A stretch of DNA of 64,000 nt, taken from NCBI RefSeq assembly GCF_009914755.1, contig NC_060933.1, one strand, 5' to 3'. This stretch comes from the human T2T-CHM13v2.0 reference genome, Homo sapiens. The translations under genes were made by a program, and so were the position numbers. The notes under the pieces are model-generated. The model was not told the DNA's origin. It made no database searches and worked only from the letters and a program-made list of their open reading frames with translations. Position 1 is the stretch's first letter. Each line of letters opens with the position of its first letter. Below are positions 1-64,000 of this stretch, piece after piece.

Positions 1-2440
<2,440 letters not shown>

Positions 2441-2777
2441 AGCTGGACAAGTTGTTTTTTAGGTTCCCTGTACACAGTCACCCAAGGACTTCCCTTTAAC
2501 ATCATCCTTGGAATTCCCTCTAATTCTCTTGTATTTTGGATCTCTTTTTGATAATCTTGTGCCTTATTCTTTATTTGATTTTCTCCATTGGAAAGTAGCT
2601 ATTTGAGAAATTATTTATCAGAGGAAAATTTAAAACTTGCATTCTGAAAGTTTTTGATCTTTATCCTTTTTCATAGTTCAGCTGGCCGTTCATTCAGTTT
2701 TAGTGTTTGAGAAGTCTGAAGTCAGTTGAATCCTGATCTTTTGTATGTAGTCCACGTTTTCCTCTGGAAACTTAACA

Positions 2778-2897
2778 CAGAGTGGCCATCAAGTCTGGAA
2801 TCTTTAGGTGATTATATATGAAATGGTTTACTTATGTTACATTATTATACATGATAAAATAATAATACGTGTGTTTCCATACTTGATGGGCACTCTG
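2778..2897. mobile_element. Small Tc1/mariner-type MITE (MARNA-like) with 23-bp terminal inverted repeats
   Basis: cagagtggccatcaagtctggaa (2778-2800) matches the reverse complement of 2875-2897 (cagagtgcccatcaagtatggaa) at 21/23; TA follows the right end. Family name from memory. Confidence 0.65.
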
Positions 2898-3617
2898 TAG
2901 AATCATTTTTTGTTCCCAGTGTTCTGAAATTTCATGATGATGGGCCTCACATGGATTGTTTTTCTTTCATTTTGCTAGGTTCTTGTTGAGCTCTTTCAAT
3001 TTTAGAGACTGGAGTAATTAATTTTTGGGAAATTCTCATTGCTTTGTTTATTCTTTGCACCTTATTCATCTTTCTCTGGACTCCTTTATATGTTGGGACT
3101 CCTGGATTGATTTTCTTATCTTTTTCTACTTAGACTCATTTTTATAGTTTAGTTCTACTTTGAGAGATTTACATAAATGTAGCATCCAATCCTTTTACAT
3201 GTGTTTATTTTAAATTCAAGCTACTCTGCCTTGGAATATTCCTAATCTAAAGGAGAATATACAAAAAAAGTTAACACTAGAATTGTCTGTGTTCCACCCC
3301 AGAGAAAATAATGTTGATTGCTCAGAGTAAGGTCATGTGCTACTCAAAAATTACCTCTTTATTTGATTATAGTAGTAATTTAGACTGCATTATACTGAGC
3401 CACCCTGTCTCCTGCAATATAATTTAATCAGGGGAAACAGGTCTACTACATTTTTAGGAAGATCTCAGATTTAAAACAGTGACAACATTTAAATTTGAAT
3501 TAAAATTATTCCTTTGGTAGATTATCTATAGAAAATTTTAAATGAAAATACTTCGAAGCTACCTTTCATTATATGTTCATACAGAATGTAAACACAGTTT
3601 AATACTAACCTGAACAA

Positions 3618-3784
3618 TATACATATATATTTTTTCTCCCATATATATGTGGTGTGTATTTATATACCTATATGTGTGTGTGTGTGTGTATATATACCCC
3701 ATCTCATATATATACACACACACACGCGCACACACACAAATGGCTGTGTGTGTGTGTGTATGTATATATATATGTGTGTGTGTG

Positions 3785-3840
<56 letters not shown>
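3618..3840. repeat. Compound (TA)/(TG)/(CA) microsatellite ending in (AT)27 at 3787-3840, at the tail of an Alu
   Basis: Read directly. Confidence 0.97.
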
Positions 3841-3844
<4 letters not shown>

Positions 3845-4123
3845 TGGGGTCTCATTCTGTTACCTAGACTGGAGTGCAGTGGCACAATCATAGCTCACTG
3901 CAACCTTGAACTCCTGGGCTCAAGCAATCCTCCTGCCTCAGCCTCCTGAGTATCTGGGACTACAGACACACACCACTGTGCTCGGCTGATATTTAAATTG
4001 TTTTGTAGAGATGGAGTCTTGTTTTGTTGCCCAGGCTGGTCTTAAACTCCTGACTTCAAATGATCTTCCTGCTATGGACTGCCAAAGTGCTGGGATTACA
4101 GGTGTGAGCTGCTGCACCTGGCC
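3841..4123 (-). mobile_element. Alu (AluJ-like)
   Basis: Dimeric Alu in reverse complement with J-type wording (atcatagctcactgca, ctcaagcaatcctcc). Confidence 0.9.
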
Positions 4124-4662
4124 TATCTGAGCAAAATTTAAATAGGAAGGCGAATCCTTTGAAAAGAAATTCGTATGTCTTCAAAGTGAATGTGAATTAT
4201 TTTTGATTATTTTTCCTTTTGGATTTTCCATGCCACCACACTGGTTCTACTTGCATGGACATTCAGATGTGAGACATTTGTTCCATTTCTAATGTTGTAT
4301 TTTAATTTTAAAGTTGTTTGGTACTACTGTTTTCTCAGTCTTGAGATAGTCTCTGAGCTAATTGAACTACGGTAGGTGGGTTTTGCTCGTCAAAAATGAT
4401 GGTGAATCCAAATCAACAGTAACCAAATCTATTTTGCTTATAGCCTTGGGCATACTACAAATACCTACTATCAAAGGGAAAGTAATATTGCTTTGAAGTT
4501 TTTCATTTAAGAATATTCAGTACTTTTTGTTTGAAAAAGGAGTTAGCCTTAAAAAGTCTTTTAGCATGAACACATGATATGTAGTACATCTGCCATATGT
4601 ATTAAAGGTGTGTAATATCAGTTGATGTAAGCATGTTTGAAAAACCTGCTCTGACACTTTAA

Positions 4663-4848
<186 letters not shown>

Positions 4849-5465
4849 TAGGTCATATTGGATGTATAGCAGGGTTTTTCCTCACCACATTCCATGAGAT
4901 AATAGTATGAAAGTTATTTTAGTGACATTGATAACAAAATTTCCAAAACTGGAAATGCTGATTACATCAAAGATACACATAATGAAACCTCTCTGATTTG
5001 GAATAATTGGGGGAAACTAACTGAACTAGTAAAAACTGAATTATAGAATTTTCAAAAATGTATTCAAATGTTTTTTTTTTATCGTGCATAAAACAGTATT
5101 ACTTAGATTAAGGGTGATTAGGGTTTGTAATTAATACATCTGATGATTTCAAAGACTTCCTTTTGTAATTGTTTTGTACCTGATCACTCTCTCTCCATTC
5201 CCCAGTAATCTAGCTTTTACACCATCACCAAGTTTATCTTTGTAAAATATTGATCTGTTTTTGTTAACCTCTCTTTATTTAAAACTCATCAGCATCTCGA
5301 TGTCTCCCTGTTGTTTTCAGAATAACGGCCAGCTTCTTGTTGTATAATCTCAGGACCTTTTCCTTTTGTCTTCATATTAACTTTTCTACCCTCTTATTTT
5401 GCCTTTGCCCTCTGTCTGTCTTGCTTTAGCCATATTAGAGTGCTCCTTGTTTTCTACACACATCT

Positions 5466-5759
5466 TTTCTTTTCTTTTTGAAGATGAGGTTTCACTCTGT
5501 TGCCCAGGCTAGAGTGCAGTGGTGCAACCCTAGCTCACTGAAATCTGCAGCTCCTGGGCTCAAGCAATCCTCTTGCCTCAGCCCCCCGAGTAGCTGAGAC
5601 TGCAGATGTGCCACCTTGCTTGGCTAGTTTAAAAATTTTTTTACAGAGATGAGGTCTCGCTATGTTGGCCAGGCTGGCACCAAACAAGTGGCCTCAAGTG
5701 GTCCTCCTGTCTTGGCCTCCCAAAGTGCTGGGATTAAGGCATGAAGCACTGCATTGACC
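5466..5759 (-). mobile_element. Alu (AluJ-like) inserted in L2-like sequence
   Basis: Alu reverse complement; TSD acacatctttt on both sides. Confidence 0.88.
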
Positions 5760-8700
5760 TAAACACATCTTTTCATATATTCTTATTTTTATTCAGGTTA
5801 TTCATTTCTTTTACCTGCAATGACTAAAATGCTCCTTTTCTTTTCCATTAACAGATTTCTTTACATCCTGTGATGCCCAGCTCTGATATCTTGCAATCTG
5901 TGAAGCTTTCTGTGATTCTATCTTCTCCACTCTCATCCACCTTAAGTTAAAATTCTGTGCCTCCTCAACAGTATTTCTTTAGTACTTAGTTCAGCATCTT
6001 TATCATAATACTCACCGAAATTTGATGTGTATTATGTCTCCCAAGAGGATATGAATGCATTGAGGTTAACTTACTTCATTTTACATACCTAGATTCCACT
6101 ATAGTACTTGGCTCAATAAACATTTGTTCGATGGATTTATTTGGTTGATGCAGAATCCTCTTCTCAGCAGTTTGCTGGGGACCCCACCATGGAGGGTGTA
6201 AAGTTTATGGTAATACTGTATTACTTCTTTGTTTTGTTCTATACATACATACTTTCCTCAGAGGCTTGACTACTTCACTTTCAGTTATATTCCAAAAGTT
6301 TTAGTGATTTAGTTATTGAGGACAATGGATATTATTTTCCTCAAAAAAGGTGGACCCTGGGTTATACTAGGAATTGGTCACCAAATCAGTGCTGCCCATA
6401 TCGAAAGCTAATAATAGGATATAGTTAAAACTCTTCAGTGTTTTTTCAGATGATCCAATATTATATACATTTTCCATTTATCTAAAGATGTTTGCTGTGT
6501 TCTGATTCAGGGAACTGATATCATTGCTTGTTCTAGAAATCAGTTTGCAGTTTGGTATTTTGAATGTGATGTTTTAGAAAGTTAAGAGCCCTCTGTGTAG
6601 TCTACTGTAGCATCTGTTCACTGTAATGTTATCTTAAATTTCATGGGCTGTTTTAACTCTTACCTCCTAGTTCAGGAGGTTGAATCAGTAGTGGAGAAAA
6701 ATATATCAGGGTCATTGAGCTGAGTACTGCATTTGGTTCGCTTGCTTATTAGATATTGTACTCAGTAGTTTGGAAAATAAGCCAGGGTTATAACTAAAAA
6801 TGCAAGAGTTAAGACATAATCACCAATATAGGTTGCATGAATTTTCCTAATTCTGGTTTTCTAGCACTTTAGTGAGTAGATACAAAATAAAATGAGACTG
6901 GTTTAACTCACCACAGAGCATATTCATATTTAGTGATTAAAAAATTTTACTTGGTACCAACAGATTTTTTTTTCTAAAACATTTACAGAGTGATATATGG
7001 CCTAAAATAATGCAAGTGGCAGCTCACCAGCAACCTTTGTTTTCCTGTTGGGACCGTCTGCACTCGTTGTATTCATTGTATTAACCCATTAAACACTACT
7101 GTTTTGATAATGATGCTGAAAATTGTAGGCTAATTGTTTCTTCAAAGCTTGATGGATTGCTAAAAGCAGTTGCAGATCTGTAAATAATCTAATAGTTCCT
7201 TGCCGAATGGGATGTTCGAAAAACTTACTCAGGTTGCCAGATTAAGTGATGTACAGTTGATGTGGCTCAGACTGTTAATATGTTCCTCTTAATTTTTTCA
7301 TCTCTCTTAAACTCATAGCTTTGCGTCTTATTTTCTTCCATCTTCCTCTTCTTTCTTCTTCCCTGTTAGCTTTCTTTTAACTTTTTCTGTTTTATGCTTA
7401 TTAGAGCTGCTGTTCTCTATTTCTTTACCTGACCATAATATGAAATTTAAGACCTGTTTAATGAAAATGTCTTTAAATAGTAAGTACAATGTTTTTCTTT
7501 TTATAAATTACTATTCTGTCACTTTTCCTAAATATATTCTTTTCTTGTACATATTCCTTTATTGACTTTTCTCGGTAGATTAGTGGCCTTTGGGGGAAAG
7601 AAGGCTTGCAAAGTTTCTCTTGAAAGATGTTTCTCCCAAATTAAAATTTTAAGCCATAAGAAATGAAGTTTTTCTAGTTCTGCATTCACAGTCTGGCTGT
7701 TATTTGTGCTTTCAATTCATAATTGTTGTTGACTGAAGACAGAATGACTTATGAGGAAGATTTTCCCTTTTGCTTTTGGAAACGAAATTGTTTTAATGAC
7801 ATGCCATGATTTTACATACCCTAGTGTGTCTTTTCCACAATTATATTTCTTTTGAGCATAATAGTTTCAGTATTTTACAGACTATGGATGGGAAGCATAA
7901 ATTACTAACAGGTAATTTTTCTTCCCTTTTGAGGTACCAGATTGTTTTCTAGTTTAGGTCATGTTCATGGTCATTATTTAAATCTTGGTCTTTATTTTCT
8001 CTGTTACATTGGAAAAGAAAGTTAAAGTCACTATCCTCTATAGGTTTACTCGTGAGATCAAGGTGTTATTAATAAGATACAAAGACTTGAGCAAATTTTG
8101 AGACTTACAAATAACTTTGTATGTGTTAGTACAGCATAGCCTTATGCTGTATCCTGGGCTAGATACAGCAGCAGAGCTGTTAGAGGCTTTAGAGATCATC
8201 TAGCCCAGGATACAGAAAGTCTTAATAAACCAGTTGGAAAGTGATAGCTCCCCTGTTTTGAGAGAGATATTATATAAATATAAAACATAATTTTGGAAAA
8301 GTCTAAACTGAGTATGTTGTCTTTTGGGGGTATTTAATAAATATAAACCAGCTAAATTTAATTGTACTTTATTTATTTTTAATTGACACAAAATAATTGT
8401 ATTAATACATATTTATATGGTACACTGTGATGTTTTGATATATACAACATAAAGTGATCAGATGTGGGTAATTACTATCTCAAACATTTATCATTTCTTT
8501 TTATTCTAATTATACTTTTATATTAATGAAATTACTTCAATTTATAGATTTAAAAGATATAACTAATAAATTAATGGTATATAATTATTGTTTTGAATGT
8601 CATTGAATTAGTAGGTTTTCAACATAGGACATCCAAGGACTTAACAAATTTATTTTCATGTTTACATGAAGATGTGAACACAGAATATGAAACTTGACAG

Positions 8701-11256
8701 AATTTGACTATAAAAAGTTTTGATTGGAAATTGAGCTTTTAGTTTCAAAATCTATGAATTTAATAATGATTTAATCAACTACTAAATAAAACTGAATTTC
8801 TAGTTTAAGATGCTGACTGATCATGCTTATTAAAGTCCATCTGAGGCTCAACAGATCCAGCTGGGTCTTTTAGACATTACTGTGAGTTTTTATATCTGCT
8901 TCTCTTGAAGCAGGGGAGCTTTCATTTTCAAATTGGTATTATTAGAACTTGCTCTGTGCTTTCTTCAATGAAATTTTCTTAAGTCCGTCATTTCTTGAGA
9001 TTTGTTTTCCTGCCACTCAGTAATATTTAGTTACAGCTCTAGGAGAGACTTTATATTGAAAAGGGAATTCTAGTTCTCAGGAGGTTTTGGTCAAAGAATG
9101 TTTTATTCTCTAAAGAACTTGTGATTGAAAATGGTCAAGTGTATATTTTTTCCCCAATACTTTTGGGGGTTTAACTGATTATATAATAGTAATGATTGCT
9201 AGCATTAAATATGATTTTGGAAAGTGCTTTGATGGTTATGCTTTGTGGTGAAGGTAATATTTCTTGATAATATTTTTACTTCCAATGAACTATTAGGTTT
9301 GCTTTAGAAGAACATGTTTCTGATTTTGTAGGAGGTTTTCAAAACTAATGGGCTAATAAATATTCTATTCTGATTTTTTACTAAAAAAAGATTGATTCTT
9401 GTTTTTCACCAAGAATAGGAGTAGTATTTATACATGGGCATTGTTTTTGCTAATATAAATATCACTTTCCGTTTCTCTTAGTGGCCCTTAAATTTTAGTT
9501 CTAGTAAATAATATTCATCGCGTAAGTGTCTTTGTGTATTTAAATATTCCTTTTAGGAGGCTGACTTCCTAAATTTATGGTATAGGCATAAAGCTTTTGC
9601 ATTAAGCCTTTTGAAATTTATTTCTATGCAAATTAGTAAATTTTGAAAATCCAAATCTCATTTTTCACCTGGGAAAAATAAAATGGTATTGTGTATGTAT
9701 GTGTGTGAGAGAGACAGAGAGCAAGAGATTGCGAGAGAGATGTTTATATGTTAAGGCCCATGTTCAGATTGAAAGGTAGCATCTACTGAAAAATAAACTG
9801 ATTGTCAAAGCTAAGTAAAGAAGGGTAACATTTCATTATGTGAGATAAGCAAGTGGGGTCATGGAATACTGACATCCGTGGAAGTGGCATAGGTAAACAA
9901 GGTGGTAGGGAACTAAGAGACTAGCTATCATTAATATGATTAGGGAAAAGCTGCTGATGGTGATGATAACAAAAGCTACTCAGACCTCCTTAAGCCCATA
10001 CAAATGCATTGTGCATATAATGGTAACTAGGTACAAGATATGATGAAAAGGTGAGCTGTGAGGGTAAAAGTATGTAATGAAGATTATAGGCTTTGATGCT
10101 TCCTCGTTTTTACTTAGAATTTCTTCATAATTGCTTAACATATATTTAAATAAAAAACTTAAAAGTTTTACTTGAGTTCAAAAATGTTCAGAAATTATAA
10201 GAACTATATATTAGTTGCAAAAGTTCAACCTATGTTTAAAATGCTTATTTCATTAAAAAAACCCATTGACTAAAGGCTTTTTTTAAACCTGTTTGTTTTT
10301 TCTATTATTTTTAACCTTATTAAAATTGGCCTTCATGGTTTTTATTGTTATTTATGACTTGAGTCAACTTTTTCCATAGCAGATCAGCAAGACCCATTTA
10401 CCAATTTTCAGATATAAATATTTATATATAGTTTTTATATGTTTCTTCAAGGCTCTCAATCGAAATTTTTATTTACGTGCCTTTCTATTTGTGGTACTCA
10501 TGTTGAGTGAGCAAAAAAGTGAGCATGAGGTTTTGAAGGATCATAAAAAAGAGAAGATGATTATGAAACAAACAAAAAAGAATGACATGTTAGATTAAGC
10601 CAGAAATGCATTCAGTTCAGCAGTGTGAGAGGTATAGTATCCCAAGGTGCATATAAAGGTAGTTTGTTATCTCATTTTTCTTTCTGGTTAAAGATATTTT
10701 TTAACCAACATTGACTCCTCTTTCATAATACATTAAGATTTGTCAATCACAACATTTTCTGAACTTTCTTTGAATATTTTGATATTTTTAGTCCCCTGTT
10801 TACACTGGTTGTAGATTCATCACAGCATTTAAAGTAGTCCGTGGGTCATGTTGGGTGATGAGTAAATGTTCACCTAAACATCATCTGCTTAGCCAACATA
10901 GCATTAAGGGACCTTTAATCCTAGGGCAACAAATTCCATATGTGAGTTTTGTCTTGAGGCAAATAAGTGAGTCCCTTTATCTTACAATTCTTTTAAATTT
11001 CTGGGGATGTTTAGAATTATAGCGTTTGTTGAGTCAACAATTTATCATTAACCTAAACTTATTCTTTATGTCACATGACAAAATATGTTAATAAAAAATT
11101 AGAAACAATATTTTATCTTCAGTTAGTACTTTGTTTTCAGCTCAACAGTTTTGTTTATTTAGCTAATGGATTCTGTTTTCATTCTCAAATTCCTTGTATA
11201 TTAAAAGGTTGTTAAGAGAACTACCAGCTTTGGAAACAAAATTTGAATATAAGCAT

Positions 11257-11556
11257 AGACCAGATATGGTGGCTGACACCTATAATCCCAGCACTTTGAG
11301 AATCTGAAACGGGAGGACCATTGAGCCCAGGAGTTTGAGACCAGCCTGAGCAACAAACGTAGTGAGACTCCCATATCTACAAAAAAATTTAAAAAAAATG
11401 AGCTGTGCGTGGTGACGTGTGCCTGTAGTTCTAGCTACTTGGGAGGCTGAGATGGGAGGATCACTTGAGTCTGGGAGGTTGAGGCTGCAGTGAGCCATGA
11501 TTACACCAGTGCATGCTAGCCTGGGGCACAAAGTGAGACCCTGTCTCAAAAAAAAA
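11257..11556 (+). mobile_element. Alu (AluJ-like)
   Basis: Dimeric Alu with A-rich linker and A-tail. Confidence 0.9.
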
Positions 11557-12333
11557 GATAAATGCAACCACAATCCAGCATTTAAAAAACAAAACAAAAT
11601 CCTGACACTTTTACTGTGTGAATGAAGAGTGGAATCTTCATTAATAAAACTGAAACAATTTGTTAGGAAAAAAAACTTGTCAACTGTAAAACAAGTTAAT
11701 AATGTAATTATTAAATTTAAGCTAACTTTCTACTGGCTATATTATTTGTAAGACTATTAGCCAGACATCTCTGTAGAATGATGTGAAAATTATAATATTA
11801 ATAATTACAAATGTAATAGTAATTTTCAGGTAGATGAACATTAGCTTCTTTTTAAGCCTGATGAGTGAGTAAATCTCTTTTTTGCTCTTTGAAAAATTTT
11901 ACACTATTCAATCTTTTCTGCCTAATTTGACCCTAATTTTGATCTCATATTGTAATAGTGTGGAAATATTAGCTCATATTTTAGTTAAGATTGAGCTCTA
12001 TACTTGAAAGAGAATTATTTTTGAACTAGGAATTTAATTGAACCTTGATATTAAGCTCACTCCAAGTATGCAGTTTATCTGGCTTTCTATAGATATATTC
12101 CTGTAAATTTTTATACCTTGATATTAATGGGGACTTCAGTCAGCTGGCATAATAGAAACAACATAAATTTTGGAGGCATATTGATCTGGGTTTTAATCCC
12201 AGACCCTATCTCATTTTAGTTGTGTGACTTTAGTGATATTCTTCCTCTGGATCCATTTGCTCATGTGTAAAATGGTGCTAACAATCTTGGTCATGCAGGG
12301 TTTTTGATGATCATTAAAGATAATATATGTATC

Positions 12334-12447
12334 GGGAGAATGGCGTGAACCCGGGAGGCAGAGCTTGTAGTGAGCCGAGATCGCGCCACTGCACTCCAGC
12401 TTGGGCAACAGAGTGAGACTCCATCTAAAAAAATAAAAAAATAAAAA
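12334..12447 (+). mobile_element. 5'-truncated AluY inside a MIR
   Basis: ggagaatggcgtgaacccgggaggcagagcttg (Y diagnostics); perfect 18-bp TSD aaagataatatatgtatc at 12316-12333 and 12448-12465. Confidence 0.92.
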
Positions 12448-13221
12448 AAAGATAATATATGTATCAAAATAGCAGAGGATGGAAAAAATATACCATGCAC
12501 CCAATAAAAAAAAACTGGAGTGGATATACTGATGATAGACAAAATAGACTTTAGAATAAAAATGTTACTAGAGATAAAGAGGGACATCTCATGTTGTTAA
12601 AAGGGTCAATCCACCAGAACGATCTAACATTTATAAACATGTGTACACCTAACAACAGACCTCCAAACTATTTGAAGCAAAACCTGACATAATTGAAGGG
12701 AGAAATAGACAACAATAATATTTCGGGGCTTCAGTACCCCACTTTCAGTAATGGGTAGAACAATGAGGAAGAATATCACCAAATAAATAGAAGACTCAAC
12801 AGTACTGTAAACAAATTAGACCTTACAGATATCTATAGAACACCACACCCATTAGCAAAAGAAGATACATTCTTCTCAAGTGTACGTGAAATATTCTTGT
12901 GGATAGATCATATGCTAGGCCATGAAACAAGCCTCAATAAATTTAAAAGGATTGAAATCATACAAAGTGTCTTCTCTGACCATAATGAAATTAAATTAGA
13001 AATTAATAACAGAAGGCAACAGAGGAAACATTCACAAATATGTGAAAATTAGATAACACACTCCTAAATAACCAGGAAGTCTAAAAGAAATCACAAAGGA
13101 ATTAGAAAACACTTTGAGATGAGTGAAATAAAAAGACAACATACCCAACTTTGTGGGATGCAGCTAACACTATGCTTAAGAGGGAAACTTACAACCATAG
13201 TCATCTATATTCAAAAAAAAT

Positions 13222-13351
13222 ACTGGGGCATGGTGGTCCATGCCTGTAGTTCCTAGCTACTTGGAAGGCTGAGGTGGGAGAATTTTTTGAGTCCAAGAGT
13301 TTGAGGTCAGCCTGGGCAACACAGCGAGACCCCGTCTCTTAAAAAAAAAAA
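13222..13351 (+). mobile_element. Alu monomer (FLAM-like)
   Basis: Single ~130-nt Alu monomer with A-tail. Confidence 0.8.
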
Positions 13352-13751
13352 TCCTCAAATCAATAACCTAACATTTCACGGTAAGAAAAGAGAAAAAGAA
13401 GAGCAAACTAAACCCAAAACAAGTGGAAGAAAATAAACAGTAAAGACTAACAAGGAAATAAAAGAAATAGAGAATTTTAAAAAATAGAGGAAATCAGTGA
13501 AACCAAAAGTTGATTCTTTGAAGAGATAACTCAATTGATAACTTTAGCTACACTCATCAAAAAAGGAGAAGAGATTCAAATTACTGAAATCATGAACGAA
13601 AGGGGGATATAACTACTGACCACACAGAAATAGAAATAATTGTAAGAGAATACTCTGAAAAACTATATGCCAACAAATTAGATAATTTAAAATGGACAAC
13701 TTTCTAGAAAGACACAAATTACCAAAACTGGTTAAGAAGAAATATAAAATC

Positions 13752-14111
<360 letters not shown>

Positions 14112-15232
14112 TCAAAAGAGATTGAATTAGTAATCAAAAAAACTCCCACAAAGAAAAGCCCAGGCCTAGATAGGTTCACTGGTAAATTTATTTAAATGTT
14201 TAAGAACAATTACCACCAATTCTTCATAAATTCTTTCAAAAATAGAAGAGGAGATAACACTTCCCATATCATTCTGTGAAATCAGTATTATTACCTTGTT
14301 ACAAAAACCAAATATACTGAAAGAAAAGAAAACTACAGACTAGCCTCCCTTTTGAATGTAGATGCTAAAATTCTCAAAACTATACTAGCAAGCTGAATCC
14401 AGCAAGATATAAAAAAGATATTACACCATGATCAAGTGGGATTTATCTCAGGAATGTAATACTAGTTTAACACCTGAAAATCAGCTAATGTAATAAATGA
14501 TGGAAGCCTAATGATTATCTCAATAGACACAGAAAAACATTTGATAAAATGCAGCATCCTTTTATGATAAAAATGCTCAACAAACTAAGAATACAAGGAA
14601 GCTTCCTCCTCAACCTCAAGAAGAGCATCTATAGAAAACCTACATCTGACATTACATTTAATGGTAAAAGACTGAATACTTTCACCATAAGATTAGGAAT
14701 AATACAAGGATGTACACTCTCACCATGTCTGTTCAACATTTTACTGGAGGTTCTAGCCAGTGGTATTAGGCAAGAAAAAGAAATAAAAGGCATCAGTTTT
14801 GGAAAGGTAGAAGTAAATTATCTATTTGCAGTTGACATAATCCTGTATATATTAGAAAATCCTAAGGAATCCACACATGCAGAGAAAATTATTAGAGCTA
14901 ATAAAGTAGTTTAGCAGAGTTGTAGGATACAATACAATATCCATTTAGGAAAGCAGTTGTATTTCTGTAACTAGCAATGAGCATTCCAAAAATAAAATTA
15001 AGGAAACAATTCTATTGACAATAAAATAATAAAGAATATAATACTTAGGAATAATTTGACAAAAGAAGCATAAAACTTGTCTGCTGAAAACTGCAATTTA
15101 TCATGGAAAGAAATTAAACAAGGTCGAAATAAATGGAAAAATATCTCATGTTCATGTAATAGTTAATACTGATGTTAGTACTCCCCAGATTGATGGTTTA
15201 ATGCAATCTCCATCAAAATCTCAGTTGACTTT

Positions 15233-15269
15233 TTGGAAGACAGCTATGCTTACCACTGTACCACCAATG
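15233..15269 (-). pseudogene. Retroposed 5' half of tRNA-Gly(TCC) (tailless retropseudogene)
   Basis: Minus strand cattggtggtacagtggtaagcatagctgtcttccaa versus remembered tRNA-Gly-TCC 5' half (G)CGTTGGTGGTATAGTGGTAAGCATAGCTGCCTTCCAA, 34/37; flanked by 14-bp imperfect direct repeats at 15221-15234 and 15275-15288. Confidence 0.85.
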
Positions 15270-15334
15270 AACTTTTAGTTGTCTTTTTGCAGAAATTGAC
15301 AAGCAGATCCTAAAACACATATGGAAATATAAGG

Positions 15335-15621
15335 AGGCCCAGCACAGTGGCTCATGCCTGTAATCCTAGCACTTTGGGAAGCCGAGGCGGGCAGATCACT
15401 TGAGGTCTGGAGTTCGAGACCAGCCTGGCCAACATGGTGAAACCCCGTCTCTACTAAAAATATAAAAATTTGCCAGGTGTGATGGCGCGTATCTGTAGTT
15501 CCAGCTATTCAGGAGGCTGAGGCATGAGAATCACTTGAATCCAGGAGCCAGAGGTTGCAGTGAGCCAAGATCACACTACTGCACTCTAGCCTGGGTGACA
15601 GAGTAAGACTCAGTCTCAAAA
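15335..15621 (+). mobile_element. Alu (AluS-like)
   Basis: Full dimer; TSD gaaatataagg. Confidence 0.92.
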
Positions 15622-15935
15622 GAAATATAAGGGACTATGAATAGCCAAAATAATCTTGAGAAAGAACCATAAAGTTGGAGTAGTAACACGTTCCAATTTT
15701 AAAGCTAACTACAAAGCTACAGTAGTCAAGATAGTATGGTACTAGCATAATGATTTACATGTATATCAATGGACCAGAATTGAGAATCTAGAAAAAAATC
15801 CTTCATGATTATGTTTAGTTGATTTTCAAAAAGGGTGTTAAGTCAATTCAGTGGGGGAAAGAATAATATTTTTCAACAAATGGTGCTGAGAGAACTGGCT
15901 ATCCACATCCAAACACCAAAGAATGAATTTACCTC

Positions 15936-17400
15936 AGCCTGGGCGACAGAGGGAAACTCCATCTCAAAACAACAAAAACAAAAAGAAATGAGAATGGTGA
16001 TTCTTTAGGCCTGGGGATAGTGGTGGGAGAATGGGGAGTGAGAGCCAGTGGGTGTGGCACATCTTTTAGTAGGGACAACACTGTTCTAAATCTAGATTGT
16101 GGATATGCTTGTACAACCTCGTGAAAATACTAAAAACATTAAACACTTTAATTGGGTGAGCTGTATGTTATGTCAATTATGTCTCAGTCAAGTTTAAAAA
16201 AAATATAAAGTTACCACAATTAAGAGTTTGGTACTGACAAAATAATGAAGAAAGCAATGAAACAGTAAGGAGTTCAAAAATGGCTATCAGTATGTATGAG
16301 AATTTAGTATATGATAATGTTTGTATGCCAAATCAATGTTTAGAGATAGATTATCTCACAAATAGTTTTTAGACAACTTGTTATATTATAATGATAAGTA
16401 ATATTACTAAAATTTACTAAACAAATTTTAGATTGATCAAAGAGCCATAAAAGAAGAAAATGAAAAAGCACTGGAAGAAAAATGGAATTGTTTTGTCATC
16501 TTGGAGTAAAAGGAAAATATGACATAAAAATCAGAAGTCCTAAAGCATACTATTGATTTGCACACTTGATCACTTGAAAAATATAATTTTGTTTTAAGAA
16601 TATATTATAGTCAGATGGCAAATAGAAATGAGAAAAAATGATTTGCAACATGTAACAAAAAGAGATTGCTTTTATAATTTATGGAGCGCTTTTATAAACC
16701 ACTAAGGAAGAAATGAATGATATAATATAAAAATGGGCACATGATATGAACAGGCAATGCACAGAAAAAAATACAGATGGCTAGTGAACATGAAAGGATG
16801 CTAATCTTAATTAAAATGAAGTAAATGCACATTAAATAAGTTGATAATGCCTACTATTGGATAGATATTGGCAAATGGATGCTCATACCGTTCATGGTAG
16901 TGTACATTGGTATAACTGATTAGAGAGTAATTTGTTAACAATTGTCTGAAAACAGTGTGTTTCCTTTTGCCTCATTAAATCTATTTCTAGGAATTTATTG
17001 AGTAGATATACTTAACGTACATGCAAAATATAAAAAGAACATATGTAAGATTGTATATTGTAGTGTCGTCACTAATAGCAAAAAAAACTGCCAGAAACCT
17101 AAAAAATATTAACAGTAGGGGGGACTGGTTAAGTTAATTTATGGTACATCTGACCAATGGAGTACTATACAGCTAAAAAAGTTTCTGACGTGGAGAGATG
17201 TGAAACATACTATGAGTGGAAAAGAAAGTAATATAATAGTATGTATTTTATGATCCTATTTGAATTAAAAAATTATAGATAGATATTTCCTATAATTATA
17301 AAACACATTGTGAATAAAACTTACCTGTGAGAATTGAATTACCTTTTATTTTTCTCTATTTGTTTTTTTTTACTCTGAGCATAATATACTCAAAGAATTT
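15936..17400 (+). mobile_element. Alu 3' fragment (15936-15985), L1M 3' end (to ~16205) and an older degenerate L1M fragment
   Basis: cagcctgggcgacagagggaaactccatctc followed by L1 3'UTR-like sequence, then degenerate ORF2/3'UTR-like sequence. Confidence 0.6.
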
Positions 17401-17445
17401 AATAGAATATTTAAATATTTAATGATTAAAAATACCTGTAAATAT

Positions 17446-17451
<6 letters not shown>

Positions 17452-17492
<41 letters not shown>
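17452..17492. repeat. (TA)20 microsatellite
   Basis: Read directly. Confidence 0.97.
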
Positions 17493-17501
<9 letters not shown>

Positions 17502-17604
17502 AACTTGGTGCTTTATAAATACTGTGTTTTTTAAGGTAGACTTTGATTGCCATTAGCAAGAATATATTTTATTTAGACTTATTTATGTTGTATTGTATTT
17601 ACCT

Positions 17605-17894
17605 TATTTTATTTTTGAGGCAAGGTCTTGCTCTTTCGCCCAGGCCGGAGTGCAGTGGCACAATGATGCTCACTGCAGCTTTGACTTTTCGGACTCAAGC
17701 AATCTTCCCACCTCAACCTGCTGAGTAACTGGGACCTACAGGCATGTGCCACCATGGCTGTCTGGTTTTTCATTTTTTTGTAGAGATGGGATCTCACTAT
17801 GTTGCCCAGGCTCACCTTGAACTCCTGGGCTTGATCCTCTTGCCTTGGCCTCCCAAAGTGCTGGGATTACAAGAGTGAGCCATTGCACCCAGCC
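17605..17894 (-). mobile_element. Alu (AluJ-like)
   Basis: Alu reverse complement. Confidence 0.9.
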
Positions 17895-18014
17895 TTTCAC
17901 TGACCTGTGAGTCTGTGCTTTGCTAATTTCCAGAAGTCTCTATCTGGACTTCTTGAGTATTTTATAACACAGCAACAACTTGCATGTATATCTGCTATGG
18001 AAAAGTGATTTTTT

Positions 18015-18299
18015 GGTCAGGTGTGGTGGCTCACGCCTGTAATCTCAACGCTTTGGGAGACCAAGGTGGGTGGATCACTTGAGGCCAGGAGTTCGAGACC
18101 AGCTTGGCCAATATGGTGAAACCCTGTCTCTACCAAAAACACAAAAATTAGCTGGGCATGGGCACACACCTGTAGTCTCAGCTCTCAGGAGGCTGAGGCA
18201 TGAGAATCACTTGAACCCAGGTGGTGGAGGTTGCACTGAGCCGAGATTGTTCTACAACCTGGATGATGGAGCAAGACTCTGTCTCTTCAAAAAAAAAAA
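18015..18299 (+). mobile_element. Alu (AluS-like)
   Basis: Dimer with A-tail; TSD approximately aagt(g/c)attttt. Confidence 0.9.
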
Positions 18300-18349
18300 G
18301 ACAAGTCATTTTTTGTTTGTTGGCTTATTTACTTTTTACTCTTTTTTAA

Positions 18350-19173
<824 letters not shown>

Positions 19174-19329
19174 TTAAACATACTGTCAACCCACTTCCCT
19201 TTTTGTTTTTAGCTGAACAAGATAACTTAGATATGTTTTCATTGATGAAGGGCATCCTCCTAAAGTCTGTGTGGATGAATCCTAATTGATTTTTCTGTTG
19301 ATAACATGCTATAATTAACTAAACTACTT

Positions 19330-20960
19330 AACACTTATTTTAGAAACTAGGTGTTGCCTAGGGGAAACACTGGGGATACACTGGTGAGGACAAAAAAAAA
19401 AAACAGACATTTACTCCCTTCATGGAGCTTAAATTCTATGAGATGGGCACATTAATAAAAGACCAACTCAAATAAAAGTGAATCATAATTGTGATAAGTG
19501 CTGAGATGAATGTGATAGAGAGTTGATATAGTCAGGGAGGTAAAGAACAGTTTTTCTGGGGAAGTGATAGTTGAGCTGACATGTAAACAAACATCAATTA
19601 ATTTTACATATTTTAAGGATGTAAGTTTGTCTTATAATATCTATTCTTCCATTTTTTCTGTATCTATAAACATACCTTTAACATCAATCTTTAAATGTGC
19701 TTAAGTTTCTCATATATTAAATAAAAACAAAACTCTTCTCTGACCCTTCCCTCCTTTCCAACTACTGCCCTTTATCTCACCTTCCTTCTTACCAAGAGAG
19801 TTGTCTAAACTTCCTGTTTCTATTTACTCATCTCTCACTCAAGAAAAAAAATTCAGGCTTACTCCTTCTTTAACCTATTCCAGTCTGTGTTATAATTATT
19901 ATAACACAGTGAAACATCTCACCAAGGTCACCAATGACTTCCAAACCCAGGAGACACTTTTTAGTCTCCATTTTGCTTCAATTGGCATGATTGACAACTC
20001 TCTTACTGAACTTCTTGAAATGTTCCCACATCTTGTATCCCCTTCTGTTTTTCTTCTTCTTTTTTTAGTTTTGTTTGCTGACTTCTTTTCTAACTATTAA
20101 ATTGCTGGAGTTCCATAAGACTTGTCCTAGGCTCTTTTCATTTCCCATCAAACACTTTAAGGCAAGTTTCAGACAGTATCTGTAGATGATTCCCAAACCT
20201 ATACCTGACCCTGCTTCTAAGATTTACACCAATTATATTCAGCCACCTCCCATATTTTTCTACTTTATTTGTCATTTGTTCATTCACATATATTTATTTG
20301 GGACCTGTTATTTGACAGGCATTGTGCTGGTGTAGAGTGTCTTAGGTATCTCTAGTGGAATATGATTAAAATAGAATTCATGATTGATACCTCCTGCCAA
20401 AAAGAAGCAAGCAAGTAAACAAACAAAAATAGCCAAAACGAGACCCTCTCTACCATCATTATTCTGATTCAACTACTGAAATCCACCCAGTTCATCTAAC
20501 TTAAATCTTGGGATCAGTCTCAACTCTTCTTTTTCTGCGTACTTCCCTTATCCTCATCCAATCCAATCCAGTTCAATCCAGTCCAATCAGTGTGGTCTAA
20601 CCCAATGCAATTTTACTAAAGTCTGGCCATTCTACCATCTTAGTCTCTGTCCAGTGCTTCCATTCCCTACCCCTTCTTCCCCTTTCACTGTCAATACCCT
20701 AGACCAAACTACTGTCACTTGACTGCTGCAGTAACTTCAAATTGGTCTTAACTGTCTTCACTTTTGACTGCCATCTGGCAACTTGCCATATGACTGTAGT
20801 CATGATTTTTTAAGTGTTCCATAATTCCTCTGTCTCAGTTTTCTTGTCTCTAAAATTGGGATAATAATAGCCTTTCCATCATAGGGTTATTGTGAGGATA
20901 AAATGAATTACTATATATAAAACACTTAGAATAGTGCCAGGCACTAACTCCTCAGTAAAT
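19330..20960. mobile_element. Ancient L2 and MIR fragments, including a degenerate (TCCAA)n tract at ~20555-20610
   Basis: L2-like wording (ctcaccaaggtcaccaatgacttcc) and MIR core (tctcagttttcttgtctctaaaattgggataataatag...gttattgtgaggataaaatga). Confidence 0.65.
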
Positions 20961-21149
20961 TGTTAATAAGACCTTGTACAGTGTTACATTAAGCCAAGTA
21001 AAAGGTATGATTAAGAGAGAAAGATGGTTTATTAATAATATATTTGAATGGAATCATTATCTTGTTTATACTTGTGTTATATATGTTCACACTAAAAATA
21101 TGCAGCTCTTATAATACGTGACCTTATGTGTAATTTTTTTCTTAATTAA

Positions 21150-21257
<108 letters not shown>

Positions 21258-22899
21258 TAGTTGAAGGTATAAAATGACAGATGCATCTGTCAATGTTCCA
21301 AAGTCACTACATTTTGGGAATTCTGCAGATGCCTCTTATAGTCCCTCATCTCAACATGTTTTGATTTGATGACATGATAAGAGCAGTTCTCACAGCAGTC
21401 AGTTGGCCTAGCTGGCTGAGAAAGGGTGACGGAATATGGACCTGCTGTTGTCGTCCCAGAACTTGATTTACAAGTGTTGGGGTGTGTGTGATTGGACAGA
21501 CAAGGGCTCACTTGCTGTGTTCTGAATCCAACTGAGAAAAAAGTCCTTACAGTATACCTGCAAGGGGAACAGATGTTTCGATCAAACTGAGCCAAATTCT
21601 GAGGCAACCTTCAGCAACTTAAAGGTCATGCATTTAAAAGGTTATGTAGGACACAGGCTGTAGCATAGCGCATGTTCTATACTTTCCAAGCCGGTTTTCT
21701 AAGCTGGTTTTCATTTCCTACTACCATATACATATACTGTCCAGATAAGAATGCTTAGGTAGAATATTTTAGTTGTAGTTATTAGCCCACTTCATATGAT
21801 ATAGAGCTATAAAATTATATATTAATTAGGTAGACATATTTTGAGAACTAGCAAAAGCAATGGCTGGCTAATGAATTCTGTTCACTATTTCTACTTTCTT
21901 AGTGTTTTGTGTTTATGTTATTATGTGTGCTATAGTAGCTTTGACATAAATACTTTTCTACCTCAGTTTTCTTTTGCCCTGCTTTCAGCCCTGAATTATT
22001 TGGTGGTCTTCTAACACAATTCTATTCTTCAAAAGGCACATAAAATTAAATTTCTCACTCTTAAAAATTGAGAAATTTAAGAAAACATTTTTAAAAGGAA
22101 TCTAACAGCAATTTGGCAAATAAGTTCTTTAGAGAGCTCTTAAGTTCAGGAAATTTTTGTCCTTGAAAACTTGGAAGGACCTCATCAAGGTTCATATTTT
22201 ACCTTGTGGATCTGTAGATTTCTCAGTTGGTAAGCTATTAGAAATGTAGTGTGCTTTGCTATTGTCTATGTTTTAAGTCTCTGTGTTTTTAGCTTTTATG
22301 AAATTAATGTGTAACTATCTTTGTTTTTATGTAAACTTTTCCCAAAAGCATTACTGTATCATAATCATAATTTGTTATCATGGACAAATCAAAAGATATA
22401 AAAGTGTCATAAAAGTAGGTACAGGTATCCAGTTTCAATTATATTTGTTACAGCTTTGGAGGAGAAAATTTTCCTTTGCACTGGTACTTTTTTATTATTG
22501 AGATGTATCAGTGGTGTTTAATGGTGTTAGGATCTTTAAAAATTGTTAAATATTGTCGCAGTATAGCATATGCCTCAATATTATTTTAAATATTTCTTCA
22601 GAGTTGAATTAGAAAAGCTAAGAATAATGTGGTCATGTCTCGTTTGAGTTTTAAAGTAAAATAGTTGGTAACAAAGCAACTCAGAAGTTATTACTAAGCC
22701 TACAGAATTTTCTATTAAAATTTTAATTTTTATTCTTTTATTAACCATCCTTTTTTATCTTTATCTTCCTAATTTTCTGTATAGATGCATACTTTGTGTA
22801 TTCCAGGGAATGTGTTCCTGCGAAAGGACTGTGCACTGAATTAGTGATTTTTGGATTGTTACAGAGTGGTAACATGTTTCCATTTTGTGCTGATTTTTC

Positions 22900-23372
22900 T
22901 CTCCTTTACACCCTTCTCCCCTTGCTGATCCATTCTCCTCTGTTCTGTTTTGCTGTGTGCCTTGGGAGGCTGCCTTCTGTGGATCTGGGCTCCTTTACCT
23001 TCTGGCTTCTGGTTAGGTTTGGACAGTAGGTGCACCCACAGGAGATTAAGGGAATGACAGAATAAAGCAGTCGAAGTGTTTATTTCCTCTGCTTCCTCTG
23101 CTCCACTGCATTTTTGGCAGTGGCTTCATTTTTCAGCAGCCACAGTGCCTGTTGGGTGGGCCCTCTTTCATGGCTGTGGCTCTTGTTAGACTATGGTGAC
23201 ATTCTCTCCACTTGACCTTTTAAGCTAAGACATAATATTAGTTTTCTACTCTTGCTTGCTTTTGGTGCCTCATCATACCTTTTGGGATCTGTTAACCTGT
23301 ACACATTTCTGTAGTCTCGTCATTAAACTATCTTGCTGATGACCTCTTCTGAGTATTTAATTTACATCCTGA
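22900..23372 (+). mobile_element. Degenerate ERVL-type solo LTR (LTR33-like)
   Basis: By-eye similarity (ctctggcttctggttaggtttgg...caggagatt...cattaaact); family uncertain. Confidence 0.5.
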
Positions 23373-24156
23373 TTGATTTACATAACTCCTTGGGATCTGG
23401 TTTCATTCCTCCTATTGGCTTGCATAAAACAGCTCTGTGCCTTTATAATGGACTCTGTTTCTGCTCAGATTGGGTTTTTGTTACATAAGCAAAAAAGTGA
23501 GTCACGAGTTTTTCGGCTTCCCAGTATGTTTGAATGTTATGTTTATACTATAGTGTAGTCCATTAAGTTGTGAGAGCATTATGTCAAAAAATCCACATAC
23601 CTTAATTAAAAAATACATTATTGCCAAAAAATGCTGATGATCATCTGAGCCTTCAGTGAGTCATAACCTTTTTGCTGGTGGAGAGTCTTGCCTTGATGTT
23701 GATGGCTGCTGACTCATCAGGGTGGTGGTGGCTGAAGGTTGGGTTAGCTGTGGCAATTTCTTTTTTGTTACCTAAAAAATGGATACAGAATAATTTTACA
23801 TACTTTCATACACATTTATGGGGTGCATGTGATATTTTGATACATGCATGAAATATGTGTAATCATCAAATCAGGGTATTTAAGATACCAGTCACCTTGA
23901 ACATTTAGCATTTCTTTCTATTGGGAACATTTCAAATCTTCTGGCTATTTTGAAATATAAAACGTATTGTTGTTAACTGTAGTCACCCTACTGTGCTATT
24001 GAACTCTAGAACTTATTTCTTCTAACTATATGTTTATACCCATTAATCTACCTCTCTTCAATACCATCCTCCACACTGCCACTAGTAACCACCATTCTAC
24101 TCTCTACCTCTGTGAGATCTGCTTTTTTAGCTCTCATGTGTGAGTAAGAACATAAG

Positions 24157-24547
<391 letters not shown>

Positions 24548-24933
24548 TCATTCTTTTTTATGGCTGGATAGTATTCCATTATGTGTCTGTATGTGCGTGT
24601 ATATGTATGTATATACACACACACATCATATACTCTTTCTTTTATTTTTTTAGAGACAGTGTGTTGCTGTGTTGCTCAGGATAGCCTAGAATTCCTGGGC
24701 TCAAACAATCCTCCTGCCTCAGCCTCCTAAATAGCTAGGACTTTAGGTATGGTAGCATCTGGCTTATACCACATTTTCTTTATCCATTTATCCATTGCTA
24801 GACACTTAGGTTGATTCTATATCTTGGTTATTGTGAATAATACTCTAGTTTATATGACAGTGCAGGTATCCCTTTGATATACTGATTTTCTTTCCTTTGG
24901 ATAAATATCTGTAGTGGGATTGCTGGATCATAT

Positions 24934-26520
24934 TGTGTCCGGAATTGGTGGTTACTTGGTCTCACTGACTTCAAGAATGAAGCCGTGGACCCTTGTGGTG
25001 AGCGTTACAGTTCTTGAAGGCAGCGTGTCCAGAGTTTGTTCCTTCTGATGTTCAGATGTGTTCGGAGTTTCTTCCTTCTGGTGGGTTCTTGGTCTCGCTG
25101 GTTCAGGAGTGAAGCTGCGGACCCTCGTGGTGAGTGTTACAGGTCTTAAGGTGGCGCGTCTGGAGTTGTTCGTTCCTCCCGGTGGGCTCGTGGGCTCGCT
25201 GGCTCAGGAGTGAAGCTGCAGACCTTCGCGGTGAGTGTTACAGCTCATAAAAGCAGTGTGGACCCAAAGAGTGAGCAGTAGCAAGATTTATTGCAAAGAG
25301 TGAAAGAACAAAGCTTCCACAGTGTGGAAGGGGACCCGAGCGGGTTGCCACTGCTGGCTTGGGCAGCCTCTTTTTATTCTCTTATCTGGCCCCACCCACG
25401 TCCTGCTGATTGGTAGAGCCAAGTGGTCTGTTTTGACAGGGCACTGATTGGTGCGTTTACTATCCCTGAGCTAGACACAAAGGTTCTCCACGTCCCCACC
25501 AGATTAGTTAGGTACAGAGTGTCGACACAAAGGTTCTCCAAGGCCCCACCAGAGTAGCTAGATACAGAGTGTCGATTGGTGAATTCACAAACACTGAGCT
25601 AGACACGGGGTACTGATTGGTGTGTTTACAAACCTTGAGCTAGATACAGAGTGCCGATTGGTGTATTTACAATCCCTGAGCTAGACATAAAGGTTCTCCA
25701 AGGTCCCACCAGAGTAGCCAGATACAGAGTGACGATTGGTGCATTTACAAACCCTGAGCTAGACACAGGGTGCTGATTGGTGTGTTTACACACCTTGAGC
25801 TAGATACAGAGTGCCGATTGGTGTATTTATATTCCCTGAGCTAGACATAAAGATTCTCCACGTCCCCACCAGACTCAGGAGCCCAACTGGCTTCACCCAG
25901 TGGATCCCGCACCTGGGCTGCAGGTGGAGCTGCCTGCCAGTCCCGTGCCGTGTGACCGCACTCCTCAGCCCTTGGGTGGTCGATGGGACTGGGTGCCGTG
26001 GAGCAGGGGGCAGTGCTCATCAGGGAGGCTCCGGTGCACAGGAGCCCATGGAGGGGGTGGGAGGCAGGCATGGCGGGCTGCAGGTGCTGAGCCCTGCCCC
26101 ACGGGAAGGCAGCTAAGGCCCGGTGAGAAATCGAGCACAGCGCCGGTGGGCTGGCACTGCTGGGGGACCCAGTACACCCTCTGCAGCCGCTGGCCCGGGT
26201 GCTAAGCCCCTCATTGCCCGGGGCTGGCAGGGCCGGCCGGCTGCTCTGAGTGTGGGGCCCGCCAAGCCCACGCCCACCCGGAACTCCAGCTGGCCTGCAA
26301 GCGCTGCGCGCAGCCCCGGTTCCCACTCACGCCTCTCCCTCCACACCTCCCTGCAAGCTGAGGGAGTGGGCTGCGGCCTTGGCCAGCCCAGAAAGGGGCT
26401 CCCACAGTGCAGCGGTGGGCTGAAGGGCTCCTTAAGTGCCGCCAAGGTTCGAGCCCAGGCAGAGGAGGCGCCGAGAGCAAGCGAGGGCTGTGAGGACTGC
26501 CAGCACGCTGTCACCTCTCA
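24934..26520 (-). mobile_element. LTR12C-type (ERV9) solo LTR, full length 1587 bp
   Basis: Minus strand starts TGAGAGGTGACAGCGTGCTGGCAG and ends CCAATTCCGGACACA; 4-bp TSD ATAT (24930-24933, 26521-26524); removing it restores L1 sequence ggattgctggatcatatggtag. Confidence 0.95.
25340..25870 (-). promoter_or_regulatory. LTR12 U3 enhancer/promoter: ~40-bp tandem units with 8 CCAAT boxes, GATA motifs and an AATAAAA TATA-like box
   Basis: ATTGG at 25409, 25447, 25575, 25616, 25657, 25735, 25776, 25817; minus-strand CAGATAAGAGAATAAAAAG at ~25370-25388. Activity not shown. Confidence 0.7.
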
Positions 26521-27491
26521 ATATGGTAGCTTTATTTTTAGTTTTCTTTTATTTATTTTTTTTATTTTGTATTTTTTTTTTAACGAGTTAGACTCTTGGG
26601 ATGTTGCCCAGGCTAGTCTTAAACTCTTGGTCTCAAGCAATCCTCCCACTTCATCCTCCTGAGTAGCTGGGACTGCAGGTGCATGCCACCATGCCTGGCT
26701 TATTTTTAGATTTTTTGAGAAATCTCCATACTATTTTCATAATAGCTGTACTAATTTACATTCCCACCAACAATGTATAAGAGTTCTCTTTTATCCACAT
26801 CTTCCCCATTATTAGTTTTTTTTTTTGTCTTTTTGCTACTAGCCATTCTAACTGTGGTGAGATGATATCTCATTGTGCTTTTGATTTGCGTTTCCCTAAT
26901 TTATGATTTGAGCATTTTAAAATATACTCATTGGCCATTAGTATGTCTTCTTTTGAGAAATGTCTACTTATGTCCTTTGCGTGCTTTTTATTGGGATCGT
27001 TTGGGTGTTTTTTTGCTGTTGAGTTGTTTGAGTTCCTTGTGTATTCTGGATATTAGTCCCTTGTTTGATGAATAGTTTGTAAATATTTTCTCCCATTCTA
27101 CAGGTTGTCTCTTCACTCTGTTGATTGTTTCCTTTGCTGGGCAGAAGCTATGTAGTTTAATATAGTCCCTTTGGTTTATTTTTGTTTTTGTTGCCTGTGC
27201 TTTTGAGGTTTTAGCCATAAAATCTTTGCCTAGATCAGTGTCCTGAAGGATTTCTCATATGTTTTTTCTAGTAGTTTTGTAGTTTCAGGTCTTATGTTTG
27301 AGTCTTTACTCCATTTTTAGTTGATTTTTTAATACAGGAAGAGGGGTCTACTTTCATTCTTCTACATATGGATATAATTTCTTAAGATGACAGTGATGAA
27401 GTTTGCTCCGTCAGTTGACTCTTATTTTCATGAAAGAATTCTCTGTACCATGCCATGCTATTTGATACCATTTTACCCTCAGTACAATTCC

Positions 27492-27590
27492 ATTTTTTTT
27501 TTTTTTTTTTTTGAGACAGAGTATCGCACTGTTGTCCGGGCTGGAGTGCAGTGGCACGATCTTGGCTCACTGCAACCTCCGCCTCTCCGG
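27492..27590 (-). mobile_element. Severely 5'-truncated Alu in Tigger1
   Basis: Poly(T) plus ~80 nt of Alu 3' end; TSD agtacaatt at 27481 and 27591. Confidence 0.88.
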
Positions 27591-28817
27591 AGTACAATTT
27601 CTTTTAAAATTAAGGTCAATTGTCTCAGACTCTGCTGCTGGTTTATCAACTACATTTATGTAATATCCTAAATCCTTTATTGTCATTTTATAAGGAACTC
27701 CTCAAAGTCATCCACGAGGATTGGAATCAACTTCTTCCAAATTCCTGTGACATATTGACTTACTCCCATGTATCACAAGTGTTTCTAATGGCACCTGGAA
27801 TGGTGAATTCTTTGCAGAAGTTGTCAATATAATTTGCCCAGATCCATCAGAGGAATCACCATCTATGGCAGCTATAGCCTTATGAAATGTATTTATTAAA
27901 TGATAAGACTTGAAAGTAAAAATTACTTCTTGATCCATGGGCTACAGAATGGATGTTGTGTTACCAGGCTTGAAAACAACATTAATCTCCTTATACATCT
28001 CAGAGCTCTTGGGTGACCAAGTACATTGTCAATGAACAATAATGTTTTGAAAGGAATCTTTTTGTGAGTAGTAAGTCTCAACAGTGGGCTTAAAATATTC
28101 AGTTAAACATTCTGTAAAGAGATGAGCTGTCATCCGTATGAGCTGTTCCAACTTGTCATCCAAGTTGAAGCCAGTGCTCATTTACCATTCAAAAATCCTG
28201 TGGCCCTTAAGAATTATGCTTTATCAACTCTGCCTGTGCCCTGGTAGCTGGTAATGTAGCTTGTCAGTTTAAGTTGAAGCCAATGCTCATTTACCATTCA
28301 AAAAATCCTAGGGCCCTTAAGAATTATTCTATATCTACTCTCCCTCTGCTCTATAAATGCTCTATAAATGCATAGGCAGAGTAGATAAAGCATAATTCTT
28401 AAGGGCCCTAGGATTTTTTCAATGGCAAATGAGCATTGGCTTCAACTTAAAGTCACAAGCCACATTAGCCCCTAACAAGAGAGTCAGCCTGTCTTTGAAG
28501 CCTTAAAGCCAGGCATTGACTTCTCCCCTCTAGCTGTAAAAGTCCTAGGTGACATTTTGCAACAAAAGACTGTTTAGTCTTCACTGAAAATCTGTTGTTT
28601 AGTGTAGCTACCTGCATCGGTGATTTTAGCTAGATCTGCGGATAACTTGCTACAGCTTCTACATCAGCATTTGCTGTTTGGCCTTACACTTTTGTGTTAT
28701 GCAGAAGGCTTTTTTCCTTGAACTTCATAAACCAATCTCTCCTAGCTTTCACCTTTTCTTCTGCAGCTTCCTCACCTCTCTCAGCCTTCATCAAATTAAA
28801 GAGAGTTAGGGCCTTGG

Positions 28818-29136
<319 letters not shown>

Positions 29137-29289
29137 TAGGCTTTGGCTTAAGAGAATGTTGTGGCTGGTTTGATCTGCGCAGACCATTACAACATTCTCC
29201 ATATAGGTAATAAGGCTGGTTGTCTTTCTTATCATTCATGTGTTCACTGGAGTAGCACGAATGTGAACTAGAAACCTTCTAGAAAGGCG

Positions 29290-29749
29290 AATCCTTGTTT
29301 ATATCCATTAATATATCTCTCTTCATTACCACCCCACCACCAGCCTCTGATAACCACCATTCTTCTCTCTACCTCCATGAGATCAATTTTTTTTTAGCTC
29401 TCATGTATGAGTGAAAACATGTAGTATTTGTCTTTCTGTGCCAGGCTTATTTCACTTAACATAATGTCCTCCAGTTTCATCCATGTTGCCACAAATGACA
29501 GGATTCTTTTTCTATGGGTGAGTGATATTTCAATGTGTATATATCCCACTTAAAATATCCCTTTATCCATTGATGGACACTTATGTGGATTCTGTATTTG
29601 GCTATTGTGAATAGCACTGCAGTTAACATGGGATTGAAGATATCTCTGTGAGACACTGATTTCATTTCTTTTGGATACATACTCAGCAGTGGGATTGCTG
29701 GATCATATGCTAGTTCTATTTTTAGTTTTTTGAGAAACCTCCATACTAG
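29290..29749 (-). mobile_element. L1MA-type internal fragment
   Basis: WRFLKKLKIELAYDPAIPLL (ORF2 C-terminus) plus part of the 3'UTR. Confidence 0.85.
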
Positions 29750-30159
29750 AGCATACAACATTTATTGGTTAAGTTCACCATCTTCTATGGGCATGGTTTG
29801 TGGTGTCCCAAAACAATTACAATAATAACATTAAAGATCACTGATCATAGATCACCATAATATATATAGTAATCATGAAAAACTTTGAAATACTGCAAGA
29901 ATTACCAAAATATGACATGGAGACACAAAGAGAGCACATGCTGTTGGAAACATGATGCCAATAGACTTGCTCAAGGTAGGTTGCCACAAACCTGCAGTTT
30001 GTAAAAATCGCAATACCTGTGAAGCACTGTAGAATGAAATGCAATAAAACAAGGTATGTTAGGATATCTTTGAGGGAAAAATCTACTTTAAATAGTGACA
30101 TTTGTGTGTATTTGTTTGTAGCACATTGTTAGAATTTGTAACAAAATTAATTCATTAAT

Positions 30160-30278
30160 CAAGTGCTAGGTGTGCACATATGGTCCCAGCTACTCCCGAG
30201 GCTGAAGGAAGAGGATTACTTGAGCCTAGGAGTTCAAGTCCAGACTGGGCAACATAATGAGATCCCATCTTTAACAAA
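30160..30278 (+). mobile_element. Alu monomer (FAM/FLAM-like)
   Basis: Degenerate single monomer. Confidence 0.7.
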
Positions 30279-30739
30279 TGAATAAGTAAATAATTAATTC
30301 TGTTATCTTGGGAAGAATTTTCCAGAGATCTTCTCTTTTTTAGCTACGGCAAGAAGGCAGTGGCGCTTTACCTCCTTTTTGTCTCTTGACATACCTTTCA
30401 GTTTAATACATGCTTTGTATCTAACCTCTATTTCAGGAAAAGTCATCCATGGTAGAAATTTATAGGGACAGTAGCAAAATTGTTTTTTGGGCTTGCTTTT
30501 CAAAATGAAATGAATGAAAACTATTTTCTTGAATTAATCTTAACTTAGAGCTGGCAGAAATTCTCAGATTTTCAATTCTCTGTCTCCTTCAGATTTTGTA
30601 GTTTTCTACATTAAGAAACTTTCCGATGCACATGTCCCACCAGCTTATATTCAGGTAGCAGATAAGTGAAATTTCAGTAAGTCCAAGATGTTCCAGAAGT
30701 TATTTACCGAGAGGATTTAACTTGATCTCCTCACCTGTG

Positions 30740-31005
30740 ATCAGTGTAACAGTTTACACCTTGTTTCCTAATGCCTCTAACCCTGGCCTTCTTGTGACTA
30801 ATGGGGTCTCTCTGCTTCCACCTTTGCTCCCCCTCAGTCTGTTTTCTCTGTAGCTACCAGAAGGACCATTTATGAGCTTAGGTTACAAACTTACAGGTAT
30901 AGAGTAAGTTCTGGGGATCTAATGTACAACATGGTGACAATAGTTAATAATGCTGAAATAATACTGTTTACTTGAAATTTGCTAATAGATCTTAAGTATC
31001 CTTAC

Positions 31006-31041
<36 letters not shown>

Positions 31042-31795
31042 CACTCACTCAGATAACTAAGTGTGGTGATGGACGTGTTAATTAACTTGGTTGTGGTAAT
31101 CATTTCATAGTGTATATGGATATCAAGTAATGAAGTTTTGCACCTTGAATGTATATAATCTTTTTTGGCAATTATACTTCTGTAAAGCTGGACGGAAACT
31201 ACAACAACAAAAAACCTAAGTTAGAGTGTGTCATTCCTTTGCTCTAAACCTTGTAAGGTCCTGTGCTTTACTTAGAAGCCAAAATGGTATCAATGGCTTG
31301 CTTATTTTTCATTGCTTCTTTGGCCTCACCTCCCACTACTCTCCCCTCCTTCCCTATGTTTGGGCCACTCTAGCTTCTTGCCATTTCTTGAATATGCCAA
31401 GCATGCTTTTGCCTTAGATGCCTTTGTACTGACCATTCCTTCTACCCAGAAAGCTTTTTACCTAGTGTATCTGTATAGCTCTCTTTCTTGTCTTCCTTCG
31501 GCCTGTGCTCAGATCTCACCTTGTCCATGAAGCTTGCTTACTTCCCACTCCTATGTTATTTGGGCTCACTGTGTCTCTCCCTTGCATGCTCTACTTTTTT
31601 CCCCCATAGCACCTATTGCAGTCAAACATTTCTATCTTAGTATATGGAACATTTATTATTATATTTCAGTTCCATGAGGATGAGAATCTTTGTCTCCTTT
31701 AATCATTAGTGTATTTTAAGCAGCTAGAATAGTACTTGGCACAAAACAGTCACTCAAAAAGTATTTGTCGAATATGAATAAAAATATGAATGAAT
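30740..31795 (+). mobile_element. L2 3' region interrupted by an L1M 3' end (~30880-31215) that contains (CA)15 at ~31008-31038
   Basis: L2-like end (tagtacttggcacaaaacagtcactcaaaaagtatttgtcgaat); L1 end (aagttctggggatctaatgtacaacatggtgac). Confidence 0.65.
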
Positions 31796-32133
31796 TAATA
31801 TCAGGTTGAAGGTCTATTTTACATTTTAAGTTTTGAAGTTATAAAGGTGATCATGGAATCTCTTTCTAAATTACAGCAGCTCTTTGGGTAGCATCCATAA
31901 GGAGTCACCAGAAAGATTGACCTCCAGTGGAACAGATGTACAATCTTTCATGGATCATAGAAATGCCATCTTGATTGCCTCTATCATTAGGGACATTTAT
32001 TTCCTATTTCTGCTTTCTACTATCAACTAAAATTGAAGCACTACAGTTGCTCCTGTCTCATTTCTTTTCAGGTAGAAATTCTTATAGTAGGATGTGTGTG
32101 GGGAAATCTTTTTCTGCTTTGAACCCATGTAGT

Positions 32134-32504
32134 CTTCCTTCCTTCCTTCCTTCCTTCCTTGCTTCCTTCCTTCCTTCCTTCCTTCCTTTCTTCCTTCCTT
32201 TCTTTTTCTGCATCTTTTCTTTTCTTGGCAGGATCTCACTCTGTTGGTTGGGCTGGAGTGCAGTGGTGCAGTCATGGCTCACTGCAGTCTCAACCTTCTG
32301 GGCTCAAGTGATCCTCCCACCTCAGCTCCCAAGTAGCTGGGACTACAGCACATGCCATCATGCTTGGCTAAATTTTGTATTTTTTATAGAGATGGGATTT
32401 CACCATGTTGCCCAGGCTGGTCTCCAACTGCTGAGTTTAAGCAATCCTCCCACCCCAGCCTCCCAAAGTGCTGCGATTATAGGTGTAAGCTACTGTGCCC
32501 AGCC
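32134..32504 (-). mobile_element. AluJ-like with tail converted to (CTTC)n
   Basis: (CTTC)n at 32134-32200 followed by Alu reverse complement. Confidence 0.9.
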
Positions 32505-33750
32505 CCATGTAGTATTTTTGCTGTGAGTATTTCTTCTAATAGTTTCACTTATGCCTGAGGGTGTCAGCAAACATCAAGAATGTGACTTTTTCTTCTTAGG
32601 ATTCATGAAAGAAAGTCTTCCTTGTGGCTCAGTCTTGAATTTTTTTAGGGTGGTTGACTTTCATGTTCACTGAGACTCCAACTTTCTTCAGCTTTCCTTG
32701 AGGAAATAATTTGTAATACTCTAGAGGTGTTCTTTTCCTTTTTACTTAGAGAGGCTGAAGGATCCCAGGAAATAAAAGCAGTAGCATTTGATTCCTTTGG
32801 GCATGTATGTGTCACCCAGGAATTGGGCAGTCTCAGGGAGTGCTCTTGGGAAAATCAAGACAACAAATTGGATTTTTCCTCCCCCCTTTCCTGCTTTACT
32901 TCTTTCATAAAGGAATATTGCCTACACCTAGTATCCTCTTGAGAATTTTTAATTGTTCTTGTGAACCTTGTAGCTGGTATCTTTTTAACTAGAGTCTCAT
33001 GGGTGGTTGAGGAGCTGAGGATGGCTGTAGGAGCAGTACACCGTTTCCTCTGTTGTCATTTGCAGATTTTTTCTCTCTGGCTTCCCTTATCTCCTAATTC
33101 ACTGAGGTTTACAAACCAAACTTGCCGCACTTCATTATACTTATAGTTTCAGTTTATGAAATCCAAGGGAGTAGCTTTACTGAGTACTCAACATTTTGTA
33201 ATGAGGTCATTAATATATGCCAATGTACATTTTTTGACTTTTCTTAATGCAAAGAATGCTTGTAAATGTCAGAATATTTTGTTTCAGGCATAGCTACTTT
33301 GGTTACGATTTGATAACAATAGAAACTCATTTCTATTTTGCTTCATCTATTCAGAGTATGTTAAAGGTAGTTGATAGTTGGAATAAAGTGAGACTATGCC
33401 ATTTAACTTTATGCTAATCACTACTCATTTCCAACCATCTTTTGTAGTCTTCTTGTTCTCTTCTCTTTGGATTTTCTGCCTTCTTTTTATTTATCCACTT
33501 TCTCCCTTCCTTACTTTACAGTTATATCTCAACTTCATAGACTTTCCTAGAAATGGAGTGTTATCATTCATCCCAAAGTTTAAAAACATACTATTATTCT
33601 CCTTCTCTTTCCTACTTTTTCTGGAGACGTGAATTTTAAATGACGGAACTGAAACAATTCATTGTGTTTCATCTTGTTATCCTTATTTCTCTTTAAGTTT
33701 TAAATTGTTTGTAGAGAGTATAGTATTGTATAAAGAAAACATTCAGATAA

Positions 33751-34158
<408 letters not shown>

Positions 34159-36213
34159 TAAAATAGTTCCACACTTTCATACTAATGATTGCACAGAAAT
34201 GTTGAAAACACATAGTAATGCTGGAAATCAAATAAATATTCACCCTCCCTTGGGGAGAGTATATATAATACGTAGTCAATAGAACTGGAATGAAAGTACA
34301 ATCAGCTTCCCTTTGACTTATCCTATGACAGTAGACAGACATTTTGTTCTCCTGCCACGGTATCCTCCCTCTTTTGGAAATGGAGGGTCTGTACCAACTA
34401 GAAAATTGGGAAGCTATCTTTCTACTGTGTAGGTGCTGCTTTCTGAGGCAATAAGAGTATTCTCCCCATCTTTCTTTCAACTCCCATACCATCTCCGTGT
34501 AACTCCCAGAATACAGCTAGCCAGGAATGACCCACGGATTGGAGGTAAAGTTCTGAGAAGTCTCCTTTGTATTATCTCTAGGAATCAAGACAAAAAAAAA
34601 ACATTGGTAGCAGTTCATACTAGAGATAAAATTTTCCCTATAGTCTATCTAACTATATGTGCCAGAAGTCCAGGGAGTAGATTGGGAGATGATACCACCT
34701 AAGTTCAGGGATTGCTGCTTGCTGAAAAATATAATAGGAACTGTGTACACTCATGTAGCTTCAGATATTGATCTTAGAGGGAGTTTTATCACCATGTAAT
34801 TGATTCAGAGTAGAACTTTGGAGAATTTATACATACAGTCTTTTTTCAAACTTTCTAAATATTGTTAGGGTTTTACTCTTTTTTTTCATTTAAAAATTAA
34901 GGAAAACTAAATAGAATTTGTGAAAAACTAAGCACCACAAAACGAGGGGAAAGGAACAGTACCTGGTACATTTAGAACAGAGTGGTGAAATGATTCACCA
35001 TGGAAATTGGAATAAAATTTAGAAGCTATTTGGCATCCACAGTAGGCTACAAAAAGAAATGACCTTTTTCAAATGGGATTAATAAGGAAAGAATAGGCTG
35101 AAATAGAAAAAGGTTAATTCTCCTCCTACTCCGAAAAAACCCAGTAAGATTAACAGGTAAAAGAATGACATAAGGAAGGAGTCTAAGGAAACTAAAAATA
35201 GGATAGTAGATTAAAATTGTGAGTAGCTATGACAGAATTGACATTAGAAAATCTACAGTCTACAATTAACATTTTAGATTGGTGATTTGGAGGACAAAAT
35301 GTAGAAAAAAGAACACAGATAAAATGCAGAGGAAAAGAACAAAGAATTAAAACAGATAAGGAAAGAAAAACAGAGGGAAAAGATGATAATATGGAGTACC
35401 AATGAAAAGATTGTACGTCTTTCTAAGGCAAAAACTAGAGTAAATGAAACAAATGTAATAATTGAAGACATAATTCAAAAATACTTGTTTGAGATAAAAA
35501 AGATTGTAGCATGCCAGATGAGATCACTGCTTTACAGGGAAAAATAATCAAATAACACCTGCATTTAAATATATTTTTGAAATTTTTAAAACTATAAGAA
35601 TAAAGGAAAAATGTGTTACCTATAAGAGCAGAAATATGTATAATGAACATGTTTTTTCTTACTCCCAAGAGAAACCTCAGTAAAGTTTACTTCAAAAAAG
35701 ATAAGATCCTCCTATGATCTTTCTTCCTTCAAATTCATCCAGTAATTAATTGCATATCTTTTTTTATGAAAAATTTCAAATATGTACAAAAGGAGGCAGA
35801 ATAGTGTAACAAAATCTGTTGCCCTCATCACTCAGATCAACATTTATCAACTTAAGAACCAATTTTGTTTCATCTACTTCCCCTCTGCTGTATTATATTG
35901 AAAGCATATCCCAGCTATTTCTGTATTATATATCTGTATAATACAGATATCTGCTGTATTATATTGAAAACATGAAAATATGTTTAATTGTATTCATAAA
36001 TATTTAACTTTGACTCTAAAAAATGAAGTCTTTTAAAAATATAAATATAAGATCATTATAATATGTAAAAAGTTAAAAATTTCTTAGTGTCATAAATTTC
36101 AAAGTTTCTTGTATATCTCATATAATATCAGTTAGTTTAAATTAGTATGCAGAGAAGGTCTAGATATTATGGTTGGCTGATTTTAAAAAATCTGTAGGTT
36201 CCTCTCCTCTTCT

Positions 36214-36813
<600 letters not shown>

Positions 36814-36971
36814 TTCTGTCTCTTTTTATCATTTTTGTTTGAAATTTATTTGTTAAAAAACTGTTTCATTTGTTCTAGGAGTTTCACAGCCTGCATTTTT
36901 CTGATTGCATCCCATTGTATAGTTTAACATGTTTTTTTGTTCTGTAGATTTTCTCCCAATTGGTAATGGAA

Positions 36972-37160
36972 TCTGCAGTAATGGAAATGCTCTGTATCTG
37001 TTGTTCTAGTATAGTAGACTCTAGCCACATGTGGCTATTAAGTGCTTTTAATATTACTATCATGACTAAGGAATTGAAAATTTAATTTTAACTAATTTAA
37101 ATATGAATACGAATAATCACTGTTAAATAAATTTTACTATCCACAGATTGGAAAGTACAG
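36972..37160. mobile_element. MER3-like hAT-Charlie MITE
   Basis: aatggaaatgctctgtatctg...tagccacatgtggctattaagtgc (palindromic core). Confidence 0.7.
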
Positions 37161-37889
37161 AATTGAAGGCTTGATTAAGGCTTGGCCTCTGATTTTCTTT
37201 AAAATTGTATATTTTTAAAAATTCACTTTAAATTCTTCATCTTGTACACTTCTTTTTTGAGTTCTATAAGTCTTTGACCTATATCAGTTTGAATTTTCAA
37301 TTTTTGTTTCTCAATTCATATCCTGTTTAACACTATCATATTTGTTATGATAGGTTTAATTACATTTTGCCTTTACTAGGCTTGTTCTTATTATTTCTCT
37401 TTAGGAGAAATTGTAGACTTTTTTTCCATTTTAGTGATAGAATATTAAGAATTATAAATATAAGAAGTAACTGTGAAGATCAAGTGTGCATTATAAGATA
37501 AGAACATGTAAAGCTAGAGTTTGATTGGGTAGTCAGAACCACTATAGTATTTTTGAATAAGGAATTTGTTGTAAGAATTAGACCTTATGCAATTGTGGGA
37601 GGAGCTGGGAAAGTAAGGTCAGATAAACCCATTGTAAGTCGAGGAGCATATTGAATGTGTATTGCTTTGGCACTATTGTAAAGTTGAGAAATCTTAAGTT
37701 GAATCATTGTAAGTTGAGGCTGTCTGTACTCTGTACTTAGTCCTTCTTTTTCTATCTGGTCACATGTAACTGGTATTTTTAACTTCCTTTACTACCCATA
37801 CCCTATTGCTTTGCTGTCAGCAAGCATCTCAGCTGGATATGGTTCCATCTCTGGCGAGGTGGTCCACACCTGTATTCCAGGAGGGTCTA

Positions 37890-38225
37890 TTATCCGGGAG
37901 AGCTGTATGGTTCTAGTCTGAGTTTGAAGTCCTGAGAACTGGGAGAGCTGATGATGTAAGCTCTGGCAGGAGTCTGAGCCTGAAAGCAAGAGAAGATTGA
38001 TGTTGCAGCCCAAAGACAGCAAGGCAGAGAGAAAGCATTCTTTCTTACTCAGGGTTTTATTCTCTTCAGACCTTCAACAGATTGGATGAAGCCCACTCAA
38101 GTTAGGGAGGGCAATCTGCCAATTCAGATGTTAATCTCCCTTGCAGACATACCCAGAAATAGTGTTTAACCACATATTTGGGCACCCAATGACCCAGTCA
38201 GGCTGATAAAAAATTCACCATCACA
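37890..38225 (-). mobile_element. MLT2-type ERVL LTR fragment
   Basis: Minus strand begins TGTGATGGTGAATTTTTTATCAGCCTGACTGGG, like the MLT2 5' end. Confidence 0.75.
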
Positions 38226-38345
38226 TCCCCTTTTCTCCTTCCTCCTTGTCCCTGGTAACCTCCATTCTACTTTCTTTTCTATGAATTTGACCACTTTAGA
38301 TACCTTATATTAAGTGGAATCATACAGTGTTTGTGTTTTTGTGAT

Positions 38346-41150
38346 GAGAAACATAGTAAGACCAGTGAATCCTATGGAAACAATCTTATTTCCACACTTC
38401 ATTTGCTGTAAAATGCATTCTCTGATCAGAAGCAATGCCATTTGGAATACATGATGGTGAATTAAAGTATTTTGTGTACACATGGATGGTAGTTTGGTCA
38501 GAAACGTTATGGTTAGGGAAGGAAAATCCGTATTCAGAGTAAGTGTCTATCTTAGTAAGAATAAAGCATTGCCCATTCCATGATGAAAGTTACTCAGTGT
38601 GATCAACCTGCCACCAAGTTGCTATCTCATCCTCCCAGAGAATGGTGTCATATCATGGTCTCAGTGTTTGTTTTTGCTATTGGTGAATTTGGCACTCAAC
38701 AGGAGTTGTAACCCAATCAGCCTTGGTGAATGGAAGTTCATATTGCTGAGCCTGTGTATTACCTCTGTCCTTGCTGCTATGACTCTTTTGTTCAATTTTG
38801 TAAAGACAAAGATGGCTAGGAAAAAACATTGGTTGATATCCATAGAATACTTCATTTTGCCCTCCTGATTATTAAGATCCTTGTCTACTGAAGTTGATCT
38901 GGGCACAGTGCCCATTTGAAGAAGTCTGTCCACATATTCTTCCCCAGACAACCTTGTTACCAATTTTCTATTCACATTCTTTCCAAGTACCTAACCATTC
39001 AGCCAAACAGTTAGACACCACACATGAATTGGTGTATATTTGTATATTTGGTCTTCTCTCATTCTAGGAAGAATGATAGTCACATCCACTACTTGACGTT
39101 CTGCTTACTGGAAGGATTCTTTTTACCACTGTTCTCCCGAGCCAGCCTTGAGTGGGGCTGTAGTGCTGCTGCAGCTGCCTATTTTTGAATCATGTCACCA
39201 TAACATACAGAACCATCTATAAACCAAGCCCATTTTTTTTTTTTCTATTTGTGAGCTGGTCATAGAGAACTCTCCATGCATCCAAGGTGTGGGTTAAGAG
39301 AGAGAAAGCAATGTAACAGGAATAGGGCCCGTGGGAATCTGGACTACTTGCTCATACAACTTATTTGTGCCTTCGGGACTTTTATGCCACTTTCATTTGA
39401 TGATAGAGTGCTCTTGTGTATGCCAAAATTTATGGATTGGTGGATCACACAGTAACCGTTTCATGATGGGCACCCTCTAGTCACATGGTGAATTGTTGGC
39501 CATGTATTCAGTATCTGCTGAGGACCAGTAGCAAGTCCAAAGCCCATTTTCAAAAGGAGAATAGTTATCTGTAGTGGATGGCTTACTTTGCTTCTAACTC
39601 CTAAAAGTTTACACTATGATCCACTCATAAGGACCTGTGAAATGCTATATACATCTTGAATTTGAGTAGTTGCTACTTTCTGTTCATCAGGTGCATTCAG
39701 AATGATGCCATCAATTTAGTAGAGAATGAAGTGGAGCATGTGAGATCTTTGGTAATGGAGAGTTGATTAAGATTTCTACATACTAGATTGTGATAGAGAG
39801 CCAGAGTTGATATAGCTCTGTGGTAGGGCGGCAACAAAGGTACATTGCTGGTCCTGCTAGATGAAAAAAACTGGTTTTGGTGGTCTTTACTAAGGGGGTA
39901 GAATGAATAGCTTCATTCCAATTGCCAGAAAATGTGTTGATTTGTTTCACAATGAAACTGCATATTTAATTGCAGCAGCAATTGGAGTCATATTGATTAA
40001 TTCACTGTCATTCTGTAAGATCCATCTGTATTCTGCAGCGGCTGAGTTAGGTGAGTTGAATGCTGATGTGGTAGGAATCACCATGCCTTTATCTTTCAAT
40101 CCTTTAAAAGGCAGTAATCTCTACAGTCTTGCCAGGAGTGTGGCATTACTTTCAATTTGTGTTTTGGTAGGTAAAAGTTCCAGTGATTTCCTCTTGGCTT
40201 TTCCACTTGATTTTCCTCTGTAATATCCCTCACTCTATAGGTCAGGTAACCACTGTGGACACTGTGCCAGTTGCTGCATCTGTCCTTTCTAAATATGTGT
40301 TCCAAACTCGGAGAATAACTATGGGGTGGGTTCAGGTACCTACTGGACCGACTAGAGAGAGGCCTCAGCTAAAACTCAGTTAGTTACCTGACCTCTGTAA
40401 GCTCCTACCCTGACTACAGAAACCACAGTAGCACATTTTATGTCTCCCTGAATTAATGGCAGTTCAGATCCAGTGTCCAGTTATCCCTGATAAGTGTAGT
40501 TAATTCCTCTCCCCCGGTACAGTTACCCTGTTAGATGGTTGCATGTTTCTTTGAGGAAGGTTAGGAGGAAGATTTACGGTATTTTTTGGCACTATGTCAG
40601 GATTGCTAACAGAGACCCATCGTCTTTATTCACAGGTCCCTAGGTCTGTGAATTAGCTCAAGTCTGAGAAGTATTTGAGGACTAATTCTTCCTTTTTTGT
40701 TTACTTAAGTCCTGCTTGTGGTAATCAGAGCTAGGACTTTTCTACTTATGCAAACCAAATGAGACTTAACTATGCTGCCCATTTATTTTGGTTCTAGGAA
40801 CACCATGATCAGTTAGCCAATGTCAGTGATCTCTGTAGGTCAAACCATTTTGTTTATTGCTTTGACTCCACTACCCATTATGTTAAACATGTCCACTTTG
40901 TCTCTGGAAGTTAATTGCTACCATTTGGTCTCTTGTTACCCAAGATCCAATCACTTGCACTAAATTCAGGGAACCCATTTTGATGGCACCAGTGTTTGCT
41001 GTTAATCTTTGCCTTCTAGCCACATGGAGCTTATCAAGCTACACAGAACTCATCAACGAAGCAGGGACTTCCGTTACTAATATATTTCTCAAGCTTTGGT
41101 AAAGGAAGTGTTTTTTGAATTCTCCCAAGAGACGTAGTTAGAGAGTGAGA
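38346..41150 (-). mobile_element. Degenerate ERVL internal gag-pro-pol remnant
   Basis: Minus-strand motifs in retroviral order: protease LDTGSELPLI (~40451-40480), integrase ATWWQVDH (~38600-38620) and IPNGIASDQRMHFTANEVW (~38390-38450); many stops. Confidence 0.8.
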
Positions 41151-42455
41151 AGGACTTACATAATAAATACTTTCCATATGTTAGAAAAGTTATGAACCAT
41201 TTTTCCTAAACACTCTAGAATAGGCACTAATGTTTGCAAGATAATGAAAGATGTTTATTTATAAACTTAGTGATTAAGACAATATACAGTGTTGTGGTCT
41301 GAGTTCAAAAAAAGTCTAACTGCCAATAAAATGTTTGTATTAGTGCTTTTAAAATGAAAACAGAATTTTCTTAGTTATCAATACATTATATATTAAATGT
41401 TTGGATTTTATCAGGTGAAAACAAAACTCATTTGAACATTATTTCCTGTTTTCTACTACAAGATAAAAAATCAACACTAAACAACAGAGTTCAGTTCAAA
41501 ACATGAACGTGACTACTCATATTCTATATTGATAGCTGTATAAAAAAAGCTCTGTCTTTTGTCTGTATTCTCCCTCCATTATTTCTTACTAATTCTCCCT
41601 TCTTGGGATCTTGTAGAAAAATGAAGTAGGTAACAAGGTGGTTAAGAAGATGGAGAAGATAGACTCCATTCATGAAAAGTTACTGTTTTTTTCTGTAGAA
41701 CTATGGATTACTGAAATAATGATGTCAGCTTGAAAAACAATGATTTATATGAGTTATGAAAAATTATTTAGTTTTTGAGATTGTCTAAAAGGAAACGTGT
41801 AAATAGAGGGCTTGGAACCTTTTTTCTACTCCACCTCCTCCTGTGGGCTACTAATTCAAGAAAAGATTTGCCAAAGTACAGCCAGAGTTGAAACCTACTT
41901 AAAAGTGAGAGGGAGAGATCGAAACAGGGTATGGTGAGTGAAAGTAACCCACATATTTGGGCACCCAGTGACCCAGTCAGGTTGACAAAAAATTCACCAT
42001 CACATCCCCTTTTCTCCTTCCCCCTTGTCCCTGGTAACCTCCATTCTACTTTTTTTCTATGAATTTGACCACTTTAGATACCTTATATTAAGCACAAGTA
42101 TAGACAGAGGGAGAGAGAAGCTCAGGATTTTGAGTTGATGTTATTCAAGTATAAAGTGTTCCTGATATATTCTATTCTTCATTTGGAATTTCACTTTTGA
42201 AAAGCTAATTATGATCACTGTTCAGATCTTTTTTGCTACTCTTTGTGAGTTTTTAAACCTTTCTTTGATAGGATAGCTTTTATAGTTCATTGTTTTTCGG
42301 GCCATACTGCAGTGATTAAAAGATTATTAGGTTAAGTCAAATCACTCAATAAGGTCCTCGGTTTAGGGTGACCCTTTTTTTTTTATTTGTAAGCATTTTG
42401 TCAGGTTAAGGGACCAGTAAGTGTTTCTTTTTTATAATAAATTTGGGTGGGATAT

Positions 42456-42831
42456 TGTCTTAGTTCCTTTTGTGCTGCTATAACAGAATGCCTGAGACTG
42501 GGTAATTAATAAAGAAAGGAGATTTATTTCTTACAGTTCTGGAGGCTGGGAAATCCAAGATTGAGGGGCCAACATCTGGTGAGGGCCCTTATGTTACATC
42601 ATCTCATGGTAGAAGATGAAAGGGCAAGAGAGAGCAAGAGTTGGGGAGAACTGACTTTTATAACAAACCTACTTCTAAGATAATAAACCCATTCCTGTGA
42701 TGACATTAATTCATTCATGAGAGTAAAGCCCTCATAACCCAGTAACCTCTCAAAGATTCCACTTCTCAACACTGCATTGGGGATTAAGTTTCCAACACGT
42801 GAACTTTGGAGGACATATTCAAATCATAGCA
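42456..42831 (-). mobile_element. MaLR solo LTR (MST/MLT1A-like)
   Basis: tgtcttagttccttttgtgctgctataacagaat...ttcaaatcatagca; 5-bp TSD gatat (42451-42455) / gacat (45492-45496), the right copy displaced by the L1 insertion. Confidence 0.85.
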
Positions 42832-42832
42832 G

Positions 42833-45480
42833 CTGGAGGCTGAGCAAGATGGCTGAATAGAAGCCTCCAGTGATCATCACCCCCACAGGAATACCAAATT
42901 TAACAGTTACGTAGGCAAAAAAAACCACCTTCATAAGAACCAAAAATCAGATGAGCAGTCACAGTACCTGTTTTAAACTTCATATCACTGAAAGAGGCAT
43001 TGAAGAGGGTTGAAAGACAGTCTTGAATTGCTGACACCACCACTCTTCCATGCCCCAGCAGCGGCTATGTGGTGGGGGGAATCTGTGCACTTGGGGAAGG
43101 GAGAGCACAGTGATTGTGGGACTTTGCATTGAAGCTCAGTGATGCCCTGTCACAGTGGAAAGCAACACTGAGAATAAGCCAGTGCTCACGGAGGGAACAT
43201 TTAGACTAGTCCTAGCCAGAGGGGAATTGTCCATCCTAGCATTTGGAATTTGAGCTCTGACAAGCCTTGCCACTGTGGACTAAAGTGCTCAGGGTCCTAA
43301 ATAAACTTGAAAGACAATCTAGGCCACAAGGACTGCAACTCCTAGGCAAGTCCTAGTGCTGTGCTGGGCTCGGAGCCAGTGGACTTAGAGGGTATGTGAC
43401 CTAGTGAGACACCAGCGGGGGCAGCAAAGGGAGTGCTTGCAGTACCCCACCTCCAGATTCAGGCAGCACAGCTCACAGCTCTGAAAGAGACCCCTTCTTT
43501 CTGCTTAAGAGGTGAGGGAAGAGTAAAGAGAACCTTTTCTTGCAACTTGGATACCAGCTTAGCCACAGAAGGATAGAGTACAAGGCAGAGTCCTGAGACA
43601 CTCATTCCAGGCCTTAGCTCCCAGATGACATTTCTAGACACACCCTTGGCCAGAAGGGAATCTACTGCCTTGAAGTGAAGGACCCAATCCTGGCAGGATT
43701 CATCACCTACTGACTAAAGAGCCCCTGGGGCCTGAATAATCAGCAGCAATACCCGTGTAGTACACACGGACCTTTGGTGAGAATCTGAGATCTGCTGGTT
43801 TGAAGTGTGGCCCAGAACATTCACAGCTGTAGTGGCTACGGCAAGAGATTCTTTCTGCTTGAGAACAGCAGAGAGAAGAATAAAGGGGACTTTGTCTTGC
43901 AGCTAAGTTAGCTTGGCCACACCAAGTGGGTTCTTGGGGTCCTTGATTCCAGGCCTTGGCTCTTCGATGGCATTTCTGGACCTGCCCTTGGCCAAAGGGG
44001 AGTCTGCTGCCCTGAAGGATGATTCCCAGACCTGGCAGCATTCACCACAAGCTGACTGAAGAGCTCTTGGACCTTGAGTGAGCCTTGGCAGTAGCCTGGA
44101 AGTACTCCTGGTGGGCCTGTGGCAGTGGTGGCCAGGGGGAGAGACTCCTCTGCTATGGAAATGGGAGGGAAGAGTGGGAAGGACTTTGTCTTGTGCCAGT
44201 TCAGCCTCAGTAGAATAGAGTACCAGGTAGATTCCTAAGGTTTCCAACACCAGGCCTTGGCTTCTGGACAGCATCTCTGGATCTTCCCAGGACCTGGGGG
44301 AGCTTGCCATCTTGAGGAGAAGGACACAATCCTGGCTGGCTTCACTACCTGCTTATTGTAGAGCCCTAGGGCCTTGAGCAAACATAGGCAGTCGCCAGTT
44401 AATGGTTACAGCAGGTCTTGGGTGATACTCAGTGCTGTGCTGGCTTCAGGTTTGACCTAGTGCAGTCCTACTGGTGGTGGCCACAGGGGTGCTTGTGTCA
44501 CTTCTCCCCCAGTTTTAGCTCAGCACAGAGAGACTCTGTTTGGGAGAAAGTAAGAGAAGGCAACAAGAGTCTCTATGTAGTAATCTAGAGAATTCCTCTG
44601 AATTTTATCAAGACCACAAAGGTGGTGCCTCTGTGAGTCTGCAGGAGCCACAGTGTTACTGGGCTTGGGGTGCCCCCTAATGCAGATATAGCTGCAGTGG
44701 CCAAAAACTTAGATCACAACACCTAAAGACGTTTAAATACTGGGAAAGCCTTCTCGGGAAGGACAGGTACTAATAAGTCCAGACTGCATAGACTAAAATA
44801 AATAACTAACTCGTCAATGCCCAGACACTGAAGAACATCCGCAAGCATCAAAACCATCCCAGAAAACATGACTTCAGCAAACAAACTAAATAAGGGACCA
44901 GAAACCAACCCTGGAGATACAGAGATATATGACCTTTCAGATAGAGAATTCAAAACAACTGTTTTGAGGAAATTTAAAGAAATTTAATATAACACAGAGA
45001 AGTAATTCAAAATCCTATCAGATAAATTTAACAAAGAGACTGAAATAAAAAGAATCAAGCAGAAATTCTGTAGTTGAAAAATGCAGTTGACAATGAAGAA
45101 TGTGTCAAAGTCTCTTAACAGTAGAATTGATTAAGCAAAAGAAAGAATTAGTGAGCTTGAAGACAGGTATTCGAAAATACACAGTCAGAGGAGACAAAAG
45201 AAAACAGAATAAAAAAGAATGAAGCACTCCTACAGGATTTAGAAAATAGTCTCAAAAGGGGAAATCTAAGAGTTATTGGCCTTCAAGGCTGGCGGGGGGG
45301 TGGGGGGCGGGGCGGGGGAAAGAGAGAGAGAGAGAGAGAGAGAGGGAAAGTTTATTCAAATGGATAATAATAGGGGACTTTCCAAAGCTAGAGAAATATA
45401 TCATTATTCAAGTACAAGAAGGTTATAGAACACCAAGCAGATTTAACCCAAAGAAGACTCCCTCAAGGCATTTAATAATT
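42833..45480 (+). mobile_element. Old L1 (L1M/L1PB-type) complete 5'UTR plus partial ORF1, 3'-truncated
   Basis: Starts ggaggctgagcaagatggctgaatagaagcc; ORF1-like gacctttcagatagagaattcaaa...caagtacaagaaggttatagaacacca; no ORF2 and no poly(A). Confidence 0.85.
45294..45344 (+). repeat. G7-T-G6-C-G4-C-G5 G-quadruplex motif followed by (AG)12
   Basis: Read directly. Confidence 0.9.
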
Positions 45481-46583
45481 TAGCCATAGCAGACATAAAG
45501 CTTACTTTGTACTTCAACTAAACTTTATTATATAAACATTTTCAGGAAATAAAACTTTATTTTATTTAGAATATAAGAATGTTCATAGGTCAGTAAGGAG
45601 AGGGCATTTTGTCCCATTACTCTTCAGCACTCATATTAAGATGATTTTATTCTTCTGAATTTCTAAGAGGAAGTTTTCTCCCTTATTGTAAAAATGCAGA
45701 TTTCCCGAGTGTCCTTGAATGATTTATTCATGGTCTACTTGTGTAGTAGCAAAAGAAAAGAATTATACATTACTTTTTTTTTCATCTTGTGCAAGAGAGG
45801 AGTTTAAAAATATATATTTGATAAGACCTTTAATAAAATTTTTAATGAGTTGTCTTTCCAACTCATAGTCATTACGAAGAGTACTGTCTCTATTATCATG
45901 GCTCAGAAGAGTGTATTTCTTTTCCTAGCTGTCATATGTGTTGTTTCCACATTACTTTTGGTTTTTAAGTTAAATGTTCCTCTTCTGTTAAAGAAAAACC
46001 AAGTTGTACCCATATATAAGTTGGTGCTTAAATTATACCTTGATAAATGTCATAAATATATTAATAACATTTTCTCCAAGATTTAAACATGAGATATCAC
46101 CATACTCTGAGCTGAGTAAAGTTGCTCTATCATTAACTAAGAATTTTTCCCCTTTCTTCCTTCTTTATTACTGCCTTCCCCCACTTCTCCATAAGTTCTA
46201 ATAATAGAATATTTGAAGAATGGATAAATGATGTCATATAATTTTTTATCTACTATCTTTCTCTTATTAAACCTTAAATTCTATAAAGACAGAGGCTATA
46301 CCTTTCTTGTTTATCTTTGTATGCATAATGCCTAAGATTAGTATGTAGTAGGAATTCAGTAAATTAGTTGAATGAATGAATAGTAGGACGTATAATATGA
46401 ATGCTGCTCTTAAAATTTAGCTTTGTTGAAAATCCGTTTCGTGTATATTGAAATATTTATATTATAAAATATGATGAGAAGAAATAACAAGAAAAGAAAA
46501 ATATTTTCAATGTGAATATTTAAAAACTGAATTTGCTACTTGCTTTTTAACACTTAAAGAATAGTGCAATCAACAATCAATTT

Positions 46584-46863
46584 TTTTAGTATATTTTTTA
46601 TTGTACTTTAAGTTCTGGGGTACATGTGCACAATGTGCAGGTTTGTTCCGTGTGTATGCATGTGCCATGTTGGTGTGCTGCACCCATTCACTCGTCATTT
46701 ACATTAGGTATATCTCCTAATGCTATCCCTCCTCCCTCCACCCACCCCACAACAGGCCCCAGTGTGTGATGTTCTCTTTCCTGTGTCAAGTGTTCTCATT
46801 GTTCAATTCCCACCTATGAGTGAGAACATGCAGTGTTTGGTTTTTTGTCCTTGTGATAGTTTG
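46584..46863 (-). mobile_element. 5'-truncated L1PA 3' end (~280 bp)
   Basis: tactttaagttctggggtacatgtgcacaatgtgcagg (L1PA 3'UTR); perfect 16-bp TSD aatcaacaatcaattt at 46568-46583 and 46864-46879. Confidence 0.93.
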
Positions 46864-47453
46864 AATCAACAATCAATTTAGTTTTTGAAATTCAACTTTT
46901 TGGATTAATACTTGGAGCTACGTTTGATCATGTGACCTTTATTAGCTCAACTAACATAATTTATGGCCCAACTAAATTAAAGTAGTTTGAGGGCATAACA
47001 TGGAAATGCTCATATTTTTACCATGAGTATCAGTTTTAAGGGTTTTAATTGAAACATGATGTAGGCTATGTAGATAATAGCATTTTTATTGTTTATTTCA
47101 AATTGTAACTTGAGAATTTTAAGGATTGAAGAATATTTCCAAGTATAACAGAAAATTATATACTCTTGGGTTCAGAAATTATTATTTAAGCAAAATAGTG
47201 CAGTATAAAAGGCCTGACTAGTCAGAAACACAAGGACCACAGTAAGTGTACATAACTCCCCCAAACAATGGTAATGTATACTTCATTTAGTTGTTGGATA
47301 AAAGGTATGTACAAACACTGCCGTTACTTAGGAGACATGAAAACAAAAACAAAAACAAAACTCACTACCATGTGGGTCTTGATAAGGTAGAAAGTAGTCA
47401 TAAATTTAAATTTGATATATTATGAACTTTAATTTGGCCGCTTGTTTAGAAAG

Positions 47454-47554
47454 ACTATTAATACTTGGCCATACAGCAGTATACTTGGAGAATAAAATTC
47501 TATTCAAGAATTTTATTCTCCAAGTATACTGCTGTATGGCCAAGTATTAATAGT
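47454..47554. repeat. Perfect inverted repeat: 48-bp arms, 5-nt loop
   Basis: 47454-47501 is the exact reverse complement of 47507-47554; loop ATTCA. Confidence 0.97.
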
Positions 47555-47634
47555 TTCATAACGTCTTTTCAGCTCTACCTAATTGTAGTATCTCTGTTAC
47601 TATTTGCCTAAGTTTTGTCCCTTTGTGACTTTAA

Positions 47635-47868
<234 letters not shown>

Positions 47869-49553
47869 TGAACTGACAGCTTCACAGATACAAAAAATAA
47901 TAAATTATCTTTCGCTGTTCTTTCTTTAAGTGTGGCCTAAAGTCATGTCTCACTTACGTTTTTGTAACTCTTCAGTCACACTATTATTTTCAAAGTTATA
48001 AAGACTCTATCACTTCTTGATCTTCATAATTTATCTGTTTTAACTTAATGAAAAACACTATGCAAGTAGTTTAAGTTAATATGTACTGTATTTAAATGTC
48101 AGTGTGTTTTTATGACATTTGGTATAGCTACTGGAAATTTAGATTTTGTCAGTGTTTTAGGTTAAGATTTCTACAAACTGTGGAAGTCTTAATAAAAAAG
48201 AGAGAAATTAGTTTTCATTCTCTAAAGGCAGTAAAGTGTTGTTAGAAGTTTTTAAAAAACAAATATCTGTTTGATGTAGCCTGGGAGCTTTTAGTTTGCT
48301 GATTGAAAAAGCTCATGCTTCTATTTATCATCCCATTTGTATTGTTTAATGTGTGGGTTGATAATTTTCTTGGGTATTAAAATGTTTTATGAATTTGTGC
48401 TTTAAGAATTGAAGAGTTTGTCTAGTTACATCTTGTCAAATTAGCATATGAAGTAATTACATTAAATACAATTAGTTAGCAAAGCAACAAACAGATTGTT
48501 AGAGTCAAAGACAAGTCACATAGCATGGAATTTGGAGTTTATCCTTGTGTGTATCTCTTTCTTTCATATAATATAAATGCCATAAAACGGTTACATTTCA
48601 CATTTCATATGCGGCTTATTTTATTTTAGCTTGCTAAGATGAACAAAGAAGGAAAAGTGAGTCTTTTTAATACCCTCGGTAATTGTTCAAAAGGCATAAA
48701 AGAAAATGACCATCGAAATAATTAAATTTCTATGAGGAACAAATATTACGAAGTCTTTCCCAGTGAGACAAGACAACCTGTATTGTTAGTAGTTTATGAA
48801 ACTCTTCTGAGGCCTAGGTCTGGAAGCTGCAGGGTAACTAGGAACATATTACCCACAGCGAATTGTTATTTGGGAGGATGAATGTCACATGATCCTCAGC
48901 ACAGTTGAAAAGTCGACTCAGCAGGCTTTGGCTTAGTAATGCGCTTTGTTGTGAACCAGTGCCAGAGACAGCAGTGGGGAGACCAAGGGGGTGGCTGCAA
49001 AGAAAGCAAAAAGAGCAGTCTGACAGAAAGAAGAATGAACTGTCAAAGAAAATAAATCACAAGCGGTGCAGGACCAACTGATGACCTGCCACAAGCCTTC
49101 CCAGTAGGACTGCATGTGACCGACCCTGAAGTTGTCATATGGAGTGAGAGACCAGTGAATATCCTCATGATGTATAGAAAGAACAGTCTTCTGCTCTGTT
49201 CTTTTTTATTTACTTATAGATGCCCCTGCTTCTGACATTTTGGTCCAGTAGGATTTTAAGAATAAAGTTGTATTTGTTTACAATAAGAATGAAATCCTTT
49301 ATCTGGACGTGTGGTAAAAATATAGTAACATAAGTGATATTTTAAGCTTGAATGCTTTCTTTTCTTTTTAGCCACATGAACTTGTGACAGAAGCTATATA
49401 GCATTTAACCAAAAGAAATAATTTTTTAAAGACTCTTAATTACTATTGAAAAATTTGTATTTAAGTAATTGCATAAAAAGCACTTAAAGATTAACTTTTG
49501 AGTTACCCATCCTTGAAAAATGTAAAAAAGTTACTTATATTTTCTTTCATCAG

Positions 49554-49643
49554 CTAAACAGCATGAATGATGTTAAGGAAAAGGCATGTAATGAACTTGA
49601 TTCTACGAAACAGAAGATAGACTCTCACACTAAAAATATAAAG
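49554..49643 (+). CDS. CCDC171: Internal coding exon (90 nt, phase 0-0); possible in-frame alternative acceptor at 49578
   Basis: Acceptor ttttctttcatcAG, donor AAG|GTATTA; LNSMNDVKEKACNELDSTKQKIDSHTKNIK. Confidence 0.85.
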
Positions 49644-50669
49644 GTATTATTTAGAATAACTTTTACCTTTTGTATTAAGAAACAAATATAGTTATCTAGG
49701 GAATATTTTAAAGTAGAGATATTGAGGTACCTGAAAATATGTATTTCTATTTTTTAAAGTATGTATGGGTAGAATTTTAATTTTTTCTTGTTGATTAAGA
49801 GTAACAAGAATGTTTTTTTCATTTAAAAAATTAAAACCTGATTGGAAATTATTTTGGTTAAAGGAAAATTTATTTCCCAGATTTAATTATAATACCTTAT
49901 GAGATTCAAATAATTATTTAAGATGAAATGTCCAGCCTTAGGTACGTACTAAACATATTTTACATAAGCACATCATATTTGGAGTCAGTTTTCATCATTT
50001 TAAGGTGGAGCCATTGTTTTCAGTACATCATGTCTGTTAATGGGCTGAGACCACACCTGGCTAAGGCCCAGGACTATAGTTTATTTTAGTTTCTGTGCTG
50101 GTTTTATGTACTACATCTTTGCAAAATTATGCTGAGTCAACTCTCAGAAGTTTCCCAGTATTGCTGGAATTTCATTATGTTGTTTCATGTTGGGTTTGTC
50201 CTGGACACACTTCAAAAGAATTTGTTAGGTTTAAGGAATAAACAGTTCAGCAGAATTTTGTGCCACATATTTGAGATTTCTATAAGTGGTTGGGATGTCA
50301 TTGGAAAGTAAATGTTCTTATGTTAAATGTAAGATATTTATTTTAAAATATTTTAAAATTTTTGAACTACAACGTTGTTTTAAAAAAATAGGTTGAAAGG
50401 AAACTCCCTTGGAAGAACTTTTTGGAATAAGCCATCATATTAACATTTTATGTAAATGTTTAAACATAACAAATGTTCTAATTTTTGAGCTGAGATATTA
50501 TATTTAGAAAATACATTCAGTAAAATATTTTAATGTAAACAAATGCTTGCCTGCCTTTGTGATTCTTTCATTTTAAAGCTTTGAAAATGTTCAATATGTG
50601 TTTTATACTAGTGTCCCCTCACCCCTTGTTGGCTGGCCTTTCTACAATCTCTTTATTTGGTATCTATGA

Positions 50670-50891
<222 letters not shown>

Positions 50892-51260
50892 TGACTGTCA
50901 GGAAGGGCCTTTCACTAATCTCAGTGTTATACATCAAGTGACTATTTTTACTTGTATTTAATTAAGAAAATTGTTCTGAGCAGAGTATTTTGAAATGTTT
51001 GTGACAGCTACAAAATCACTCCATTACTCTTGTGTCATTCTCTTTTGTGAGAGAAGTACTATAACTTGCACAACTAATTTTTTTTGTTTATCATGTGTAC
51101 AACTATCTTTTTGGACTTTTAGAATATTGTAACTCAAGTAACTATGCTCCTAACAGTCCTTTCAAGGTTCCTGTTTGCCAATGACAAAATTATTTTTATT
51201 TCAGTAGCTTGGTAGATTGATGGTGGAAAGAATAAATATTTTATAATCAGATAGACCTGA

Positions 51261-51646
<386 letters not shown>

Positions 51647-53684
51647 TAGTTTCCTTATTTGTAAAACAGTAATAATATCTACTTTAAGAGATAGCCTCCT
51701 AACTCTGTATAATTATAGGATGTTAATAAAAATTTAGAAAAATAAGAGTCCCATAAAATTAAAACTTTTCATTTAGAAACCCTGGAGAGTTGCCTACCCA
51801 TTTATGTTTATTAATGACTTATAAAAATATTATGACACAAATTTCATATTTTGTTTAAGCCTCTGTGAATGGAATTATCTTCTAGTTCTTTTTACCCTAT
51901 GGGTTATAGAGCTAGTCTAGCTAGTGGAACTGGTTTATCTAAGTCATCCTGCATACTGAGTTCATTACTCCAACAAATATGAACATGAATGCCAAGAGAG
52001 TAAAAAGGAAACATTCTTTCCACTCTTTTTACAGTCTGGGATTTAAATTGTGTCCACATGAAGGGGTTGGAATTGCTCTACACATCAGATAATGATTAAA
52101 GTAAAGGAAACTAGAAGCCTGACTATATTGTAAAGTCAGCATGTCTACAGCGCTGTGGTTGGGTTCAACATGTGTGAATTGATTTTGGATTTTGGAGTCT
52201 CTTTTCATGCCAAATGGATGATTATCATGCTTGGTTTATCACAGCCCAAGCAAAAAGGACATAATAGCGACACAATGAATTATCCTTGAGGATGAACTTC
52301 CTTGAGAACAAACGTGATCAGTAGGCAAAACACAGGAGGAAGATTTTTATGTATTTGTTAAGTTATATTTAATAAGACTTTAAAACATTTTGACCTAGTT
52401 AAATAATGCAAAAGTCATCATTAACTGCTTATGAAAAGGTATAGCATATTTGTGAAAAAAATCTGATTTCTTAAATTTGTTGTTGTAACTACATTTTCAA
52501 ATTTTTTGATTTTTAAATTATTACATTTGGAAAAAAGGTGGCATACATAGTGAACTAAAGATTTATATTTTGATATTTGTAAGAAAATGTTCTCTATAAT
52601 TTCTAATTATAAAACTTTTACATATGCTATATTCAGTTTTTTAAAAATCTATAATAGACTTTCTAAATTTTTCTTTTTAAGTTTGTCTCTTTTAAAAGTT
52701 TTCTTCCTGCTGATCTATTAAAAAATCTTGAGGGAACTTATTTTATCTAGATAAAATAAAAATATTCATTTTGCAGCTTTACAATTACCTTGTCTTAGAG
52801 TTCCATGCTTTGGGACTTTACAGATGAAACACCTTATAAAGAGAGCTATTTGACATTATAGTAAGTAAACCCTCCTCATGTGTTCAAATGTGATCTGCTT
52901 TATATGAATTCTGCAGCATAGTAAGTGTTTCTAAGTCATTCAGCAATGGATAGTTTAATTACTGAAGTGGTAATATAATTTTAAAGGACTTTTAAAAACA
53001 TATTTCTAATTGGACATTTTCGAAAGTATGTAATGAGCAGCTATATCCATTTTTTTTTGCTGTTACTTTATAATATTTAAACACCTACAAATGCCCAGTG
53101 TGCCAAATACTATATGAACTTATAAGTGGGGAAAACAAATGAGCCCATCTTCCATATCTTTCATATCACTATCTGCTTTGCCTAAGGGGCTTGGGATAGA
53201 TTTCCTATAAGTAGTAAGTAAACTGGATTCTCTGGAGGAAGAAGAAAGCTGAGTAATTGTGTCCATGTAAAGTACAGATATTGGTATAACTTTTTTTCAT
53301 CAGAGTTGAATAACACTTTTTTTCTGTATTGTTTTTTGACAAGTAGTATCTATTTTGGCAAATGTAACTATTAAATTATAGAATTACTGTACTGAGTTAC
53401 AGTTAGATAGGCTTATAAACAATGAGTCCAATCCATATGCTTCGTGTGATAGCTAAGGAAACTTAAGCCTGAGCAGGTGTTTACTCAAATCACAACCTCC
53501 ATCAGTAGCAGAGGTGGAGATGAATCTTGGTCTTCTGGCTTCCAGACTTCAGATTTCGATTTTGAATACCAAGTGTAAGCAATTCCAAATGTTTTATCTG
53601 GTGCTTAGTTTTGATTATAAAAAAAGTCATTAAAATATTCTGAGACTTGAGTATTGTAATTCCTTTTCAGGTTTTTTAAATTAA

Positions 53685-54062
<378 letters not shown>

Positions 54063-55506
54063 TAATTATGGCTTGTCTACAACTCAGTTTGATGCCATTG
54101 CTGTGGGCATGTAAATGTGACTGAAGTCTGTATGAAGTCTCTAAGCTCCACTTTCTGTGCAGGACATGCTAATACTACTAGCCAGTATTAGCCACAGGGA
54201 CCTAATTAAAAGAAAATAAATTAATCTTACTGATGAAGCAATTCAAAGACCTTAGTCATTTACATTAATAAACCAACTCTTTATGTTAGCATAAAATAGA
54301 AGCAGGATATAGTTATTCAAAAACATGATCTTAAAATTCTTTGCTTAGGAAATATAAGGTGTTATTTTTAAAAGCTTAAACATTTTAAATTATATGCTTA
54401 TGATTTGCTTCTCGAAATACAACAAAATGTATATTAGAAAACTCACTCCATGCTTTAGACTGCAAAAAGTGTATTTTATAGGAGAATATAGTAGACCTTT
54501 ATGGTAACATTACTATCTCACAAGTCTAGGAAATCAGTCTCCAACAAATGTTTAAAAACCTGCTTTTGGTCATAGAAAATTACAGTGGCTTAGCAGATCA
54601 ACATATGCCACCATTAAAGACACATTGGTTCTTATCCTGGGTCTATTGAACTAGTCAGTACTGTGTTTATGTGGTTTAGTTTCCAGGTCTTAGTTGCAAT
54701 GACATGTGCTCTTAAGGGACAAGAAGAGAAAAACTGTCCCGTAAGTTAAAAAAAAAAATTCTGTTGAAGTAATAAAACAGCATATTGACCTAATTTCAGG
54801 GTGATATTTTTTATTATTGAGCATTTTATCTTGGTCCTATTGACAAACACAACCATAGACACTGAGAAGTAGGGCTAGGAAATGAGGGAATAAATTGTGA
54901 AAGGCACAGATGCTATTCTTGATTGTGAATGTGTACATAATGGATTTGAAAATTAAAGATAATTAAAATGAATGTGTTTTAACCCTATGAGATGGTATTA
55001 TATTTTCAATAGTTTTCATTGTTTCAAAACATCCTTAATAGTCATACATTTTAGAAAATGAGGATTTTCTTTCCAGAGTTTGAATGTGAAACAAAAAATG
55101 GTTAGAACATTCTGCTTTATTTCATGTAAACTGTTTGCAGATTTTTAAATCTTACTTACTTTTTTTCCCATTGAGATATTTGAATAGCTTGAGCTTTGGT
55201 TCCAGAAGTAACAGTATCTTTCTCAATCTCAATCAAATTAATTATAGAATAAGTAACTTCATTAGAAAGAGAAGATGAAAAATTTGCCATCTAAATATAC
55301 AAGTAACACAATTTTCTGCTAACGTGTGGCAGTTTACACTGCTATTTTCTTTTTTTAAATTTCTTTATTTACATTTTATGTTAAAATTTTTATATGATCT
55401 TAAGGAATAAAATATAGTAGGACATTTTGGGTATTTTATTGGGGGAGATGACACAAAGAAATAGCTTGTGAGCATATTTCCTTCTCTGTTGCATCTCCCC
55501 GTATAG

Positions 55507-55719
<213 letters not shown>

Positions 55720-56754
55720 TAAAAAATGGGTTACTCAGTGTAACCATTAGAAACTTTTTTTTTTTCAGTAGCAGTGCTAAATCAGTTTAAACTTCTTAAG
55801 AACTTCGTAGAACTTGTTTAGATACACATATATTTGTTTAGATACACACACATACGTGTGTGTGTATGGGTGTGTATATTAAGGATTGTCTTTCATGTAA
55901 GTTTGGAAATATATGGGTTTCTGATTAAAATATCCCAAAATGCATTGATCAGTTAATTAAATGCGAAAATTATATTTCCTTTATTTATTTTTAAAATAAA
56001 ATATTAAAGTATTTGGTAATGTATTGTCAGTTTTAGTGTAGGTATTCCTTTATCTGGTTTACTCCATTTGTGGAGGTTCCTATGTGAACCATCATTTAAA
56101 TTTATTTGGGGTTAAAATCTCCTATGCCTGCTGATATTATATAAGGTTATATTATATAACTGATATTATATAAGGTTATAGTTGTAGGCCATGTAGCAAA
56201 AGTAATTCACTATGAGTTGTATTATGTATTATATCTTGATTGAGAGTAGAAGTTATGGGTTAACATAACCATGTATTTTTTCTACACAAATTATCATCAA
56301 CATTATTTATATTGTTAACTATCATCTTCACCTAATCAGGAATAACTTGATGATAGGGTATACTTTTTTGGCATTGAATTTATTAATAGGTCACTTTTGT
56401 TCCTAAGTTAGGATACTTAGGAACCAGAAGGTTGTATATTCTTCCCATGGTTGATTTGGTATTTAGCCTCTTTATTTGATCCATTCATGCTTATATTGGC
56501 AAGTCTAATTAAAAATAACCAAACTATATAAATATATATACACACACATACATAAATAAAATTATTATTATTATATTAAATCAGGTCATTCTGTATCCCC
56601 AAATTTAAAGGTCCTATATGAACTTATGCCTTTCTATATGAATTTGAATGAATCAACAAACGTGCCATCTAAAAGTAGTAATTTTTTCATTGTATGCAGA
56701 TTACTATATTATATGCTCTGCATTTTCTAATATTGAAGTAAAAGAGCTAAACAA

Positions 56755-59640
56755 TTTTAATTTTGTAGAGGTAGCATTGATATACAGTGACATGCACAAA
56801 TCTTAAGTGTATAATTTGATGTTTTTAAAAAGTATTTATTTGATATGTAATATTTGTACATATTTATGGGGTACATGTGATATTTTGATATATGCATAGA
56901 ATGTGTAATGCTCAAGCCAGAGTAAGATATCTATCACCTTGAGCATTTATCATTTCTTTGTGTTGGGAACATTTCAAATCTTCTCTTCTTGCTATTGTGA
57001 AATACACAATATATTGTTGTTAATAAAGTCACCTTACTGTGCTTTTGAACACTAGACCTTATTCCTTCTATCTAACTGTATTATTGTACCCTTTAACCTA
57101 CCTCTCTCCATCCCTTTCCTCCCCCAACACACCCTTCCTAGACTGTGGTAACTACAATTTGATGTTTTGATCAACATAAACACCCATGTGATCATTACCC
57201 CATTTAAGACTTCAAACATTTTCATTACCCTAGAGTGTTCTCATGTTCTCTCTTCCAGTCAGTTTTACGCCTCATAGGCAACCATTGTTCTGATGCCTGT
57301 CATGTAGATTAGTTTTCACCTGTTCTTGAATTTCATGTAAGTGGAATCATTCAATAGTCTGGTGATTGACTAATTTCACTCAATATTAATGTTCCGAGCA
57401 TAATGTCATTTACGTTGTTGTGTGAATCAGTACTTCATTCTTCTTTATGGTCACTAGCGTTCCATTTTATCACAGCACCACTATTTGATGGATTGTGGGT
57501 TGATGGATATTTGAGTTGTTTCTGTTTTTTAAATATTGTAAGTAAAATTGCCACAAACATTATTGTACAAGTCTTTTGTCAACATATGGTTTTATTTCTC
57601 TCGCTTAATTACTAAAGTGCAGTTGCCAGGTCATGGGATATATGTGTGTTCATAAGAAACTGTCAAAAGTTTCTAAAAAATGCTTGTGTCATTTTTTATT
57701 CCCACCAGCAACACATGTAAGTTTCCATTGTTCTACATCCTCTGCAGCACTTGGTATTGTCAGTCTTTTAAATTTTAGTCATTATAGTGGTTTTAAAATG
57801 GAGTTTCATTGTGATTTAAAGTTGCATTTTTTTGGTAATTCATGATGCTGAGCACCTTTCATATACTTATTGGCTATTCACATATCTTCATTTGTAAAGT
57901 ATCTCTTCTACTGTTTTCTCATTTAAAAAATAGAGATATTTGGTTTTTATTATTGATTTCTAAGAGTTCTTTATATATCCTGGATACATATCCTTTGTCA
58001 TGTATATGCATCACAATATTTTCTCTGAATCTCTTGCTTGCCTTTTCAGTGTTTCTTTTGATGATCATAAGTTTTAAAATTTTGATGAAGTCCAACTTAC
58101 AAATCTTTTTCTCTTTTGGCTATTTGTTTATATATGTGAAATGATTTTTCCTTACTTCAAGGTTGGGAAGATAATGTCTTGTTTCTTCTAGAAGTTTCAT
58201 AGTTTTAGCTTTTACGTCTAAGTTTGTGATCCCTCTCAAATTAATTTTTGTGTGTGCTGTTAGGAAGAGTTTCATTTTTTCCCTCTTCATTTATTGTTCC
58301 CACTTCACTTGTTCAGCAATTTCCTAGCTGAATAGCCTTGGTACCTTTGTGAAAAAACAGTTGGCCATATTTAGAAACCACAGACTTGTCCATCTATATA
58401 GTTTTGCCCTCTCCAGAATGTCATATAAATGGACTCATACAGTATATAGCCTTTTGGGTCTGGTTACTTTCACTTAGCAAAATATATTTGAGATTCAGTC
58501 ACATTGTTGCATATATCAGTAGTTAATTCCTTTTTACTGCTGAATAATGTCCCATTGTATGGCTGTAAAATTTTATCCAAATACTTGCTGATGGGCCTTT
58601 GGATTGCTTTTAGTTTTGGCAATTATGAGTAGAGATGCTTTAAACATCCATGGAAAGGTTTTTGTGTGATCATAAATTTTCATTTCTCTTGGGTAAATAC
58701 CTAGGAGTTTGATTTCTAGATTATATGGTAAGTGTATATTTATATGGTTATATGGTAAGTGTAACTTAAGCAACTATTAAGTTGTTTTTCCAAGTGACTA
58801 TATCATTTTGCACTCTCACTAGCAATGTAAGAGATTTTGATTTGGTCTGCACCTGTGCCAACATATGACTTCATCATTTTTTTCTTTTGAATTTTAGCCA
58901 TTATAATAGGTGTGTAATGCCATGTCATTGTGATTTCGATTTACATTTTCCCTACTGCCTAATAAATTAATCATTTATTTATGTGTTTATTTGCTATCTG
59001 TATATCTTTTTTGGTGAGTTATCTGTTCAGATATTTTGCTCAGTTTTTAATTGGATTGTGTGTTTTCTTATCGTCAAATTTTGAGAGTTATTTACATACC
59101 GGAGGTTCAGGTCATTTTTCAGATACATGATTTGTAAATGTTTTCTACTATTCTCTTAGCAGTACTTTTGCAAAGCAAATGTTTCAAATTTTTATGACCC
59201 ATTTATCAATTTTTTTATGGGTTATACTTTTGATATTACATGTAAGAACTCTTTGCCTAAGATTATAGGCACCATTTTTTTCCCTATATGTTTTATAGTT
59301 TTAGGTTTTACATCTAGGTCTATGATCAATTTTGAGTTAGTTTCTGTAAAGGTGTGAGGTATCGATTAAGGTCAGTTTTTTTTTTTTTTTTGCGTATTCA
59401 TGTCCATTCCAGTAACATTTATTGAAATCACTGTCCTTTATTGAATTGCCCTTGTACCTTTATCAAAAATCAGTTCACTGTTTGTGTCAATCTATCTCTA
59501 GACTTTCTTGTCTGTTCCATTTATTTATGTGTCTAATTCTTTTTTTCTTTCAATACTATACTGATTTAACCTTTTACTAAGTTTAAAATCAGGTAGTGTG
59601 AGTCTTCCAACTTCTTTTTTCATCAATGTCCTGAACTCTT
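56755..59640 (-). mobile_element. Block of nested old L1M fragments (3'UTR and ORF2 end)
   Basis: L1 reverse-complement wording; peptides LPYNLEIKLLGIYPREMK and GRLTLPDFKL. Confidence 0.8.
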
Positions 59641-59670
59641 TGAAATCTACCAGAAGGCATAGCAATTCAC

Positions 59671-59970
59671 TTTTTTCTCTTTTTGAGACACTTTCGCCCT
59701 GTTGCCCTGGCTTGAGTATGGTGGCACAGTCACGGCTCACTGCAGCCTTAACCTCCTGTGCTCAAGTGGTCCCCCACCTCAGCCTCCCAAGTAGCTGGGA
59801 CTGTAGGCATGCACTACCATGCCTAACTAATTTTATTTTTAAAATTTTTTTGTAGAGATGAGGTCTCACTATGTTGCCCAGGCTGGTCTCCAACTCCTGG
59901 CCTCAAGTGATCCTCTTTCCTTGGTCTCCCTAAGTGTTGTGATTACAAGCGTGAGCCACTGTACCCAGCT
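59671..59970 (-). mobile_element. Alu (AluJ-like)
   Basis: Alu reverse complement. Confidence 0.88.
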
Positions 59971-60147
59971 GCAGTTCATTTTTTGAAGTAAGAGAATCAG
60001 TCATCACAAATGCTAATGTTTTAGGAGAAGCTCTCATTGAAGACTTTTCTCTGAAGAATGTGTAATACCTTAGTCTTTGACCCATCTGTATACAAATGGA
60101 AATGATCATTTTAATTATCTGTAAAAGTACATTACTATTATAAATTG

Positions 60148-60467
60148 GAGGCTGAGTGTGGTGGCTCATGCCTGTAATCCCAGCACTTTGGGAGGCCGAG
60201 GCAAGTGGATCACCTTGAGGTCAGAAGTTTGAGACCAACCTGACCAACATGGAGAAACCCCGTTTCTACTAAAAGTACAAAAAATTAGCCAGGCGTGGTG
60301 GCGCATGCCTGTAATCCCAGCTACTTGGGAGGCTGAGGCAGGAGAATCACTTGAACCCAGGAGGCAGAGGTTGCGATAAGCCGAGATTGCGCCATTTCAC
60401 TCCAGCCTGGGTGAAACTCCAACAAGAGCGAAACTCCATTTAAAAATAAATAAATAAATAAATAAAT
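60148..60467 (+). mobile_element. Alu (AluSp-like) with (TAAA)n tail
   Basis: ctgaccaacatggagaaacccc and aacaagagcgaaactcc diagnostics. Confidence 0.9.
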
Positions 60468-62253
60468 AGGCATATATTCTGTATTATTTATGTACATATT
60501 TGCTTTTTTATCAAATATAATTGAATACACTGCAGCAATTTATTTTGGTATTATGTTTGATAAACTGTTATTATAATACATATTATAGGACCTGTAAATT
60601 TTATTTTAGGAAATTTTGTTATGATTAATTCTATATCTTTTACCACCAAAAGTGCAATGCAAATAAAAAATTTTCATTTTACATTACTTAATACATTTTC
60701 AAAAATTATGTTGATAAGGACATGAGGGGAAAAAATCCGCAGTTGTTATATAGGATTGTGAGTTATAGAGGATGTTTGGTGTCAGATGAGCATAACCATA
60801 AGTATATTCCATCTGCTGGGAAACAAATGACCTATTCTTAGAGTCTTATGTTTAATATTTGGCCATTGTAAAGAAGCAATTAGTAAAAGACACTAAATTA
60901 AAGTAAAAAACAATATTTGGATTTGATTGCTTTTATCTGAAAAAATGTAGTAGATGTTAGAAAAGTAGTGTTTGTAAGAATCTAATATTTCTAAGACTTT
61001 TTTAATGTCGAAGCTTTAAAACAGTTAGTGTAAATGCTACTAGAAAAATGAAATTTGTAGAGAAGGCAGACTGGTTTTACTATCACAGCATGTCTTTAGC
61101 ACTGGGTAAAGTTTGCTAGCCACATGTTGGGTAATTCTTGAATTTAAATACGTTGAGCCATCATGTAAATATATCTCAAGTGTCTATGCCTACTAAAGTA
61201 TCTGGGCCCAGTGCCACATACCATTCCATTTACTAACTTTGTTTTTGTAATCTTAGCATTTATGTTCTTGTTTCTTTTCTATTTGAAAAAGATAGTTATT
61301 GGAACAAGGACTTCCTTTCTAGAAGTAAAGTTTTTTTTTTACTGTCAGTTAATTAAGGGTTACCCTTGATGTAATGTTTATTGTAAACACTTTAGATTTA
61401 TTTGACATTTTAGTAAAATCAAGTGAGTTTAGAATGGAGAACAAAACTCAGGGAGATTCAGGTTCATCATGCTATATTGCATTTTATTCTTCTTTTACTG
61501 TGGTATTGAGAGTGTTTTTGGCAAGGAATCCAGGTGAGTCATAAAAGTGTTATTAGATGTTGAAACTTTTTTCTTCATAATTGAACTCCAAGAATATTCA
61601 GAGATAAAGTGGAGCTTATTGATATTGTTGGAGGTGATAATTCCTTAAGGTATACACGCCAGCCTGCAGCGATTCAGAGAGTTAGTTACAATCACGTGTA
61701 CACTATGTTCTGATAGACTGTGAGTCCATGGGAATGGATACCTCTAATGAAGTTGTGGAAGAGACTTCTGACTACTTTTCAAATAATTGCTTTAGAAATT
61801 GTTTTTGTTAATTATAATATTAGCAGTTGAATTGGCGTGGTGCTTGATATAATTTTCAATGCTTTTGCATATTTTGTATGTCTCTCCTTATGTAAGCCCT
61901 ACCACAGGCATATGAGATAGGTCATTTAAGTATCATTTCTATTTTACAAGCGAGGAATCTGAGGTTCAGACAACTGATACTACTTACTTGTGTAGTAAGG
62001 AAGTTCTAGGGACAGGATTAGAAGAAACATAACCATATGTGAAATGTCTAGCCCATTGCTTGGCATTTAGAAATTACAAAGTGAATGTTATGGACTGTTT
62101 TAGTACGTTTTTACCATCCTTATCTTCCAGTCCCTTTTGCATTATATTGTAATACTGCTTCTTTTAGAAATATATGCTATTTTTATATATAAAGCAATAT
62201 CTGAAAATAGGTATAGTGATACCTCAGTTTCATATTTATGGAACTCATATTCC

Positions 62254-62845
<592 letters not shown>

Positions 62846-63699
62846 AGAACTCACATTTTTAAGTGATTCTTGATTAATGTTTAAACATGATAATGTATGA
62901 AAAATCTAAATAGTGCTACATTGTCAGCCACCCACAAATGGTAGTTCTCTTAATTTGTATTTCTCGGATTTTTTTTTTCTGAGAAACTGAAGTTTTAATA
63001 CACTATATCATAAATTGCTACTGTAGATAAGAATATCAAGATAATTTTTACATAATTTAGTTAATATTAATAAAAAACTATATATGTTATATACCAAATA
63101 TATAGCACACTGTGTTGCATGCTGTGGTAGTAACAAAGAGGTATACTATATAGTTTTTTCCTCAAAAAGTGTAAAATATAATTGGGGAGATACATGAAAA
63201 AGTAAATAATACAAGGTTTATCATAGGCTGTACATAATTAGTTGCCAAAAGAATGCGATACATTTAGAAGAGGAGATAGATGGTCAAAGTTTGAGGAGGC
63301 TTAGCAGAGGAGACTGGAGCCAACCTGGGCCCTGTTGCCAGGATCTGAAAGCACAGAAAGAAGGGAGATATAGGACACATCAGAATTTAGAGGTAATATT
63401 GCTAATTTTCCACAGTCAGAGGTAATATCTCTTAACAGTAAGCAAACCAGACATCTTGCCTGTATTGACATATTTATTCCCAGTCTTCCGATAAAAAGAA
63501 CTCTGTTCTTTTGAGGGTATGGCTTATCCAAAGGGTATTTTATAATTTACAGTGCTTTAGAAACAAAACAATAAACCCAGGCACATACTATTTTTGGCAC
63601 ATATTTTTGATGTGTTAAATTTACATAATGAAGATAGTGTTTTAAAATTAAATAACCATTATGGGGCTTGAGAATGTGTGTGTGTGTATGAAGACTAGA

Positions 63700-63830
63700 T
63701 AATAGGATTGCTAGATCATATGATAATTCTATGTTTAACTTTTTGAGGAACTGCCAAACTGTTTTTGAAAATGGCTGCACTATTTTACAATCCCATTAGC
63801 AATGTCTGAGAGTTCCAATTTCCCTACAAA
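63700..63830 (-). mobile_element. L1M ORF2 3' fragment
   Basis: FSKTVWQFLKKLNIELSYDLAILL. Confidence 0.8.
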
Positions 63831-64000
63831 GTGTCCTTATTTTTTAACAGAGAAACATTTACATAATAGAGAAAGCAGGTGAATTTATGTTTGTTATATT
63901 TTTAAATATTACCATAGCTTAAAAAGGCAAGATATGAAACTTATAAAAATAAGACACTTTAAATGAAGTCCTTTGATGTCTATATGCCATTGAATGTCCA

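What the first reader, a model, noticed from the sequence alone, without database searches (positions are those of the whole stretch)
47454..47554. Perfect 48-bp-arm palindrome 111 nt upstream of a frame-critical exon
Seen: actattaatacttggccatacagcagtatacttggagaataaaattct-ATTCA-exact reverse complement, with zero mismatches, in sequence I cannot assign to a repeat. Each arm has an internal repeat (atacttgg twice). It ends 111 nt before the acceptor of the 107-nt exon, whose skipping would frameshift, at the end of a 26.4-kb intron. Established: long perfect short-loop palindromes are rare and unstable, form cruciforms, and as RNA are potential Drosha/Dicer/ADAR substrates. Inference: either a recent template-switch event (the proposed route to de novo miRNA hairpins) or arms kept identical by conversion or selection; it could influence splicing.
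Basis: partly seen in the sequence, partly recalled or inferred. Interest (0 to 1): 0.8.

Follow-up and report, generated by a model that had tools for sequence, protein, structure and literature searches.

The report
Template-switch palindrome in a CCDC171 intron
The perfect 48-base inverted duplication in this human intron is real, but it is most likely a young one-step copying error of a well-described kind that appears to be listed already in a published catalogue, and nothing yet shows that it does anything.

Summary
The arms are 47454-47501 and 47507-47554: 48 nt, 100% complementary, 5-nt spacer ATTCA, ending 111 nt before the 107-nt exon.

It is not chance and not a transposon. The arm occurs only as these two arms in the 3.1-Gb assembly at up to 3 mismatches, and both flanks are single-copy. 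The same search run on a different palindrome in the window returned 81 matches.

Complementarity stops abruptly at the arm ends, which fits a single event.

Walker et al. 2021 (PMC7954356, S2 Data) list event 3762 at GRCh38 chr9:15721611-15721665. It is gold-standard, human carries the descendant state, and the type is 3-2-1-4. That fits this locus: left arm as template, right arm as the new inverted copy, made after the gorilla split. I ran no liftover, so the match rests on position, size and elimination.

Zero mismatches is expected at that age (P about 0.6-0.8). Conversion or selection is not needed.

No Rfam family reaches its threshold. The stem is too long and the loop too short for an optimal Drosha substrate. 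The core 3' splice signals lie outside the hairpin. Function is untested and the prior is low (0.9%).

The parts
47454..47501 (.). Left arm (48 nt). Inferred to be the pre-existing template, the stretch from point 3 to point 2 of the four-point template-switch model.
   Evidence: Searches give the arm. The role follows from event type 3-2-1-4, forward orientation, human descendant, in PMC7954356 S2 Data. The retained left part folded alone shows no unusual structure (DNA fold z = +0.48).
47502..47506 (.). Spacer ATTCA, the hairpin loop. It is the stretch between switch points 2 and 1.
   Evidence: The exact position of point 1 is not known, because the published alignment (S1 Data) could not be read.
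47507..47554 (.). Right arm (48 nt). Inferred to be the new inverted copy written in one step by the template switch.
   Evidence: It is the exact reverse complement of the left arm. The published mutation cluster is 54 nt long and, for a 3-2-1-4 event in forward orientation, lies to the right of its template. Complementarity ends sharply at 47454 and 47554: flank pairing is no better than with shuffled or random flanks (fraction at least as good 0.37-0.80).
47666..47772 (+). Context only: the 107-nt CCDC171 coding exon, whose acceptor lies 111 nt downstream of the palindrome.
   Evidence: Hub annotation. One search shows the AG|G acceptor and the GT donor. One search shows a yUnAy motif with its A at 47647 (-19) and 83% pyrimidines in 47641-47663. 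Both lie outside the hairpin.

Best explanation
The palindrome is the footprint of one short-range template-switch mutation of type 3-2-1-4.

While this intron was being copied, the growing strand left its template just past the ATTCA. It re-primed on the complementary sequence of the stretch it had just passed, either by folding back on itself or by using the other strand at the fork. It copied 48 nt backwards and then returned. That wrote an exact inverted copy (now 47507-47554) next to its source (47454-47501).

The event happened in the lineage to human after the split from gorilla, and it is present in two independent human assemblies. The arms are identical because the event is young.

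The hairpin is transcribed as part of the CCDC171 pre-mRNA. It is most likely a neutral passenger: raw material of the kind from which a small minority of new miRNA genes arise, not a working element.

Shown: the anatomy, single-copy status, sharp ends and the absence of a family match. Taken from print: direction and lineage. Inferred: that event 3762 is this locus, and that the hairpin is neutral.
For: 1. The inverted copy is exact, adjacent to its source and has sharp ends. Pairing beyond the arms is no better than with shuffled or random flanks (1,500 trials per null and flank length; fraction at least as good 0.37-0.80).

2. It is single-copy in the 3.117-Gb assembly. There is 1 forward and 1 reverse hit at up to 3 mismatches, and 0/0 for the reversed-pattern control. 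BLAST-type searches of the palindrome and its flanks gave self-hits only. As a positive control, another palindrome at 28150-28490 gave 81 matches at 81-92% identity besides the self-hit, from 3,495 first-look candidates of which 40 were scored.

3. PMC7954356 S2 Data lists event 3762: chr9 15721611-15721665 (GRCh38.p12), forward, gold_standard, human = descendant, eventType 3214. The paper states that 3-2-1-4 and 1-4-3-2 are the majority patterns and generate single inverted repeats, and that point 2 lying before point 1 allows intra-strand switching.

4. Within the window this is the only inverted repeat of at least 30 nt within 400 nt that is more than 92% complementary (1 of 11 pairs). It is therefore the only candidate for a 54-nt cluster of that type.

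5. Zero mismatches is expected at this age: P = 0.60-0.78 for 6.5-9 Myr, with a mean wait of 17-26 Myr to the first arm substitution and no CpG in the arms.

6. The kind is common. There are 4,017 significant events in human, chimpanzee and gorilla. [quoted passage not shown]

7. The retained left part alone is unstructured (z = +0.48), so the hairpin arose from ordinary sequence.
Against: I made no alignment to any ape genome and ran no liftover.

The link to event 3762 rests on three things: nominal coordinates (a T2T-minus-GRCh38 offset of about 11.9 kb, against about 11.4 kb from a GRCh38 gene start that I recall, not from any call), the size and type of the event, and elimination within the window. 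The published alignments (S1 Data) were too large to read.

S2 Data does not say whether the event is human-only, shared with chimpanzee or affected by incomplete lineage sorting.

The copied stretch (48 nt) is far above the median for the class (12, MAD 4.5, max 128).

The final sequence shows no microhomology that would hold the primer end across a 5-nt loop. Some bases of the right arm may therefore have pre-existed.

The event was not found in the supplements of Loytynoja and Goldman 2017 (4 files searched, 1 not searchable).

Neutrality is an inference. No small-RNA, editing, CLIP or splicing data could be consulted.
Confidence: 0.83

Rival explanations
1. The origin is the same, but the hairpin now works at the RNA level. 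It could be an unannotated young miRNA or endo-siRNA precursor, or an ADAR-edited duplex that affects use of the acceptor 111 nt downstream.
For: [quoted passage not shown] The hairpin dominates the fold of a 341-nt context, in both the minimum-energy and centroid structures. Two annotated human miRNA loci have the same near-palindrome, small-loop build. mir-4659 has 39-nt arms, 90% complementary, with a 5-nt spacer. mir-4798 has a 4-nt loop. These two families are also the top sub-threshold Rfam hits.
Against: 0 of 28 Rfam matches reach their gathering score. The best is 54.9 bits against 92, both strands score alike, and the alignments match mostly paired columns, so the score looks structural. 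No family reaches gathering anywhere in the window, and the hub annotation has no MIR gene here. The stem is 48-51 bp and the loop 5 nt, against a preferred 35-bp stem and loop of at least 10 nt. The stem is still perfect, whereas 105 of 111 derived miRNA loci have gained later mutations. The base rate is 57 of 6,054, or 0.9%. The branch-point-like motif at -19 and the pyrimidine tract lie outside the hairpin. The hub annotation shows no alternative exon nearby.
Confidence: 0.06
2. The inverted copy was written during double-strand-break repair rather than at a replication fork. In this reading a resected 3' end snapped back on itself and was extended, as in polymerase-theta-type templated insertion.
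For: The product, an inverted copy directly beside its source, is the same. The four-point model used in the catalogue is explicitly mechanism-agnostic. That snap-back synthesis makes templated inverted insertions is recalled knowledge and comes from no call.
Against: Nothing in the sequence discriminates between the two. By my recollection, 48 nt is long for such repair insertions. The catalogue and later papers treat the class as replication-related.
Confidence: 0.08
3. It is a palindromic miniature transposon, or two inverted copies of a repeat.
For: Its shape resembles short palindromic DNA-transposon relics. One such multi-copy element sits in the same window at 28150-28490.
Against: The arm, the palindrome and both flanks are single-copy in 3.117 Gb. 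The same tool found 81 matches for the control element. There is no target-site duplication: the flanks are ...AAAG and TTCA.... Arms that are 100% identical would not fit a family too old to leave recognisable copies.
Confidence: 0.01
4. It is an old inverted repeat whose arms are kept identical by repeated conversion or purifying selection, or it is an assembly artefact.
For: Template switching can re-perfect existing hairpins. I saw this only in the abstract of PMC8794818 in the listing.
Against: There is no decayed extension beyond the arms. The published call has human in the descendant state relative to another great ape. The same state appears in GRCh38 (the catalogue) and in T2T-CHM13 (this window), which are two independent assemblies. 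Perfect identity needs no maintenance at this age.
Confidence: 0.02

Closest known systems
Short-range template-switch mutations of great apes under the four-point model, type 3-2-1-4 (Walker, Scally, De Maio and Goldman 2021, PMC7954356; model of Loytynoja and Goldman 2017, PMC5453318)
   Same: It is a one-step inverted copy placed next to its template, giving a perfect inverted repeat in the descendant. It is intronic. Human carries the descendant state. Event 3762 of their S2 Data is most likely this locus.
   Different: It is much longer than typical: 48 nt copied, against a median of 12, MAD 4.5 and maximum 128. The paper does not discuss this locus in the passages I read. It appears only as a row in the supplement.
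Template-switch-generated hairpins and de novo miRNA genes (Monttinen, Frilander and Loytynoja 2023, PMC10710096); annotated palindromic loci mir-4659 (RF03912) and mir-4798 (RF03244)
   Same: [quoted passage not shown]
   Different: It is not annotated as a miRNA and is not in that paper's Dataset S1 (0 occurrences of CCDC171, chr9 or C9orf93). Its stem is longer (48 against about 39 bp) and still perfect (100% against 90%). There is no sequence-family match (54.9 and 54.2 bits against gathering scores of 92 and 75). No expression evidence could be checked.
Palindromic miniature DNA-transposon relics, such as the multi-copy element at window 28150-28490. The named human example, MADE1/mir-548, is recalled and comes from no call.
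   Same: It is a short hairpin-forming palindrome in an intron.
   Different: Those are multi-copy (81 matches scored) with diverged arms (88%). This one is single-copy with 100% identical arms and no target-site duplication.
Long AT-rich palindromes that break chromosomes (PATRRs), and short inverted repeats as mutation hotspots. PMC5737083 and PMC7999016 were seen only as titles and abstracts in the listing; PATRR sizes are recalled.
   Same: It is a cruciform-capable perfect palindrome with a very short spacer and an AT-rich centre (arm GC content 31%).
   Different: The arms are 48 nt, not several hundred. No instability is documented here. The same allele is present in two assemblies.

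Membership tests
Short-range template-switch mutation (four-point model, type 3-2-1-4) | The descendant carries an exact reverse-complement copy close to its template. | tested here: met
   48-nt arms, 100% complementary, 5 nt apart.
Short-range template-switch mutation (four-point model, type 3-2-1-4) | The outgroup or ancestral sequence has the template but lacks the copy, so that the change appears as one mutation cluster. | tested here: met
   Met by look-up only, not by an alignment of my own. PMC7954356 S2 Data lists event 3762: chr9 15721611-15721665 GRCh38, gold_standard, human descendant, type 3214. That this row is the present locus rests on coordinates, cluster size (54 nt) and elimination within the window. 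No liftover was run, and the S1 Data alignments were unreadable.
Short-range template-switch mutation (four-point model, type 3-2-1-4) | A single event: sharp ends with no decayed repeat beyond them. | tested here: met
   The energy gain from the flanks is no better than with shuffled flanks or random intron flanks, at 10, 14 and 20 nt (fractions 0.37-0.80).
Short-range template-switch mutation (four-point model, type 3-2-1-4) | Not explained by a repeat family. | tested here: met
   Single-copy in 3.117 Gb, with a positive control.
Canonical microRNA precursor | Match to a curated miRNA family at its gathering score. | tested here: not met
   0 of 28 matches at E up to 10 reach gathering. There are 0 matches at gathering in the whole window.
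Canonical microRNA precursor | A stem of about 35 bp with an unstructured apical loop of 10 nt or more. | tested here: not met
   The stem is 48 bp perfect, or 51 bp with one G-U pair and two further pairs after a bulge. The loop is 5 nt. The criterion is as quoted in the introduction of PMC10710096. Annotated mir-4659 and mir-4798 also have 4-5-nt loops, so this feature does not exclude processing.
Canonical microRNA precursor | Defined stacks of about 22-nt reads, or Drosha/Dicer dependence. | not testable with these tools
   No small-RNA or CLIP data are available here. The hub annotation lists no MIR gene in the window.
Palindromic miniature transposon (MITE) | Many dispersed copies. | tested here: not met
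   Self-hits only. The control element gave 81 matches.
Palindromic miniature transposon (MITE) | A target-site duplication flanking the terminal inverted repeats. | tested here: not met
   The flanks ...TTTAGAAAG and TTCATAACG... share no duplication (read by eye).

The most novel reading that the evidence does not exclude
A hairpin born in one step in the human, or human-chimpanzee, lineage is already being used. In this reading, the 48-bp perfect duplex in the CCDC171 pre-mRNA is cut into small RNAs, making it a nascent and still unannotated miRNA or endo-siRNA gene caught before any 'maturing' mismatch has arisen. Alternatively it is hyper-edited by ADAR, and that alters the kinetics or fidelity of splicing of the frame-critical 107-nt exon 111 nt downstream.
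Probability: 0.05. Interest if true: 0.5.

Novelty: already known. Interest (0 to 1): 0.2.

Why it matters
The value here is as a worked example, not a discovery. A striking perfect palindrome beside a coding exon turns out to be an unusually long product of short-range template switching, a mutation process known to create thousands of hairpins in ape genomes.

Two practical lessons follow. First, perfect identity of 2 x 48 nt is expected for tens of millions of years, so it is not evidence of conversion or selection. Second, single-copy status together with sharp ends separates such events from transposon palindromes.

If the hairpin were shown to yield small RNAs, it would be a very young, still perfect stage of miRNA birth. 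That stage is useful for studying how such genes start, but the base rate is below 1%.

Tried and rejected
1. Imperfect extension of the palindrome into the flanks. By eye, GTT..GA.. on the left seemed to pair with ..TC..AAC on the right, which suggested an older quasi-palindrome that had been re-perfected. I rejected this: the flank energy gain is ordinary.

2. Rfam. The 'evalue' scan gave 28 sub-threshold hairpin matches on both strands, to families from unrelated organisms, including bacterial sRNAs. These are structural look-alikes, not homology. The gathering scan of the whole window gave nothing.

4. A search for the locus in Monttinen 2023 Dataset S1 found nothing. In the Loytynoja and Goldman 2017 supplements it found nothing in the 4 files searched, and 1 file was not searchable. 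For Loytynoja 2022 (PMC9435742) the only file was not searchable. Whether the palindrome is polymorphic in humans therefore stays open.

5. I tried to calibrate GRCh38 against T2T coordinates from print, by searching papers that hold CCDC171 or C9orf93 together with numbers beginning 157217 or 157218. None of the 5 papers that held two of the terms paired a gene name with such a number. The search with CCDC171, palindrom, inverted repeat and hairpin was badly set (any 2 of 4 terms) and listed no CCDC171 paper among the 15 shown.

6. A pre-existing hairpin in the retained left part as a trigger. It is not unusual (z = +0.48). Only a weak 5-bp mini-hairpin lies just before the spacer.

7. Internal features of the arm. 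The 8-mer direct repeat and the two 8-nt mini-palindromes are mildly unusual (P 0.015-0.07 and 0.02-0.03). They were picked post hoc and belong to the ancestral arm, so I draw nothing from them.

8. A genome-wide count of comparable perfect palindromes could not be made. The genome is too large to be laid in the Python box, and the passages I read in PMC13155455 gave no human count by arm length.

Full report
**1. The observation**

The arms are 47454-47501 and 47507-47554, 48 nt each and exact reverse complements, separated by ATTCA. ATACTTGG occurs at 47461 and 47481. With the hub's exon table, the palindrome ends 111 nt before the acceptor of the 107-nt exon (47666-47772; 107 mod 3 = 2), at the end of a 26,410-nt intron.

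It cannot be chance. No match to the arm occurred in 100 dinucleotide shuffles of the window. The RNA fold is -81.5 kcal/mol against -20.1 +/- 3.6 for shuffles (z = -17, 0 of 200 as good). The DNA fold is -54.9 kcal/mol (z = -18.6). The minus strand folds equally well (-81.4).

Among 73 short-spacer inverted repeats in the window, 24 of the 25 longest shown are microsatellite tracts. This is the only complex one.

**2. It is not a repeat element**

In the 3.117-Gb assembly that holds the window, the arm occurs once forward and once reverse at up to 3 mismatches. Those hits are the two arms. The reversed-pattern control gave none.

BLAST-type searches with the 101-nt palindrome, a 221-nt region and the 554-nt and 546-nt flanks returned only themselves, even at E up to 10. 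That tool warns that its first look can miss things, so I ran a positive control. A different, imperfect palindrome in the same window (28150-28490; 108-nt arms, 88%) returned 81 matches at 81-92% identity besides the self-hit, on many chromosomes, from 3,495 first-look candidates of which 40 were scored. The search therefore does see palindromic interspersed repeats, and this locus is not one. There is also no target-site duplication.

**3. The anatomy points to one event**

By eye, complementarity seemed to continue imperfectly into the flanks. That would have suggested an older quasi-palindrome. It does not hold. The extra folding energy contributed by 10, 14 or 20 nt of real flanks is matched or beaten by 37-80% of shuffled flanks or random flanks from the same intron (1,500 trials each). 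The repeat ends abruptly at 48 nt. The retained left part on its own has no unusual structure (z = +0.48). Both points fit a single copying event in ordinary sequence.

**4. It appears to be already catalogued**

Walker, Scally, De Maio and Goldman 2021 (PMC7954356) realigned human, chimpanzee and gorilla with a pair-HMM of the 'four-point' template-switch model. I read passages of the main text, the header and first part of S2 Data, and searched S2 and S3 Data.

They report 4,017 significant events, of which 1,503 are 'gold standard'. In the gold-standard set the copied fragment has a median length of 12 nt, MAD 4.5 and maximum 128. 65% of events lengthen the sequence.

S2 Data contains event 3762: chr9 15721611-15721665 (GRCh38.p12), forward, gold_standard, human = descendant, eventType 3214. 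The file header defines these fields. The text says that 3-2-1-4 and its mirror 1-4-3-2 are the majority patterns and generate single inverted repeats. It also says that point 2 lying before point 1 allows an intra-strand fold-back as well as an inter-strand switch.

Read onto this locus, points 3 to 2 are the left arm (the template), points 2 to 1 are the spacer, and the new fragment is the right arm. The mirror description changes the assumed direction of replication but not which arm is new.

**5. How sure is the identification**

I could not run a liftover, and the alignments (S1 Data) were too large to read.

The case for identity rests on four points:
- The row lies at nominal position 15.7216 Mb, and the palindrome at T2T 15.7335 Mb on the same chromosome arm. 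That implies an offset of about 11.9 kb. A GRCh38 gene start that I recall, from no call, gives about 11.4 kb at the gene's 5' end.
- The cluster is 54 nt, far out in the tail of the class, and matches a 48-nt new arm plus a few bases.
- The type is the one that yields a hairpin with the copy to the right of its source.
- In the whole 64-kb window, only 1 of 11 inverted repeats of at least 30 nt within 400 nt exceeds 92% complementarity, and it is this one.

I put the identification at about 0.9. If it holds, the palindrome is present in both GRCh38 and CHM13, which disposes of an assembly artefact. It also arose after the gorilla split, although S2 Data does not say whether chimpanzee shares it.

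**6. Why the arms are perfect**

The arms have 96 bases and no CpG. With 0.4-0.6e-9 substitutions per site per year (recalled rates), the mean wait for the first arm substitution is 17-26 Myr. The chance of none is 0.69-0.78 after 6.5 Myr and 0.60-0.71 after 9 Myr. Conversion or selection is not needed.

**7. Function**

No Rfam family reaches its gathering score here, or anywhere in the window. The 28 weak matches score alike on both strands, come from unrelated organisms and match mostly paired columns, so they reflect structure and not homology.

The two best, mir-4659 and mir-4798, are instructive. Their loci in this genome are near-palindromes with 5-nt and 4-nt loops (39-nt arms at 90% for mir-4659). 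This architecture can therefore end up annotated as a miRNA.

Monttinen, Frilander and Loytynoja 2023 (PMC10710096; I read the abstract, sections 8 and 9, other passages, and searched Dataset S1) give the base rates:
- 53,666 putative template switches in genic regions on the way to human.
- 31,007 of these form new stems.
- 6,054 are miRNA-sized.
- 57 of the 6,054 (0.9%) are annotated as miRNAs.

Of their 111 derived miRNA loci, 105 have acquired later mutations. This locus is not in their Dataset S1.

Here the stem is 48-51 bp and the loop 5 nt, against a stated preference for 35 bp and at least 10 nt. The stem is still perfect.

For splicing, a yUnAy motif with its A at -19 and an 83%-pyrimidine tract lie well downstream of the hairpin. 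The hairpin folds on itself in a 341-nt context. The hub annotation shows no alternative exon nearby.

None of this excludes editing or low-level dicing, which I could not test. I give function about 0.05.

**8. Verdict**

The template-switch reading is supported and is apparently already in print as a catalogue row. The conversion or selection alternative is unnecessary, and the functional suggestions are unsupported.

It is an unusually long member of a common, well-described class, so interest is low. What remains open is the exact branch (human-only or shared with chimpanzee), whether the site is polymorphic (the relevant supplements could not be searched), and whether any small RNA or editing comes from it.

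Noticed in passing
window 28150-28490: A second, imperfect palindrome: 108-nt arms, 88% complementary, 20 nt apart, with further nested inverted pairs. It is a multi-copy interspersed element. The search returned 81 matches at 81-92% identity besides the self-hit, on many chromosomes, and 3,495 first-look candidates. It looks like a miniature DNA-transposon relic. I could not name the family because no repeat library is available here.
   Followed up: partly
window 18188-19070 and 24312-24747: Inverted pairs of what look like Alu elements. The recognition is from memory of the Alu sequence and comes from no call. Arms reach 168 nt at 85% complementarity, 283 nt apart. As pre-mRNA these would form much longer duplexes than the finding and are the more usual ADAR substrates in this gene.
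   Followed up: no
window 3673-3842 and 17449-17503: (TG)n/(AT)n and (AT)n microsatellites account for 24 of the 25 longest short-spacer 'palindromes' shown for the window, with perfect AT arms of up to 29 nt.
   Followed up: no
window 47456-47501 (left arm): The ancestral arm itself holds two 8-nt perfect mini-palindromes (at 47456 and 47478), a 5-bp/3-nt mini-hairpin just before the spacer (47489-47501) and the 8-mer direct repeat. Jointly these are mildly unusual (P about 0.02-0.07), but they were picked post hoc. They might have favoured polymerase stalling.
   Followed up: partly
L005:1496-1578 (G000 C8:6500242-6500314): The annotated mir-4659 locus has the same build as the finding: a near-perfect palindrome with 39-nt arms, 90% complementary, and a 5-nt spacer. 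It scores almost equally on both strands (99 and 98.5 bits). It looks like an older, mismatch-bearing counterpart.
   Followed up: partly
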